Shown here one piece after another: positions 1-64,000 of a stretch of 64,000 nt of DNA. The notes under the pieces are model-generated. The model worked only from the letters and a program-made list of their open reading frames with translations, did no database searches and was not told the origin of the DNA. Each line of letters begins with the position of its first letter. Position 1 is the first letter of the stretch. Source of the DNA: an uncultured bacterium (lineage in GTDB: Bacteria; Krumholzibacteriota; Krumholzibacteriia; LZORAL124-64-63); contig CAIWHK010000007.1 in assembly GCA_903912525.1 (NCBI GenBank), forward strand, positions 22,563 to 86,562, read 5' to 3'. The position numbers and the translations under genes are program-made.

Positions 1-995
1 TGCATCAGCATGCCGCGCGGGCCGGCCTTGTCCTCCGCCACGTCGGCGATGGCCTCGTATGCCTTCAGGAGGCGCGGATCGTAGGCGCCGGTCTCGACGC
101 GCAGCGAATCAAGGACGCGCCTGACCGAATAGCCGCGCCCCTGCAACTCCTCGATACGGTTGGCCAGCTTCAGCACGCGAGAAGCGATCGGGATGTCGTC
201 GCCCGAGATCTTGCCGCGCGGCGATCCGGTGCCGTCGAAGTTCTTGTCCATGAACTGGATGGTCATCAGCACCTCGTCCAGGCGCGGGATGTGGCTGATG
301 ATGTTGTAGGTGACCTGCGGAACGCGCTCGACCATCCCCGATTCCTGCGCCGTGAGAGGCTCACCCGTCGCCAGCTTGGTGGCGATGGTATCGGGCAGCG
401 TGATGCGGCCGATCTGCGACAGCTGCGCCGCCACCTGCATCTGCCAGTCGATGTGAATCCCGGCCTCGGTGCACATGAGCTCCGCCAGGGTCTTCACGCG
501 CGTGCCGCGTCCGAAGAGCGTCGGGCTGGAGAGGGCGAGGATCTCGCTCATCGCATCGATGCTGCCCTTGAGGGTCTCCTCGAGCAGCACCCGTTCCGCC
601 GAGACCAGGCTGTGCTGACGGACACAGGCGCGAACCGCGTCGAGGATCTCCCCCATGGAACAGGGCTTGGCCAGGAAACGGAAGATGTTGCCCTCGTTGA
701 CGGCCCTGGCCACGATCTCGAGGTCCCCGTGACCGGTCAACAGCGCGCGGACAACGTCCGGGAATTCCCGGCGCACCTGCGTCAGCAGGTTGATGCCGTT
801 CATGTCCGGCATCCGCATGTCCGACACGATGACCTGGAACGGTTCGGGCGTCTCGCGAAGGGCTGTCAGGGCGTCCGCGGCGCTCGTCACCAGGGTCAGG
901 TCGAGCTTGTCCCGCAGGCTGCGCTCGATGGAATGAAGGACGCGCACTTCGTCGTCGACACACAGGACGCGCGGCAATTTGATGTTCTTTTTCAA
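1..995 (-). CDS. Response regulator (REC) with HD-GYP-like output domain; 3' end runs off the window
   Basis: Manual translation from TTG 995 (GGGAGGG upstream): MKKNIKLPRVLCVDDE..VIVSDMRMP..LLTGH..FLAKP, then ..FDGTGSPRGKISGDDIPIASRVL. Not in the ORF track because it is open-ended. Confidence 0.85.
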   Translation of the reverse strand, partial: MKKNIKLPRVLCVDDEVRVLHSIERSLRDKLDLTLVTSAADALTALRETPEPFQVIVSDMRMPDMNGINLLTQVRREFPDVVRALLTGHGDLEIVARAVNEGNIFRFLAKPCSMGEILDAVRACVRQHSLVSAERVLLEETLKGSIDAMSEILALSSPTLFGRGTRVKTLAELMCTEAGIHIDWQMQVAAQLSQIGRITLPDTIATKLATGEPLTAQESGMVERVPQVTYNIISHIPRLDEVLMTIQFMDKNFDGTGSPRGKISGDDIPIASRVLKLANRIEELQGRGYSVRRVLDSLRVETGAYDPRLLKAYEAIADVAEDKAGPRGMLM

Positions 996-1045
996 TTCCG
1001 CCCTCCCGGCGAGACGCACCCGTGTCGCCCGGCTAAGGGCTACAC

Positions 1046-1077
1046 TTAATGTTCGGCCGCGAGTGCCGACACCTTGA
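1046..1077. promoter_or_regulatory. Overlapping divergent sigma28 (FliA)-like promoters
   Basis: + strand TTAA-N15-GCCGACAC (1046-1072); - strand TCAAG-N15-GCCGAACA (1077-1050); consensus TAAA-N15-GCCGATAA. Confidence 0.5.
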
Positions 1078-1120
1078 GCAATCGCGGACACTTTCGTCGG
1101 CTTGAAGGGAGACGCGCTCG

Positions 1121-2464
1121 ATGGCCAGCACGACGACCACTGCAGACACCCTGGAGCCCAGGCAGGCGTCCGTGGAATCGCCTGCCGTCGAAATCGAGCG
1201 CGACCGCAGGCAGTCCGCACTGCGCGAACTCGCCGACAGCGAGAGCTATTCGCGCGTGCTGTTCCACGCCACCCAGACCGGCCTGGTCATCGCCGACCTG
1301 CGCACCGAGTGCATCATGGAGGCGAATCCGGCGGCGGCCGAGATCCTCGGGACGACAACAGATGACCTTTGTGGCCATTCCGCGGCGATCTGCGGCTTCG
1401 GCGATATCTTTGAACCCATGCGCGAGGGCAACCGTCTCCTGGAGCGCCACAAGGCGGAACTGAGACGCAGTGAAGGCACCGGCATCCCCGTGATCCTGTC
1501 GGCCGTCGCCCTGAAGCTGGGTGAGCGCGACGTGGTCGTCCTGAGTTTCGTCGACATCGGCGACATCAGCGCCGTCCAGGAGCAGCTCCGGCAGTCGCAC
1601 GTCCACCTGGAGGACGCGGCAAGGCGCCTGGAATCGCAACGCGACGCCATCATCCAGTCCGAGAAGATGGCGAGCATCGGCCAGCTTGCCGCCGGCGTGG
1701 CGCACGAGATCAACAACCCGATCGGCTACATCACGAGCAACCTGGCGACGATCTCGGAATACACCGACTTCCTGCGCACGCTCCTGTCGCTGTACCGCCA
1801 GTTGGCCGAAATGCCGATGGACGATCCGCGTCGGGACACCGTCATCGACGAATTGACGATCGCTTTGGACGAGGAGGACCTCGACTTCGTCCTCGGCGAC
1901 CTGGATGTCGTCCTGCGGGAATCGGTCGAAGGCACGACGCGGGTGGCGGACATCGTCCAGAACCTGAAGAGCTTCGCGCGGGAGGATTCGCTCCAGAAGA
2001 CGCCCCACGACCTCAACGAGGGCGTCGAGGCCATGATCCGCATGGTCTGGAACGAACTCAAGTACTCCTGCAAGATCGAGAAGGACCTGGGCGAGCTGCC
2101 GCTCATCCGGTGCCATGCCGGCCAGATCAACCAGGTGATCATGAACGTCCTGGTCAATGCGGCCCACGCCATGGCGCCGGCCGGGGGAACGATCACCATC
2201 TGCACGCGCGCCCACGAGGATGCGGTGGAAATCTCCATCTCCGACACGGGCTGCGGCATGACGCCCGAGGTCATGCAGCACATCTTCGACCCGTTCTTCA
2301 CGACCAAGGACGTCGGCAAGGGCACGGGGCTGGGCCTTTCCATCAGCCACGGCATCGTGTCGGACCACGGGGGACATTTTGACGTTTCCAGCGAACCGGG
2401 CAACGGTTCGAATTTCCGCATCTTCCTGCCGCTGGCTGAACTGGATGATGACATCGTGAGTTGA
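1121..2464 (+). CDS. PAS-domain sensor histidine kinase (NtrB-like)
   Basis: EKMASIGQLAAGVAHEINNP H-box; DTGCG, FDPFFTTK, GTGLGL boxes. Confidence 0.92.
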   Translation: MASTTTTADTLEPRQASVESPAVEIERDRRQSALRELADSESYSRVLFHATQTGLVIADLRTECIMEANPAAAEILGTTTDDLCGHSAAICGFGDIFEPMREGNRLLERHKAELRRSEGTGIPVILSAVALKLGERDVVVLSFVDIGDISAVQEQLRQSHVHLEDAARRLESQRDAIIQSEKMASIGQLAAGVAHEINNPIGYITSNLATISEYTDFLRTLLSLYRQLAEMPMDDPRRDTVIDELTIALDEEDLDFVLGDLDVVLRESVEGTTRVADIVQNLKSFAREDSLQKTPHDLNEGVEAMIRMVWNELKYSCKIEKDLGELPLIRCHAGQINQVIMNVLVNAAHAMAPAGGTITICTRAHEDAVEISISDTGCGMTPEVMQHIFDPFFTTKDVGKGTGLGLSISHGIVSDHGGHFDVSSEPGNGSNFRIFLPLAELDDDIVS

Positions 2465-2684
2465 GGCCCCGGAAGAATCTTCTCCCGGCGCGGCCGTGAC
2501 TCCCTCATTTTTTTCCGCGCCGCCGATCGGCCATGGTCGCGATTTTCGCAAGCTATTTGTTTTCAACACACTAACAACTACGGATTCCCCGCATGGGCGC
2601 GCACGAATCGTGCAATAGCTCCCCGGGGACCTGCGCCGACGAGCGGCGCCACGCCGCCCATGGCCGCATGAACCGGGAGTGCCC

Positions 2685-5366
2685 ATGACCTGCGCGCGCC
2701 TCCACGACGACCACATGCGCGACCTTCTGGACGCCATGGGCGATGCCGTGGCGCTTCTTGGCGTCGACGGGACCATCCTGGCGATCAACGAAGCCGGAGC
2801 CGCCCAGCTCGGCCTTCCGCGCGACGAATTGATCGGGCGCTGCTGCTACCACCTGATGCCGCCCGAGATGGCCGCCTGCCGCCGTCAAATCGCCGAAGAA
2901 GTCACGCGCACGGGCCAGCCGAGGCACTTCGTCGACATGGCCGGCGGGCACTACCAGGAACACCATGTGCGCCCCCTGCGGGACGTTGACGGGCGTGTCA
3001 CGCGCCTGGCCGTCCACGTCGCGGACGTCACCGACCTGTGCCGGGCCGACCGGGAGCGGCAGGTCAAGTCCCTCGAACTGGAAACCATCCACGCGCACGT
3101 GCCGGTCGGCATCCTCCTGCTCGATTCCGAGCGGCGGGTGACCAAGGCCAACGAGGCCGTCGCCCGGATGGCCGGGGCCCCGCGCGAGGAGATCCTCAAC
3201 CGCATCGGCGGCGCTGCGCTCGGCTGCCTCAACCACCTGGACGACGAGCGCGGCTGCGGGCACGGGCCCAACTGCGCCCGGTGTGAGCTGCGACTGGCCC
3301 TAGTCCATGCGCTCGAAAACGGCATTGTCATCAACGCGCTGCCCGTGGCCCTGCCGGTGGAAGGTCCCGCCGGGCGCGAGATCAAGCATGTGCTCGTGTC
3401 GGCCGCGCCCATCACCATCGACGGACGCCCCCAGGTGCTGGTGTCCCTGCAGGACATCACGCCATTGCGCCAGGCCGAGGCCGACGTCGCCTTCAAGGCG
3501 ATGGTGCTGGACCAGATCCAGGACCGCGTCACCGTCACCGACATGCAGGGCACCGTGGTCTACGTCAACAATGCGGCCTGCCGGTCGCTGAAGAAGGCGC
3601 GCGAGGACCTGGTCGGCCGGAGCGTGTCCGGACTCGGCGAGGATGCGGCGCGCGGCGCCACCCAGCGTGAGATCATCGAGGGCACCATCGCCAACGGCGC
3701 CTGGCAGGGCGAAGTCGTCAACATCGCGGCGGACGGCGCCCCGGTGCTGCTGCACTGCCGCACCTCGCTGATCCGCGACGAACAGGGCGCGCCGATCGGC
3801 ATGTGCGGGATCGCCACGGACATCACCGAGACGAAGCGTCGCGAGGAACAGCTGCGCGAGAGCGAGCGGCGCTTCCGCCGCCTTCACGAACAGTTGCCGA
3901 TCGGCTACTTCGGCCTGGACCGCGAGGGCTGCTATGTCGACGCCAATCCCGCCTGGCTGAACCTGCTGGGGCTTCCCCGCGAGCAGGTCGAGGGTAGCCG
4001 GTTCACCGACCTGCTGGACGACAGCCACCTGGAGCGGTTCGCCGCCGCTCGGGCCCGCGTGCAGGAGGGCGGCGAGGAGCAGTTCGAGTGCGAGATCCGG
4101 GGCGGTGACGGCAGGGCCGTCACTTTCTTCTGCGTCGACCGGGGCGGACTGGACGACCAGGGCGGCGTCGACGTGACCCACTGGGTCGCGGCCGACGTCT
4201 CCGAGCGGCGACGGCTGGAGGCCCAGCTCCGCCAGGCCCAGAAGCTGGATGCGCTCGGGCGGCTGGCCGCAGGCGTCTCCCACGACTTCAACAACCAGCT
4301 GACGGTCATCTCCGGCTACTGCGACATCCTGCTGGGCCAGGTCCCCGCGGAGAGCCCCCTGCGCCCGGCGCTCGGCCAGATCCGGCGCGCCACCGAGCGG
4401 GCCTCGTCCACCACCGGCCACCTGCTGTCGTTCAGCCGCAAGCGCGACCTGGCGCCGCGCGATGTCGACCTCAACGACCTCCTGCGCGACCTGCTCCACC
4501 CGGTCAGCAAGCTGATCGGCGAGACGATCCGCGTGCGTCTGGAACTGTCGCCCCGCCTGCGCACCGTCTGCGTGGACCCGGGCGCGCTGCAGCAGGCCAT
4601 CTTCAACCTGATCATCAACGCCCGCGACTCGATGCCCGACGGGGGCACCCTCGTACTGCGCACGGCCAACCGGCCCGCCCCCGCGACGGCGCCGGGCGCC
4701 GGCCTGGTGACCCTGACGGTAGAGGACAGCGGCCACGGGATCAGCGACGGCGACCTGGAGCATGTGTTCGAGCCCTTCTTCACCACGAAGGGCGAGGGAC
4801 AGGGCACGGGACTCGGCCTGCCGATGGTCCGTGGCTTCGCCGAACAGAGCAGCGGCCAGGTCGAGATCCAGAGCCGCCCGGGCGTGGGCACGACAGCGAC
4901 GATCGCCTTGCCGGCCACGGCCGCCGCCGGTTCACCAAACGAGCAGGCAGAAGCCGCAAGTGAGCCGGAGCGACTGGCGGGACGCTTCCTGGTGGTCGAA
5001 GACTCCGAGTCGGTCCGCGACCTGGTGGGCGATGTCCTGCGCCGACAAGGAGCCGAGGTCGTGATGGCCTCCTCGCCGGAAGAAGCCCTGAGACTGGCCG
5101 CCAGCGGCGCCCGCTTCGACATGGTGGTCACGGACATCGTGATGCCGGGCATGCGCGGCGACGAGATGGTGTCGCGCCTGGTCGCCGCCGGCCGCGTCGA
5201 CCGGGTTGTCTACATGTCCGGCTACCATGACAAACGGACCGCGTCGATGTCGGGCCCCCTGCTGAGCAAGCCCTTCGCCGTGCAGGAACTCGTCGACATG
5301 GTCCAGAGCGTCATGCAGGAACCAGCCGCCGTCGCGGCGTCCGGCGCCCCCGGGAGGCCGCTGTGA
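2685..5366 (+). CDS. Multi-PAS hybrid sensor histidine kinase/response regulator
   Basis: Several PAS repeats, AGVSHDFNNQL H-box, FEPFFTTK/GTGLGL, C-terminal REC (LVVED..VVTDIVMP..LSKPF); GGAG before ATG 2685. Confidence 0.92.
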   Translation: MTCARLHDDHMRDLLDAMGDAVALLGVDGTILAINEAGAAQLGLPRDELIGRCCYHLMPPEMAACRRQIAEEVTRTGQPRHFVDMAGGHYQEHHVRPLRDVDGRVTRLAVHVADVTDLCRADRERQVKSLELETIHAHVPVGILLLDSERRVTKANEAVARMAGAPREEILNRIGGAALGCLNHLDDERGCGHGPNCARCELRLALVHALENGIVINALPVALPVEGPAGREIKHVLVSAAPITIDGRPQVLVSLQDITPLRQAEADVAFKAMVLDQIQDRVTVTDMQGTVVYVNNAACRSLKKAREDLVGRSVSGLGEDAARGATQREIIEGTIANGAWQGEVVNIAADGAPVLLHCRTSLIRDEQGAPIGMCGIATDITETKRREEQLRESERRFRRLHEQLPIGYFGLDREGCYVDANPAWLNLLGLPREQVEGSRFTDLLDDSHLERFAAARARVQEGGEEQFECEIRGGDGRAVTFFCVDRGGLDDQGGVDVTHWVAADVSERRRLEAQLRQAQKLDALGRLAAGVSHDFNNQLTVISGYCDILLGQVPAESPLRPALGQIRRATERASSTTGHLLSFSRKRDLAPRDVDLNDLLRDLLHPVSKLIGETIRVRLELSPRLRTVCVDPGALQQAIFNLIINARDSMPDGGTLVLRTANRPAPATAPGAGLVTLTVEDSGHGISDGDLEHVFEPFFTTKGEGQGTGLGLPMVRGFAEQSSGQVEIQSRPGVGTTATIALPATAAAGSPNEQAEAASEPERLAGRFLVVEDSESVRDLVGDVLRRQGAEVVMASSPEEALRLAASGARFDMVVTDIVMPGMRGDEMVSRLVAAGRVDRVVYMSGYHDKRTASMSGPLLSKPFAVQELVDMVQSVMQEPAAVAASGAPGRPL

Positions 5367-5935
5367 AAAGCCCCCTCTCCACAACCCAGGTCGCCATGAT
5401 GCTCGGCGTCACGTCCCAGACGATCGCGAACTGGATCGACCAGGGACAGCTGCGGGCCTCGCGCACGCCGGGCGGACATCGCCGCATCGACGCCGGTGAC
5501 TTCGAGGACTTCCTGACCAAACGCGGCATGCGCATGCCCGCGGAGCTGGTGGAGCACCCGCACACCATCCTGGTCGTCGAAGACGATCCCCAGGTGGGCC
5601 CCTGGCTGGTCCAGCAGTTGACCACGGCGCGCCCCGACCTGCACGTGATGCTGGCGCAGGACGGGTTCCGGGCCGGCGAACTGGTGGCCCTCACGCAGCC
5701 TGACACGGTGATCCTCGACATCTACCTGCCGGGCCTCGACGGGTTCGAGGTCTGCCGTCGCCTCAAGGGGCGCCCGGAGACCGCCGGCATCACCGTCATC
5801 GCAATGTCGGCCAACGACACGCCCGACGTTCGCGACACGATCCTCGAGGCCGGCGCCATCGCTTTCCTGCCCAAGCCCGTCAACCTGAGCCGCTTGCTCT
5901 GCGCGATCGCGGAACACCAACCGGTATCCGCATAG
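5363..5935 (+). CDS. Excisionase-like HTH (HTH_17) fused to response regulator receiver
   Basis: LSTTQVAMMLGVTSQTIANWIDQG..RTPGGHRRI, then ILVVEDD..ILDIYLPGLDG..LPKP; GTGA overlap with the kinase stop. Confidence 0.88.
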   Translation: MKSPLSTTQVAMMLGVTSQTIANWIDQGQLRASRTPGGHRRIDAGDFEDFLTKRGMRMPAELVEHPHTILVVEDDPQVGPWLVQQLTTARPDLHVMLAQDGFRAGELVALTQPDTVILDIYLPGLDGFEVCRRLKGRPETAGITVIAMSANDTPDVRDTILEAGAIAFLPKPVNLSRLLCAIAEHQPVSA

Positions 5936-6008
5936 GGGTCGGTCGGGGTCCCGGGCCGTGCGATCCTTAGCAAAGGAGTCCCATTTCCAAAAATTCCCAA
6001 AAATTCCC

Positions 6009-6035
6009 TAAATGTCCCTGTCGTCCGTCCGAAAA
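6009..6035 (+). promoter_or_regulatory. sigma28-like promoter for cheW-mcp
   Basis: TAAA-N15-TCCGAAAA upstream of chemotaxis genes. Confidence 0.6.
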
Positions 6036-6173
6036 CGATCACGGTTGAAGTGACGTTCGGGGGCGGGCGCCCGAGTCCGGAACGGCAGCAACGTTGTTGC
6101 CGGGACGGAAGCGGGGTCCCTGGGCGCACGCATCGTGGCGATCATCAGGGTCGCCCTGCATGAGGAGGATCAT

Positions 6174-6662
6174 ATGACGGAGAATGAGGCTGTGCGGCCC
6201 GACTCGCAGGACAAGGCCGGCAAGTACCTCACCTTCAAGCTGGGTCCCGGGCACTACGGCCTGGAGATCCTCAAGGTACGCGAGATCATCGGGACCATCG
6301 GCGTCACCGCCATTCCCCTGGCTCCGCACCATGTGAAGGGTGTCATCAACCTGCGCGGCACGGTCATCCCGGTGGTTGACCTGCGGCTGAAGTTCGGCAT
6401 GGAGGAAGTCGAGGCCACCGCCGAGACGTGCATCATCGTGGCGCACGTCGGCGACCGCGAGATCGGGGTCCTCGTGGACCAGGTCTCCGAGGTCCAGTAC
6501 TTCAACGCTGCCGACATCCAGGATCCTCCCGCCTTTGGGCAGGGCGTCGACACGGAATTCATCCTTGGCATCGGCAAGGTCGGCGATCACGTCACTTTGC
6601 TTCTCGACATCAATCGTGTGCTCATTGCCAGCGAGATCGCGGATCTCTGTCTTACGGCGTGA
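6174..6662 (+). CDS. cheW: Chemotaxis coupling protein CheW
   Basis: KYLTFKLG..YGLEILKVREII..GVINLRGTVIPVVDLRLKFG; RBS GAGGAGG before ATG 6174. Confidence 0.93.
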   Translation: MTENEAVRPDSQDKAGKYLTFKLGPGHYGLEILKVREIIGTIGVTAIPLAPHHVKGVINLRGTVIPVVDLRLKFGMEEVEATAETCIIVAHVGDREIGVLVDQVSEVQYFNAADIQDPPAFGQGVDTEFILGIGKVGDHVTLLLDINRVLIASEIADLCLTA

Positions 6663-6711
6663 TCACCATCTGCCGGCCGCCTGAGAACGGCCGTGTGAAG
6701 GGAGCGTACCA

Positions 6712-8721
6712 ATGCTGAAGAACATGAAACTCGGCGCTAAGATCAGCCTCGGCTTCGCGATGGTGATCTGTCTGGCGTCCGTCCTCGGCTCGCTGGGCGT
6801 CGTGAGCATGAACATGGTCCGGAAGAACTCCAACATCCTGGCCACCGAGTACATGCCGGAAGTCGAATACTGCAACCAGGTCGAGCGCAGCTCGCTGGCG
6901 ACGATGTACGCCGTTCGCGGCTACGCACTCAGCGAAGAGGCCAAGTACTTCGAGGAGGGGAACAAGGAACTGGTAGAGGTCAACAAGGCCCTCGACGACT
7001 GCGCCAAGCTGGCCACCGAGGCCAAGCACCTGACCAAGCTGGGGCCCGCCGTGCAGGCCGCCCAGGTCGCCGTCGACGATTACGAGGCCCTGCTGAAGCA
7101 GACCAACGAACTGATCACGAAGATGGACGGCAATCGCGCGACGCTGAACACGTCCGCGGCCCAGTTCATGGAGAACTGCAACACGTACCTGGCCAACCAG
7201 ACCGACAAGATGGACCAGGACATCGCCAAGGGCCTCAAGGGCGCCAAGCTGCGCGAGCGCATGAAGAAGATCACGCTGGTCAACGACATCATCGACCTCG
7301 GCAACGGCGCGCGCATCGCGAACTGGAAGGCCCAGGCCCTGCGCGAGCCGCAGTTCATCATCGATGCCGACAAGAACTTCGACCCGATGGCCGAGAAGTT
7401 CGCGGCAATGCGCGAGATCACCGCCGATCCCGCCAACCTCGAGCAGATCAACACGACCGAGAAGGCCGGCGCCGAGTACCGTGCGGCGATGAAGGACTTC
7501 CTGGCGAACTGGGAACAGCTGCAGGCCGTCGGCGTCAAGCGCGGCGAGGTCGGCAACAGCGTCCTGGCCCTGGCCAAGGAAACCTCCATGGCCGGCGTCG
7601 AGGGCGCGCGCAAGATCGCTGACGATGCGTCGGCGAGCCTGACCGCTTCTTCGCTGACCCTGCTCGTCGGCCTCGTGATCTGCATCGCGATCGGCACCTT
7701 TGCAGCGCTGATGATCACCCGTTCGATCGTCGGTCCGCTGCGTCGGATCATCGGCGGCCTGACCGCCGGCTCGCAGCAGACGTCCAGCGCCGCCGGCCAG
7801 GTGTCGTCGGCCAGCGTCTCGCTCGCGGACGGCGCCAGCCGCCAGGCGGCCGCCATCGAGGAAACCTCTTCCTCCATGGAAGAGATGGCCGCGATGACCC
7901 GCCAGAACGCAGCGAACGCCATCAAGGCCAATGCCCTGGCGTCGCAGACGAAGTCCAGCGCCGACCGCGGCGTGGACGCCATGCAGCGCATGAACACCGC
8001 CATCGACGACATCAAGAAGTCGAGCGACTCGACGGCCCGCATCATCAAGACGATCGACGAGATCGCCTTCCAGACCAACCTGCTGGCCCTCAACGCGGCT
8101 GTCGAAGCGGCGCGTGCCGGCGAGGCGGGCAAGGGCTTCGCGGTCGTGGCCGAGGAAGTGCGCAACCTGGCGCAGCGTTCGGCCGAGGCCGCCAAGAACA
8201 CGGCCCAGATGATCGAGGAGTCGGTCAAGAACGCCGACAACGGCGTGGCCATCACCCGCGAAGTGGGCGCGGCGCTGGCGGAGATCAGTTCGGCGGCCGC
8301 CGAGGTCAACGAACTGGTGGCCGGCATCGCCAAGGCCAGCAACGAGCAGGCCGAGGGCAACGCCCAGATCAACACGGCCGTGGGCCAGATGGACCACATC
8401 ACGCAGGCCAACGCTGCCAACGCGGAAGAGACCGCGTCGGCCAGCGAGGAGCTGTCGGGCCAGGCCGAGGAGCTGTCCTCGATGGTTCGCGAGCTCGAGT
8501 CGATGGTCGGTGGCGAGAACACCGGCTACGGCCCGCAGTTGAAGGTGCCGGCCAAGCCGATGCGCAAGTCCGCGCCGTCGCCGCAGCCCCCGCGGGCCCA
8601 GGCTAAGGCTCCCGCGCGCAATCAGGCTCCGGCCCGCTCGAAGAAGGTCGATCACGTGATCGCCTTCGACGAGGACGAGCTCGAGATGGTCGGCGCCGGC
8701 CGCGACATGATCGACATCTAG
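6712..8721 (+). CDS. Methyl-accepting chemotaxis protein
   Basis: Two TM segments; [37 protein letters not shown] signature. Confidence 0.96.
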
Positions 8722-8750
8722 AAGTCCGGGTCCCCGCGACGGGACGGGGT

Positions 8751-8784
8751 GCGGCGTCCGCTTCGGCGGGCGCCGCGCCTTTTT
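8751..8784 (+). terminator. Rho-independent terminator after the MCP gene
   Basis: GCGGCGTCCGC-TTCG-GCGGGCGCCGC stem-loop followed by a T-run. Confidence 0.65.
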
Positions 8785-9309
8785 CTATGCCCGGCCCAGC
8801 AGGTCGACGTACGCGCCTTCCACCAGTTGCGCCGGCGCAACTCCCAGCTGTGCCATCAGTGCGTGGGCCTCGGCTTCGCCCACCGCGCTCGCCTCGTCAT
8901 CGCGCAGCACGACCTCGAGCTCGAGGAATTCTCCCAACCCCTCCACGCGGTCCAGGTGCACCCGCGTTCGCCCGACCATGACCAGCGTGCGCCGCTTGCG
9001 CACGCGCCCCGCCTCGCCGTAGGCCAGCGACAGCGCGAGCCGCAGGGAGTCACAGTCGTCGACGGGCGCCAGCACGTAGAACGACTCCTTCGGGCCGGCA
9101 TCGTCCGCGCGGCGATAGTAGATCAGTTCGCCGCCGCCGGTCGCGAACGCGCGCAGCTTCAGGCGCCCGGTGTCGCAGGGGAAGAACGTGTCGTCCTGGA
9201 TGATGTCGCACGCCGGCTCGGTGGCCAGCGCCGCGGCGCGGGCGGCGACGGCGTCCAGTGACGCTCCGTCGCCGCCCAGCCGGGCCTTGATCTCGATGTT
9301 GCGGGGCAT
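8785..9309 (-). CDS. CYTH-domain protein (class IV adenylate cyclase family)
   Basis: NIEIKAR ExExK motif, QDDTFF, RLKLR, RVHLDRVEGLGEFLELEV. Confidence 0.9.
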   Translation of the reverse strand: MPRNIEIKARLGGDGASLDAVAARAAALATEPACDIIQDDTFFPCDTGRLKLRAFATGGGELIYYRRADDAGPKESFYVLAPVDDCDSLRLALSLAYGEAGRVRKRRTLVMVGRTRVHLDRVEGLGEFLELEVVLRDDEASAVGEAEAHALMAQLGVAPAQLVEGAYVDLLGRA

Positions 9310-9332
9310 GGTCCTCCGGGGGTCGGTGATCC

Positions 9333-11591
9333 CTACTTCTCGTCCATGATCTCAATGCGCCCGCGCCCCTCGGCCAGGTCGGCCGCCCGGCGGATCATCC
9401 GCGCCAGGTCCTGCACGGCCTGCTCGCGTGGCAGTTCGGCGGCCAGCCTGTCGGCCAGCGGCACCAGCGACGAGACGCGGCTTTCCTTCGCCCAGTAGCT
9501 GCCGCGCAGGATCTCGGCGAACTCGGCGGCCAGCACCTGCGCGCGGCGGTGGGCCGAGCCGCCGCCGTCCCGTGCCGCGAACATTGCGGCGTCGATCGGG
9601 CGCTCGATCTCGGTCACCTTGCCGGCGTGCGCCGTGTCGTGCTCGGGCGCCTCCCAGCGCAGGCGCACGACGCCGACGCGGCCCTCATTGGACTCGCTGT
9701 CGCGCCCGCCGTCCACCAGCTTCAACTCGTACAGCGCGGTGACCTGGTGCCCGGCGCCGACCTCGCCCGCGTCGACGGCGTCGTTGCGGAAGTCGCGGTC
9801 GGCCACGTCGCGGTTCTCGTAGCCCAACAGGCGCCAGCGGGACACACGCTTCGGGTCGAACTCGACCTGCACCTTGGCCTGGCGGGCGATGGTCTGCAGC
9901 ATCCCGGTCAGGTTCTCGCGGAACACGCGCTCGGCCTCGCGCGGGCCGTCCACGTAGAAGTAGTTGCCGTCGCCCTGGTCGGCCAGCTTTTCCATCAGCA
10001 CGTCGTTGTAGTTGCCCATGCCGAAGCCGACGGCCGACAGGGTGATCCCGTCGTCCGAGCCGCGGCGCGCCAGTTCGAGGATGCCCCCGGCGTCGGTGGC
10101 AGAACCGGTGTTGGCCACGCCGTCCGAGCACAGGACCAGCCGGTTGATGAGTCCGGCGTCGAAGCCGCGACGCGCCACCCCGTAGCCCAGGCGCAGGCCG
10201 TCGGCCACGTTGGTGCTGCCGTCGGTGTGCAGCCCCTGGATGATGCCGAGGATCTCGCCGCGCCGCGAGACGTCCGTCAGCGGCAGCCGCACCTCGGCCT
10301 GCGACCCGTAGGTGACGATGCCGACGCGGTCGCCCTCGCCCAGTTCGTCGACCATGGTGCGCAGCGCGCGCTTGACCGACTCCAGGCGGTTTTCGCGGCC
10401 CATCGAACCCGAGGTGTCGATCACGAAGACCAGGTTGGCGGCCTTGCGGCGCGCATTGTCCACGCTGCGCCCGACGACGCCCACTCGCAGCAGGTGGTAG
10501 CCCTCGCCGAAGCGCGACGGCCCGCCGTCCAGGCCGATGCGGAAGGTCTCCTTCTGCACGTTGTCCCAGCCGGCGTCGATCGCGTTGACGAACTCCTCGA
10601 CGCGGATGGCGGCCGCGGGCGGCAGTTCGCCGCGATCGAGGTAGCTGCGGGCCAGCGAGAACGACGCGTTGTCCACGTCCATCGCGAAGGTCGACAGCGC
10701 GTCATCCTCGGTCGCGATGAACGGGTTCACGCCGGCGTGCTCGAAGTACATCGACTCGTACTTCTCGCCGTTCGGGGGCGTGGTGCCGCCGGTGATCGAG
10801 CCGGGCGCCGACGGCGACGCCAGGCGTAGTCCGCCGAGAGTCACATCGCGGGCCGGCGTGCTGCTGCCGGGCGGCGCTTCCAGCGAGGCGGACGTCGCTG
10901 CCGCCAGCGCCGAATTGACTTCCTGCACCGTCATCGAGGCCTTGTCCGCCGCGCCCCGGGCCGATTGCTTCGCAATGGCGTCATTGACCGAATCGATGGC
11001 GTACTTGTCGAACGTCTGGGAGACCACTCCAGTGGACATGTCATCAGGCACAGGCTGCGGGACGCCCCCGCCGGTTACGGCGCTCTTGACATCGACCATG
11101 TACTCTTCGCTGGTGACCTCGACCGGCTCGAGGCTGGCCACGACCGACGATCCTGAGCCCAGATCGCGGGCCGACGCTGCGGCGCCTTCGGTCACGGCCT
11201 GGCGTTCATCCGCTTTCTTTTCGACACGGGGAGCCGCCGCGACCTTTGGGGCATCCTTCCCCGCCGGGGGCGCCGCGCGCCGACCGGCATCCGACGCGAT
11301 CGGAGGCGTCTGTTGGGTCGCCGTCGGCGGGACCCCCAACTCCGTGTACCGCACGGTGCCCTGCCGCTGCGTCCCGGGCGCCGGCGCCCGCCCGTCCTGC
11401 CACCAGACCACCGACACGACGGCCACGGCCAGGACGGCGACCGTCGCCAGCGCCGGCGGCCACACACGGAGGCCACGGCGACGCGACCCGCCGCCCTCGG
11501 TCCCGTTCAACTCGCGACGCACCGCGTACCACAGGTTGCCGGCCTCGTGTTCCGTCAGCCGGTAGCGATCGTTCTTCAGGTAGCGCTTCAT
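9333..11591 (-). CDS. Membrane-anchored vWA-domain protein (YfbK-like), coupled to an ECF sigma
   Basis: LSTFAMDVDNAS, IRVEEFVN, FVIDTSGSM (MIDAS), WRLLGYENR, DAGEVGAGHQVTALYE; ATGA overlap with the sigma gene. Confidence 0.88.
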   Translation of the reverse strand: MKRYLKNDRYRLTEHEAGNLWYAVRRELNGTEGGGSRRRGLRVWPPALATVAVLAVAVVSVVWWQDGRAPAPGTQRQGTVRYTELGVPPTATQQTPPIASDAGRRAAPPAGKDAPKVAAAPRVEKKADERQAVTEGAAASARDLGSGSSVVASLEPVEVTSEEYMVDVKSAVTGGGVPQPVPDDMSTGVVSQTFDKYAIDSVNDAIAKQSARGAADKASMTVQEVNSALAAATSASLEAPPGSSTPARDVTLGGLRLASPSAPGSITGGTTPPNGEKYESMYFEHAGVNPFIATEDDALSTFAMDVDNASFSLARSYLDRGELPPAAAIRVEEFVNAIDAGWDNVQKETFRIGLDGGPSRFGEGYHLLRVGVVGRSVDNARRKAANLVFVIDTSGSMGRENRLESVKRALRTMVDELGEGDRVGIVTYGSQAEVRLPLTDVSRRGEILGIIQGLHTDGSTNVADGLRLGYGVARRGFDAGLINRLVLCSDGVANTGSATDAGGILELARRGSDDGITLSAVGFGMGNYNDVLMEKLADQGDGNYFYVDGPREAERVFRENLTGMLQTIARQAKVQVEFDPKRVSRWRLLGYENRDVADRDFRNDAVDAGEVGAGHQVTALYELKLVDGGRDSESNEGRVGVVRLRWEAPEHDTAHAGKVTEIERPIDAAMFAARDGGGSAHRRAQVLAAEFAEILRGSYWAKESRVSSLVPLADRLAAELPREQAVQDLARMIRRAADLAEGRGRIEIMDEK

Positions 11592-12217
11592 GACTGTTCC
11601 CCTCCCGGCAGCTCGCTGAACACCAGGTCGTCGCCGTCGCGCAGCCAAAGGCGCAGCTTCCGGCAAGCCCGGTGATGATGGACCCTCGCGGTGGGCTCGC
11701 CGCAGTCCAGGACCGCGGCGATCTCGGCGAAGGAGGCGTCCTCCAGTTCACGCAGCAGCAGCGCGGCGCGCTGGTGCGGCGACAGGCGGTTCAGCGCCGC
11801 CTGGAAGCCGTCCCCCAGGGCGGGGAACACCGCTTCGGAACCGGAAGACGTGAGGGCGGTGCGCTCGAGGGCCAGCGCGGCGACCTTGCGGACGCCGAGC
11901 TTCACGCGCCGTCGCCAGTCCAGGCTCTTGCGCAGGCCCACCGACCGCAGCCAGCTGAGCAGCGTGCCCTGCCCGCGGTACGTGTCCAGGCGCCCGAGCG
12001 CCGTCACGTACGTCTCCTGCACGAGGTCGCGCGCGGCCTCGCGGTCGCCGGTCTGGTAGACCAGGAAGTTGAACAGCGGCTGGCAGGTGGCGTCGTACAG
12101 GCGGCGCCAGGCCTCCTCGTCGCCCAGGGCGGCGGCGCGGGCCAGGTCCAGGTCCTGTTGGGGGGCGCGCTCGGGTGGTGACGCGCCCGACGGGTCTTGC
12201 TGATCCAGTTTGCCCAT
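11588..12217 (-). CDS. ECF RNA polymerase sigma factor
   Basis: GDEEAWRRLY..ARDLVQETY..SWL, LSPHQRAALLLRELE..FAEIAAVL; GAGGAGG RBS before ATG 12217. Confidence 0.9.
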   Translation of the reverse strand: MGKLDQQDPSGASPPERAPQQDLDLARAAALGDEEAWRRLYDATCQPLFNFLVYQTGDREAARDLVQETYVTALGRLDTYRGQGTLLSWLRSVGLRKSLDWRRRVKLGVRKVAALALERTALTSSGSEAVFPALGDGFQAALNRLSPHQRAALLLRELEDASFAEIAAVLDCGEPTARVHHHRACRKLRLWLRDGDDLVFSELPGGEQS

Positions 12218-12510
12218 GAGCATCCTCCTCGCTCTGGACCACAAGACGAACGCCGGGAGGGGTTCGTTTACCTGCGGTCGCCGAATGAGCAAGGCGCCGG
12301 GGTGGCGTGCATGAGTGTCGGGTCCCGGGCGTGGGTCGTCAAATGGGTTCGCGGGTCTGCCGGCCGAGCGCCGCAGGGCTGCGATGGCCCGGCACGCGGA
12401 CGGACTGGGCGCGGAAGCGGCTTGAATCAGCCGACGACGGGGTTTAAGCTGGGGAAACACCGCCCTGAGGGAAGCCGAACATCGCCCCACAACAGTCCGG
12501 GGAAGAGATC

Positions 12511-13410
12511 ATGCCGCGTCGCCGCCTGTCCGCCATCGCCCTGCTTGCCGCCACCGCCCTCGCGGCGCTGTTGCTGGCCGGGTGTGACGGCTCCACGAGC
12601 CCCTCCGACGAGACGCCGCGCCCCTCGCTGGCGAACATCTGGCCGCACCAGGACGGCACCGGCTGGCGATACACGATCACCTTCGAGCAGTACGCCGCGC
12701 TGCCCCTGGCAGCGACGCCACCTTCGCTGCCGTCATTCGAGGAACTGCACGCCGCCCTCGAGGCGGCCGTCCCCGCCGACATGCTCGAGACGGACACGGG
12801 CGCCTACAGCCTCACCTTTGTCGGTGACACCACGACCGATTCCGGCGTCACGGCGCAGAACCTGGTCGGCGTGATCACGCCCGGCAGCGGCAAGGCCAGG
12901 CGTGTGGCGACAGGTCGCGAACAGCTGCAGCGCGTACTGGCGGATAAATCCCTCGCCGATGCGACCGACCCCGCGTTCCTCGGCACCATGCCCTTCGCCT
13001 ACGAGGACAGCGGCTACTACGGCTATGGCGACCTCCATCGCGAGCACTCGTGGATCCTGCTCGAGGGCGACCTCAGCGTGGGCAGCGAGTTCTCGATGCT
13101 GCTGGTGCCGATGCTGGCGGAGGACATCTGGCTCTACGGGCGCATCTGGTCGGTCCGCGACCGCTTCATCAGCGGCCGGCGCTGGGAGAACGTCGTCGAG
13201 TGCATGTACGTCGTGGACCTGGGCACGCAATCGGTCACCGACGACAACGGCAACCTGCTGGGCTACTCGCGCGGCTACTGGTACGGCACCGTGCTGTACG
13301 TCCCGACCGTGGGACCGATCGCCTGCGACGAGCGCCATGTCTGGGGCCCGTCGAACTCGATCATGGGCGCCCAGCCCGGCGGCGTGAACGTGTACCGGAT
13401 CCGCCGGTAA
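12511..13410 (+). CDS. Hypothetical lipoprotein
   Basis: Signal peptide with LLAGC lipobox; GC3-biased codons. Confidence 0.75.
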   Translation: MPRRRLSAIALLAATALAALLLAGCDGSTSPSDETPRPSLANIWPHQDGTGWRYTITFEQYAALPLAATPPSLPSFEELHAALEAAVPADMLETDTGAYSLTFVGDTTTDSGVTAQNLVGVITPGSGKARRVATGREQLQRVLADKSLADATDPAFLGTMPFAYEDSGYYGYGDLHREHSWILLEGDLSVGSEFSMLLVPMLAEDIWLYGRIWSVRDRFISGRRWENVVECMYVVDLGTQSVTDDNGNLLGYSRGYWYGTVLYVPTVGPIACDERHVWGPSNSIMGAQPGGVNVYRIRR

Positions 13411-13418
13411 CGGCGGGC

Positions 13419-14480
13419 TCAGGCGCCGGCATCCCACTGCGCGACGACGCGATCGAGCAGCGCGCCGGCATTCGTCTCCCCCATGCCGCCGTCGCCGAGC
13501 GGGTCGTCCTGCGCATCGCGCCCGGCCAGCGCCCGCGCCAGGTTGGCCACGCCCACGGCCAGCACCTCGGTGTCGTAGCCACCCTCGAGCATCACCGCGA
13601 TGCGGCCGCCGCAAAGCTCGTCGGCCGCCTGCACCAGCTGCCGACAAGCCCACGCATAGCCCGCCAGCGAGTACTGCAATTGCGCCAGCGGATCGCGCCA
13701 GTGCGCATCCCAACCCCCTGAAACCAGCAACAGGTCGGGCCTGAACCGGCGCAACTGCGGCAGCACGATGCGCGCGAAGGCCGCCTTGAGCGCCGCATCG
13801 CCGGCGCCGGGCGGCAGCGGGATGTTCACGTTCGCGCCGACGCCGGCGCCCTCGCCCGTCGCGTCGAACCAGCCGGTGCCCGGCCACAGCGGGTACTGGT
13901 GCAGCGAGATGAACAGCACCGACGGGTCGGCGATGAAGATGTCCTGCGTGCCGTTGCCGTGGTGCACGTCGAAGTCGACGATCGCGATGCGCGGAGTTGC
14001 GCCGGCGCAAGTGCCGGTGCCCACGCCCGCCGCCTGCGCCGCCCGCGCGGCGATGGCGATGTTGTTGAAGACGCAGAAGCCCATCGTGCGCGACGGCGTC
14101 GCGTGGTGCCCGGGCGGCCGCACCAGCGCCAGGCCGCGGTCGCACGTGCCGCGCATGATCGCGGTCGCGAGGTCCGCCGCGGCGCCGGCCGCGCACAACG
14201 ACGCCCGCCACGTGTGCTCGTTCGCATAGGTGTCCTCGTCGAGCATGACCGGCGTGTCGGCGACCAGCCGCGCGACCGTGTCGATGTGTGCGGCCTCGTG
14301 CGCGAGCAGCAGTTCGTCGCGCGTCGCCTCGCGCACGGACAGCGGCGTGAACTCGGCCAGCAGCGATGTGCGTTCGAGCTCGCGCCGGACCTCGACCAGG
14401 CGCTCGGGGCGCTCGGGGTGGCCGGGCTTGGCGTGGTCGAGGAACAGGGGGGAAGCCGCTAGGGCAAGGCGGGCGGTCAC
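13419..14480 (-). CDS. Histone deacetylase family protein (start uncertain, 14480 or 14528)
   Basis: GHPERPERL, RPPGHHA, GFCVFNN, DFDVHHGNGTQ, LEGGY. Confidence 0.92.
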   Translation of the reverse strand: MTARLALAASPLFLDHAKPGHPERPERLVEVRRELERTSLLAEFTPLSVREATRDELLLAHEAAHIDTVARLVADTPVMLDEDTYANEHTWRASLCAAGAAADLATAIMRGTCDRGLALVRPPGHHATPSRTMGFCVFNNIAIAARAAQAAGVGTGTCAGATPRIAIVDFDVHHGNGTQDIFIADPSVLFISLHQYPLWPGTGWFDATGEGAGVGANVNIPLPPGAGDAALKAAFARIVLPQLRRFRPDLLLVSGGWDAHWRDPLAQLQYSLAGYAWACRQLVQAADELCGGRIAVMLEGGYDTEVLAVGVANLARALAGRDAQDDPLGDGGMGETNAGALLDRVVAQWDAGA

Positions 14481-14651
14481 GGGAACCTCGCTTCCATGGT
14501 CGCTTCGGGTGAGGGTCCGAGCACGCATGGTTGCGAGGATCCAGGGCGGTGTCAATCCCCTGGGCAAAACGACAGGGACCCGAGCCACGGCCCGGGTCCC
14601 CATTTCCGATCCCGACTTGCGCCGGCGCAACTCCGCGAAGGGCCTGACCGC

Positions 14652-15545
14652 TTAGCCCTCCGCCTCCTGGGCCCCGGGCGCCGCCTCGGCAGCCGGGTTC
14701 AGGCGTGCGTGCACGGCCTGCACGGTGGCCCAGGCGCAGCGGGTCAGCGTCGGGCGGCCGATGAGTGCGCGGCGGATCTCGTCGAGGATGGCCGGGCCGA
14801 GGTCGGCCGCGGTGCGGAAGGCGCCACCGACAAAGAACGGGCGACGGCCGTTGCCGTCGGGCCAGTGCACGCCGATGGTGCCACCGTAGACGTTGTGCGA
14901 GCCGGACAGGTGCTTCAGCTGCATCGAGAACATGCGGTCGGGCTCGACCAGGACGTGCGCGATGCCGGTCAGGGCCAGCGCCAGTGCATCGACATGCAGG
15001 ACATGGCCGCCGGTCTGGTCGACACTGACGTAGACGACGGGCAGGCGACAGCCCGCCTCGCCGGTGACGCAGCGCACGGCGAGCTCCATGTCCAGGTCGG
15101 ACAGGCGCACGGGCGTCGAGCGCACGGCCAGGGCGCCGTCCATCGCGCCGCCAAGCTCTTCGATCAGGGTATGGACGATGACCGGCTTCTTGACGGCCGG
15201 CACCGGCACGCCGGGGCCGCGCGCGTCGGCCGAGACGCGCACCGAAATCCAGGCATCGTCAGCCTGCCGCGAGTAGACCAGCGTGGTGGCCCACTTGAGC
15301 AGGCCTTCCTGGCGCGCGAAGCCGACGGCGACCGATTCGTCCTCTGGCAGGTTGACGCGAAGCACGCGCACCAGTTCATCGCCTTCGCCGGCAGTGAACA
15401 TATTCGCGGTTTCGAAGTCGGCCAGCGACTCGGCGGTCAGCGCAGTCTCGGGCGTCGAGAGAATCCACTCCCGGACGACACGTAGGAATTCAGACGGATC
15501 GGCGCCATGGTCGATCGGGAATTCCGTAGCGAACAGCAGCATCAT
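14652..15545 (-). CDS. Hypothetical protein
   Basis: Open frame MMLLFATEFPID.. with coding-like codon bias; AT-rich upstream region. Confidence 0.7.
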   Translation of the reverse strand: MMLLFATEFPIDHGADPSEFLRVVREWILSTPETALTAESLADFETANMFTAGEGDELVRVLRVNLPEDESVAVGFARQEGLLKWATTLVYSRQADDAWISVRVSADARGPGVPVPAVKKPVIVHTLIEELGGAMDGALAVRSTPVRLSDLDMELAVRCVTGEAGCRLPVVYVSVDQTGGHVLHVDALALALTGIAHVLVEPDRMFSMQLKHLSGSHNVYGGTIGVHWPDGNGRRPFFVGGAFRTAADLGPAILDEIRRALIGRPTLTRCAWATVQAVHARLNPAAEAAPGAQEAEG

Positions 15546-16094
15546 TGTACTTCCTGCGTCATTTGGGCGATGACTACTGGAGCAATTATAATATAAACGT
15601 AAATGAAAAAGAAAGCACGCTGTTCCGTCTGGCGGAACCTGCAACGGTAAGTTGTTAAATTTGCGCAAGTTGTCGGGTCAAAAAATATGACACAGGGTCT
15701 GCTGGAGGCGGCAGGGCGAGCGGAGGAATCTCATTTTAAGTCAAATGCCGCAAATCCGCGAAAACGGGTGATTTAGTGACAATCGGGGGCTTGCCAGGAT
15801 CTTCGCCAGACAAAAGCTCTTTGCCCCCATGAACTTCACTCCAATGTACCGGCACGACCCCAAGGGCGGTCGGCCTCGTCGAGGTGTCGGCACCTGCCTG
15901 CAGGAGATGGAAATGGACTCGCTCCCCCTGTAGCGGGATAATGCCTGAAATGAATGCGGGGATGCCGGGGCGGGTGGCGCATGGGATGCCGCGCCCGGGG
16001 GCCGACCGTCGGAATCCGGTGCCGCCAGACCAACCCTCCCGCACGCCGCCGCCACCAACGGCGCCGGCAACCAGCTCGCCGATCAGGACAAGCC

Positions 16095-17585
16095 ATGACC
16101 CACCCCACCATCTCCAAGTCCAAGTTCCTCTCCGGCATCCAGTGCCCGCTCCTGCTCTGGACGCAGTACAACGACCGCGGCATCATCCCGCCCACCAACG
16201 CCGGCACGCAGTACATCTTCGACATGGGGCACAGCGTCGGCGACCTGGCCAAGCAGCTGTGGCCCAATGGCGTCGAGGTGCCGGCCGGCGGCGCCGACCG
16301 GCCCGATCTTGACGCGACCGTTGCGACGACGCGCGAGTACCTGAAGAAGCGCAAGCCGATCTTCGAGGCCAGCTTCGTGAGTGACGAGCCCGGTGGCCGC
16401 CGCTATGTGCGCGCCGACGTCATGCTGCCGGTGCTGGGCGAAGACCGCTGGGACCTGGTCGAGGTGAAGTCGTCGACGCGCACGAAAGATGTGAACATCT
16501 GGGACGTCGCGTTCCAGGCGGGGGCGATCGAGGGCGCGGGCGTGAAGCTGCGCCGATTGTCCCTGATGCACATCAACACGAGTTATGTGCGCCACGGGCC
16601 GATCGAGCCCGCGCGCCTGTTCGCGACCGACGACATCACCGATCTGGCGCGCAACCGCATGCGCGACGTGCCGCGCATGTTCGCGGAGTATGCGGCGACG
16701 ATCGACGGGCCGAAGCCCGTGGTGCCCATCGGCGCGCACTGCGTCAGCCCCTACACCTGCGCCATGAAGGACGTCTGCTGGAACCACCTGCCCGAGCACC
16801 ACGTCACGACGATGGTGCGCGCCGGCAAGAAGGCGTTCGACTGGGTCGAGCGCGGCATCCACGACGTGGCCGACATTCCCAACCGCGACCTGGCGGGCTC
16901 GCAACGCGTGCAGAAGGATGCCGTCAAGAGCGGTCGGGCGGTCATCGACCAGAAGGCCATCCACGCCCTGCTCGACAGCCTGGAGTACCCGCTCTGGCAC
17001 CTCGACTTCGAGTCGGTCAACCCGGCGGTGCCGCTGTTCAACGGCACGCGCCCGTTCCAGCAAGTGCCCTTCCAGTTCTCGCTGCACGTCGAGGAGGCGC
17101 CCGGCGCCGAACCGGAGCACATCGAGTTCCTGTCCGTCGACAGCAACGACCCGCGGCCCGCGCTGCTCGAGGCGCTGAGTCAGATCGGCCCCTACGGCAC
17201 CGTGCTGGCGTTCAACGCGACGTTCGAGTCGCAGGTGCTCGCCACGCTCGGCATGACGTTCCCCGAGTGGAAGCCGATGACCGACGACCTGGGCGCGCGC
17301 CTGCGCGACCTGGCCGACCCGTTCCGGACGTTCTCCGTCTACCACCCCGGGCAGAAGGGCAGCTACTCGTTGAAGTCGGTGTTGCCGGCGCTGACCGGGG
17401 CCGGGTACGAGGGGCTGGCGATCGCGGACGGGCAGGCGGCCGGGCGGCAGTGGCTGCAGGCAGTCTACAAACCGGGACTGCCGGAGAGCGATCGCGAGGG
17501 GATCTTCGAGGGATTGCGGGCGTACTGCGGCAAGGACACCGGGGCGATGGTCGAGATCCTCGAGGTGCTGCGCGGGATGATCTAG
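16095..17585 (+). CDS. DUF2779-domain protein (RecB-like nuclease N-term + RNase H-like C-term)
   Basis: ISKSKFLSGIQCP, LVEVKSS, HLDFES..PFQQVPFQFSLH, GSYSLKSVLPAL, YCGKDT. Confidence 0.85.
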   Translation: MTHPTISKSKFLSGIQCPLLLWTQYNDRGIIPPTNAGTQYIFDMGHSVGDLAKQLWPNGVEVPAGGADRPDLDATVATTREYLKKRKPIFEASFVSDEPGGRRYVRADVMLPVLGEDRWDLVEVKSSTRTKDVNIWDVAFQAGAIEGAGVKLRRLSLMHINTSYVRHGPIEPARLFATDDITDLARNRMRDVPRMFAEYAATIDGPKPVVPIGAHCVSPYTCAMKDVCWNHLPEHHVTTMVRAGKKAFDWVERGIHDVADIPNRDLAGSQRVQKDAVKSGRAVIDQKAIHALLDSLEYPLWHLDFESVNPAVPLFNGTRPFQQVPFQFSLHVEEAPGAEPEHIEFLSVDSNDPRPALLEALSQIGPYGTVLAFNATFESQVLATLGMTFPEWKPMTDDLGARLRDLADPFRTFSVYHPGQKGSYSLKSVLPALTGAGYEGLAIADGQAAGRQWLQAVYKPGLPESDREGIFEGLRAYCGKDTGAMVEILEVLRGMI

Positions 17586-17714
17586 CGGGGCGCCGGCAGT
17601 TGCGCCGGCGCAAGTGCAGCCTCATCAGTGGCAGGCCGGTTGACCGTCGATGCCGGTGCGTGCCAGAATGCCGTCGCCATTGCTTGCCACGTCTGCCTGC
17701 CGTGAGGGGCGCCC

Positions 17715-18815
17715 ATGATTCGCAATCGACTGTCCGCTTCAGCTGTCGCGACATTCGTCCCGGCGCTGCTCCTGGCGCTGACCTCGCTGTCCGCCAACGC
17801 CCAGGACCCGCCGGTCGATCCGGTGCAGGCGACGATCGACAAGCGCTTCGAGGCGCTGGACCACCGCCTCGACACGCTCGAGAAGGCTGTCGACGACGTC
17901 ATGTGGTACAACAAGGTCGGGGATGTCGCCGAGATCGACAAGGTCTTCATCACTGGCCCACCGCGCGCGCATGTCGACAATCCCACGGCAATGGGCGCCA
18001 ACAACCCGGTCAAGTTCTGGGCGTACACGTTTGTGCCGAGGAACCTCGACCGCTCGAAGAAGTACCCGCTGATCGTGCTGCCGCACGGCGGCGTCCACGC
18101 GAACTTCACGACGTACCATACGCACATCATCCGCGAGATGATGGCGCAGGGGTACATCGTCGTGGCTCCCGAATACCGGGGCAGCACCGGCTACGGCAAG
18201 GCCTTCTACGAAACCATCGACTACGGCGGGCTGGAGATCGACGACAACCACGCCGCCCGCGACTACATGGTCGCAAACCTCGATTACATCGACCCGGCGC
18301 GCGTCGGGGTCGTGGGCTGGAGCCACGGCGGCCTGATCGCGCTGATGGATATCTTCGCGCACCCGAACGACTATGCCGCCGCGTTCGCCGGCGTGCCGGT
18401 CAGCGACCTGGTGGCGCGCATGGGCTACTACGACGAGGAGTACCGCAAGGAATTCTCGGCGCCGTTCCACATCGGCAAGACGGCGAACGAGAATGTGGCC
18501 GAGTACCGCAAGCGGTCACCCGTGAACCACGTGAGGGAACTGGCCACGCCGCTGCTCATCCACACGAACACGAACGACGACGACGTCAATGTGCTGGAAG
18601 TGGAGCACCTCATCGAGGCGCTGAAGGCCGAAGGCAAGAAGTTCGAATATGAGATCTTCCAGGACATCCCGGGCGGCCACAGCTTCGACCGCATCGACAC
18701 CAGGCACGCGCGCGAGACGCGCGTGAAGATCTACAAATTCCTGGCTCGGTACCTGGACCCACCGAAGCCGGTCGACTCGGTGGCGGAGTTGGACCGGGCG
18801 GCGTATCGAAGGTAG
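17715..18815 (+). CDS. Secreted S9-family (prolyl oligopeptidase-like) peptidase
   Basis: PLIVLPHGG, YRGSTGYG, GWSHGG nucleophile, GGH; signal peptide. Confidence 0.9.
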   Translation: MIRNRLSASAVATFVPALLLALTSLSANAQDPPVDPVQATIDKRFEALDHRLDTLEKAVDDVMWYNKVGDVAEIDKVFITGPPRAHVDNPTAMGANNPVKFWAYTFVPRNLDRSKKYPLIVLPHGGVHANFTTYHTHIIREMMAQGYIVVAPEYRGSTGYGKAFYETIDYGGLEIDDNHAARDYMVANLDYIDPARVGVVGWSHGGLIALMDIFAHPNDYAAAFAGVPVSDLVARMGYYDEEYRKEFSAPFHIGKTANENVAEYRKRSPVNHVRELATPLLIHTNTNDDDVNVLEVEHLIEALKAEGKKFEYEIFQDIPGGHSFDRIDTRHARETRVKIYKFLARYLDPPKPVDSVAELDRAAYRR

Positions 18816-18865
18816 GGCGCCGCCGGCCTGGTCATCTCACCAGGAGTCATTTCACCAGGACCCGG

Positions 18866-19645
18866 CTATTTCACCAGCACGCCCTTGGTCGAGACCTGCA
18901 GGCCCGGGGCCGTCACCGCGAAGATGTAGGTGCCCGCCGGCATCGCCCGGCCTTCCTCATCCCGCCCATCCCAGTCGACCGCCAGGGGACCTGCCGCAGC
19001 CGGGGCGTCGTACACGACCGCCACGCGGGCGCCGCGCGCGTCGTACACGGACACCGTGGCCCGCCCGGCTTCCGGCAGCACGCACTTGACCTCGGTGCGG
19101 GGGTTGAACGGATTCGGCCACACCGACAGCGAAGCGTCGCGCGTGGGCACGTCGCCCGTGCCGCTCGACAACGGCCCCACCTGCACCTTGCCGGGCGGCA
19201 GGGTGACGGTGCTGAACCAGCTGCCGTCGGTCGTCGCCAGGTAGACCTCGACGGCGGTGATCGCGCTCATGCCGTTGGCCAGCGCCTTGAAATTCCAGTA
19301 GAACAGTTCGCCGGGGCCGTGGACCGAGAGGCCCGCCCCCATCAGCACCGCGTACCCGTGCCACTGGCCGGCGACAGGCGCCTCAAAGCCCTGGAACGTG
19401 TAGACCCCGCTGCTTGTGTAGAGGGTGCCCGAACCGCCGCCCAGGGACTGGACGATGGTCGGGTCGTAGGTGACCGTCACGTCGATGGTGCGGATCTCCA
19501 CCGGCTGGTCGAGCCGGATCGACAGGCGGCAGTTCTCGCCGACGGAAAGCGTCGTATCGGCAGGATCGAACCGCAGGCTGACCTGGGCGAACGCCGTCGT
19601 CGCCAGGCACATGCCCACCAGCACAAGAAGGATCCGTCGCATCAT
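18866..19645 (-). CDS. Secreted cohesin-like + FlgD-Ig domain protein
   Basis: Signal peptide, SLRFDP..VTYDPTIV beta-sandwich, WPNPFNP..WDGRDEEG..GTY C-terminal domain. Confidence 0.75.
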   Translation of the reverse strand: MMRRILLVLVGMCLATTAFAQVSLRFDPADTTLSVGENCRLSIRLDQPVEIRTIDVTVTYDPTIVQSLGGGSGTLYTSSGVYTFQGFEAPVAGQWHGYAVLMGAGLSVHGPGELFYWNFKALANGMSAITAVEVYLATTDGSWFSTVTLPPGKVQVGPLSSGTGDVPTRDASLSVWPNPFNPRTEVKCVLPEAGRATVSVYDARGARVAVVYDAPAAAGPLAVDWDGRDEEGRAMPAGTYIFAVTAPGLQVSTKGVLVK

Positions 19646-19736
19646 TTCAGCCTCTTTCGCCAAATATCGGGGGCGTTTGGGGCGGGCCACCAAGGACGTC
19701 GTCCTCGGCCGACCCGCCCCACCGACTGCGAACAGT

Positions 19737-22700
19737 CTACTTCATCAACGTCATCTTCCGCACGTCGCTGTACGGACCAGCATCGACGCGGTAGAAGTAC
19801 GTGCCGGAAGCGACACTCTGGCCAGCATCGTCACGACCGGTCCACACGATCTCGTGCAGGCCAGCGCCACGCGTCTCGTCCAGCAGCGTCGCGACCTTGC
19901 GACCGTCCAGACCGTAGACCGTCAGCCGCACATGCTGCGTCTCGGGCAGCGAGAAGCTGATCTTGGTCATCGGGTTGAACGGGTTCGGGTAGTTGCCGTT
20001 CAGGGCGAACGCACGAGGCGTCGCCTGGCCGCCAGCCGCGCTGGTCAGCTTGACTTCCATCTTGCTGTTGTCGATGGCGCGAGCCGTGATCGTCAGGTCG
20101 CTGAGCTCGATGGCCTCACCAGCCGGGATCACGAACAGGTCGCCCGTACCGGTGAAGGTCGTGTTGACGCCCATCACCGCAACGTTGGCATCCAGCGTCT
20201 CGCCGATGTTCTGCACGAAGGTCAGCTCGGACTGCTCGTCGAGCAGGCCGCCGGCCACCAGCGCACCCACCGGCTTGTTCGCCGTCACGCGCACACCCTT
20301 GAGGCCCGCGCCGTCGACCAGACGCAGCGCCATGCTGCCGTCGTCGTAACGGACCCAGGCCAGGTCGACCGAGGTGCCCACGATCGCATCGGACTTCGCC
20401 GCCGTGACGACGCCGAAGTTCATGGCGAAGATCATCAGGTCCTCGAAGTTGATCTTGCTGTCGGTGTCCGGGATGCCGAGGCGGCTGAAGTTGTCAGTCG
20501 GACCGACGTCCACCGGGCTGGCCGCGGAATTCAGCGCCACCGAAGCGTTGCCGAAGTACGTGCCGAGCACGGTCATGTCATAGACGTTGACCAGGCCGTT
20601 GGGAACCAGGTTGCCCGCCGTGCCGTCCACATCGCCCAGCCAGTAGTTGGTCGCGCGCTTGATGGCCGCGGCCGGGCCGCTGGGGTTGTTGGCGGCGTCG
20701 ACGGCGAACACTTCGTAGTAGTACACGCCGCGGTTGGCGGCAGTGGCCCACGTGTCGGTGAAGGTCGTCGTGCCGGCAGGCACGGTACCGGCCAGCACCC
20801 ACGCCGGGCCGGCAGCGACCAGCGCACGGGTGGCCTGACGGGCCGGGATCACGTTGCCGACCAGGTCGTCGTACTCGGGGTAGGCCGAGACGCCGATCGT
20901 GCCGTTGGTCCACAGGCCGCGATAGACCTCGTAGTTAGCCACATCGACGCCGGTGTGGGTCCAGCCCACGGCGACCTTGTTGTGGCCCGGGGCCGCCGTA
21001 ATGGCGGTCACGGCCGCGGGAGCGGTGCAGTCGACCGCGATGGTCGCGCCCGACATCAGCGAGGGGATCGGGGCGTTGTTCGGGTCACGCAGCGAGAAGC
21101 TGTCGAACGAGATGTTCGCCGTGCCCGTGTTCGTCGCGACGTACTGGATCGTGAACAACGGGGTCGTGCCCACAGCAGTGATCGGCTGCGTCGGGCTGCC
21201 GACCGTCGTGCCCGAGATCATGTACGAGCCGTCGCCCTGGTTGAAGGTCAAGAACTGCGTGGTGCCGCCGAACGGCGCCAGGCTGCTGATCGTGCCCCAG
21301 TTGACCGGGCCGGTGGCCCGAACGACGGCGTTGAAGCCGAACACGTCCGGCATGCCGTCGGTCTTGGTCATGTTGACCGTCAGGGTCTGGGACTGGCTGC
21401 AGTTGATCGGGCCGCTGGTGGCCGGAGTCATGGCGACGACGGCGTTGCCGGACTCGAAGTTGACCTTCAGCGTCTGACCACTGTTGAGCTCGATGACCAG
21501 GCCGTCGAGCTGGCCGTTGAAGCCGGCTGCCCAGGCGGTGCCCACGGACAGGCCCATCATCAGGATGGTCTGGCTCGTGTAGGTCGGGTTGTTCGAAATG
21601 TCCGACAGGAAGCCGTCGGTGTAGCTACCGAAGTAGTTCGCCGGGGGCGACGAGTCGAAGAACCGCAGGCGGTTGTTGGCGCCGGCATCGGTCGTCCACT
21701 GGTTCCAGGCACCGGCGGTATCGACCAGGTTCTGCGAGAAGTAGGGCTCCGAGCCGATGCGGTTGCCGTACCAGCTGGAGTGGCCGCCCACGTACGGGTC
21801 GGTGTACATGTACAGGAACCAGTCCGACGCATCGGCCGTGTGCAGCGTACCCTTCTTGGTCAGGTAGCTGATGCGGTAGATCTCGCCGACGGTGACCGGG
21901 CGGCCGAAGACCACTTCCGGATCGAGCACGTAGCGCGTGTAGGCATTCGGGGCCTTGATCGAGCCGGTGCCGAAGCCGGCGGCGCCATCGCCGTCGACGC
22001 CGATGGCCGGGGTGCCTTCAAGGAAGAAGGGGCCGGTCGGCGTAGCGATCCGCGCCAAGACGCTGGTCGTGCGGCCGACCCAGGGCGTGAACAGGACGCC
22101 GTTCGACACCGGGGCGCCGGTGCCGGTCGGGTTCAGGACAGCGTTGGCCGGGCCACTGGCGTTGCCCCACGAGTTGTTGATGGCATTCAGCATCATACTG
22201 GTGGAGTTCAGCACGCCCTGGGCACTGCCGTTGAACGTGTTGCCGCTGAACGCAACATCGCTGAGGTCGAGCGCGCCGGGGCGCACCCGCACGCCGGCCG
22301 TGGCACAGCCGGTGAAGCTGTTGCCCGTACCGGTCAGCACGCCATCGAACCCGTCGTAGATGCTGATGCCGATTGATCCCAGATTGCTGAACGTGTTGCC
22401 CGAAACGACCAGATTGTTGTTCGCCGAGGCCACGATCATGCCCGACTGGTCATCGTACCAGTTCGGCCCGGTGATTGCGGTGTCAGTGAACAAGTTGTTG
22501 CTGATGGTCCCATGGACATTGTTCACATTCAGGGCCCAGCCCTGGTTGTCCCGGAAGACGTTATCGCGGATGTCCACGTGGTGCACGCCAGTGCCCCACA
22601 GTGCGATACCGTTCGAAACGATGCTGCCCGTGAACAGGTTGTCGAGCAGGTTGAAGTAGAGATCGCCCAACGTCCCGGTCAGGTACCAGTTGCCGTTGAC

Positions 22701-24113
22701 GCAATCCCTGGCGTTGGCGAACACGTTGTGCTCGAACGTCCAGGTGTTGCTGGCCTGGTTGATGAGTTCGACGAAGCGGTAGTTGTTATTGGTGCCCGTC
22801 AGGTCGAAATTCATGCCCTTGACGGCCACCGACATACCAGCCGCCGTACCCAGGATGGCATGGGTGTTGCCCAGGGGGGCCAGCACCGCGGGCGCCACCT
22901 GGCCGGCCGCGTTGGGGCTGAGAGCGGCGTTCGGACCCAGGATGGTCACGTTCTTGCCGATGGTCAGGCCCTCGTTGTAAGTACCGGCGGCCACCATGAC
23001 GATGTCGCCCGCCGCCGCGGTGCCGATTTCGGCCTGGATCGAAGTGCCGATCCGGCGGCAGTGGTTGAACACGTAGCTGCCCGAGGTGTAAGAGTACTCT
23101 CGCAGGTCCGCAGGCGGATTGGCGCCGGCAACCACCGCATGGTCGAACGTGTTGTTGGCGAAGTAGGAGCCCCAGTCGAACTGGCTGTTGTCATAGTCGC
23201 CGCGGGCGCGAATGTACTGCCCGTTGCCGCCGGAAAAGCTGTTACCGGTGATCACGGCACCGCCCACGCCGTAGACGAACCATTCCACACCGGTGCCGGA
23301 GCCATTGAAGCTGATGGCATTCCAAATTGCGCCGTCCATCTCGAAGCTGTTGTTCAGGACCTGACGCCCCGCGACCGGCCCGCTGAAGCCGCCGCCCGAG
23401 GCGATGTCGAGGCTGGTTCCGTAGGTGAACTGGTTGCCCAGCACGGTGTAGCTCTTCACCAACGAGGTGTCCGCAACAGCATCGTACCGGAAATCATTGA
23501 TGTAAAGACTGCCGCCATCGGTCAGGCGACAGTATTTGATGGTCGCCGCATCACCAATGACTTCGATCGTCTTGTTCACATTAATAGGATTCAGGAACAA
23601 GTTGAGACCGGAGACGGTCACATTCGATCCCTGGATGAACACGCCGCTGGCTCCGAAGCTGTTAGTGGCGTTGCACTGCACATTGGCAACGACGCCGGCG
23701 TAGCTCGTGATCGGCATCCCCGCCGCATCGACGCCCTGCACCGTCACGCCATCAGCGGCCAGGAACAGTCCGAAGGTGTACGGACCGACGCCATCGTACA
23801 GGTAGCTGTTGACAGCTGCCTCGATGTAGCTGCCCGGGAACACGTTGATGGTGCCGCCGGCGTTGATCGCCTGGACGGCGCCGTTGATGGTCGCGAAACG
23901 ATCCACGCCCCAACCGGTCGTGGCACTGGTGTAGCCGTCGTCCACCCAGGCGGTCGACACGCCCATGGGCGCTGCCTTGGCGGCCACCTGCGTGAATCCC
24001 TTGCCGTCGGGGATTCGCGAGAAGACGTTGCGATCGCCGGACTGATCCGCCGCCGCCCACGCGCTGCCGGCCAACAGGGCCAGCATCAGGAAGCTCAACA
24101 GGAATCTCTTCAT
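19737..24113 (-). CDS. Large secreted protein: right-handed beta-helix repeats, cohesin-like, FN3-like, dockerin/EF-hand-like, FlgD-Ig
   Basis: FATINGAVQA..INVFPGSY and N-x-F beta-helix repeats; WLGDVDG..NGLVNVYD; DSKINFEDLMIFAMNFG; NYPNPFNP. Confidence 0.85.
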   Translation of the reverse strand: MKRFLLSFLMLALLAGSAWAAADQSGDRNVFSRIPDGKGFTQVAAKAAPMGVSTAWVDDGYTSATTGWGVDRFATINGAVQAINAGGTINVFPGSYIEAAVNSYLYDGVGPYTFGLFLAADGVTVQGVDAAGMPITSYAGVVANVQCNATNSFGASGVFIQGSNVTVSGLNLFLNPINVNKTIEVIGDAATIKYCRLTDGGSLYINDFRYDAVADTSLVKSYTVLGNQFTYGTSLDIASGGGFSGPVAGRQVLNNSFEMDGAIWNAISFNGSGTGVEWFVYGVGGAVITGNSFSGGNGQYIRARGDYDNSQFDWGSYFANNTFDHAVVAGANPPADLREYSYTSGSYVFNHCRRIGTSIQAEIGTAAAGDIVMVAAGTYNEGLTIGKNVTILGPNAALSPNAAGQVAPAVLAPLGNTHAILGTAAGMSVAVKGMNFDLTGTNNNYRFVELINQASNTWTFEHNVFANARDCVNGNWYLTGTLGDLYFNLLDNLFTGSIVSNGIALWGTGVHHVDIRDNVFRDNQGWALNVNNVHGTISNNLFTDTAITGPNWYDDQSGMIVASANNNLVVSGNTFSNLGSIGISIYDGFDGVLTGTGNSFTGCATAGVRVRPGALDLSDVAFSGNTFNGSAQGVLNSTSMMLNAINNSWGNASGPANAVLNPTGTGAPVSNGVLFTPWVGRTTSVLARIATPTGPFFLEGTPAIGVDGDGAAGFGTGSIKAPNAYTRYVLDPEVVFGRPVTVGEIYRISYLTKKGTLHTADASDWFLYMYTDPYVGGHSSWYGNRIGSEPYFSQNLVDTAGAWNQWTTDAGANNRLRFFDSSPPANYFGSYTDGFLSDISNNPTYTSQTILMMGLSVGTAWAAGFNGQLDGLVIELNSGQTLKVNFESGNAVVAMTPATSGPINCSQSQTLTVNMTKTDGMPDVFGFNAVVRATGPVNWGTISSLAPFGGTTQFLTFNQGDGSYMISGTTVGSPTQPITAVGTTPLFTIQYVATNTGTANISFDSFSLRDPNNAPIPSLMSGATIAVDCTAPAAVTAITAAPGHNKVAVGWTHTGVDVANYEVYRGLWTNGTIGVSAYPEYDDLVGNVIPARQATRALVAAGPAWVLAGTVPAGTTTFTDTWATAANRGVYYYEVFAVDAANNPSGPAAAIKRATNYWLGDVDGTAGNLVPNGLVNVYDMTVLGTYFGNASVALNSAASPVDVGPTDNFSRLGIPDTDSKINFEDLMIFAMNFGVVTAAKSDAIVGTSVDLAWVRYDDGSMALRLVDGAGLKGVRVTANKPVGALVAGGLLDEQSELTFVQNIGETLDANVAVMGVNTTFTGTGDLFVIPAGEAIELSDLTITARAIDNSKMEVKLTSAAGGQATPRAFALNGNYPNPFNPMTKISFSLPETQHVRLTVYGLDGRKVATLLDETRGAGLHEIVWTGRDDAGQSVASGTYFYRVDAGPYSDVRKMTLMK

Positions 24114-24257
24114 GGGTTCCCCCCCAATTGGGTAAAAAGGCACATCACGTTCTTCCCTGACCGATCGAGTCCGGCTGCGTCCATGCATGCCGGATCGCCG
24201 GCCAGGCGCCTGGGGGGTGAGTCCCGGGGCGCCCGACCGGCGCCGTGATCATCCGAA

Positions 24258-27176
24258 CTACTTCATCAACGTCATCTTCATGACCTGGCTGTACGGTCCC
24301 GCGTCGAGGCGGTACATGTACGAGCCCGATGCCACCGGCTGGCCGGCATCGTCGAGGCCCATCCAGGTCACTTCATGCGTGCCGGCGCTGCGGGGTTCGT
24401 CCAGCAGCGTCGCCACCTTGCGGCCGTCCAGGCTGAAGACCGCCAGCTTGACCTGCTGGTTGGCAGGCAGGCTGAAGCTGATCGTGGTCTTCGGGTTGAA
24501 CGGGTTGGGGTAATTGTTGTGCAGGCTGTAGACGCCCGGGATCTGCTCGCCGCCGGCGCGGTTCAGGCTGACCTCGAGGCGGCTGTTGTCGGTGCCGCGG
24601 GCGTCGATGACCACGCGGGTCGTCGACAGGTCGGCAGCGGAGGACACGATCAGCAGCGAGCCGGTGCCCGTGAACGAGCGGCCCGAGCCCAGCAGGGCCA
24701 GGTTCGCGTCGAGGCGGGTGCCGGGGTTGACCAGGAAGGCCTGGTTCTCGCCGGCGAGCAGGTCGCCCAACATGACGCCGCCGACCGCGAGGTCAGCCGA
24801 CACATGCAGGCCCTGCAGGCCGCTGCCGCCGGTCAGGTCGAGGGACCAGTTGCCGTCGCCCAGGTTGCGCCAGGCCAGGTAAACCGGGCCCGCCGCGCTG
24901 GACGTACTCTTCGCAGGAGAAACCTGGCCGAAGTTCAGCGCGAAGATCATGAGGTCTTCGAAGTCGATCACGCTGTCGGTGGTCGGGATGCCGAAGCCGC
25001 TCCAGTCGTCGGTCGGGCCCACGTCGACGACGTTGTCGTACGCCGGCATGCTCTCGTTGCGGCCGAAGGCGGCGCCCAGGCGGTTGACGTCGAACGACTC
25101 GACCAGGCCGTTGGGCACCGGGTGCAGGTTGTCCTCGCCCCAGACGTCGCCCAGCCAGTAGTTGGTCGCGCGGTCGTTGGCCGACGCGCGCGGGCTGGCG
25201 TTGGCGGCCGCGTCGATCGCGAACACCTCGTAGTAGTAGATGCCACGGCCGCCCATGAACGGGCCGTCATCGACGAAGCTCGTCGTGCCGACCGTCGTGG
25301 TGCCGGCCAGTTCCCACTCGCCGATGGTCGCCGCATCGGCGCGGTCGTCAGGACGCGTCGGGATGGTGCCCGGCAGGTCGTCGTACTCGGGGTACGCCGA
25401 CAGGCCCATCGCGCCGTACCACATCAGGCCGCGGTACACCTCGTAGGTGACGGTGTCGGCGCCGTTGTGGGTCCAGCTGACGTTGACCTTGTTGTGCGCC
25501 GGCGAGGCCGTGATGCCGGTGACCGCGGCGGGCGCGGTGCAGTCGACGGTGAAGCCGGTGCCGCTCAGGCCGGCGAAGATCGGCGCATTCGCCGGGTCGC
25601 GCAGCTTGTACGACACGAGGTCGAAGGCCACCGGGCCGTTGTCGACGGTCGCCAGCGAAACGGTGAACAGGTCGGCATCGGCCAGCAGGCCGGGCGTGGC
25701 GCCGAGGATGGCGTCGTTCACGGTCCAGGTGCCGTCCAGGTTCTGGATCGGATGGAAGTAGTGCAGGCCCAGGCCGCCCAGCGAGCCGGCGTCGGCGATG
25801 TTGCCGGCGCCGAAGCTGACCGCGCTGCCGGTCACGCGGAACGTGACCTCGTAGCCGCGCAGGCCCGGCGTCGCCGCACTGCGGTCGAAGCGGACGGTGA
25901 CGACCTTCGTGTTGCCGCAGGAGACGGGGTCCGGGCCGCTGACCGTCGCGCCGATCGCCACGTAGGACGTGGTCGCGGCCGCAGCCAGGGCGTCGGCGCA
26001 CTCGGCGCCGACTTCGGTCGTGTGCGAACCGTCGCTCCACAGCCAGCCGCCGCTGGCATCCTGCCAGTAGGACAGCCAGTAGGCGCCGTTGTGCACGGCA
26101 GCCTGCGTCGTCGCGCTGGCGGGCAGGTAGCGGGCGCAGGCGGTCACGGCATAGGCCGACGCCTGGAAGTCGCGGAAGTTGTAGGCGGGGTCGTTGCCGT
26201 ACTGGTCGCTGAAGGCGCCGTCGTCGTACTGGCAGTCCAGCAGCAGCGACTGCAGCAGCGGCATGTCGCTCGCGTGCACGTCGGCGGCGTCGAAGGCCTT
26301 GATCAGGCCGCTGACGCCCAGGCTGTACCAATAGTAACTCACGGTGTTCCAGTCCGGATCGAAGCCCTTGTTCACGCCGTTGGGCTGGAAGTAGCCGGGG
26401 CTGAGCGCGAAGCTGTCCTGCCAAAGCACCTCGGCCATGTCATCGGCCGCGACGTCGTAGCCCTGGCCGGGGAACGCCGCGTCCAGGCGCGCCGCCGCCT
26501 CGACGTAGTGCGAGATGTCCCAGGGGATGATGCCGTTGTCGTAGCCCTGGCCATGGCGCGCATCACGCAGGTACCGCGCGAAACCGGCAGCCGTATGGTC
26601 GCCGTAGTTGGCCAGGCGGTAATCCCAGATGGCCTTCGCCGCGGCGGTGTAGGTCGCGGGACCCACCACGCCCGGCAGCGCCGAGAAGTTGAGCAGGAAC
26701 GTGATGTCGCCCGCGTAGCGGATCGACGTCGGCCCGACGGCGACGATGTGGTCGGCCGTGTCCTTCATCAGCGTGAACAGCGCGGGGTCGTTGTTCAGGC
26801 GGTACACCTCGTACGCGCCGAGCACCGTCACGCCGTAGCAATTGAGGGCGCTGGCAGCGGCCGAGTGCGTGAACGACGACGTCGACCAGTCCCAGCCGGC
26901 ATCCTCGGGGTCGATGTCGGGACTGCCGTTGCCGGCATTGTCCTCGGTGACGTCGGCCTGCAGGTGGCGCAGGTAGTTGCCCGCAGACGCGGCCGCGACG
27001 GCGGGATCGAGCGGATCGCCCCACGCCTTGTCCAGCGACTTGATCGCGGAACCAGGCGCAGCTTCGCGCACGGTAGGCGCGACGCCTTCAGGGGACATGG
27101 CGGGGCCGGCAGCGTGTGCCGCGGCCGCGCATACGAGAAGCGAACAGAGCAGGAAGAATCTCATGCGAGAATTCAT
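24258..27176 (-). CDS. Large secreted protein: helical N-terminus (possibly prenyltransferase/squalene-cyclase-like repeats) + same cohesin-FN3-dockerin-FlgD module
   Basis: LLDCQYDDGAF and LSYWQDASGGW QW-like motifs; C-terminal part clearly paralogous to 19737-24113 (DCTAPAAVT, SAYPEYDDL, RATNYWLGDV, DVGPTD, NYPNPFNP). Confidence 0.82.
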   Translation of the reverse strand: MNSRMRFFLLCSLLVCAAAAHAAGPAMSPEGVAPTVREAAPGSAIKSLDKAWGDPLDPAVAAASAGNYLRHLQADVTEDNAGNGSPDIDPEDAGWDWSTSSFTHSAAASALNCYGVTVLGAYEVYRLNNDPALFTLMKDTADHIVAVGPTSIRYAGDITFLLNFSALPGVVGPATYTAAAKAIWDYRLANYGDHTAAGFARYLRDARHGQGYDNGIIPWDISHYVEAAARLDAAFPGQGYDVAADDMAEVLWQDSFALSPGYFQPNGVNKGFDPDWNTVSYYWYSLGVSGLIKAFDAADVHASDMPLLQSLLLDCQYDDGAFSDQYGNDPAYNFRDFQASAYAVTACARYLPASATTQAAVHNGAYWLSYWQDASGGWLWSDGSHTTEVGAECADALAAAATTSYVAIGATVSGPDPVSCGNTKVVTVRFDRSAATPGLRGYEVTFRVTGSAVSFGAGNIADAGSLGGLGLHYFHPIQNLDGTWTVNDAILGATPGLLADADLFTVSLATVDNGPVAFDLVSYKLRDPANAPIFAGLSGTGFTVDCTAPAAVTGITASPAHNKVNVSWTHNGADTVTYEVYRGLMWYGAMGLSAYPEYDDLPGTIPTRPDDRADAATIGEWELAGTTTVGTTSFVDDGPFMGGRGIYYYEVFAIDAAANASPRASANDRATNYWLGDVWGEDNLHPVPNGLVESFDVNRLGAAFGRNESMPAYDNVVDVGPTDDWSGFGIPTTDSVIDFEDLMIFALNFGQVSPAKSTSSAAGPVYLAWRNLGDGNWSLDLTGGSGLQGLHVSADLAVGGVMLGDLLAGENQAFLVNPGTRLDANLALLGSGRSFTGTGSLLIVSSAADLSTTRVVIDARGTDNSRLEVSLNRAGGEQIPGVYSLHNNYPNPFNPKTTISFSLPANQQVKLAVFSLDGRKVATLLDEPRSAGTHEVTWMGLDDAGQPVASGSYMYRLDAGPYSQVMKMTLMK

Positions 27177-27654
27177 GGTGCTTTCCTCCGATGAACGTGA
27201 TTGCCGTCATCTGGAGTGCTGGGCGAAAGCACGCCGAGATCATAGCGAAACCGAATGAGTTGTTTTGCGTCTCCCCTGAGTTGATGCTAAGGGCATCATC
27301 ATCGATTGCTGGTCGCCCATGCGGTGCATTGGGCAGGCATCGAACGGGGTGCATGATGGCACGTTTGCAACATCCGAGTCAAGAGACTTGCAATATTCTC
27401 GCAGTTCTTTAGAGATACATGACTTTGAACGTCATTATTGTAAAGTACCATGGTGCAACGAACCGCATCGATTGTCTATTTTGTGCCTGTCGCGTGTGGG
27501 GGCTCCGGTGGAAAAGACGCGATACCTTGTGTCTTGATTGTATTTTGCACGTGTATGAAGCTTTTTTTTGCCGACGGGGGAGAATGTGTTAGGCTAGGGA
27601 ACGAGGCACGGCAGTGATGCACGTGCATGTGCTCCATCATGGGGGATATTCATC

Positions 27655-28212
27655 ATGAATTCGACGACATCTCGATACAGGCGACGCGCATCGATTTTCG
27701 CCTGCCTGTGGGCCGCCTGTGTCCTGCTGGGCGCCGTGACGGCGCCGGCCGCAACCCTGACGCTGGTGCCACCCACCGGCGAATTCCACTGCGGCAACAC
27801 CTGGACCATCGACGTGGTGCTCGATGGCGCCACCGTCGACCTGCGGGGTTTCTCGCTTCTCATCGCCTACGACAACAGCATTATCTCACCATACAACGTC
27901 AGCGTCGGCAGCCTGGTCCTGGGCGCCACCTGCCCCAACTTCCTCAGCTGGGTCGTGCCGCCGTCGACGAGCACCCTCAAGGTCGATGTCGCCAACCTCG
28001 GCTGCTCGGTGAGCGGCCCCGGGACAATCCTCTCGATCGTCTTCGAGGGCGAATCCGCCGGCACCAGCAACATCAGCGTGCTCGAGGGCGAGATGCGCGA
28101 CGGCACGAACACCCCCATCGCGTTCACGAGCAACGTCGTGTCGGTGCACTACGACTGCGCCGTGCCGGTGGACGAGGCGAGCTGGGGCGCGTTGAAGGCG
28201 ATTTATCGTTGA
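27655..28212 (+). CDS. Secreted cohesin-like protein with C-terminal SWGALKAIYR motif
   Basis: Signal peptide, TIDVVLD..GFSLLIAYD, ends PVDEASWGALKAIYR. Confidence 0.75.
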   Translation: MNSTTSRYRRRASIFACLWAACVLLGAVTAPAATLTLVPPTGEFHCGNTWTIDVVLDGATVDLRGFSLLIAYDNSIISPYNVSVGSLVLGATCPNFLSWVVPPSTSTLKVDVANLGCSVSGPGTILSIVFEGESAGTSNISVLEGEMRDGTNTPIAFTSNVVSVHYDCAVPVDEASWGALKAIYR

Positions 28213-28375
28213 GGCCGGACTGTCGTTGAGACCGGATTACGGGGGACTTGCGCCGGCGCAAGTCCCCCTTGCCGTCCCCACCCGCCCATTCTTATCTAGT
28301 CCGCCTATAGGTCCCCCGCATGGACTTGCCCGGCCGCGTCGCCCCTCACCGCGATGCCGCGCCCAAGGAGACAGC

Positions 28376-29152
28376 ATGAGCAGCGCCCATCGCCCCGCGA
28401 CCCCGTTCATCTGGTACGAACTGATGACCAGCGACCACAAGGCCGCATTCCCGTTCTACAAGCAGGTCTTCGGATGGTCGATCTCGAAGTCGCCCCTGGC
28501 CAGCCATGAATACATGATCGCCAACGCGGGCCCGTACAACGCCGCCGGCATGATGACGATCCCTGCGGAAGCCCACGGCATGCCGCCGTGCTGGGCGATG
28601 TACCTGGGCGTGGCCGACGTCGAGGCCACGTGCACGCAGGTCGAAGCCGCGGGCGGCAGTGTGCTGCGCGCGCCGGACGACATCCCCGGCGTAGGACGGT
28701 TCGCGGTGCTGGCCGATCCCGACGGCGCGATGTTCATCGTGATGAAGCCGATCAGCAACGAACCGATGCCGGTGGTGCCCGAGAACACGCCGGGCGTCGT
28801 GGGCTGGCGCGAACTGCAGGCCGGCGACGGCGACCGCGCGCTGGCCTGGTACATCGAGCAATTTGGCTGGACGCAGGCCGGCGGCGTCGACATGGGCCCC
28901 AACGGCACCTACCACATGTTCGCCGCGGGCGGCACGCCCGTCGGCGGCATCATGACGAAGGTGCCCGAGGCGCCGATGGCGTTCTGGTCGTTCTACTTCA
29001 ACGTCGTCGGCCTCGACGCGGCGGTCGCGCGCGTGCGGGCGGGCGGTGGTGGCGTGATGATCGAAGCGCACGAGGTGCCGGGGCCGATGTGGATCGCGTA
29101 CGTTACGGATCCGCAGGGGGCGGTGTTTGGGATGGTGGCGCCGAAGCGGTAG
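28376..29152 (+). CDS. VOC/glyoxalase family protein (two domains)
   Basis: FIWYELMTSD..FYKQVFGW, GRFAVLADPDGA, second domain GWREL..DPQGAVFG; AAGGAG RBS. Confidence 0.9.
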   Translation: MSSAHRPATPFIWYELMTSDHKAAFPFYKQVFGWSISKSPLASHEYMIANAGPYNAAGMMTIPAEAHGMPPCWAMYLGVADVEATCTQVEAAGGSVLRAPDDIPGVGRFAVLADPDGAMFIVMKPISNEPMPVVPENTPGVVGWRELQAGDGDRALAWYIEQFGWTQAGGVDMGPNGTYHMFAAGGTPVGGIMTKVPEAPMAFWSFYFNVVGLDAAVARVRAGGGGVMIEAHEVPGPMWIAYVTDPQGAVFGMVAPKR

Positions 29153-29376
29153 GGGGCGGCGGCACAGAGAGATCGAGAGGGGGACTTGCGCCGGCGCAAG
29201 TCCCCTTTGCCGTTCTCAGGCGGAGAGAAGGATGCCTGGCCGCTACACCCCGGACTTGCACCGGCGCAAGTCCGCCGCGCGGCGAATCGCAGTTTGCTCC
29301 CGGGGCACAAAATCGGTGTATTGTATTTTTCGTTTTTTATCTGTTACAATATATCAGCAAAGGAGCGTACACTGCA

Positions 29377-30204
29377 TTGAAGTCGGGCATCGGACGAATA
29401 GAAGCCCTATTGCTGGCCTACCTGCAGTTGCGGGGCATGAGGCTCGTCGAAGCCGGCGAGCTCGGGGAGCCCTTGCAACTGACGGCCGCCCAGGAGTGCG
29501 ACGCCCTGCGCCGGTTGGCGCGCGGCGGGCTGATCGCACGGGTGCGCCCTGGGCTGTACCTCGTTCCTGACCGGTTGCCGCTCGGCGGGGCCTGGACCCC
29601 GGACGAGGCGCTGGCGATCTCCTCGCTCATGGCCGATTGCGGCGGCACCTACCAGGTATGCGGCCCGAACGCCTTCCGTCGCCATGGCTTTTCTGACCAG
29701 GTGCCGATGCGGGTCTATGCCTACAACGACCGCATCTCCGGCGAGCGGACAATCGGCGCCGTCGCCTTGACGCTGATCAAGGTCAACGCGAAGCGTCTCG
29801 GCGATGTCGAAACGTTGCGCGGCGTTGACGGCGGCGAAATGGTCTATGCGTCGCGCGCGCGGACATTGGTCGACGCCGTATACGACTGGTCCCGCTTCAA
29901 CAGCCTGCCCCGCGCCTATGCGTGGATCCTCGACGATCTCGATGCCGGCCGCGTCGATCCGGCACGGCTGGTGCGTACAGCCCTCCGATTCGGGGACCTC
30001 GGCACACGCCGCCGCCTGGGCGTGCTGCTCGAGAGGGCCGGCGCACCGGAGAGCACGCTGGCGCGGCTCGAACGATCGCTGACGCCCTCATCGAGCCTGA
30101 TTCCGTGGATTCCCAGCCGCCCCAAGCGGGGCACAGTCAGCCGGCGCTGGGGGGTCCTGGTCAATGGACAGGTTGGCGAGTGGGGCGATACGGATCCTGG
30201 ATGA
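29377..30204 (+). CDS. abiEi: Type IV TA antitoxin, AbiEi family
   Basis: wHTH RLARGGLIARVRPGLYLVP, ARTLVDAVYD, RRLGVLLE; AAGGAG before TTG 29377; upstream inverted repeat TGTATTGTA..TACAATATA. Confidence 0.8.
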   Translation: MKSGIGRIEALLLAYLQLRGMRLVEAGELGEPLQLTAAQECDALRRLARGGLIARVRPGLYLVPDRLPLGGAWTPDEALAISSLMADCGGTYQVCGPNAFRRHGFSDQVPMRVYAYNDRISGERTIGAVALTLIKVNAKRLGDVETLRGVDGGEMVYASRARTLVDAVYDWSRFNSLPRAYAWILDDLDAGRVDPARLVRTALRFGDLGTRRRLGVLLERAGAPESTLARLERSLTPSSSLIPWIPSRPKRGTVSRRWGVLVNGQVGEWGDTDPG

Positions 30205-31081
30205 CCCGGCCCATTTCCGGAGCGCCGTTAACTATACGGCGGCAGTCACGGCGTTCCCTGTGGCACCCATCGAGAAGGACTTCTTCTGCACCCTTCTTCT
30301 GGAGCACCTGGCACGCAACGAACCTGACCTCGTCTTCAAGGGCGGAACCGCCCTGGCGAAAGTCCACGCTGGATTCTACCGATTGAGCGAGGACCTGGAC
30401 TTCACCCTTCCGATGCCGCTTGATTCCCCACGCTCGGCCCGCAGGCGGCGCATGGCCGGCATCCGTCGCGCGCTGGAAGGCATCGGCCGCGAATTGGCCG
30501 TCTTCCATTTGGCTGAGCCCCTGCGTGGCGCCAACAACTCGTCCCAATACTCGGCCACGGTCCGGTACCAGTCGCCATGCCTCGGATCGAGCGAAGACAT
30601 CAGACTCGACATATCCCTGAGGGAGCCACTGCTGACTCCCATCTATGCCGGGGCTGCGCAGACCATACTCCGCAACCCTGTCAATGGCAGCCGCATCATT
30701 CGCGATGTGCGCATCCCGTGCCTGTCGTGGCAGGAGTCGTGGGCCGAAAAGTTCCGCGCAGCGCTTTCGCGCCGGGATGTGGCCATTCGCGATTTCTACG
30801 ACATCGATGTTGCCGTCAGGCGGTGGAACCTGGACTCAGGCGCCGACGGGTTCGTCGCACTCGTACACCGGAAGCTATCGACTCCCGGATTCGAAAGACT
30901 GGAGCTTTCGTCGACGCGCCTGCGGTGCCTGAGAGCCCAGATCGACACGGAACTGCGACCCGTGCTCAGGCCCGTTGACTTCGAACCCTTCGACATGGAC
31001 AGGGCCGTCGACATCGTTGACGAGATGGCGAGGCGGATCCGCAAGATCGGACGCCAACGCCCAACCACCGGCACGGGATGA
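30164..31081 (+). CDS. abiEii: Type IV TA toxin, AbiEii nucleotidyltransferase
   Basis: IEKDF, LVFKGGTALAK, RLSEDLDF, EKFRA..RDFYD. Confidence 0.9.
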   Translation: MDRLASGAIRILDDPAHFRSAVNYTAAVTAFPVAPIEKDFFCTLLLEHLARNEPDLVFKGGTALAKVHAGFYRLSEDLDFTLPMPLDSPRSARRRRMAGIRRALEGIGRELAVFHLAEPLRGANNSSQYSATVRYQSPCLGSSEDIRLDISLREPLLTPIYAGAAQTILRNPVNGSRIIRDVRIPCLSWQESWAEKFRAALSRRDVAIRDFYDIDVAVRRWNLDSGADGFVALVHRKLSTPGFERLELSSTRLRCLRAQIDTELRPVLRPVDFEPFDMDRAVDIVDEMARRIRKIGRQRPTTGTG

Positions 31082-31113
31082 GTTGCGCCGGCGCAAGTCA
31101 GCCCAACGCCCCC

Positions 31114-31986
31114 CTACCCCACCGCCACCCCATACAGGCGCATCACCTCGTCAAAATCCGCCATCGACTTCGCCACATCCTCGAAGTCATCGACCATCCC
31201 CCAGTAGCAGGCGATCGACCCGCGGTCCTCGATCGCGATGCCGCCGTGGGCACGGATGTCGGCCAGGAGTTCGTCGCGCCCCTTGGCGAGGTAGCCGACG
31301 AGTTCCGAGTGGTCCAGCGCGGCCTCCTCCCTGACGAACCAGGCATCAACCGAGGATGGCGACAGAAGGTGGTTGATCCCGCCGGTGGCGTCGGGGCGCC
31401 TGAGGATCTCGTCCCCGATCAACTCTTCGAGGTCACCCTCGTCGATCGTGTCGTCGTCCTCGATCGGGCGATCGCCACGCCACGAGAGGCCGGCCCAGGC
31501 GGCGTCGAGGGCGGCGAGGAACTCGGGGTCCTCGCTGCGATCGTATTCCTCATCGGGATCCGGCTTGCCGGCCTGGCGGCGGTCGTACAGGTAGTCGTCC
31601 CAGAACGGTTCCTCGTACTCGTCCTTGTCCCTGTACTCGGCCCGGTCGTCCATGGCATCCGCCAGGCTGGCGGCGACGCCCGGCGCGATGGCGCGATATT
31701 CGGCGAGCGTGCCCGTGAAGCCGAACGAGGCCGCTTCCGCGGCGGTCTCGATGACATCGCCCAGCGTCGCGAACGCCAACCGGCCGGGGTTGCACGGATC
31801 GACGCTCCACAGCACGACGCTGCTGTCCTTCTCGACAGGGCCGGTCAGGCACTCCTGCTGCGCCTGGAGGTGCTCGAGCAGGGCGGCGGCCAGGTGCTTC
31901 ACCGGTTCGTGGATTTCGGTCCGGGTAGCGAAATCGGCGAGCGTCTGCCGGGCGGCGGCGCGGGACTCATCTCTTGACGGCATCAC
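31114..31986 (-). CDS. Hypothetical acidic protein, last gene of the MoxR operon
   Basis: GAGGAGG RBS, D/E-rich, coding-like bias. Confidence 0.7.
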   Translation of the reverse strand: MMPSRDESRAAARQTLADFATRTEIHEPVKHLAAALLEHLQAQQECLTGPVEKDSSVVLWSVDPCNPGRLAFATLGDVIETAAEAASFGFTGTLAEYRAIAPGVAASLADAMDDRAEYRDKDEYEEPFWDDYLYDRRQAGKPDPDEEYDRSEDPEFLAALDAAWAGLSWRGDRPIEDDDTIDEGDLEELIGDEILRRPDATGGINHLLSPSSVDAWFVREEAALDHSELVGYLAKGRDELLADIRAHGGIAIEDRGSIACYWGMVDDFEDVAKSMADFDEVMRLYGVAVG

Positions 31987-32025
31987 GGCCTCCTCATGCG
32001 AGTGATCCGCGCGTGCGCGGCGAAC

Positions 32026-32802
32026 CTAGTCATCTTCTTCATCGCCGATCGAGGCCATGGCGGCTTCCTGCAGGGCGCGCTCGGCGTCCTCGTGCGCGGC
32101 CAGGCGCCGATGGACTTCATTCACGTCCACCGTGAACCCCCAGAAGCACTCGAGCAGGACATCGTCGCGGATCATGGTGCAGCCGAACCGCGTGAAGCAT
32201 GCAACGATGGCGTCGTGGTCCTTGGACCTGAATGCGAGATTAGGCTCCATGTCGCAAGAGGTGTCCTGCCATTCGCCATAGGCGTTGGCGACGATGGGCG
32301 GGACGCCCTCCTCCATCGCCCTCATGGGGCAGTAGAGGTGGAGGTATCCCTCTTCTTCGTATTCGTATAGGTCTCCCAGGCAGATCTCGTCCTCGTCCAG
32401 CGGGCCGCGGCCGAGCGGAAACGGGATATCGGCGTACTCGGCGCGCAACTCGGCCTCGGTCAGCGTCGCGCGCAGTTCGTCGACGTCGAGGTCGTCACAG
32501 TAGGCGGCATCGTGCGCAGCATCGTTCAGTTCGCCATTTGCGAACGCATCGAAATCCGGGTAGCACGCTATGAAGGACAGTTCCTCGCGCAGGTCGTCGG
32601 CCTCGCACCCGCCCAGTTCGGTGAAACGCCCCCAGGTCCCTGCGGATTCGGCCGCGGCGAAGAAAGGGGCCCACAACGACATCTCGTCGAACGGGACGAA
32701 CACCAGGCCGCCATTGCACGGGTCCGCGCCGTAGATGAAGACCTCGGCCATGGGATCCGGACGACGGGCGGGGCCGTTGCCCGAAAAGTGGCGCACGCTC
32801 AT
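32026..32802 (-). CDS. Hypothetical protein, paralog of 33625-34719
   Basis: ATGA coupling to the upstream gene; shares EVFIYG.D, GTW, LYCP..AM, D.SC, F.RFG..IRDD motifs. Confidence 0.75.
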   Translation of the reverse strand: MSVRHFSGNGPARRPDPMAEVFIYGADPCNGGLVFVPFDEMSLWAPFFAAAESAGTWGRFTELGGCEADDLREELSFIACYPDFDAFANGELNDAAHDAAYCDDLDVDELRATLTEAELRAEYADIPFPLGRGPLDEDEICLGDLYEYEEEGYLHLYCPMRAMEEGVPPIVANAYGEWQDTSCDMEPNLAFRSKDHDAIVACFTRFGCTMIRDDVLLECFWGFTVDVNEVHRRLAAHEDAERALQEAAMASIGDEEDD

Positions 32803-33623
32803 CGGCGACTCCCCTCGACAACGGCAGTCCGCACATCCTCGCACGCGAACCGCAGGAAGTCGTGCACATGGGCCAGCAGCGGATGATCCGGACCGCCCAC
32901 CGGCACCAGCGTCCGGTTGACCTCGACCATCAGCGAGCGCGTGTCGTTGACGTGCGGCGGCAGGTCGCCGGGCACGAAGGAACCCGCGAACGGCCGGTTG
33001 TGGTCGATGAGGCCCGGCGCGCCCGCGGCGCGACCCGTCCACCACGCCAGCCAGTTGCGCGGCGCGTGGACCTCGTCGTAGCCGAGGCAATACCATGGCC
33101 GCGAGCCGCCGTCCGTCTCGTAGGGCAGCGGCGCCTGGGGAAACGAGTGCAGGTCGATGATGTGGACCGGCGCGTCGAAGCGCTCGCGCAGTTCGACGAC
33201 CAGGTCGCGCATGGCGCGGTGGTACGGGTGGTAGAACTCGTCCATGCGCTCGGCGCGGTCGTCGGCGTCCCAGTTGCGCCGGCGCAAGCGGCGGCCGTCG
33301 TGCGCGTGCACATAGATGGCGCCCATGCCCCAGACGGCGGCGATCTCGTCGGCGTCGGCGGCGTATCGCTCGGGGTCCATCACGACACGGCAGACGTTGT
33401 TGACCACGACGTGGGCGCCGAGCGCCACCAGGGGCAGCGCCAGGCGGTCGGTGTCGTGGTCGACGAGGGCCTCGATCACTTCGCGGAGCTCTGCGTCGGT
33501 CAGCACGAAGTCGCCACGGCAGTGCAGGGGCACGAAGCGCGAGGCGTGGGGCACGTGGATGATGATCGGCAGCGCCACTGCCGGGTCGGGACGATGGATG
33601 GTAAGCCAGGCGTTGTCGCCCAT
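32799..33623 (-). CDS. N-formylglutamate amidohydrolase family protein
   Basis: IIHVPHAS, DHDTDRL, R..MDPERY, YHPYHRA, IDLHSFP, NRPFAG, SLMVEVNR. Confidence 0.85.
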   Translation of the reverse strand: MGDNAWLTIHRPDPAVALPIIIHVPHASRFVPLHCRGDFVLTDAELREVIEALVDHDTDRLALPLVALGAHVVVNNVCRVVMDPERYAADADEIAAVWGMGAIYVHAHDGRRLRRRNWDADDRAERMDEFYHPYHRAMRDLVVELRERFDAPVHIIDLHSFPQAPLPYETDGGSRPWYCLGYDEVHAPRNWLAWWTGRAAGAPGLIDHNRPFAGSFVPGDLPPHVNDTRSLMVEVNRTLVPVGGPDHPLLAHVHDFLRFACEDVRTAVVEGSRR

Positions 33624-33624
33624 C

Positions 33625-34719
33625 TCAGAATCCCCCTTCGTCGTCATCGTCCTCTTCCTCTTCCCACTCCTCGTCTTCCTCGAGGTCAGGGTCCTTCAAG
33701 TCGTCGAGCACGCTGGCGCAGCCCGGTGACGGGTCGGCCGGGGTGATCAGTTCCAGCTCGGCCCTGAACTCGGCCTCGCGCGCCCGGTATGCCTTGCACT
33801 TGGCGATCACGTCCTCGTAGCTCTTGAAGGTGCCGAAGAACGCGCGGATCGCGTCGTCGTCACGGATGGTCAGGTAGCCCAGGCGACGGAACGCCGCCTG
33901 GAGCAGCGAGCTGCTGACTTCGTCGTACGAGGCGAACGGGCCGTTGCAGCTCATGTCATAGAACGAACCGGCGTACTTGTCCTCGATGAGCGAGGGCATC
34001 GACGAACTCATGGCCGTCTCGGGGCGGTACAGCCAAATCTTCCCGTCCCAGATGGCCTGCGACATGTCCAGCTCGTTGATCTCGTCGGTCGGCTGCGGCG
34101 GGCGGTCGCCGAAGCAGCTGAGCGCCTCCCACCGCGCGCGCAGGACCTCTTCCGTGGGCCGGACGGCCGGCGGCGTCCACTCGCACTTGTCATCGTCGTC
34201 CCACTCGTCATCGCACGGGCGCTCGGCCGGATCGCCCTTCTTCAGGAACTCGCTGCGGAACGAGCGAAAGGTCTTCCACCGCGCCGCCTCGCGAAGCGTG
34301 GCCTTGAGCGCCACCGCCCGCTTGCGGTCCAGCTTGGCGTAGCCCGCCCACGTCTTGCCCGCGGCGATGGCGGCCCACGCCGGCAGGTAGGCCAGCAGGT
34401 CGTCCAACGGGACGTAGAGCTGGGAGTCGCCGTGGTCGTAGCCCCAGACGTAGACCATCTCGAGCGGACTGACGACCGTCGGCACACCGCGCAGCGGCTG
34501 CTCCTGTCCGCTGGCCTTCTCGACGAGCTGCCGTACTTCGCGCCAGGGCTTGCAGCCGAGGTTCCCGAAGTAGGCGGCGCGCGCGTGGGCACGGCGTTCC
34601 TCGGGCGTGAGCTGCTCGAAATCGATTTCGGGCGCTACTGCCTTCTTGGCCGACGGGGTCGTCTTGCCAGTGGTCGTCTTGCCAGTGGCCTTCTTGCGAG
34701 CGGTCGTCTTGGTAGCCAT
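33625..34719 (-). CDS. Hypothetical protein (Lys/Thr-rich N-tail, acidic C-tail)
   Basis: Long ORF with GGAG RBS; paralog of 32026-32802. Confidence 0.78.
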   Translation of the reverse strand: MATKTTARKKATGKTTTGKTTPSAKKAVAPEIDFEQLTPEERRAHARAAYFGNLGCKPWREVRQLVEKASGQEQPLRGVPTVVSPLEMVYVWGYDHGDSQLYVPLDDLLAYLPAWAAIAAGKTWAGYAKLDRKRAVALKATLREAARWKTFRSFRSEFLKKGDPAERPCDDEWDDDDKCEWTPPAVRPTEEVLRARWEALSCFGDRPPQPTDEINELDMSQAIWDGKIWLYRPETAMSSSMPSLIEDKYAGSFYDMSCNGPFASYDEVSSSLLQAAFRRLGYLTIRDDDAIRAFFGTFKSYEDVIAKCKAYRAREAEFRAELELITPADPSPGCASVLDDLKDPDLEEDEEWEEEEDDDDEGGF

Positions 34720-34834
34720 GATCTTGTCTCCCTTGCGTTTGCGGCCGGAGCCGATGGTTGATCCAACCCGGCGCCGTCACGGCGCTATTCATACCAGAGG
34801 GCCGTTCCGTCCCGCGGAACGGCTCCGCACTTCC

Positions 34835-36271
34835 CTACCCTCCCTCAGCGAGCCGCGGCAGCGGCACGACCTCCTTCCCGAGGACGCCGGCCAGGTCGCG
34901 GTCGTAGCTCCCCGCCAGCAGCACCACGCATTGCAGGCGCCGTTCGCGCAGTTCGCGCCGATGCTCTTCCGGCACGCTCCCGACGTACCCGTCGGTGATG
35001 ACCACGGCGCGCCGGACACCCTCGGCCAACATGTGCGCCGAGACGCAACGGATGTCCGTGCCCCCGTCGCCGACGACCTTGCGGGCGACCAGCTCGGCGG
35101 GTGAGATGTCGTGCAGCGTGGTGCTGAACAGGTGGATGCGCGGGTAAAGCAACGCGCGCAGCGGCGCCAGGGCGCCGTAGAGCAGGGCAATGACGCCCGC
35201 CATGCTGCCGCTGACGTCCAGGTACACGTGCACGAGGCTGCCGGGGTCGGGCTCGCGTTCGCGCCGCACGGCGCGGAACACGATCGGCGCCGCGCCGAAG
35301 GCCTCGCGCACGCCGGCGCGGCGGTCGGCCACGGTGCGGAACGGCAGCGCGGACTCGACGTCCACGTCACGCGCGCCCCGAGACGGCGCAGAACCCGGCT
35401 GGTCGCCCGCAACCCGCAGCAGTGCCCCGCGGATCACGCGGACGACGTCGCGCCGCGCCTCGCGCGCCTCGACGAACGCCGCGCCGGGATCACCGCCCTG
35501 GCCCCGGTCGACGCCGACGCCGCGCGCGGCCAACGTGACCTCGGCCGGCCAGTGGGCGACGACGCGGCGCAGGGTTTCGAGCAGGGCGGGATCGACCCCG
35601 CCGCCCTCATCGTCGCCCGGCGGACCGACGTCGTGGCTGCCCAGCAGCGGCGGCAATTCAAGCGACGCCTTCGCGCGACCCCGACGGCGGCGGCACCCGA
35701 GCGACTCCTCGAGCACCTCGACGAGGTCCGCATGCGTGACGGTGTCGCCCGCATACAGCGCGCGATGGGCGACGAGCGCCTTGCCCGTCATCCGCCACGA
35801 CTCGTTCGCGGTGCGCCAGCCGACGGGCGGGCGCAGCAGCGCCTCGGGGAAGCGGGCGTCCGCGTACAGTTCGCGAAACAGCGCCGTGTACGCCGGTCGG
35901 GGTAATGCGCGGCACAGCTGGGCGTTGACCAGGGCGTCGAAGATGAAGTTCCGCGCCGGCGTCGTGCGCGGGTACAGGCGCGTGTGGCCGAGCACGATGT
36001 GGTTGAGCTCGTGCAGCACGAGCATCACCAGGGCCGCGTCGGTGCGGCAATGCCGCGCCACGAAGTCCGGATTCAACAACAGGCGTGAGCGGGCGCCCGA
36101 GGTCACGGCCGCCGTCGCCACGTCGCGGTTGACCTCCACGTCCAGCAGGCCCAGCAGCTTCGCAAACTCGAGGTGCGAGGCAGGGACCGTTTCGGCGATG
36201 CGCTCGGCAAGGGTGGCCGAGAGGGCGCGATCGACGGCACGGTCGGCAGCATGGTCAATGGCGGTCGTCAT
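34835..36271 (-). CDS. Metallopeptidase (HExxH) + vWA domain protein (DUF2201-like), MoxR partner
   Basis: LLLNPDFV, LVLHELNHIVLGHT, YLDVSGSM, GGTD, VVITDGY. Confidence 0.82.
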   Translation of the reverse strand: MTTAIDHAADRAVDRALSATLAERIAETVPASHLEFAKLLGLLDVEVNRDVATAAVTSGARSRLLLNPDFVARHCRTDAALVMLVLHELNHIVLGHTRLYPRTTPARNFIFDALVNAQLCRALPRPAYTALFRELYADARFPEALLRPPVGWRTANESWRMTGKALVAHRALYAGDTVTHADLVEVLEESLGCRRRRGRAKASLELPPLLGSHDVGPPGDDEGGGVDPALLETLRRVVAHWPAEVTLAARGVGVDRGQGGDPGAAFVEAREARRDVVRVIRGALLRVAGDQPGSAPSRGARDVDVESALPFRTVADRRAGVREAFGAAPIVFRAVRREREPDPGSLVHVYLDVSGSMAGVIALLYGALAPLRALLYPRIHLFSTTLHDISPAELVARKVVGDGGTDIRCVSAHMLAEGVRRAVVITDGYVGSVPEEHRRELRERRLQCVVLLAGSYDRDLAGVLGKEVVPLPRLAEGG

Positions 36272-36813
36272 GCCGGCACCTCCCCCGCGCCGGGCGCCGC
36301 GTAGAACGCGAAGGCCATCCGGGGAGTCCGCATCACGGCCGTGCCCGGCGCGCGCCGCCGGATGAACACGGAGCCGGACACGCGCGACAGCAGGGCCAGC
36401 GCACGCGCCGGGTCCGCCTCGAAGCCCTGTTCGTGGACGCCGTCCACCGGGATGCGGCGCACGATGGCGAATGGCGGCAATCCCAGCGCCACGGGATCCA
36501 GGCGCCCGAGCATTTCCTCCAGCCGGTCGGACAACTCGTCGTCGGGGCACGGGTACAGCTCGATGTCGGCATCACGACGGCCGAGCACCGCGTCCTGGGC
36601 CAGCGCCACCAGCCGCACCAGGCGCAGGTGCGCATCGCGCTCCCACTCGCGTTCGAACGGGCGCCCGAGCAGGAGCGGGTACGGGTCGACAAACGAGAAC
36701 AGCCGCAGCGACGGAACGGGCGCCGCCACACCGCTCCGCAGCGCCACAGCGCCGACAGTGCGCGCCGGGTCGAACGGGCGGCACCTGACCTTGATGGAGC
36801 GCGAGGTGCTCAT
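36268..36813 (-). CDS. Hypothetical protein
   Basis: ATGA overlaps on both sides within the operon. Confidence 0.65.
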   Translation of the reverse strand: MSTSRSIKVRCRPFDPARTVGAVALRSGVAAPVPSLRLFSFVDPYPLLLGRPFEREWERDAHLRLVRLVALAQDAVLGRRDADIELYPCPDDELSDRLEEMLGRLDPVALGLPPFAIVRRIPVDGVHEQGFEADPARALALLSRVSGSVFIRRRAPGTAVMRTPRMAFAFYAAPGAGEVPA

Positions 36814-38276
36814 GCCGCCTCCCCGTCCGCTGCCGGATGCAGCAACTCGTGCCACTCGCGGTAGCAGGCGACCACCCGTGCCGCGTCCAGGCCCGTCGCA
36901 TCGTCCAGGAACGCCGCGTAGAGCAGGTTGCCGATCTCGCCGAGTTGCGGCTCGCCCTCCTTCGACAGGCGGTCGATGGTGGCGCACACGTTATCCCATG
37001 CATTGGCGTGCGCGCGCGGCACTGTGCGGGTGACCTTGCCACCGCCCGCAAATGCGAGCACCGGCTCGACCAGCACCGCCAATTGCTCGCAGGCCTCGGC
37101 GGTCAGCAGATCCTCGCGCGTGAACCGCGAGGCCAGCACCAGCGCCAGCACACGGCGTCCGTTCGGCGTCTGCGAGGCCAGGGCATCGAGCACGAGCTGG
37201 CTGACCTGCGTGCGCGTCGACTCGCCGGGCTCCGCGCGCAACGCGATGGCGACGCGGCGCACCGGGTCGGCCTCGCCGCGGATGTCGCGCCAGGTGGCGC
37301 CGTCGATTGCGCGCGCCGCGTGGTCGGCCAGGCGGTGGGCCGCCTTCAACGCGGCGTCATCGATCACGCGGCCGAGCGCGCGCTGAGGCAGACCCCAGCG
37401 CAGCGCGGTGTACGCCGACTGCGGCAGCGAACTGCGCACCCCGAGCGCCAGGTGGGCCGCGTGCACGGCCAGCGCCGACGAGGCCAGCGCGACCGCGCGG
37501 CGCCCGCTGATGTCGAGCCCCATCTGGTGCAGCGGCACGATGAGCCCCTGCACCCAGGCCGCGGCCCAGGCGCGCTGGCCCTCGGTCAGCTCCGCCAGGC
37601 GCGCGCGGGCTGTGGCGACCAGCGCGGGCAGGCCGGCATCGCCGTCAGGCGCGGTGCCGCCCTGCGCGATGATCGCCGTGCGATCGGCCACCGACAGGTC
37701 CAGCAGGCGCGGGACGGTCACCACGTACGGGAACCGATCGGCGAGCGCCGGGTCGAGCGGCACCGAGCCGGAATAGGCATCGCCCTCGACCGTGCCGTCG
37801 TCGAGCGCCGGCGGGTTCATCGCGGCCCACCGATACCTCAGGTTTACCAGCGGCAACCCCTGCACGCGCCGCTCGTGAATCACCGCGAACAGCTTGTTCT
37901 GCGTCTCGGGGCGGCAGCGCGAGATCTCGTCGAGGAACACCGACTCGGCGCCCCACAGGTCGCCCGGCGTGCGCAGCCACGAGAGAGCGTCGCGCGCCTC
38001 ATTGGGCACGGGGTAGCCGAGCAGGTCGTCAAAGCTGATGAGGCTGGCGTTGAAGTGGCGGTGCTCGAGGCGCAGCGCCGCGGCAAGCCGGTTGAGCAGC
38101 TCGCTCTTGGCGGTGCCGTGCGCGCCGATCAGGAGCAGCGGGCGCTCGTCGGTGAGCGCCGCCAGGATGACGGCATCGAGGTGGTCGAGTCCGAAGATGT
38201 TCAGGCGTCGCAGCAGGTGGTTGTTGCCGGACGTATCGGATGGGGCTGCAATATCGGCGTGGCTTGCGTTGGGCAT
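36810..38276 (-). CDS. MoxR-like AAA+ ATPase
   Basis: LLIGAHGTAKS Walker A, VFLDEISR Walker B, AAMNP, LDPALADRF. Confidence 0.9.
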   Translation of the reverse strand: MPNASHADIAAPSDTSGNNHLLRRLNIFGLDHLDAVILAALTDERPLLLIGAHGTAKSELLNRLAAALRLEHRHFNASLISFDDLLGYPVPNEARDALSWLRTPGDLWGAESVFLDEISRCRPETQNKLFAVIHERRVQGLPLVNLRYRWAAMNPPALDDGTVEGDAYSGSVPLDPALADRFPYVVTVPRLLDLSVADRTAIIAQGGTAPDGDAGLPALVATARARLAELTEGQRAWAAAWVQGLIVPLHQMGLDISGRRAVALASSALAVHAAHLALGVRSSLPQSAYTALRWGLPQRALGRVIDDAALKAAHRLADHAARAIDGATWRDIRGEADPVRRVAIALRAEPGESTRTQVSQLVLDALASQTPNGRRVLALVLASRFTREDLLTAEACEQLAVLVEPVLAFAGGGKVTRTVPRAHANAWDNVCATIDRLSKEGEPQLGEIGNLLYAAFLDDATGLDAARVVACYREWHELLHPAADGEAA

Positions 38277-38436
38277 GCCGCACCTCCCGTTTCCCCCAAT
38301 GGCCGCCCGTGCGGCCAGGCTCCGGGGGCAGGGAGCGCGGCCGACGCTTTAGCAGCATTTGTTTAGGCCGCCCTGCAAGCTGTCAGGGTCAAATCGGCGG
38401 CCCCCGGCAAATGCCGGGAAGAGAAAAGTGCCGGGC

Positions 38437-38471
38437 AAAGAAAAAGCCTGCTTCCAATGGCTGAAGCAGGC
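38437..38471 (-). terminator. Rho-independent terminator about 160 nt upstream of the MoxR operon
   Basis: GCCTGCTTC-AGCCATTG-GAAGCAGGC followed by TTTTTCTTT. Confidence 0.7.
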
Positions 38472-38645
38472 AGCGCGCGATCATGTCGCGTTCGGCCTCG
38501 CTTTAGCCTGATTTGTATCGCGCCGGCAAGCTGAGGTCAAAGAGGCGCGTTTGAATATTATCGGCGCGATGGGGTGTTTGGTCAAGAGGTATTTCGCAAG
38601 TTTGTTGCGTGGGTGAGTTGCGCCGGCGCAAGTCCGGCACGCAAT

Positions 38646-39213
38646 TCACGCGTTCATTCCTCGCCAAGGCCTGCCCGGCAATTTCGTCGCGATGCGTTGA
38701 TGTACTTCTCGCCAGGCGGCATTCCCGTCGTACGCGAGCCCGGGCCGCAGCAGCAGTTTCACGTCACCGACGAAAGCCGCGTCCCTCATCTTTGCGGCCA
38801 GGTTCGCCTCCATGCGGGCGCGGGTCACGGGCACGCCGAGCCAGGGCGCGAGATATCCCCAGGTCCTGTTCGACCAGCGCCGACTCGGGCCAGGGCGTAG
38901 CGGCACGATGGTGGTGCGGCGGGCGACCAGCCACGCGGCCAGCGAACCTGCCAGACGTTCCTCGCCCAGCTGTTCGAGCACGTAGCCGAGACGCTGGGCA
39001 TCGGGCCGGCGCACCATTGGTTGCTGGTGGCCGGCGCCATGGAGCGCGGCGGCCGACACCAGGCGCCCCTTCTGCTTCTGGCGGCGCAATGCCGATTGCG
39101 TTGCGACGAACGACGACCGGAGGGCAGCCTCGGCCTCTTGGCGCCTACAACATGTAGCGGCCCTTGGCGGGAAGGGATTCGATCCAGTCTTCGAGGTGGT
39201 GAAGGGCGTCCAT
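38646..39213 (-). pseudogene. Collapsed AbiEi/AbiEii remnant (antitoxin N-term, antitoxin C-term, toxin C-term)
   Basis: MDALHHLEDWIESLPAKGRYML*, then DAQRLGYVLEQLG..VPLRP, then VTRARMEANLAAKMRDAAFVGDVKLLLRPG..LPGRPW. Confidence 0.6.
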
Positions 39214-39462
39214 GTTCGGCAAGCCTCAGCATGTAAGTCAGCATCAAATGCTAATATATTGTCGTATATTTGATCGATTCTTGGGATTGGGGGTGTCGCG
39301 CGGACTTGCGCCGGCGCAAGTCGCAGCCGATCCGGCCGGACCCGCAACGGCATTTGCGCCCGCCCCCGCAAGGGTATAGGCTTTGCTGCCGACCTGCCCA
39401 TGGCAGAGCCTCCCGGCTGCACCCATCGACCGCTGGCCCAGGACTCCGGAAAAGAGCCGCAG

Positions 39463-42400
39463 ATGACCGTGTTTTCGCTCCGCCATTTCGACGAGGACAC
39501 CGTCTTCGAGCGGGCCGCGCTCGAAACTGTCAGGCGCGGTCACACCTACCACAGAGCCGGACGGGTCGTTAATGTCTCCGTCAAACGGGACGACCTTGCG
39601 GTGCTCGGGGTGGACGGCAAGACCGGCCACTACGTGGTGACCATCTCCGTAAACCAGTCGACCGACACGCTCGACCACACCTGCACATGCCCGCACGCGG
39701 GCGGCGGCGCGTTCTGCAAGCACATGGTGGCCGCCACGCTCGAACTCGAGGAATACGTCCAGGCGATGGCCGATGAATTCGGCGAGGACGATTTGGATGA
39801 TGATGACGACGTCATTGCATTCAACGTCGAGACGTTCGATTCCGGCCGACCTGTCACTGGTACTCCGCCCCGAAAGGACGCCCGCCTGAAGCTGATCGAC
39901 GGCTCCGCGCGCACCGACCAACCGGCCCGCACCGCCCCGGACTGGCGGCAGAAACTGACCAGCGCCCTGACCGACATGTCGCACCTGGTGCCCGGCGCGA
40001 AACCGCGCCCCTACGTCGCCGCCATCGTCCTGGATCGTGGGCGTACCGACATCCACAGGTACGGCAGCTGGAACTACGGCTCCGAACCGTACGCGCTGGT
40101 GCCGTACGTCATCAGCGCCACCTCGTGGAAGCGAATCCCGGGCGACAAGCCGACTTCCCCCCGAGACATCAATGCGTATCTGGAAACCGAGCCGGGGTGG
40201 CTCCAATTCGCCGACCGCATGTACCAGCAAGGCAACCCGGCGGGATGCCTCAACCTTGACCCCCATACGGCCGGCGTCCTGAACCTGATCGTGAGTGCGT
40301 TGCCGTTGTATGTCAGCCGCACGGCCAATCTTTCCAGCCTACTGTCGCTGCTGGCGCGTTCGGACATTCCCGTGTTCCTGGGCGACATCCGTTCGCATCA
40401 GGTCGCGTGCCGCCTCCGGATCGAGAGCGATCCCGTGGTGTTGGCCGCCGACGTGCGAACCGCGGAGAGCGCGTTCACAGTACACCTGGGCACTACGCGG
40501 GATGGTGTCTTTCGCGAGCTTCCCGCGGCGATCGAGACGATCGCGGAAAATCCGACGTGGATCCTGGACGGCAAGGACATCCTGAGGGTCGAAAACGAGC
40601 GGGCCTTGTCGATCGCCCGCGCGTTTCCGCTCACCGTTCCGGCGGCGGAGATCGACGAGTTCCGCGGGAACCACTTTGGGGCCATCGCCCAGATGGTGCC
40701 GATCCACGGCGATGTCGTCCACTGGCGGGACTTGCAGGTGGCGCCGGTGCCGCGGCTGTATCTGCAGGACGACGGAGCCCGCTCGCTGCGCGCCGAGCTG
40801 CGCTTCGCCTATGGCGAGTTTTCGACGGCGGACATCAAGGCCACCTTCACCGTCGGCATTGCGAACATGCCCGACTCGTGGGACCTGGTGCGCGTCCACC
40901 GGCAGCCCGAATCCGAAGAGCGGATCCTGAAGCTGCTGGCCGAGCCCGCCCACGGCCTCAAGCGCGTGGACGCCGCCGCGCGGCCGGGCACGTACCAGCT
41001 GCGGGCCCGCACGCATCCGCTGGATTTCCTCCTGAACGCCGTGCCCCGGCTTGCGCAGGCCGGATTCGAGATCTACGGCGCCGAGGACCTGAAGGTCGGC
41101 CGCGTCAACCGCGCGACGGCGAACGTGCGCGTGAGCATCACCTCGGGCCTCGACTGGTTCGACCTCGAGACCGTCGTCGAGTTCGGCGACCAGCAGGTCT
41201 CGCTGCAGGACGTGCGCAAGGCCCTCAAGCGGGGCGAGCACTACGTGAAGCTGGCCGACGGCTCGGTAGGCCGGATCCCCGAGGAATGGCTGGCGAAATA
41301 CAGGCACCTGCTCGACCTGGCCGAGGAGTCCGGACCAGGTCTGCGGTTGCGCGACTTCCACCTGCCCCTGCTCGACCAGCTGCTGCAGGAGGACGCCGCG
41401 CTTCGCTTGCCTGCCGACCTGACCCGTCGGCGCGAACGGCTGCGCGATTTCGAGGGGATCAGGCCGCAGCCGCTGTCGGCCGCGTTCACCGGCGAGCTGC
41501 GCCCGTACCAGAAGCACGGCTACGACTGGCTGCATTTCCTGGGCGAGTGCGGCTTCGGCGGCATCCTGGCCGACGACATGGGCCTGGGCAAGACCGTCCA
41601 GGTCCTGGCCTACCTCCAGGCGCGCCACGAACAGCCCGTGGTCACGGCCGCGACGCTGCTGGTCGTCCCCCGCAGCCTGATCACGAACTGGCAGCTCGAA
41701 TCGCGGAAGTTCACGCCCGGCCTGCGCTTCCTGGACCATACCGGAAGCGCGCGCGCGAAGGATGTCGCCGCCTTCGACGGCTGCGACATCGTGCTGACGA
41801 CCTACGGCACGATGCTGCGCGACATCGAGGTGCTGCGCGGGTACACGTTCAGCCACATCGTGCTGGACGAATCGCAGGCCATCAAGAATCCCCTGGCCAA
41901 GGGCGCCAAGGCCACGCGGCTGCTTCACGGCGACCAGCGCCTGGTGATGACGGGCACGCCGGTCGAGAACAGCACGTTCGAACTGTGGTCCCAGTTCGCG
42001 TTCCTGAACCCCGGGATGCTCGGCGGCATGGAGTACTTCCGGCGCGAGTTCGCCAACCCCATCGAGGCCAACCGCGACGAGCAGGCTGCCGCCACGTTGC
42101 GCCGGCTGGTGCGCCCCTTCATCATGCGCCGCACCAAGGAACAGGTCGCGCCCGAATTGCCCCCGCGCACCGAGCGCATCGTCTATACGGAGATGGGTAC
42201 CGCGCAGAAGAAGCTCTACGCGCTGACGCGTGAACGCTACCGCGCCGAACTGATGGGATTGATCGACGGCGGCGCCATGAACGATGCCCGGTTCCGGATC
42301 CTCGAGGGCCTGCTGCGCCTGCGGCAGATCGCGATCCACCCGGCGCTGATGGACCGCACATACAAGGGCGAAGCGCCCAAGTTCGAAGCGCTGCTGGAGA

Positions 42401-42879
42401 TCCTCGAGACCCTGCACTCCGAGGGGCACAAGGCGCTCATTTTCTCACAGTTCGTCGAGACGCTCAAGCTGGTCCGGACCGAGCTGGACCGGCTTGGGAT
42501 GCGCTACACCTATCTCGACGGCAAGACGCGGGACCGGCAGGCCACGGTCGACGAGTTCCAGAACAACGATGCCATCCCGGTCTTCCTGATCAGCCTGAAG
42601 GCGGGCGGCGTCGGGCTGAACCTGACGGCCGCCGACTACGTCATCCACCTCGATCCCTGGTGGAACCCGGCCGTGGAGATGCAGGCCAGCGACCGCGCGC
42701 ACCGCATCGGGCAGGACAAACCCGTGTTCGTCTACAAGATCATCGCGCGCGGGACGGTCGAGGAGAAGATCCTGGAGTTGCAGGAACGGAAGCGGGCGCT
42801 GGTCCGCAGCGTGATCGCGACCGAGGAGGGATTCCTGAAGTCGCTTACGAAAGAGGATGTGAGCATGCTGTTCGAATAG
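39463..42879 (+). CDS. SWIM zinc finger + SNF2-family helicase (start 39400 or 39463)
   Basis: CTCP..FCKH SWIM; LRPYQ, GILADDMGLGKT, LDESQAIKN, SLKAGGVGLNL, DPWWNPAVE.QASDRAHRIGQ. Confidence 0.95.
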   Translation: MTVFSLRHFDEDTVFERAALETVRRGHTYHRAGRVVNVSVKRDDLAVLGVDGKTGHYVVTISVNQSTDTLDHTCTCPHAGGGAFCKHMVAATLELEEYVQAMADEFGEDDLDDDDDVIAFNVETFDSGRPVTGTPPRKDARLKLIDGSARTDQPARTAPDWRQKLTSALTDMSHLVPGAKPRPYVAAIVLDRGRTDIHRYGSWNYGSEPYALVPYVISATSWKRIPGDKPTSPRDINAYLETEPGWLQFADRMYQQGNPAGCLNLDPHTAGVLNLIVSALPLYVSRTANLSSLLSLLARSDIPVFLGDIRSHQVACRLRIESDPVVLAADVRTAESAFTVHLGTTRDGVFRELPAAIETIAENPTWILDGKDILRVENERALSIARAFPLTVPAAEIDEFRGNHFGAIAQMVPIHGDVVHWRDLQVAPVPRLYLQDDGARSLRAELRFAYGEFSTADIKATFTVGIANMPDSWDLVRVHRQPESEERILKLLAEPAHGLKRVDAAARPGTYQLRARTHPLDFLLNAVPRLAQAGFEIYGAEDLKVGRVNRATANVRVSITSGLDWFDLETVVEFGDQQVSLQDVRKALKRGEHYVKLADGSVGRIPEEWLAKYRHLLDLAEESGPGLRLRDFHLPLLDQLLQEDAALRLPADLTRRRERLRDFEGIRPQPLSAAFTGELRPYQKHGYDWLHFLGECGFGGILADDMGLGKTVQVLAYLQARHEQPVVTAATLLVVPRSLITNWQLESRKFTPGLRFLDHTGSARAKDVAAFDGCDIVLTTYGTMLRDIEVLRGYTFSHIVLDESQAIKNPLAKGAKATRLLHGDQRLVMTGTPVENSTFELWSQFAFLNPGMLGGMEYFRREFANPIEANRDEQAAATLRRLVRPFIMRRTKEQVAPELPPRTERIVYTEMGTAQKKLYALTRERYRAELMGLIDGGAMNDARFRILEGLLRLRQIAIHPALMDRTYKGEAPKFEALLEILETLHSEGHKALIFSQFVETLKLVRTELDRLGMRYTYLDGKTRDRQATVDEFQNNDAIPVFLISLKAGGVGLNLTAADYVIHLDPWWNPAVEMQASDRAHRIGQDKPVFVYKIIARGTVEEKILELQERKRALVRSVIATEEGFLKSLTKEDVSMLFE

Positions 42880-42941
42880 CGGGGCGCAGGTCACACCGGG
42901 CCGGCGGCGGACTTGCGCCGGCGCAAGTCCCCGCTACTCCC

Positions 42942-43547
42942 CTACGCCGCCCGCCCGCGCACCGCCGCCCACTCGCCCGACGACTTGATGCGCTTGAGGC
43001 TGCGCGGGCCGTGTGGCTCGCGCGGGGTAAGCATCTGGTCGACGCGCGAGATGAAGTCGCGGCGCGCCGCGTGGAACTGGTCGAGGTGGCGCGGCGCCAG
43101 GCAGCACCACTTCGACTCGACGACCTTCTTCTGGAACAGCGACATCAGCACGACGCGCAGGTTCAGCTCGTCGAACGGGGCGCGGAAGACGGGCTGCGTG
43201 CCGCGCGCCTCCCAGTCGGCGATGGTCTCGCGGCGGCTGCGGCCGATGGCGGTGGCGAGGTCTTCCTGGGACATCCGGTAGAGGCTGCGCAGGTAGGCGA
43301 TTTCCTCGCCGGTCAGGCCGGGGCCGCTCAGGAGGATGACCAGGCCGAGGTAGTCCATGAGTTGCACTTCGTTGAGGATCATCGAGGTACCTTGGCCGCA
43401 CTTGTCACACTCGGTCAATTCGACCGCGTTTCCCTCGAGAAAGACGCCGGTCAGGCCGCAGTGGTCGTACTCGTATCGCGCGGGGTGTTCAAAGCGGGCT
43501 TCCGGGGAGCCGCAGAGGGGGCATGTTCGCGTTCCGGCCAACTTCAC
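42942..43547 (-). CDS. MqsA/YgiT-type zinc finger + Xre HTH antitoxin-like protein (no adjacent toxin)
   Basis: CPLCG..CDKCGQ, LTGEEIAYLR..MSQEDLATAIGRSRRETIADWE. Confidence 0.75.
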   Translation of the reverse strand: MKLAGTRTCPLCGSPEARFEHPARYEYDHCGLTGVFLEGNAVELTECDKCGQGTSMILNEVQLMDYLGLVILLSGPGLTGEEIAYLRSLYRMSQEDLATAIGRSRRETIADWEARGTQPVFRAPFDELNLRVVLMSLFQKKVVESKWCCLAPRHLDQFHAARRDFISRVDQMLTPREPHGPRSLKRIKSSGEWAAVRGRAA

Positions 43548-43603
43548 TTCCCCGTTCTCAGTCGAACCTGTTCCTTCGTCATTCTGTCGCTAATCCTCAC
43601 CTA

Positions 43604-43620
43604 TGTACGTTAAACGTACA
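43604..43620. promoter_or_regulatory. Inverted repeat, probable operator of the MqsA-like gene
   Basis: TGTACGT-TAA-ACGTACA about 57 nt upstream of GTG 43547. Confidence 0.55.
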
Positions 43621-43892
43621 CCATCGAATTGGCAAGCCCGCTGGGGACGCGTGGGCTGTCAGCCAAACCGGCGATGGCCACATGGCGCCCTACAAAGCCC
43701 AGAATGTGACAGGTGCGTCATCAACCGCCACTTGCCGGTGACATCGGCGACGGCACAGCCCACGCGACGGCCCATCATAACCACGGCCAGTGACGGCACT
43801 AGGCCTCGAATGGCGTCCAGCCCTCGCTTGGTCACTGGAGTTGCTCGCCATTGGCTGGCATCGAGAACTGACCAACGGCAAAGGCGGCGCCA

Positions 43893-44909
43893 TTGCTCCC
43901 CGAGATTCCCGACGGTTATCCACAACTGCTCGACGCGCTAAAGGCCCGCATCAGGGAAGCTCGGGTCCGAGCGGCTTCAAGCGTCAACAGCGAGTTGATC
44001 GCGCTCTACTGGCAGATCGGTCAGGAGATCCTTCTGCGCCAGAGGGAGGCCGGCTGGGGATCAAAGGTGGCTGACAGACTGTCAGGAGACCTTCGGAGTG
44101 CATTCCCCAACATGAGAGGCTTCTCGAAATCCAACCTCATGTATATGCGCAAGTTAGCGGCTGCGTGGCCGGCCGGGACAATTTTCCCACAGCTTGTGGG
44201 AAAATTGGCATGGGGCCACAACCGCCTCCTCCTGGACAAGGTGGGGGATCCGGCCGAACGGTGCTGGTACCTGCAGGCCGCCATCGAACACGGCTGGAGT
44301 CGCGATGTCCTCCTGCACCAGATCGAGAGCGGGCTTTGCAACCGACAAGGCAAGGCGATCACGAACTCTGAGCGGGCATTGCCACCGCTGCAATCGGAAC
44401 TCGCGCTGGGCTTGTTGAAGGACCCGTACAACCTCGAATTCCTCGACATGGGAAACGACTTCCGCGAACGCGAACTCCACCGCGGCCTGGTGCGGCACAT
44501 GCGGGACTTCCTGCTCGAATTGGGCTCCGGATTCGCGTTCGTGGGCGACGAGTACCATCTGGAGGTCGGCGGCGCTGACTTCTTCATCGACCTGCTGTTC
44601 TATCACGTCCGTTTGCATTGCTATGTCATCATTGAACTCAAGCCCGGCGAATTCCGTCCGGAACATGCCGGCAAGCTCGGCTTCTATCTTTCAGCGGTCG
44701 ATGACCTGCTGCGCCTGCCGCCGGATGGGCCCAGCATCGGGCTTGTGCTCTGCCGCGAGAAGAACCGCGTTGTGGCGGAATACGCCCTGCGCGAGATCAG
44801 CGCCCCGATGAGCGTGTCGGGCATCACACTGAAGAAGAGCCTGCCGGATGGCCTGCGTGCCAGCCTGCCGACCGTGGAGGAAATCGAATCCAGGCTGCGC
44901 GAATCGTAG
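43893..44909 (+). CDS. yhcG: YhcG/DUF1016 PD-(D/E)XK nuclease-domain protein, copy 1
   Basis: LYWQIG, GWGSKV, RGFSKSNL.YMR, LKDPYNLEFL, FLLELGSGFAFV, IDLLFYH, IELK. Confidence 0.93.
   Translation: MLPEIPDGYPQLLDALKARIREARVRAASSVNSELIALYWQIGQEILLRQREAGWGSKVADRLSGDLRSAFPNMRGFSKSNLMYMRKLAAAWPAGTIFPQLVGKLAWGHNRLLLDKVGDPAERCWYLQAAIEHGWSRDVLLHQIESGLCNRQGKAITNSERALPPLQSELALGLLKDPYNLEFLDMGNDFRERELHRGLVRHMRDFLLELGSGFAFVGDEYHLEVGGADFFIDLLFYHVRLHCYVIIELKPGEFRPEHAGKLGFYLSAVDDLLRLPPDGPSIGLVLCREKNRVVAEYALREISAPMSVSGITLKKSLPDGLRASLPTVEEIESRLRES
44180..44206. repeat. 27-bp coding palindrome inside yhcG copy 1
   Basis: AATTTTCCCACAG-C-TTGTGGGAAAATT; peptide context TIFPQLVGKLA. Confidence 0.9.
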
Positions 44910-44943
44910 GCGACTTGCGCCGGCGCAAGTCCCGCCCATCACC

Positions 44944-44973
44944 AAAGAAAACCCCGGCCGTCACCAGCCGGGG
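44944..44973 (-). terminator. Terminator of the M6 protease gene
   Basis: CCCCGGC-TGGTGACG-GCCGGGG followed by TTTTCTTT. Confidence 0.7.
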
Positions 44974-45012
44974 CTCCCCCAAGACACTTCTTGACCGGCC
45001 GACCGCTCCGGC

Positions 45013-48000
45013 TCACTTCACCAAAGCCAGCCTCCGCACCCACTCGCCGCCACCGGTCACCAACCGGCACATATAACTGCCCGACGCCACAGGCCGGCCG
45101 CGATCGTCGCGTCCGTCCCACACCGTCGTGTGCCGGCCCGCGACCTGTTCGCCCGTGATCAACGTCGTGACGCGGCGGCCGTCCAGGGAGTACACGGCCA
45201 GTTCCACCGTGCCGGCCGTAGCCAGGTCGAAGGCGATCGTCGTCGTGGGATTGAACGGGTTGGGATACGGCGCGCCCAATGCCGTCACCGACGGCACGAC
45301 CGACGGTTGTGCGACATCGCTGGCCACGTTCTGGTCGATGGTGAGCACGCGATCGCCCGCCACGTTCAGGCGCACGGTGGTCGTGCCGTCGGGCCAGCGC
45401 ACGACGACGCTGTCGGCCGTCGTCGCGGCGCCCAGACCGAAAGCAACGCGCAACGCGTTCTGCGCCAGGCTCTCGCCGCCGGCCGAAACGTGGCGCAGCT
45501 GGGAAACTCCACCGACGACGCACCAGACGCGCGCGCCGATGGCCGCGATGTTCGTGCCCTTGCCCTTCAGGTCCAGCTGCAGCCAGTGGCCACGACCGCT
45601 GATGGTATTGCGCAGCAGGACATTCGGCTGGCCGTCGCGCGACAGGTACAAGTCCTGGCCGCCGTCGCCGTCGAGGTCGCCGCAGGCGACGGCCGTGGTC
45701 GCCCCCTGCGCCGCGGGCAGCAGCTGCGACACGCCGAACTGGCCGGCGTCGGCGCCGAACAGCAGCAGGTCGGGCTCGCTGAAGCGGCAGACGTAGATGT
45801 CCAGGCGGCCGTCGTTGTCGAAGTCGGCCATGGCGAGGCCGCGGCCCGATCCGGTGTCGCCCAGGCCGGGGCCGGTGAGCGTGGTCCAGTACGTCCCGTC
45901 ATTGCGATAGAGGACGTCGGCCGAGCCGTCGTTGACCAGGTAGAGGTCCAGGTCGCCGTCGTTGTCGACGTCGCCCCAGGCCGCGGCCTGGCCCGAGCTG
46001 CCGTTGGCCGCCTGGCCCGTTACGAGGAACGTGCCGCCGCCCCCGTTCTGCACCAGCTGGTTCGCCTGCCAGGACATGACGCGGTAGACGTCCAGGTCGC
46101 CGTCGCCGTCGTAGTCGGCCCACGGCGCGGCGGTGCCGGTGCCGGCTGTCTGCAGCGCGGCGATGGCCTGCGGCATGAAGAAGAACTGCCCCGTCCCGAT
46201 GTTGCCGTACGAGCGGGCGAGCATGCTCGCCGTGCCGGTGTTGACCAGCGAGAGGTCGAGCAGGCCGTCGCGGTCGTAGTCGCACCACGCCGCGGCGCGG
46301 CCGGCGCCGGCGTCGTCGACGCCGTACTGCGCGATGTTGGTGAACGTGCCGTTGCCGTTGTTGGCCAGCAGCTGGTTGGCCTGGCCGTCGCGCGACAGGT
46401 AGACGTCCTGGTCGCCGTCGCCGTCGAAGTCGCACCACGCGGCGGCCATCGTCAGGCCGGTGTCGGTCAGCAGGCCGGTGGCGATGTCGGTGAACGACAG
46501 GTTGCCGTCGTTGCGCAGCAGGCGGTTGGCCGAGCCGCGGTTGCAGATGTAGAGATCGAGGTCGCCGTCGGCATCGTAATCGAGCAGGCTGACGCCGCGG
46601 CCCGCGCCCGCATCGCCGAGCGCGCCGGCCGACGTCGCGGTGAACGGCGCGTTCGTGTGGACGCCCGTGAACGCGAGCGCCGCGCCGCTGGTGGCCACGG
46701 TGCCGGTCACGACGGCCGGTGACGGCGAGGTCCAGCCGGGCACGCCCAGCCAGGTCAGCGTGAACAGCCCCGGGGCCCAGACCACCACCGAGGCGTCGCC
46801 GACGCCCGTCTCCTGGTAGCCGTCGGGGCCGTCCAGCCGCCACGGCGCCTGCAGGCCCGCGGGCTGAACTGCGATGTTGACGGCCAGCGAGCCGACCGCC
46901 GGACGGTAACTGAACGTCATGGTCGATGCGCTCGCACTGATCTGGTCGATGTACACGGGCGCGACGGAACCATTCCACCACCTGGCGGCCGGGCTGGTGG
47001 CAGGCGTCAGCAGCGTGGAGCCGGGCGCGGACCACAGGTCGGTATAGTCGCCGTAGTTGAGGTAGTACTCGAGATCCCAGCGGCCGTCGGCCTGGACCAG
47101 CGTGCAGTAGTAGTGCCGCGCCGCGGTCATGTCCTGGTAGCTGTTGTTGCCGGACGTGTCGACATGCCAGATGGCCAGGCCCGCATCGGGAAGCGCGGCA
47201 TCGCGGCCGGCCTGCTGCCGGTTCTCGATCATGTAGTACTCGCCCGAGCGCGCCGGGTTGGAGACGCGATAGAAATGGTTGCTGCCGGCGGTGACGGGCA
47301 GGTTGGTGGCCACGCTGGTCAACGCGGTCACCGAGGCCGACCAGCCGGCCGTGTCCTTCAGCGGCGCGCAGGGCTGGACGGGATTGTTGGCCGGCCCCGA
47401 ATTGCACATCAGGCAGAACTGCCCCACGCCGGACGAATCGGAATCGTAGTCGTACAGGTCGGGCCAACCGCAGAGCATGTGACCGTTCTCGTGGCAGAAC
47501 GTGGCCAGCGAGGGCCCCGAGCCGATGTTCGTGATCTGGTAGCGGTAGGTCGAGACGCCGTCCGCGGAATACGAAATGCTGCTGCTGTGCGGCCACAGGC
47601 CCACCGACCAGCCCATGGACGGCTCACCGGCATAGAAGGCGTTGAGGGCGTCGATGACGCCGTCGTGATTGCTGTCGTACTGGCTGTAGTCGAAGCCGCT
47701 GTTGTTCAGCGCGATGAGCGCCTCGCGGATCAGCGCGCGGGCACTGGTTCCATAGGTCTGGGATGCGCTGTCGTAGTACGACTTCGGCTGGGCGGCCCGG
47801 TAGTAGACCGTCGGCGAGAAGTTCGTGTACGTGAGCAGGCCGCCCGACACGTCGTAGAAGTAGTCGCGCACCGAGCCGTGGCTGCTGTAGCCCGTGTAGC
47901 CCGGCAGGTTGAGGTAGGCGTCGAAGTCGGCGGCGGCAATCGTGGCCGGCTGGTCGCTGAAGTCGATGAGCAGGGTGATGCCGCGCACATTGCCGACGGT

Positions 48001-48429
48001 CGTGGCCTGCGTGGCCTTGTTCGCCGCGGGGATCAGTGCCCGCTCGGCGTCGAGCAGCTGCCGCGCCGCCTGGGCTTGCTTCTGCCGCGCCAGCGTCGAC
48101 TGCTTCAGGTGGGGCGTGAGCCCGAGGCCCGCCATCGCGGCGGCATCGCCGGCGCGGACACCGGTGCTCTGGAGATCGTCGCTGCCATTCACGAGCCGCG
48201 CGTAGCAGATCACGCCGGTGCCCGCATCGCGGACCAGAGTGAAGCCGTCGAGCGATTCGATGTGCTGCGAATACTCGTCGCCCCAGACCAGCACGGGCAC
48301 GGCGGCGCCGTCGGGCTGCCGCAGGTCGAAACGGGCGCCGTGGTAGGGGGCGGCGGTGGCGGCGGAGGCCAGGAGGAGCGACAGCGCCAGGGTGACGGGG
48401 GCGGTGAGCCGGGCGAAGTGGCGGAGCAT
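45013..48429 (-). CDS. Secreted M6 (immune inhibitor A-like) metalloprotease with FG-GAP repeats, ASPIC/UnbV and FlgD-Ig
   Basis: GSVRDYF, CHENGH..PDLYD, EYYMIENR, repeated DxDGDGDLDLY, AAIGARV..FGLG..VRWPDG, PYPNPFNP. Confidence 0.92.
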   Translation of the reverse strand: MLRHFARLTAPVTLALSLLLASAATAAPYHGARFDLRQPDGAAVPVLVWGDEYSQHIESLDGFTLVRDAGTGVICYARLVNGSDDLQSTGVRAGDAAAMAGLGLTPHLKQSTLARQKQAQAARQLLDAERALIPAANKATQATTVGNVRGITLLIDFSDQPATIAAADFDAYLNLPGYTGYSSHGSVRDYFYDVSGGLLTYTNFSPTVYYRAAQPKSYYDSASQTYGTSARALIREALIALNNSGFDYSQYDSNHDGVIDALNAFYAGEPSMGWSVGLWPHSSSISYSADGVSTYRYQITNIGSGPSLATFCHENGHMLCGWPDLYDYDSDSSGVGQFCLMCNSGPANNPVQPCAPLKDTAGWSASVTALTSVATNLPVTAGSNHFYRVSNPARSGEYYMIENRQQAGRDAALPDAGLAIWHVDTSGNNSYQDMTAARHYYCTLVQADGRWDLEYYLNYGDYTDLWSAPGSTLLTPATSPAARWWNGSVAPVYIDQISASASTMTFSYRPAVGSLAVNIAVQPAGLQAPWRLDGPDGYQETGVGDASVVVWAPGLFTLTWLGVPGWTSPSPAVVTGTVATSGAALAFTGVHTNAPFTATSAGALGDAGAGRGVSLLDYDADGDLDLYICNRGSANRLLRNDGNLSFTDIATGLLTDTGLTMAAAWCDFDGDGDQDVYLSRDGQANQLLANNGNGTFTNIAQYGVDDAGAGRAAAWCDYDRDGLLDLSLVNTGTASMLARSYGNIGTGQFFFMPQAIAALQTAGTGTAAPWADYDGDGDLDVYRVMSWQANQLVQNGGGGTFLVTGQAANGSSGQAAAWGDVDNDGDLDLYLVNDGSADVLYRNDGTYWTTLTGPGLGDTGSGRGLAMADFDNDGRLDIYVCRFSEPDLLLFGADAGQFGVSQLLPAAQGATTAVACGDLDGDGGQDLYLSRDGQPNVLLRNTISGRGHWLQLDLKGKGTNIAAIGARVWCVVGGVSQLRHVSAGGESLAQNALRVAFGLGAATTADSVVVRWPDGTTTVRLNVAGDRVLTIDQNVASDVAQPSVVPSVTALGAPYPNPFNPTTTIAFDLATAGTVELAVYSLDGRRVTTLITGEQVAGRHTTVWDGRDDRGRPVASGSYMCRLVTGGGEWVRRLALVK

Positions 48430-48591
48430 GGGTACGTCCCGTGGTCGATGGTGGCGGTGCCGGGTGTGTGAGGGCCGGTGGGGATGACAATAGTGCATTA
48501 TAACGCGTTTGGGGGTGATGGATCTACAGAAATGAGGGGGTGCGCCAGTTGCGCCGGCGCAAGTCCCCCGCACCGTAGTCGCAATTTATAA

Positions 48592-49706
48592 CTACCTCAG
48601 CCGCCCCCGAAACGCCCGCTGTGACTTGAGGATTTCCTGCCGCAACGCTTCCGTGTCCGGCAGCATGGTCAGGTAGCGCGAGGCAAAGACGTTGGCGGCG
48701 ATGCCGCCCATCGCGTAGTGGACGACGGCGTCGTTCTTGGCACTGCAGAGGATCAAGCCCACCGGTTCGTGTTCGTCGGGGCCCATGAGGTGTTCGCGGG
48801 CGTAGTTGAGGTAGAGGTTCATCTGGCCGGCGTCGGCGTGGCTGAACTTACCAAGCTTGAGGTCGACCACGACCAGGCAACGCAGGGCGCGGTGGTAGAG
48901 CAAGAGGTCGATGCGATACCACTCGTCGCCGATGCGGATGCGCTTCTGGCGGGCCACGAAGGTGAAGCCGGCTCCCAGTTCGAGCAGGAACGATTCAAGG
49001 TGGCGCACGATGGCGTCCTCGAGGTCGGACTCGCTGTACTCGTCCTTCAGGTCGAGGAACTCGAGGAGGTAGGGGTCGCGGATGTGGTCGCGCAGGGCGA
49101 CGGCATCCGGCGGGGATGGCTTCCTGGCGGACGTGAGCATGCGTTCGGGGTTGGACGAGGCCGAAACGCGCTCGAAGAACTGGGTGCTGATCTGCCTTTC
49201 CAGCTGCCGGACAGTCCAACCGCCGCGAATGGCTTCAGCTTCGTAGAGCGCGCGGGCCTGGGGGTCGCTGACAGACATCAGGCGGATGTAATGGGTCCAC
49301 GACAGGGGGAAGGAATGATGCATAACTGACGCATTTGCAGGCAGTTGTAATTTTACCATCACTGATGGTAAAATCTGATGACTGAGATAAAAAGATCTCA
49401 TTTTGTAAAGACTGGTCGGCGAGAACCCGCGCCCATGCTGGCGGGCCAAGTCGCGCCCCAGCCGCTGCAGCAACTCTTCCCCGTAGATGGCCCGCGGGTT
49501 TCCGTCCTGCTCGAATTCGACGATTCGCCGGCCAATCTCCCAATAGGTCGACACGATGACGCTGCTGGTCGTGCGCACCACGACGCGCCTGGCCTCGTCG
49601 ACCAGGCCGGAGATGCCGACATCAACTCACTGTAGGGCTCCGCACCAGCGGGGCCGGACATCGGCGCGGGGATCCCCGCGTCTTCAGACTTTCGTTTCCT
49701 GACCAT
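48592..49706 (-). pseudogene. yhcG: YhcG/DUF1016 copy 2, with a 1-nt frameshift near 49618 (or restart at GTG 49581)
   Basis: MVRKRKSEDAG..EPYSEL aligns with the copy 3 N-terminus, then shifts frame (ATG TC GGC ATC vs GTG ACG GGA ATC); the remainder is intact and its C-terminal half is near-identical to copy 3. Confidence 0.8.
49349..49375. repeat. 27-bp coding palindrome inside yhcG copy 2
   Basis: AATTTTACCATCA-C-TGATGGTAAAATC; peptide context QILPSVMVKLQ. Confidence 0.9.
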
Positions 49707-49969
49707 GATTCCCGTCCCAATCTGCCGGATGTGCCGACGCGGTCCTGATGCCAACGTGGGTTCACGGATGCGGCGCGACGTGTCGCGGACGATATGCGCC
49801 TGCGGGACAACGTCGTGGCGAAGGTGCTGTCTGCGACGAACCGCACGCAGGGCACCAAACGGGCCGTTCCTGTGGAGTTGCACGGGTTGCGCGATGACGC
49901 CAATGGGGCAGCCACGCACGCATTCGCGGTGGCTATAGGGCAGGCGGCGGGCCAGATGGTGAATGAGGC

Positions 49970-50057
49970 AACTTGCGCCGGCGCAAGTCGGGCCCGTTAC
50001 CGGGCAACTGATTGCTGTTTTGCGACTTGGAATTCTGCCAACAGTGTTGGCAGAATT
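49970..50057 (-). repeat. Composite unit U1: GC palindrome + 41 nt + 27-bp yhcG-type hairpin
   Basis: Hairpin AATTCTGCCAACA-G-TGTTGGCAGAATT at 50031-50057; reads PILPTLLAEFQ in yhcG register. Confidence 0.88.
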
Positions 50058-50260
50058 GGGCAATACAGCAAAAAATCGCTCATTGGGTGGGTCGCGCAAA
50101 GCTGGTGTCCCCACCGATCTCTCCTTCCCCCAGGGAGAATTCAGCCTGGTATTAGCCGTATCGCAGTATGAATGTCCTCCGCGCTTGTCCGCCGAGGCTC
50201 GAGTTGCGCCGGCGCAAGTCCTGACGCTACGACCGCCCCGCATGGGCGTGTATTCTGATA

Positions 50261-50273
50261 AACCTTTTAGGTT
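50261..50273. promoter_or_regulatory. Operator-like palindrome upstream of the higA-like gene
   Basis: AACCT-TTT-AGGTT just downstream of a TATTCT -10-like hexamer. Confidence 0.55.
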
Positions 50274-50351
50274 AATCTTTCTTGGCGGCGATATCCGATC
50301 TGCATATACTCATTGAAGGCCGTACCTGCCTGGACTTCATCGGGGACTACC

Positions 50352-51434
50352 ATGACTGACACCCACGCATTCACGCCAAACTGGGCCTCTCCCCCCGGCA
50401 GTACGATTGCCGACCTGCTGGCCGAGCGCAGCCTGACCCAGGCGGACCTTGCCGACCGCACCGGCTACACGCGCAAGCACATCAACGAACTGGTGCGCGG
50501 CCGCGCGGCGATTTCGTTCGAAGCGGCCCTGAAGCTGGAGACCGTGCTGGGCTCGACGGCCGACTTCTGGATGCGCCGCGAAGTGCAGTACCGCGAGGCG
50601 CTGGCACGGCAGGAGCTCAACCGGCAGTTCAAGGCCTCGGCGCCCTGGCTCAGGCGGATTCCACTGGCAAGCATGGTGCGGCTCGGGTGGGTGGAGCGGT
50701 TCCCTGATTCCGGGCAGCAGGTGGCCGCCTGCCTGCGGTATTTCGGCGTGGCCACGGTCGAGGCCTGGGAAGCGACGTACGCGGAACCCCTGGCGGCCTT
50801 CCGCAGGTCACCCAACGCCGAGACGGCCGGCGCGGCGGCCGCAGCCTGGCTGCGACAGGGCGAACTGCAGGCGGCCGCCATCCGGACCGGGGACTACAGC
50901 GCGTCCGGGTTGCGCGCGTGCCTGCCCCGACTGCGGCAGCTCACGCTGCTCACCGACCCCGACGCATTCGTACCCGCACTGACCGGCATGTGCGCGGAAG
51001 TGGGCATCGCCGTCGTGTTCGTGCCCACGCCGCAGGGATGTCCCGCCTACGGCGCCACGCGGTGGCTCTCTCCCACCAAGGCGCTGCTGATGCTCAGCAA
51101 CCGCACCAAGACCCACGATGTGCTGTGGTTCACCTTCTTCCATGAGATCTGCCACCTGCTGCACCACAGCAAGAAGATGACCGTCATCGAGGGCGGCCGG
51201 AGCCTGGACGCCGGCCTCGAGGAAGAGGCCGACACGTTTGCCGCCCACATCCTGATTCCGCCGGCGGACGCGCGCCGCATCGAGGAATTGCCCCGCAACG
51301 CGGATGCCATTGCTTCGTTCGCCCGTGAGATCGGGGTTGCGCCGGGGATCGTGCTGGGGCGGATGCAGAAGATGGGGCTGATCGGCTGGTCCAGGTGTGG
51401 GGAGTTGAAGGTCAGGTATGAGATCGGCGGGTGA
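50352..51434 (+). CDS. higA: HigA-family HTH antitoxin fused to an ImmA/IrrE (M78) metallopeptidase (no HigB toxin gene)
   Basis: SPPGSTI..LTQADLADRTG..KHINELVRG..ADFWM, AAWLRQGE, GATRWLS, WFTFFHEICH, EEEADTFA. Confidence 0.85.
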   Translation: MTDTHAFTPNWASPPGSTIADLLAERSLTQADLADRTGYTRKHINELVRGRAAISFEAALKLETVLGSTADFWMRREVQYREALARQELNRQFKASAPWLRRIPLASMVRLGWVERFPDSGQQVAACLRYFGVATVEAWEATYAEPLAAFRRSPNAETAGAAAAAWLRQGELQAAAIRTGDYSASGLRACLPRLRQLTLLTDPDAFVPALTGMCAEVGIAVVFVPTPQGCPAYGATRWLSPTKALLMLSNRTKTHDVLWFTFFHEICHLLHHSKKMTVIEGGRSLDAGLEEEADTFAAHILIPPADARRIEELPRNADAIASFAREIGVAPGIVLGRMQKMGLIGWSRCGELKVRYEIGG

Positions 51435-51440
51435 CCTGGC

Positions 51441-51528
51441 CACTTGCGCCGGCGCAAGTCCGGCCGGATCGCGCCTAAGCGATTGATTTCCCGCTCTTTG
51501 GAATTTTATCATCACTGATGAGAATATT
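51441..51528 (-). repeat. Composite unit U2
   Basis: 41-nt gap; hairpin AATTTTATCATCA-C-TGATGAGAATATT at 51502-51528; reads PIFSSVMIKFQ. Confidence 0.88.
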
Positions 51529-51546
51529 GGGCAACGCCGGCAGGCC

Positions 51547-52182
51547 CTACCGATAGCAGTCATGGAACCACTCGGGTCCAAGCCGGATGAACGTGTTCAC
51601 GGCAGCCGCGAGTCTCGCACCGGGCGCCGCACTGGCCGCCAGGACCCTCTTGCCATGCGCCCGCACAGCATCGACGGCTGGCGTGAAGTCGCCATCGGCC
51701 GACAGCAGGTACGCGGTATCGAATTCGTCGCGCTCGGCCATCACGACCATGTCGACGGCCAGAAAGACATCAACGGCTTTTTCGACATAGGCCGTGGCAC
51801 GCATGTTCCGCCGCGCGATGTCATACAGGTCCCGGTAAACCTGCTGGTCGATGCGCGTGGACAATGTCGTGAGATAGTCCTTGAGTTCCCTGGCCGCGTT
51901 GTCAGTCACCGGGCGTGACTCGAGGCGCCCGAAGTGCACGCTGATCTTCGGCGACGATGCCCTGAGAGCGGCAATGAACCTGCGCTGGGCCGCATAGAGT
52001 GCCAGACTGCTTCGTTGCTCGACCTGGCCTACGTAGTACCTGGTGGCGCACCACTGCCGCGGCCCGACGAGCTTGCGCGAAATCACCCCATAGTCGAGCC
52101 GACCCAAGTCGGCGATGCCATGCTGCTTGGCGCCGTGATACCAGTTGTTGCCATCGATGAAGAGCACTGCGCGTTCAGCCAC
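51547..52182 (-). CDS. NYN (LabA/DUF88, PIN-like) domain ribonuclease
   Basis: LFIDGNNWY, EKAVDVFLAVDM, YLLSADGDFTPAV..GKRV. Confidence 0.9.
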   Translation of the reverse strand: MAERAVLFIDGNNWYHGAKQHGIADLGRLDYGVISRKLVGPRQWCATRYYVGQVEQRSSLALYAAQRRFIAALRASSPKISVHFGRLESRPVTDNAARELKDYLTTLSTRIDQQVYRDLYDIARRNMRATAYVEKAVDVFLAVDMVVMAERDEFDTAYLLSADGDFTPAVDAVRAHGKRVLAASAAPGARLAAAVNTFIRLGPEWFHDCYR

Positions 52183-52193
52183 GGCGCCGACCC

Positions 52194-52270
52194 AAAAGAA
52201 AAACCCCGGCGTGTGGCTGAGCCAGACCCCGGGGGGATAAAACACCCGGTCCCGTGGGATCCGAGCGACC
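52194..52270 (-). ncRNA. Putative two-hairpin leader RNA ending in a terminator directly before the NYN gene
   Basis: GCTCGG-A-TCC-CACG-GGA-CCGGGT, then CCCCGG..TGGC-TCA-GCCA..CCGGGG-TTTTTCTTTT; second copy at 55229-55308. Confidence 0.5.
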
Positions 52271-52273
52271 CGC

Positions 52274-52303
52274 AGTATACACAGGGCTGGGCTGCCGTGT
52301 CAA
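52274..52303 (-). promoter_or_regulatory. sigma70 promoter for the leader RNA/NYN gene
   Basis: TTGACA-N18-TATACT. Confidence 0.7.
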
Positions 52304-52708
52304 CTGCAGTGGCGAAGCGCTAAAGAAGAGCCCTCCGGGGCGCCACCAGAAGGGGGTCAACCGGCTCAGCAAGCCGGGCTGGGGTTGATACGCATTCAGT
52401 TGCGATCTGATCGCGGGGCGGGTCAAGGGCGATTCCCTCTTTGGCGCTGGAGTGGGCCGGCGCGGTCGAGAATGCAAGGACCCCGCCCGGCGGCGTCCTT
52501 GTCGCTGCGCCAGTGCACAAGTAGTCGCGCAACTGCCGCGTCGTTTGCGCGTCATGACGGCCAAGTTCCGAAAGCCCCCGGGCGAGGTGCCATGCACCTT
52601 GCGAGCCCACCGCAAATACATGTCATGCTCCGTTGACAGCTTCATGGGAGATGGCGCCCGCCGTCTTCACTTGCCGACTTGCGCCGGCGCAAGTTCCCTA
52701 CCCCCACG

Positions 52709-53824
52709 TCAGCGCAACCGCCCCAGAAACGCCCTCTGCGTCCGAATGATCTCCTGCCGCAGCGACTCCGTGTCCGGCAGCACCGTCAGGTAGCGCGAGG
52801 CGAAGACGTTCGCGGCGATGCCGCCCATCGCGTAGTGGACGACGGCGTCGTTCTTCGCGCTGCAGAGAATCAAGCCCACCGGCTCGTGCTCGTCGGGGCC
52901 CATGAGGTGCTCGCGCGCGTAGTTGAGGTAGAGGTTCATCTGGCCGGCGTCGGCGTGCGTGAACTTGCCGAGCTTGAGGTCGACCACGACCAGGCAGCGC
53001 AGCGCGCGGTGGTAGAGCAAGAGGTCGATGCGGTACCACTCGTCGCCGATGCGGATGCGCTTCTGCCTCGCCACGAACGTGAAGCCGGCGCCCAGTTCGA
53101 GCAGGAACGATTCGAGGTGGCGGACGATGGCGTCCTCGAGATCGGACTCGCTGTACTCATCCTTCAGGTCGAGGAACTCGAGGAGGTACGGGTCGCGGAT
53201 GTGGTGCTGCAGTTCGGCGGGGTCGACAGGCGCGGGCTTGCGCGCGGCGGCGAGCATGCGGTCGGGGTTGGCGGACGCGGTGACGCGCTCGAAGAACTGC
53301 GTGCTGATCTGGCGGTCGAGCTGGCGGACGGACCAGCCGGAGCGGATAGCTTCGGATTCGTAGAGGGTGCGGGCGGCGTGGTTTTCGACGGACATCAGAC
53401 GGACGTAATGTGACCACGAAAGGGGGAAGGAAATGGGCGTAACTGACGACTCATCAAGTGTTTGTAATTTTCTCGACACTGTCGAGAATATCTGCAATTC
53501 CAGATAAAAACATCTCATTTTGTAAAGTCCCGGCCTGGAGAATCCCCTGCCGTATCGGCTGGACAGATCGCGCCCCAGACGCGTGAGCAACTCTTCGCCA
53601 TACTCGGCGCGGACACGCCCACCCTGTTCATATTCGACGATTCGGCGTCCGATTTCCCAGTACGCCGACACGACGACGCTTTGCGTCGATCGCACGACAG
53701 AGCGCCGGGCCTCTTCCAGTAGGCCGGAGATTCCCGTCACCAGTTCTCCGTAGGGCTCCGCGCCGGATGCACCGGACGTCGGTGCGGGGACCCTCGCGTC
53801 CCGAGGCTTTCGATTCCTGGCCAT
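52709..53824 (-). CDS. yhcG: YhcG/DUF1016 copy 3 (intact)
   Basis: YWEIGRRIVEYEQGG..YG, GRGFS, LSWSHY, IRDPYLLEFL, RIDLLLYHR, DAGQMNLYLNY. Confidence 0.93.
   Translation of the reverse strand: MARNRKPRDARVPAPTSGASGAEPYGELVTGISGLLEEARRSVVRSTQSVVVSAYWEIGRRIVEYEQGGRVRAEYGEELLTRLGRDLSSRYGRGFSRPGLYKMRCFYLELQIFSTVSRKLQTLDESSVTPISFPLSWSHYVRLMSVENHAARTLYESEAIRSGWSVRQLDRQISTQFFERVTASANPDRMLAAARKPAPVDPAELQHHIRDPYLLEFLDLKDEYSESDLEDAIVRHLESFLLELGAGFTFVARQKRIRIGDEWYRIDLLLYHRALRCLVVVDLKLGKFTHADAGQMNLYLNYAREHLMGPDEHEPVGLILCSAKNDAVVHYAMGGIAANVFASRYLTVLPDTESLRQEIIRTQRAFLGRLR
53466..53492. repeat. 27-bp coding palindrome inside yhcG copy 3
   Basis: AATTTTCTCGACA-C-TGTCGAGAATATC; peptide context QIFSTVSRKLQ. 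Confidence 0.9.
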
Positions 53825-54087
53825 GCTTCCCATTCCCATCTGCCGGATGTACCGACGCGGTCCAGATGCCAACGAGAGTTCACGGAAGAGGCGCGATGTG
53901 TCGCGGGTGATGGGCGCCTGCGGTGCGACGTCGGGGATGAATCATTGCCGACGACAAACCACATTCGCGGCGCCAATCGAGCCTTTCCTAGGGAGATGCC
54001 GGCGCTGGGCGGCGGCGCCGATTAGGCGGCCACGCACACACAGCGATGGCCATTGAGGCAGGCGGCAGGCCAGATGGTGAACGTGGC

Positions 54088-54175
54088 GACGTGCGCCGGC
54101 GCAAGTCAGCCCGATTTCGGCGCAAACAGTTGTCGCGGCGTGACTTGGAATTTTACCATCACTGATGGTAAAATT
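54088..54175 (-). repeat. Composite unit U3
   Basis: 41-nt gap; hairpin AATTTTACCATCA-C-TGATGGTAAAATT at 54149-54175 (26/27 identical to the yhcG copy 2 hairpin); reads PILPSVMVKFQ. Confidence 0.88.
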
Positions 54176-54400
54176 GGCCAAAACAGAAAACAATCTCACA
54201 TCAAGCAACATCGGCACGCACTGCTGCGCGCTACCGCGAGGCCGTGAACACACATCCAATCGGTGCCGCCCTGGCGAAGAACGCGCCCCTGTGCCCACTC
54301 CTGGCGGCGCTCCCAGCCGCCCACCTCAGAACGCCGGACCAAGCAGACCGGCCGATCCGGGCACAACTGCTGCCTACAAATGGTCGCGAACCGCCGCACC

Positions 54401-54487
54401 GACTTGCGCCGGCGCAAGTCGACGGCCTTCGACATAACTGGTTCCAAAACAATCAATTGGAATTTTCCCGACAGTGTCGGGAAAATC
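54401..54487 (-). repeat. Composite unit U4
   Basis: 40-nt gap; hairpin AATTTTCCCGACA-G-TGTCGGGAAAATC at 54461-54487; reads QIFPTLSGKFQ. Confidence 0.88.
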
Positions 54488-54505
54488 TGACGGCAGGCAC
54501 AGCCC

Positions 54506-54540
54506 TGCACATAACTAAATCTTGGGTTAAGTTTTGTGCA
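54506..54540. promoter_or_regulatory. Inverted repeat, probable AbiEi autoregulatory operator
   Basis: TGCACATAACT..AGTTTTGTGCA abutting ATG 54540. Confidence 0.5.
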
Positions 54541-55127
54541 TGGACACCAAGACACAAAGCCACCGCGCCGGCCCCAGCTGGGACCAGCTCTACGAAACCG
54601 CTGCCGCCCAGGCCGGCCACTTCACGACGGCCCAGGCCGAGGCCGCGGGGTACTCGCCCCAGCTGCTGGCCAAGTACCTGGCCAACGGGCGTGTGGTCAG
54701 GGTGCGTCGCGGCGTGTACCGCCTCACCCATTTTCCGGCGGGCGAACTCGAGGAGTTCGCCGTCGTGTGGCTGTGGAGCGAGCGGGCCGGGGTCTTTTCG
54801 CATGAGACGGCGCTGTTTCTGCATGGGCTGTCCGATGCGCTGCCGTCACGAGTCCACCTGACGCTGCCCGCGGATTGGCGTCGGCGAAGGCTGCGCGTAC
54901 CGGATGGCGTCGCGACGCACTTCGGCGAGGTGGCCGGTGCGGATCGCGGCTGGGTGGGCCCGGTGCCTGTGACCGCTGTTGCGCGGACGCTCGTCGATTG
55001 TGCGGAGGCCGGGGTTGCGCCGGAGATGGTGCGCGATGCCATGGAGCAGGCGATCGAGCGTGGGATGATTCGCAAGGGATCAGTGCCGCGACTTGCGCCG
55101 GCGCAAGTCCGGCCGGATCGCGCCTAA
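54540..55127 (+). CDS. abiEi: Orphan AbiEi-family antitoxin
   Basis: AAQAGHFTTAQAEAAG, RVRRGVYRL, SHETALFLHGLSD, VTAVARTLVD; the C-terminus runs through a GC palindrome (RLAPAQV). Confidence 0.85.
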   Translation: MDTKTQSHRAGPSWDQLYETAAAQAGHFTTAQAEAAGYSPQLLAKYLANGRVVRVRRGVYRLTHFPAGELEEFAVVWLWSERAGVFSHETALFLHGLSDALPSRVHLTLPADWRRRRLRVPDGVATHFGEVAGADRGWVGPVPVTAVARTLVDCAEAGVAPEMVRDAMEQAIERGMIRKGSVPRLAPAQVRPDRA

Positions 55128-55177
55128 GCGATTGATTTTCCGCGCCTTGGAATTTTATCATCACTGATGAGAATATT
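55090..55177 (-). repeat. Composite unit U5 (near-duplicate of U2)
   Basis: 41-nt gap; hairpin at 55151-55177 identical to U2. Confidence 0.88.
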
Positions 55178-55204
55178 GGGCAAAGCCGATCAGGTCCTGG
55201 CGAT

Positions 55205-55340
55205 ATCAGCAATGGAACCACTCGAGGCCAAAAGAAAAACCCCGGCGTGTGGCCAAGCCAGACCCCGGGGGGATTAAGGTGCCCGGTCCCGTGGAATCCG
55301 AGCGGCTGTAAGTATAGCCGATGCCCAAATGCCGCAGCAA
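55205..55340 (-). pseudogene. Second promoter-leader RNA-terminator copy with the NYN coding region deleted
   Basis: TTGCTG-N18-TATACT, same two hairpins, joined directly to the last NYN codons (GLEWFH vs GPEWFH). Confidence 0.7.
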
Positions 55341-55357
55341 CTCCCACCGCCGACTGA

Positions 55358-56152
55358 TCACACATCGCCTTCCTCCACGCCCCCCACCAGTCCCACCGGC
55401 ACGATCAACCGCCACCTGCGGACGAGTCGGCCTCCGCGCGCGCGGTCGAGGTGCACCGGCTGGGCCGGCAGCAGCGACTGCAGGCTGGCCAGGGTCGCGT
55501 CGGGCACGGCCAGTTCGCGCTGGCGGGTGTCGAGCAAGAAGCCGACCCTCGACGCGAGCGTGCGGTTGGCGAGGACGCGGACGTACGCGAGCAGCGCGTC
55601 CGGGTCGATGGCCGGGATCGCCATCAGCGAGCGCCACACCTCGTCGAGGCCGCCGGCAATCGATGGCCGGTCGAGAACGTCGGCCACCGTGCGCTCGAGG
55701 CTGGTCACGCGCACTTCGAGTCCATTGCGGTCCAGGACGTCGATCCACGCCTGCTGCGGGTGGCGCGCGCGCAACTCGCACCGCGGCTGCACCGGCGACA
55801 GGCGGCGGCCCCGGAACGTGGCGGCACGGGCTCGCGTCCAGGTGATGAACGTGAAATTGTCGGACAGGCTCTGCGCACAACCGTGCGCCTCGAGCGCCGT
55901 GTGGTAGGCGGCGGCCGCGTCCGGCGCCATGCGGGCGGCCAGCGCGATGTAATCGGGGGTTGGCTCCCAGGGCTCCGTTGACCCCGGCGGACGACCGACA
56001 TACAGGCCGCTCTTCACGCGCAGCAACCGGCCCTGGCGTACCCAGCGGGCGAGGTGGGCATCGACGGTGGCAGGAGCGCGACCGGGGAGCGCGGCGATCA
56101 GCTCGTCGCGGGTGAAGAGCGGGGTCGTGGCCAGGAAGTGGTCCGGCTTCAT
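55358..56152 (-). CDS. abiEi: Orphan AbiEi-family antitoxin
   Basis: GRLLRVKSGLY, AYHTALEAHG, VRVTSLERTVADVLDRP..GGLDEV, RVGFLL, RRWRLIVP; followed by a GTGA-coupled stub MISRR.. Confidence 0.85.
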   Translation of the reverse strand: MKPDHFLATTPLFTRDELIAALPGRAPATVDAHLARWVRQGRLLRVKSGLYVGRPPGSTEPWEPTPDYIALAARMAPDAAAAYHTALEAHGCAQSLSDNFTFITWTRARAATFRGRRLSPVQPRCELRARHPQQAWIDVLDRNGLEVRVTSLERTVADVLDRPSIAGGLDEVWRSLMAIPAIDPDALLAYVRVLANRTLASRVGFLLDTRQRELAVPDATLASLQSLLPAQPVHLDRARGGRLVRRWRLIVPVGLVGGVEEGDV

Positions 56153-56294
56153 GTTAGTGCCTCCCAATATTTGCAATTTATTACAAATTATGGGCGTCTA
56201 CAACAACGGTGTCGCATGGCCGACCAGCCGCCGGTCCCGGTTGCAGGGCGCCGCCACGAAACACAACGGGCCCCAGTAGGAGCCCAGGGCCTGC

Positions 56295-56382
56295 GACTTG
56301 CGCCGGCGCAAGTCCCCCCAAACGCAGCATAAACGACGACTCTTCAGCCGTTTGTAATTCTCCCGACAGTGTCGAGAGAATT
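56295..56382 (-). repeat. Composite unit U6
   Basis: 41-nt gap; hairpin AATTCTCCCGACA-G-TGTCGAGAGAATT at 56356-56382; reads ILSTLSGELQTAEESS vs IFSTVSRKLQTLDESS in yhcG copy 3. Confidence 0.88.
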
Positions 56383-56499
56383 GGACCATACCGAAAGAAA
56401 TCCCACCCAGCCCACCTCGGCCGCGCCAGCTCGCTCCGCCGGCCACCACCACCCGGCCCGGCGAGCCCAGCGCACCCTGGCCGCACCCCCACCCACCAC

Positions 56500-56716
56500 A
56501 ACCGCAGCACCTGACGAGGCCCCCCCGACCCGGACGCGTTCGGGCCCGCCCTGGCCGGCAGGTGCGCGGAGGTGGGCGTCGCCGTCGTGATCGTGCCCGC
56601 GCCGCAGGGGTGTCCGGCGGGCGGGGCCTCGCGGTGGCTGGCACGCGCCAGGGCGCTGGTGATGGCTGGTGGCCGGACCAGGAGCGGCGTCATGTCGTAA
56701 CACGTTCTGCCATGAT
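56500..56716 (+). pseudogene. Degraded fragment of a higA-ImmA paralog
   Basis: GACCCGGACGCGTTC..TGCGCGGAGGTGGGCGTCGCCGTCGTG..CCGCAGGGGTGTCC..CGGTGGCT aligns with about 50935-51146. Confidence 0.7.
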
Positions 56717-56890
56717 TGGTTAGCTTCGCATGGTCGTCGGCCTGCTCGATCGAGAAGACCGAAATCGCTCAACTTCCCGCCCTATTGTGCCGAAGACAGA
56801 ATGCCTCTTTCGGCATCGATGGGAAGTATCGCGATTGACCGATATTCGCAGTGCGCTTGGCACCATGACCGGCCACTGCAATGAGGAGGG

Positions 56891-57235
56891 ATGACAATGC
56901 CGGCGCGTAACGCCCAACAGCGCAGCCACAGTATCTACGTCATCGAGCTCGACAAAGCAGTTCTGCAGATCAAGCGCTTTCGCGAAGCGAATCCGGGCTA
57001 CAGGGAAGGGATGCCGTGCGTCTACGTCGGGATGACTTGCCGCACGCCGGAAGAGCGCTTCAGGCAGCACATTTCCGGCTACAAGGCCGCGAGGCTCGCG
57101 CATCGATTCGGGATACGATTGAAACCACGACAATACCGAGCGTTCAATCCCATGACCAGAGCCGAGGCAAAGTACATGGAAGTCGAAAAGGCGCGACGGC
57201 TGCGCAATCGGGGATATGGAGTCTGGCAGAACTAG
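56891..57235 (+). CDS. Small GIY-YIG-like nuclease-family protein
   Basis: SIYVIEL..CVYVGMT..PEERFRQH..EAKYME; GAGGAGG RBS. Confidence 0.7.
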   Translation: MTMPARNAQQRSHSIYVIELDKAVLQIKRFREANPGYREGMPCVYVGMTCRTPEERFRQHISGYKAARLAHRFGIRLKPRQYRAFNPMTRAEAKYMEVEKARRLRNRGYGVWQN

Positions 57236-57284
57236 GCGACAGACGCTCCGGATCCCCTGGGTCGAACCCCCATAGCCGGAACCC

Positions 57285-58850
57285 CTACTCCCGATACTTC
57301 GCCACCAAATCACACTGCACCGTCTTGTGCGTCATCCACGAGAACTTGTTGTCGAACATGAGGTAGTACTTCCCATCCGCGCGAATGGGGACCTCCATCT
57401 CCGCCGCCGTGACGACTCCCGAATCGTAGATCGCCTTTGCGGCATGCCCGTTGGACCAATTGAGATAGTTGAGTTCGTCCAGCAGCAGAATGCGAACATC
57501 GTTGCCAGTGCCGCCCTGCGCCAACATGCGCCCACAAAGCGAGTATTCGCCATACACGCTGGGGGTCAGGTTTAGCACCAAGCCTTCCGCCTCGCCGGCA
57601 GGAATGAAAACGGCCTGTGAGGTCAACGCCTCCTGCCTCAGCGGATACGGCAGGCCAGCCAACCGCGCCTGAACCTCATGAAACGCCTGCGTGTCGCTCC
57701 GCAGGTCATTCAGGTTCAGCTTCGGCAATTCTGCCTCGGTGTTGGCGATGCGTTCTTCCGCGGCCGGATGAGTCTGAAAGAAGACCTCAAATGCCGACGG
57801 ATCCCCGCCCGCGTTCTTGCGAAGGGTCTCGAACATGCTCGTCATCGCCCGCGGGTCATAGCCCATCCGGTAGAGCGTATAGATGGCCAGGAAATCGGAC
57901 TCGCGCTCGTCGTCGCGCGAATAGTCCATCTGCTGGAAGAAAGCCACCGCACCGCCAGCCTCAGTGATCATCTGGCGCCGCTTCTCGTCCCCGCCGCTCA
58001 GCAACTCGCCGCCGGCGGCGACAATGCCCGCCATGATCAGCTGATTTGTCAGGGATCGGGCGGTGTGCTTGCCAACGATGTGGCCGACTTCGTGAGCAAT
58101 GACGCCCGCCAGTTCGGCTTCGCTCGACATCTGATCAATCAGGCCGCGATAGATGAAGACCTGGCCGCCGCCCACGGTAAAGGCGTTGACAGTGCGGGAA
58201 TCGATCACCTGGAACGAATAGGCGATGTCGCGCCGGCGAGAGGCTCCGGCGATGCGCTGGCCGAGGTCATTCACGTAGGCTGTCACCAATGAGTCGGCGA
58301 GCATTGGCTCGGATTCGGTGATCATCGCTCCGTTTTGGAGTCCCATCGCAACTTCGAGATCGTCGCCAAGGATATTGAACGATGTGCCGTAGTCGTGCCG
58401 GTCGTCGTCCAGCACCTTGTCGCCGAATACGATTGCCCGCAGATCAGCCGTCTTGAATTCGGACAGCTTCCAGCCGTCCGAGGCGACGCGACACTTGAGT
58501 CGATCCTTATCGAACTTCCTGAGCATGACCGGCACGATAGTGCCATCCCGCAGATAGAGGACATCGCAGGAATCAGCAGCCGTCGTGGTGACCGAGTCGC
58601 CCACCGTGAAAGTGATCCCGAAGAGGTCCCGAAGTGCGATCTCTTTCTTGGCTTTGTCCTGCTTGGCCTTGAAGAGTAGTCGGTCCTCTTTGTAGCCGTC
58701 GAAGACCAGGCTCTCAGCATGGCCGTCCGCGAAGATGAACTGCATAGGAACTGGCGGCTCACCTGCGCAAACAGGCGCAGCTACAATGCAAGCTAGCGTC
58801 ATCGCGCCAAGAACCGCGAGAACAAAGCCAACACGAATGTGATGCATCAT
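57285..58850 (-). CDS. Secreted M48-family metalloprotease
   Basis: VNAFTVGGG.VFIYRGLI, ELAGVIAHEVGH, YSRDDERESD, THP..EERI. Confidence 0.88.
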   Translation of the reverse strand: MMHHIRVGFVLAVLGAMTLACIVAAPVCAGEPPVPMQFIFADGHAESLVFDGYKEDRLLFKAKQDKAKKEIALRDLFGITFTVGDSVTTTAADSCDVLYLRDGTIVPVMLRKFDKDRLKCRVASDGWKLSEFKTADLRAIVFGDKVLDDDRHDYGTSFNILGDDLEVAMGLQNGAMITESEPMLADSLVTAYVNDLGQRIAGASRRRDIAYSFQVIDSRTVNAFTVGGGQVFIYRGLIDQMSSEAELAGVIAHEVGHIVGKHTARSLTNQLIMAGIVAAGGELLSGGDEKRRQMITEAGGAVAFFQQMDYSRDDERESDFLAIYTLYRMGYDPRAMTSMFETLRKNAGGDPSAFEVFFQTHPAAEERIANTEAELPKLNLNDLRSDTQAFHEVQARLAGLPYPLRQEALTSQAVFIPAGEAEGLVLNLTPSVYGEYSLCGRMLAQGGTGNDVRILLLDELNYLNWSNGHAAKAIYDSGVVTAAEMEVPIRADGKYYLMFDNKFSWMTHKTVQCDLVAKYRE

Positions 58851-58899
58851 ACAATTCCTTCCGTTCGTCCCGATAGGCGAACTGCTGCACTCCCAAAGA

Positions 58900-60570
58900 T
58901 TATCGCCGAAAAATCCGCATTCCAGCCTGTTCCTCAAAAGCCGCGCAAATGAGCTGCAACCGCTCCGACCTGAACTTCTCAAATGCTGCCGCAGTCCCCT
59001 TCTGCCAGACACCGCCACTGGGTCCCGCGGGGATCAGGTGACTTCGTACAACCCGCGCAAAGCGCTGCCGATTTTCGTCGCGACACGCACTCAGGTACAC
59101 GCGCGGCAACTTCATCCCGATGGCCAAATTGTCTTGCGACACCAGAAAACAGATGTTACACAAGCCGTTATATACACTGGCCGGGAAGTGAGCATGCAGT
59201 TGCCCCTTCGGGAAGATGTGGTGCCGATGCGCCACGTTTGCGTAACTCGCAATGTCTGTTGAGAGATTGATCGGCTCTCCGTTTTCCAAGTACCGCGGAC
59301 GAGATGCCGCGAGTAGGCAGAAGTAGACTCGGGTTCGGGCTGCTTTCGATGAATACTCGGCGTTTTGGATCGTCGCGATCGGATCTAGCTGGCTCTCCAG
59401 GACAAACGTCCGGGACTTGCCGCGCGCGAGATCGGCGAACAACTGGGCATCGGCGACAAGATTCTGATGATATCCGCGGCCACTGTATCGCTGCGCCACG
59501 CCAGTGGCCCAGAACCACTTCCGAATCTCCTTCCGCGCCTTTGTGTGCGGTTGACCGGGGTGGTGATAGAAGTAGGACGCCAGCGTCGCCGGCATATTGG
59601 CCGACGGCAAGTACGATTCATCGTAGACCCAGAAATGGGACCGCAGGTAGTCGACAGCGGAAAGGAATGACCGTTGATAGCGATCCCAGGTCTTTTCAAA
59701 CTGTTTGACATTGGCCTTTCCGCTATTCAATTCACGTGACCAACGCGCAGCCATTGTCTCAAGTTTCGGGGGCACACCTCTCCCGTTGGGCTTTTCGTGG
59801 ATTAGATTGAAGCCCATCAGAATCGGATCGACACCTTCGAGGCGGAACGACTTGGCGGCCAATCGCTGACGGACGTCCTCCGCCATAGCGCGAATGTCCA
59901 TTTCACCCATGATGGCGATTGCACGATCAGCGGAGGTGATGCGCATTCCTTGCGAATTGACCCTGATGAAGACCTCTCCGATTTCCTCGAGCGAGGCCTG
60001 CGCAACAGTCACGATGGGCACCGGGTAGTTCAGGATGCGGTGCCTGCAATCTGCAATTTGCTTCATCATCCAGGCCGGCTTGCCCTTCAGTCGAACTCGC
60101 CAATCAAGAGCCAGAATGTCTACAAGCGGCACTAGGTGCTTGCCAATCGGTCGACGATAGACGATCCGCTGAGAGTCTCGTTGCTCAGCCGTGGCTGCGG
60201 CGACAAAACACAGGCGCGAAAAATGAATCTCGCGGCCACGGTCATTGATTTTTGTCTCGCCAGCAAATGCCTGGTGGATGACGGACAGCCGCTGCTGACC
60301 ATCAATCACGAACCAAATCTGCTTATGGTCGGGGTCGTAGTGTGGCAGCACCGCTGACGACTGGCGGATGAGATTGGCGGCCTTACGCTCCATCTCCCAG
60401 AGGAAGATGGAACCGATCGGGATGTTCCGATAAATGGAGTCTAGCAGCTTCGCGGCCCTCCCCGCGTCCCACACGAAGTTGCGCTGGAGCTTTGGGATCG
60501 CATATCGCCTGGCGACCAACTCACGGCGCAAGGCGCCGATCCGTTTCTTCTTGATTGCCGGAGGCCTCAT
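58900..60570 (-). CDS. DUF262 (ParB-like) + C-terminal HNH-like protein, GmrSD-type restriction family
   Basis: IPKLQRNFVWD, PIGSIFLW, IDGQQRL, FIRVNSQG, HHIFPK..N.LCNI. Confidence 0.85.
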   Translation of the reverse strand: MRPPAIKKKRIGALRRELVARRYAIPKLQRNFVWDAGRAAKLLDSIYRNIPIGSIFLWEMERKAANLIRQSSAVLPHYDPDHKQIWFVIDGQQRLSVIHQAFAGETKINDRGREIHFSRLCFVAAATAEQRDSQRIVYRRPIGKHLVPLVDILALDWRVRLKGKPAWMMKQIADCRHRILNYPVPIVTVAQASLEEIGEVFIRVNSQGMRITSADRAIAIMGEMDIRAMAEDVRQRLAAKSFRLEGVDPILMGFNLIHEKPNGRGVPPKLETMAARWSRELNSGKANVKQFEKTWDRYQRSFLSAVDYLRSHFWVYDESYLPSANMPATLASYFYHHPGQPHTKARKEIRKWFWATGVAQRYSGRGYHQNLVADAQLFADLARGKSRTFVLESQLDPIATIQNAEYSSKAARTRVYFCLLAASRPRYLENGEPINLSTDIASYANVAHRHHIFPKGQLHAHFPASVYNGLCNICFLVSQDNLAIGMKLPRVYLSACRDENRQRFARVVRSHLIPAGPSGGVWQKGTAAAFEKFRSERLQLICAAFEEQAGMRIFRR

Positions 60571-60849
60571 GACACAAGCACCTTCCAGAATTCTTGCTCA
60601 ACGCACCGTGGCATTCGACCCGATATCGCCTGAGTGGCGGCACGTCATTTGAGAAATACGCTCAAACTGGCTTACACCTAAGCCGCTTAGTTACTCATCT
60701 TACCGCGCCAACCCCACCGGCTTCAAGTCTAGCAATTCCAATGGACATCCAGATGGGGTATCCTGGCGTCCTCCTGGAACCGAACTCAATCCGATTTTGG
60801 CCTCAATCGTTGTCGGTGATGCAGACATGCGGCCCGACTGGAGAATTGG

Positions 60850-61236
60850 ATGAACAACTGTCCGTTCTGCCCACCATACGGGTTTCGAGCTATCCAAGAA
60901 TCCGAGTCCAGCCTGGCCCTGTATGACAGCTACCCCGTCTCGCCCGGCCACGCCCTCATCGTGCCCCGTCGCCACGTCCCCTCGTGGTTTGACCTCCTAG
61001 AACCGGAGCAAATCGACCTTCTAAAGTTGGCCAACCTCGTCAAAGGCCATTTAGACCTGGAACGGCACCCCATCGCCTACAACCTGGGCATAAACGACGG
61101 CCCCCAAGCCGGCCAGTCCATCCCCCACGTCCACCTGCACCTTATCCCACGCTACGCCGGCGATCAGGTTGATCCGCGGGGTGGAATTCGGCTAATCTTC
61201 CCCGAGAAGGCCAGATACTGGGAAGATGGCAAATAG
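60850..61236 (+). CDS. HIT family hydrolase
   Basis: CPFC, YPVSPGHALIVPRRH, AGQSIPHVHLHLIPRY. Confidence 0.92.
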   Translation: MNNCPFCPPYGFRAIQESESSLALYDSYPVSPGHALIVPRRHVPSWFDLLEPEQIDLLKLANLVKGHLDLERHPIAYNLGINDGPQAGQSIPHVHLHLIPRYAGDQVDPRGGIRLIFPEKARYWEDGK

Positions 61237-61271
61237 CTGAATTCAAGCCCGATACCGATAAGGACTAGTCT

Positions 61272-64000
61272 ATGGCGAAGCACCTGGTCACCGGCGGCGC
61301 AAATGACCCCCTCCTGCCGCTCATCCGCGATGCCATCAACAGCGCCGATGAAATCGAATTGGCGGTGGCCTTCATCAAGAGCAGCGGCCTTGAGCTCCTC
61401 TATCCCGCGCTCCAGGAGGCGGTAGTCGAACGCGGAGCGAAGCTCGCACTGCTGACCAGCGACTACCTCGACGTCACCGATCCTCAAGCGCTCCGGGACC
61501 TGATGCTGCTCGCAGACCGCGGCGCCGACGTGCGCGTATTCCAGACGTCCGGAAGCGATAGCTTCCACCTCAAGGCGTATATTTTCGTTCGACGGCATTC
61601 CGAAACTGGATTCGACGGCATTGCATTCGTCGGTTCGAGCAATATCAGCCGTCCCGCCCTTACTGACGGAATCGAATGGAACTATCGCATTGAATCCGAA
61701 ACCAATTCGGGAGATGTTGAAGGTTTTCGCGAAATTAGAGCCGCATTTTGCAAACTGATCGCGAATCCAGCCGTCATTGCGCTCGACTACGAGTGGATTG
61801 CCGATTACGAAGCCCGGCGCGCGCCCATCGCACAACTGGTGGCACCCGGCGCCCTGGATCCCGAATTGCCCACCCCAGTTCCTAACGCCATTCAAGCCGA
61901 GGCCCTGGAGGCCCTGGCCGCGTCTCGGCTCGCGGGCTACAAGCGCGGTCTGGTGGTTCTGGCGACGGGTCTTGGTAAGACGTTCCTTGCCGCTTTTGAC
62001 ACCCACGCCACGGACGCTCGACGGGTCCTGTTCGTTGCCCACCGCGAGGAGATCCTTCTCCAGGCCGAAAAGACCTTTCTGCGGATACATCCGCAGGCTA
62101 AAGTGGGTAGCTTTGGCAATGGTGCCCGCGATGTGGCCGCCGACATGCTCTTTGCGTCAGTGCAAACGCTTGGACGCGCGGCGCACCTGGACACATTTGC
62201 ACCGGATCACTTCGACTACGTCGTGATCGACGAATTTCACCACGCGCACGCGCCGACCTATCGCCGACTCCTTCAGCACTTCACACCGAAGTTTTTACTA
62301 GGCATGACCGCCACGCCCAAACGTACAGACCAGTCGGACATCCTGAGTCTTTGCGACAACAATCTCGTCTACGAGCGGAATCTGATCGCCGGCGTCACCG
62401 AAGGCTATTTGTGCCCATTTACCTACTTCGGCATATACGACGACACGGTCGACTACGACGACATCAAATGGCGCAATGGAAAATTCGACCCTGAGGCTCT
62501 TACCAGCAAACTCGCGACAATGGCACGGTTTCGGCACGTCCTCAACGAGTGGCAAGCGAAAGGCACAAAGAAGACCCTCGCCTTTTGCTCCGCGAAGAAG
62601 CACGCCCAATTCATGGCCGATCAATTCAATGCTGCGGGCGTTCCCGCAGCCGCCGTCTACGATGGCTCAAGTATGGCTAGGGATACTTCACTTGCTCATC
62701 TCAAGACCGGCACCCTTCAGGTCATCTTCTCCGTAGACATCTTCAGCGAAGGCGTGGACATTCCTGAGGTCGACACGGTACTCATGCTGCGCCCAACCGA
62801 ATCACAAGTGCTCTTTCTTCAACAACTTGGTCGAGGCTTGCGCAGATGTGAGGGCAAAGAGCGGCTCACCATTCTTGACTTCGTCGGCAACCACCGGGCG
62901 TTCCTAAACAAGCCCCAGGCCCTGTTCAACGTGGAGGGCAACTACCGCGCGCTCGCAGAATTTGCCAATCAGGTCAAAGATGGAACACTCAGCCTGCCTG
63001 CCGGGTGCTTTGTTAATTATGACCTTGAGATCATTGAATTCCTGCAAGCCCTCGCCGGCAATGGACCTGCAGTAGACTATGACAATCTGAAGGCAGCGCT
63101 TAATCGGAGACCGTCATTGACCGAATACTTCTACTCGGGGGCCAGCCTACCTCAAATGCGCAACGCTTCCGGTAGCTGGTGGGGACTCGTGCGAGATGCC
63201 AATGACCTTAGTGACCAAGAAGCGAATTGCTATTTGCAGTACAAAGACTTCCTCCGGGATGTTGAGACAACGCGCTTTGAAAAATGCTACAAAGCCGTCC
63301 TCCTCGAGTCCTTCTTAGACCTTGACGGATTCGCCAATCCGCCCACCCTGGACGCTCTCGCGTCCCAGGCCCTCGCTGTGTTTCGACGCAGAAGAACATT
63401 CATCGAAGACCTTCCTTCCGAGTTTGCGGACATCGACAAAGTCGACCCCGCTGCCTGGCGTCGCTATTGGGATCGCAACCCCGTAAATGCATGGCGGGGC
63501 GGCAACCTTCAGGACCCGGCTGCAGCGTGGTTTGAAGTAGTCGACGACAGGTTCCGCGGCAGGTTTATAGTGCCGACTGACGAACTTGAGACCTTTTCAA
63601 GCATGCTCCAGCAGGTCGTGGAGTACCGGCTAGCCAACTATGCGCGGCGGTTCAACCGCAGCGCGAGTCCGCAGAACCCAGCCACCACGGGAATTCCTGT
63701 CTTTGCAAATCTTGAGATCGCTTGCGGTCATTTCCGGCCAGGCGACACGAAGGTTAACCGCTACAAGCGCCTCCCGGCCCAATTCGGATCGCTCGATGAA
63801 ACTCGGCATTTCATTGCTCGCGCTTCTGGAGAATCTATGAATGGCGGAAAACGGCCAATCCGCGATGGCGACTACATGCTACTAGAACGCAACTTACAAC
63901 CGCAACTTCCGCCACCCCACCAGGAAACTGTTGTTGTTTCGCGGCCGAATGCGACTGGAACTCGCGAGTACATTCTTCGCATTGCAAATGCGCAACTCGA
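61272..64000 (+). CDS. PLD-like nuclease + SF2 (ResIII-like) helicase with a C-terminal S24/LexA-like domain; runs off the window
   Basis: Manual translation: AVAFIKSSG, FHLKAY, GSSNIS, LATGLGKT, IDEFHH, SEGVDIP..MLRPTES..QQLGRGLR, IACG..ASGESMNGG..IRDGD. Confidence 0.88.
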   Translation, partial: MAKHLVTGGANDPLLPLIRDAINSADEIELAVAFIKSSGLELLYPALQEAVVERGAKLALLTSDYLDVTDPQALRDLMLLADRGADVRVFQTSGSDSFHLKAYIFVRRHSETGFDGIAFVGSSNISRPALTDGIEWNYRIESETNSGDVEGFREIRAAFCKLIANPAVIALDYEWIADYEARRAPIAQLVAPGALDPELPTPVPNAIQAEALEALAASRLAGYKRGLVVLATGLGKTFLAAFDTHATDARRVLFVAHREEILLQAEKTFLRIHPQAKVGSFGNGARDVAADMLFASVQTLGRAAHLDTFAPDHFDYVVIDEFHHAHAPTYRRLLQHFTPKFLLGMTATPKRTDQSDILSLCDNNLVYERNLIAGVTEGYLCPFTYFGIYDDTVDYDDIKWRNGKFDPEALTSKLATMARFRHVLNEWQAKGTKKTLAFCSAKKHAQFMADQFNAAGVPAAAVYDGSSMARDTSLAHLKTGTLQVIFSVDIFSEGVDIPEVDTVLMLRPTESQVLFLQQLGRGLRRCEGKERLTILDFVGNHRAFLNKPQALFNVEGNYRALAEFANQVKDGTLSLPAGCFVNYDLEIIEFLQALAGNGPAVDYDNLKAALNRRPSLTEYFYSGASLPQMRNASGSWWGLVRDANDLSDQEANCYLQYKDFLRDVETTRFEKCYKAVLLESFLDLDGFANPPTLDALASQALAVFRRRRTFIEDLPSEFADIDKVDPAAWRRYWDRNPVNAWRGGNLQDPAAAWFEVVDDRFRGRFIVPTDELETFSSMLQQVVEYRLANYARRFNRSASPQNPATTGIPVFANLEIACGHFRPGDTKVNRYKRLPAQFGSLDETRHFIARASGESMNGGKRPIRDGDYMLLERNLQPQLPPPHQETVVVSRPNATGTREYILRIANAQL

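Follow-up and report, generated by a model that had tools for sequence, protein, structure and literature searches.

Proteins of the YhcG family occur from Escherichia coli K-12 to uncultured phyla and are candidate phage-defence nucleases of unknown mechanism. The described systems that come closest to the arrangement considered here pair a DNA-binding protein with a palindromic site, as ParB does with parS; in Bacillus subtilis, a parS lies inside spo0J. In the available text of one study of this group, a guanine is read by the arginine that starts the recognition helix of ParB (R173 in Caulobacter), and four residues switch the specificity of the protein (PMC7383237). As for YhcG itself, the available text of an earlier study predicts nuclease activity and describes the N-domain as helical and unknown (PMC1189080), and that of another, in which DUF1016 is enriched beside programmed inversions, does not mention a palindrome (PMC9881135). 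Neither a palindrome, an operator or an array for yhcG nor a helix-base code is described in the papers searched, which came largely from outside the subscription journals.

Here, we focus on a 64,000-nucleotide stretch of bacterial DNA (the window) in which three yhcG genes each contain a palindrome and six related palindromes stand between the neighbouring genes (Table 1). The genome of the window (G000; 4.29 Mb, 68.7% GC, 97.75% complete, 72 contigs) encodes seven yhcG genes in total. All three in the window have both Pfam domains, DUF1016_N and the PD-(D/E)XK domain YhcG_C, over the cut-off, and their products match the candidate system PDC-S02 of PADLOC with E<=1e-123. Of these, yhcG1 forms a separate class that is 32% identical to yhcG3 and lacks its 13-codon linker. 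The reading frame of yhcG2 changes near 49617-49620 relative to yhcG3, and because of this break it may be a truncated gene or a pseudogene. Around the array, a profile scan of 16 proteins found genes of the defence type, namely two AbiEi, NYN, HTH-IrrE and GmrSD.

Table 1. Coordinates of the yhcG genes, palindromes, orphan units (U1 to U6) and cargo genes within the window.
Feature	Position	Strand	Remarks
yhcG1	43893..44909	+	DUF1016_N + YhcG_C, PDC-S02 candidate; short class without linker
Predicted recognition helix codons of YhcG1 (K79-A91, KSNLMYMR...)	44127..44165	+	AF2 helix 79-91; hhalign to ParB
27-bp palindrome in yhcG1 (IFPQLVGKL), predicted cognate operator	44180..44206	+	
GC (REP-like) palindrome	44912..44931	.	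3 nt past yhcG1 stop
GC palindrome	48546..48565	.	After yhcG2 stop
yhcG2 open frame, linker class	48592..49581	-	5' part to ~49706 in different frame
Palindrome in yhcG2 (ILPSVMVKL)	49349..49375	-	Helix PTSLYKMR just upstream (about 49419-49381)
Unit U1	49970..50057	-	Hairpin 50031-50057 (ILPTLLAEF); in-frame stop inside the 41-nt gap; GC palindrome at 49970-49989
Cargo: HTH + IrrE/M78 peptidase-like gene	50313..51434	+	
Unit U2	51441..51528	-	Hairpin 51502-51528 (IFSSVMIKF), GC palindrome 51441-51460
Cargo: NYN nuclease gene	51547..52245	-	
GC palindrome	52676..52695	.	After yhcG3 stop
yhcG3, intact, linker class	52709..53872	-	
Palindrome in yhcG3 (IFSTVSRKL)	53466..53492	-	Helix RPGLYKMR just upstream (about 53536-53498)
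Unit U3	54088..54175	-	Hairpin 54149-54175, site that of yhcG2; GC palindrome 54088-54107
Unit U4	54401..54487	-	Hairpin 54461-54487, 27/27 identical to a gene site of G002; 40-nt gap
Cargo: AbiEi-type antitoxin gene	54534..55127	+	Toxin gene absent alongside
Unit U5	55090..55177	-	Hairpin 55151-55177, duplicate of U2; then NYN remnant, gene body deleted
Cargo: second AbiEi-type gene	55358..56176	-	
Unit U6	56295..56382	-	Hairpin 56356-56382
Relic resembling HTH-IrrE gene	56419..56664	+	74% to 50848-51092

An initial annotation of the window had reported nine 27-bp palindromes, three in genes and six as orphan units, each unit following a GC palindrome at a fixed distance. Their coordinates and encoded peptides are confirmed, with 11-13 of 13 pairs formed, and the gaps of U1 to U6 measure 41, 41, 41, 40, 41 and 41 nt. 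The U3 hairpin matches that of yhcG2 at 26/27 positions (the inner 25 are identical), and the duplications said to contain U1/U3 and U2/U5 are real, in blocks that are 79% and 90% identical, respectively. Despite their duplicated surroundings, the U1 and U3 hairpins differ at 7/27 positions. The units had also been called free of stop codons. This holds for the hairpins, as stops are absent from all 21 unit hairpins, and fails for the 41-nt gap, where 8 of the 21 distinct units (U1 among them) have an in-frame stop. When the genome was scanned for AATT-type palindromes, as the annotation had proposed, 21 hairpins were found, 19 of them in or beside the seven yhcG genes. Three block shuffles of the 4.29-Mb sequence yielded 1, 2 and 1 such hairpins, by which a chance origin is rejected; an assembly artefact is likewise rejected, the array being present in independent congeners.

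With <=2 mismatches allowed, the genome contains 314 copies of the 20-bp GC palindrome (159 of them exact), which is thus a REP-like repeat; it is intergenic and often located directly after stop codons. Module borders fall and alignment blocks end at it. Only 11 of the 314 copies have a palindrome centred 58-70 bp away, the six units included. No RAYT-type transposase (Y1_Tnp, PF01797) matched in the 72 contigs of this 97.75% complete genome, and Rfam gave 0 matches at E<=1 for the region 43500-57000.

The palindrome inside the gene is not a peculiarity of this locus. An in-frame hairpin is present in 83 of 84 unique yhcG genes parsed by anchor motifs (83 of 195 hit ORFs had no such motifs and were left out) and in 12 of 13 named records, including that of E. 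coli K-12. In nearly all yhcG genes, the palindrome lies in frame ~15-100 bp past the helix codons, and distant homologues have several tandem copies of it. Between E. coli strains, both the number of hairpin copies in yhcG and their alleles vary. Two strains have a different helix together with a new first hairpin, with the older type now standing second, and in 2 others of the 9 strains yhcG is replaced by another gene exactly at a hairpin end. Among close homologues, identical peptides cluster on the tree of the N-terminal part and not on that of the C-terminal (nuclease) part. Comparison of the family thus far shows the N-terminal part and the palindrome to have been inherited together, recombining against the nuclease half.

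What the N-terminal part might be was indicated by profile alignment. With 40 YhcG N-domains set against 26 ParB helix-turn-helix domains, hhalign returned a probability of 94.3 (E 1e-7, 75 columns) versus 0.4 for the nuclease part used as a control, and it paired the YhcG motif GFS-x-x-N-L with the ParB recognition helix. The Pfam HTH_ParB model reached only E 0.22 against YhcG. The top matches of the N-domain in the yhcG3 model were ParB-parS 6s6h (Z 8.1, rmsd 4.0, 120 aligned) and Spo0J 1vz0 (Z 7.6), followed by KorB-operator 1r71 at Z 6.3, and the yhcG1 model matched 6s6h at Z 6.3, values of 6-8 being in the range that the tool calls common for helical folds. Profiles and models together identify the YhcG N-domain as a predicted ParB/KorB-type helix-turn-helix domain, an assignment that is new in this analysis. 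A ParB/CTPase N-terminal domain is absent; only DUF1016_N and YhcG_C were found, and these cover the proteins. The ParB of this genome is encoded elsewhere. A sequence search of the PDB gave no match at E<=1, and the ESM Atlas gave one uninformative match. The AlphaFold2 models, called for in the annotation, place the variable peptide in a low-confidence loop after helix 113-127 of YhcG3 and in a loop with one helical turn after helix 79-91 of YhcG1; the peptide is distinct from the recognition helix.

Helix and palindrome also co-vary. In 69 yhcG genes (7 having been dropped for atypical hairpin ends, and identical helix-site pairs merged), arginine at helix position 2 (h2) is accompanied by G at palindrome base 7 in 23/23 cases, versus 5/46 for other residues. 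The tree shows 20 changes of either trait, and phylogenetically independent pairs favour the association 13.8:0 (p about 1e-4), or 5.7:0 on the tree of the N-module itself. Among base positions, the h2 arginine is most strongly linked to base 7, and the link holds within each spacing class. In a protein-only set of 152 unique sequences, it is found in 21/22 and 47/49 of those with arginine (68/71) versus 2/61 and 0/20 of those without (2/81). Arginine or lysine at h6 goes with C at base 9 in 20/21 versus 5/48 genes, though only with p 0.06 by pairs. Among 30 close homologues, eight helix types comprise several members, and in six of these types the inner site is always the same. These data sets are small and parsed by motif, and the rule was first spotted by eye in overlapping data. 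Because class structure dominated the raw mutual information, in which the top scores fell in control columns, only the tree-based pairs and the strata were used. The co-variation could also reflect a contact within the protein, between helix residue 2 and peptide residue 7 (alanine in 20 of the 23 arginine genes), or the inheritance of small recombining blocks beyond what any tree can remove. Since the palindrome adjoins the predicted recognition helix and co-varies with it, it is likely the cognate operator, forming one inherited module with its reader. We consider it quite probable that the palindrome in the gene is an operator of YhcG itself.

The array is narrowly distributed. It stands upstream of an orthologous gene in two congeners, G001 with four hairpins and G002 with six, and five metagenome contigs also carry it. 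In a further genome, G003, the orthologous gene is present and the array is absent. Of 151 genomes from the class, 3 have arrays with the fixed spacing, all of them belonging to this genus, and a search of GTDB contigs gave nothing new; in metagenomes, 10 of 14 matches, from 5 of 9 stretches, have this spacing. The cargo genes vary between strains. The constant ~41-nt spacing seen by the annotation is kept at this array; it is limited to the genus and specific to the locus, the distances at other loci being 7-8, about 11-31 and 41 nt. A gap length that depends on the locus points to descent, not geometry. In G000, two further yhcG loci are accompanied by orphan sets of their own with different spacings, and at least one orphan was found at 14 of 75 other yhcG loci (five of the 14 in E. 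coli strains), compared with 1 in a shuffle. Parts of the stretch were present in 20 sequencing runs, all as contigs and none of them RNA among those listed; the 8 runs compared with the stretch had low depth or mixed relatives. Contig joints at GC palindromes had short sides and were left out.

Alleles are shared among the hairpins. At the orthologous site of U6, five alleles are found across six genomes or contigs; one of these alleles recurs in a second unit at that locus, and one is identical to the gene allele of yhcG3, mispair included. For the excess of hairpin over flank differences at U6, the signal is weak, with p 0.04 in the comparison of G000 with G002 and 0.26 in that of L037 with G001; the flanks were compared ungapped and so contain indel shifts. 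Under a position-frequency model, 1.2 identical hairpins would be expected among 185 non-orthologous pairs from different contexts, and 8 were observed. The sharing of alleles between genes and units, asked for in the annotation, was borne out across strains (4/80 pairs identical, 0.5 expected). Both excesses point to short exchange among hairpin copies, which is therefore likely. When the units were compared with the 30 closest homologues, 7 of 13 unit alleles equalled gene sites of other YhcG variants, and 10 of 13 had inner residues in common with gene sites over at least six helix types. Similarly, at the locus C57, an orphan of G002 corresponds to the gene site of G000 (25/27), and an orphan of G000 carries a half-site of the G004 gene. 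By contrast with these matches to other variants, only 1/5 genes has its exact site among the units of its own array, and the same allele is found in the array-less G003 gene. This counts against simple autoregulation, which would want the site of the resident gene.

The units are likely sites mostly of YhcG variants that are not resident. The proposal that they form an array of sites for cognate binding or recombination is supported in modified form: the palindromes do look like YhcG operators, but most units match non-resident variants. Taken together, our preferred reading is that the palindrome is the YhcG operator and that the six units form an operator array of several specificities in a defence island, to which we assign a probability of about 0.58.

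Among the alternatives, the one that survives best accepts the palindrome as an operator and regards the units as near-neutral relics, in which a yhcG fragment was amplified with the REP-like repeat and kept palindromic by template switching or conversion. Decayed yhcG sequence does flank the unit hairpins, for ~25 nt before and ~30 nt after, and the units adjoin other relics (the NYN deletion and the IrrE relic). In addition, the gap length differs by locus, the array has been lost in G003, and the hairpin centre flips between CAGTG and CACTG. The linkers are ~47% identical among themselves and no better conserved than the upstream flanks, yet their length and the pairing of the hairpins persist, with 10-13 of 13 pairs retained in all 28 unit copies. 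In the linker, conservation in 9-10 of 10 unit lineages also extends to three columns (CAA) and to a TT. Repair is not automatic either, as the orthologue of U4 in G003 has decayed to 7/13 pairs with its gap intact. On balance, we regard neutral relics as unlikely.

The reading advanced first in the annotation, a donor library from which units convert the hairpin of the gene, was that the YhcG peptide is diversified; in a second version, the units would supply a matched site after the helix has mutated. The identity between genes and units above chance would fit such a library, as would the stop-free unit hairpins (21/21), the 22 distinct hairpin peptides in 31 close homologues, and the L042 gene, which has its inner 13 bp in common with its adjacent unit. 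However, the peptide tracks the helix and the tree of the N-terminal part, and the units contain no helix codons. The identity of U3 with yhcG2 ends at the edge of the hairpin (34% in the linker), and in close homologues the linker varies more than the peptide does (entropy 2.1 vs 1.3). In YhcG3, the peptide is a loop modelled with low confidence and lies outside the recognition helix, and the 1/5 local matches, with an allele that exists without an array too, speak against local donation. Diversification of the peptide is poorly supported by these observations, and a donor library in either version appears quite improbable.

In a further model, YhcG bound to a palindrome would nick or cut ~65 bp away at the GC hairpin, driving cassette exchange or homing of yhcG modules. 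The distance between the two centres in a unit is 63-65 bp, one pair of hairpins lies 64 bp apart, and the GC palindrome is the border of modules. The YhcG C-domain is nearest to NucS/EndoMS (Z 10-12), and the varying hairpin number and the replacements at the hairpin end in E. coli would also agree with cutting. Against this stand the other spacings at other yhcG loci of the same genome and the in-gene hairpins, which lack a GC palindrome 65 bp away. REP-like repeats, moreover, are recombination borders by themselves. We find a role as cut sites likewise quite improbable. A diversity-generating retroelement is rejected, as the changes are paired and not specific to adenine (376 two-sided vs 221 one-sided).

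Returning to the operator array, its working can be sketched in outline. A YhcG dimer would read the two half-sites of the palindrome, with the h2 arginine on the G:C pair that lies 7 bp off the centre and the h6 arginine or lysine on the pair 5 bp off it. With the site beside the helix codons, reader and site could swap as one module, and variants would avoid cross-talk. The units probably originated in one yhcG fragment joined to a REP-like repeat and multiplied by duplication bounded by that repeat, which would have fixed the 41-nt gap. Template switching and gene conversion over short tracts would keep them up to date. Their function can be guessed to be repression or docking. In positions 48400-56600, there are eight sigma70-like matches, five of which overlap hairpins (+ strand), with 1.2 expected in all; the CAA that supplies their TTG is kept in 9/10 unit lineages. 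U1 and U4 face cargo genes, and U4 is ~50 bp before the AbiEi gene. These matches may be an effect of the AT-rich hairpin ends. On this guess, bound YhcG would cover the promoter-like elements, and through an array of many variants the island could go on responding to resident paralogues as well as to incoming yhcG alleles. The encoded peptide would then be a tolerated by-product.

If the palindrome is an operator, every yhcG gene is a matched pair of protein and site, which would provide thousands of natural examples from which to learn a helix-turn-helix code and would lead directly to what the family acts on and how it is regulated. The peptide repeats that vary in YhcG would then document earlier specificities, and, given the array, a conflict among specificity variants that is recorded in non-coding DNA becomes conceivable. 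A bolder version is tentative and, in our estimation, rather less probable than its opposite: YhcG proteins could be widespread sequence-specific defence nucleases that write their target or guard site beside the codons of the helix that reads it, with the array as an updatable memory of rival variants at the level of DNA. If true, there would be a readable amino-acid-to-base code and a swappable specificity module, and in this genus the array would confer immunity against incoming yhcG alleles or bring them under control.

How does this locus compare with known systems? Like REP and BIME elements, the GC palindrome is intergenic, has hundreds of copies and marks the borders of rearrangements, whereas the YhcG hairpins are not repeated across the genome. 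Silent-cassette conversion, as in pilE/pilS and vlsE, and diversity-generating retroelements also have variant non-coding copies beside a gene with which they share alleles. The YhcG units, in contrast to pilE/pilS and vlsE, are 27-bp palindromes without long homologous flanks, and the allele of the gene follows the adjacent helix; the local matches given above speak against silent-cassette conversion, and no reverse transcriptase was found among the 16 proteins scanned at the locus. Integron attC arrays resemble the units in that small cargo of the defence or toxin-antitoxin kind lies between structured sites of variable sequence. Unlike integrons, the units have their borders at the GC repeat and are perfect palindromes, and there was no integrase among the neighbouring proteins scanned. 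The closest likeness is to ParB-parS, Noc-NBS and KorB-operator, which, in the available text of PMC7383237, have the same helix-turn-helix fold, palindromic site and recognition helix after G-x-S. YhcG differs from ParB in having a PD-(D/E)XK nuclease and in lacking the CTPase domain. Its site spans 27 bp, has an odd centre and ends of AATT, is hypervariable and occupies a fixed codon position beside the helix in almost all members of the family, while parS is nearly invariant. By analogy, then, the YhcG system would work like a ParB or KorB operator pair without being a member of the ParB family.

Gene-free copies of the yhcG palindrome (orphans) form further sets elsewhere in the source genome, G000 (Table). 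In the second set, the upstream context of its yhcG gene is retained and the distance to GC palindromes is 7-8 nt; one copy is similar to the gene site on contig C11. At the C57 locus, the orphans show a reciprocal match with the alleles that other strains carry in yhcG, and the G000 yhcG itself seems to be missing part of its nuclease domain, with an open frame of 273 aa. Another yhcG (L197, genome G145) is flanked by orphans, one on its upstream side and two on its downstream side; each of them shares 6/7 half-site bases with the gene's site.

Table. Coordinates of features in the window, elsewhere in G000 and in related loci
Feature	Location	Remark
Antitoxin-like ORF, 201 aa	window 42942-43547	Cys-pair in N-terminus
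Secreted-protein gene	window 45013-48573	between yhcG1 and yhcG2
Palindrome of a different type	window 48570-48592; L030 about 2520	directly 3' of yhcG stop
Inverted repeat	window 54505-54540	immediately 5' of AbiEi gene, adjoining U4
Two AbiEi antitoxin genes	window 54534-56176	no adjacent toxin gene
Second orphan set	G000:C9:47299-48520 (L003); L062 (G002)	5' of another yhcG
Third orphan set	G000:C57:14330-15070 (L001); L009; L011	
Inserted element, ~100 bp	G003 L034:8376-8480	in centre of GC palindrome

The secreted protein combines a metalloprotease-like N-terminal part with FG-GAP repeats, ASPIC/UnbV and FlgD-Ig domains. Its gene insertion is flanked at both ends by GC palindromes and is not present between the yhcG1 and yhcG2 counterparts of the relatives G002 and G003. 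The post-stop palindrome, which G002 has in a clean form and the window in a degraded one, resembles palindromes of ORF6N-type genes. In G003, the inserted element occupies the position where the unit array is absent; it carries terminal inverted repeats of ~21 bp and is accompanied by a CCGG duplication.

The inverted repeat beside U4 is likely an AbiEi operator. Downstream of the G003 orthologue of the first AbiEi gene lies a 299-aa ORF, possibly encoding the toxin. The 201-aa ORF, which found no match in Pfam or PADLOC, probably contains an HTH, and related ORFs are present in G002 and G003.

Orphan hairpins also accompany yhcG at the E. coli gltD-yhcG-nanQ locus (L063, L076-L083), where the gene holds one to three hairpins depending on the strain and an orphan lies 15 bp 3' of the stop; one strain has a further orphan after gltD. 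The third in-gene hairpin is interrupted by IS1 in one strain, and in BL21 the gene is replaced precisely at this hairpin.
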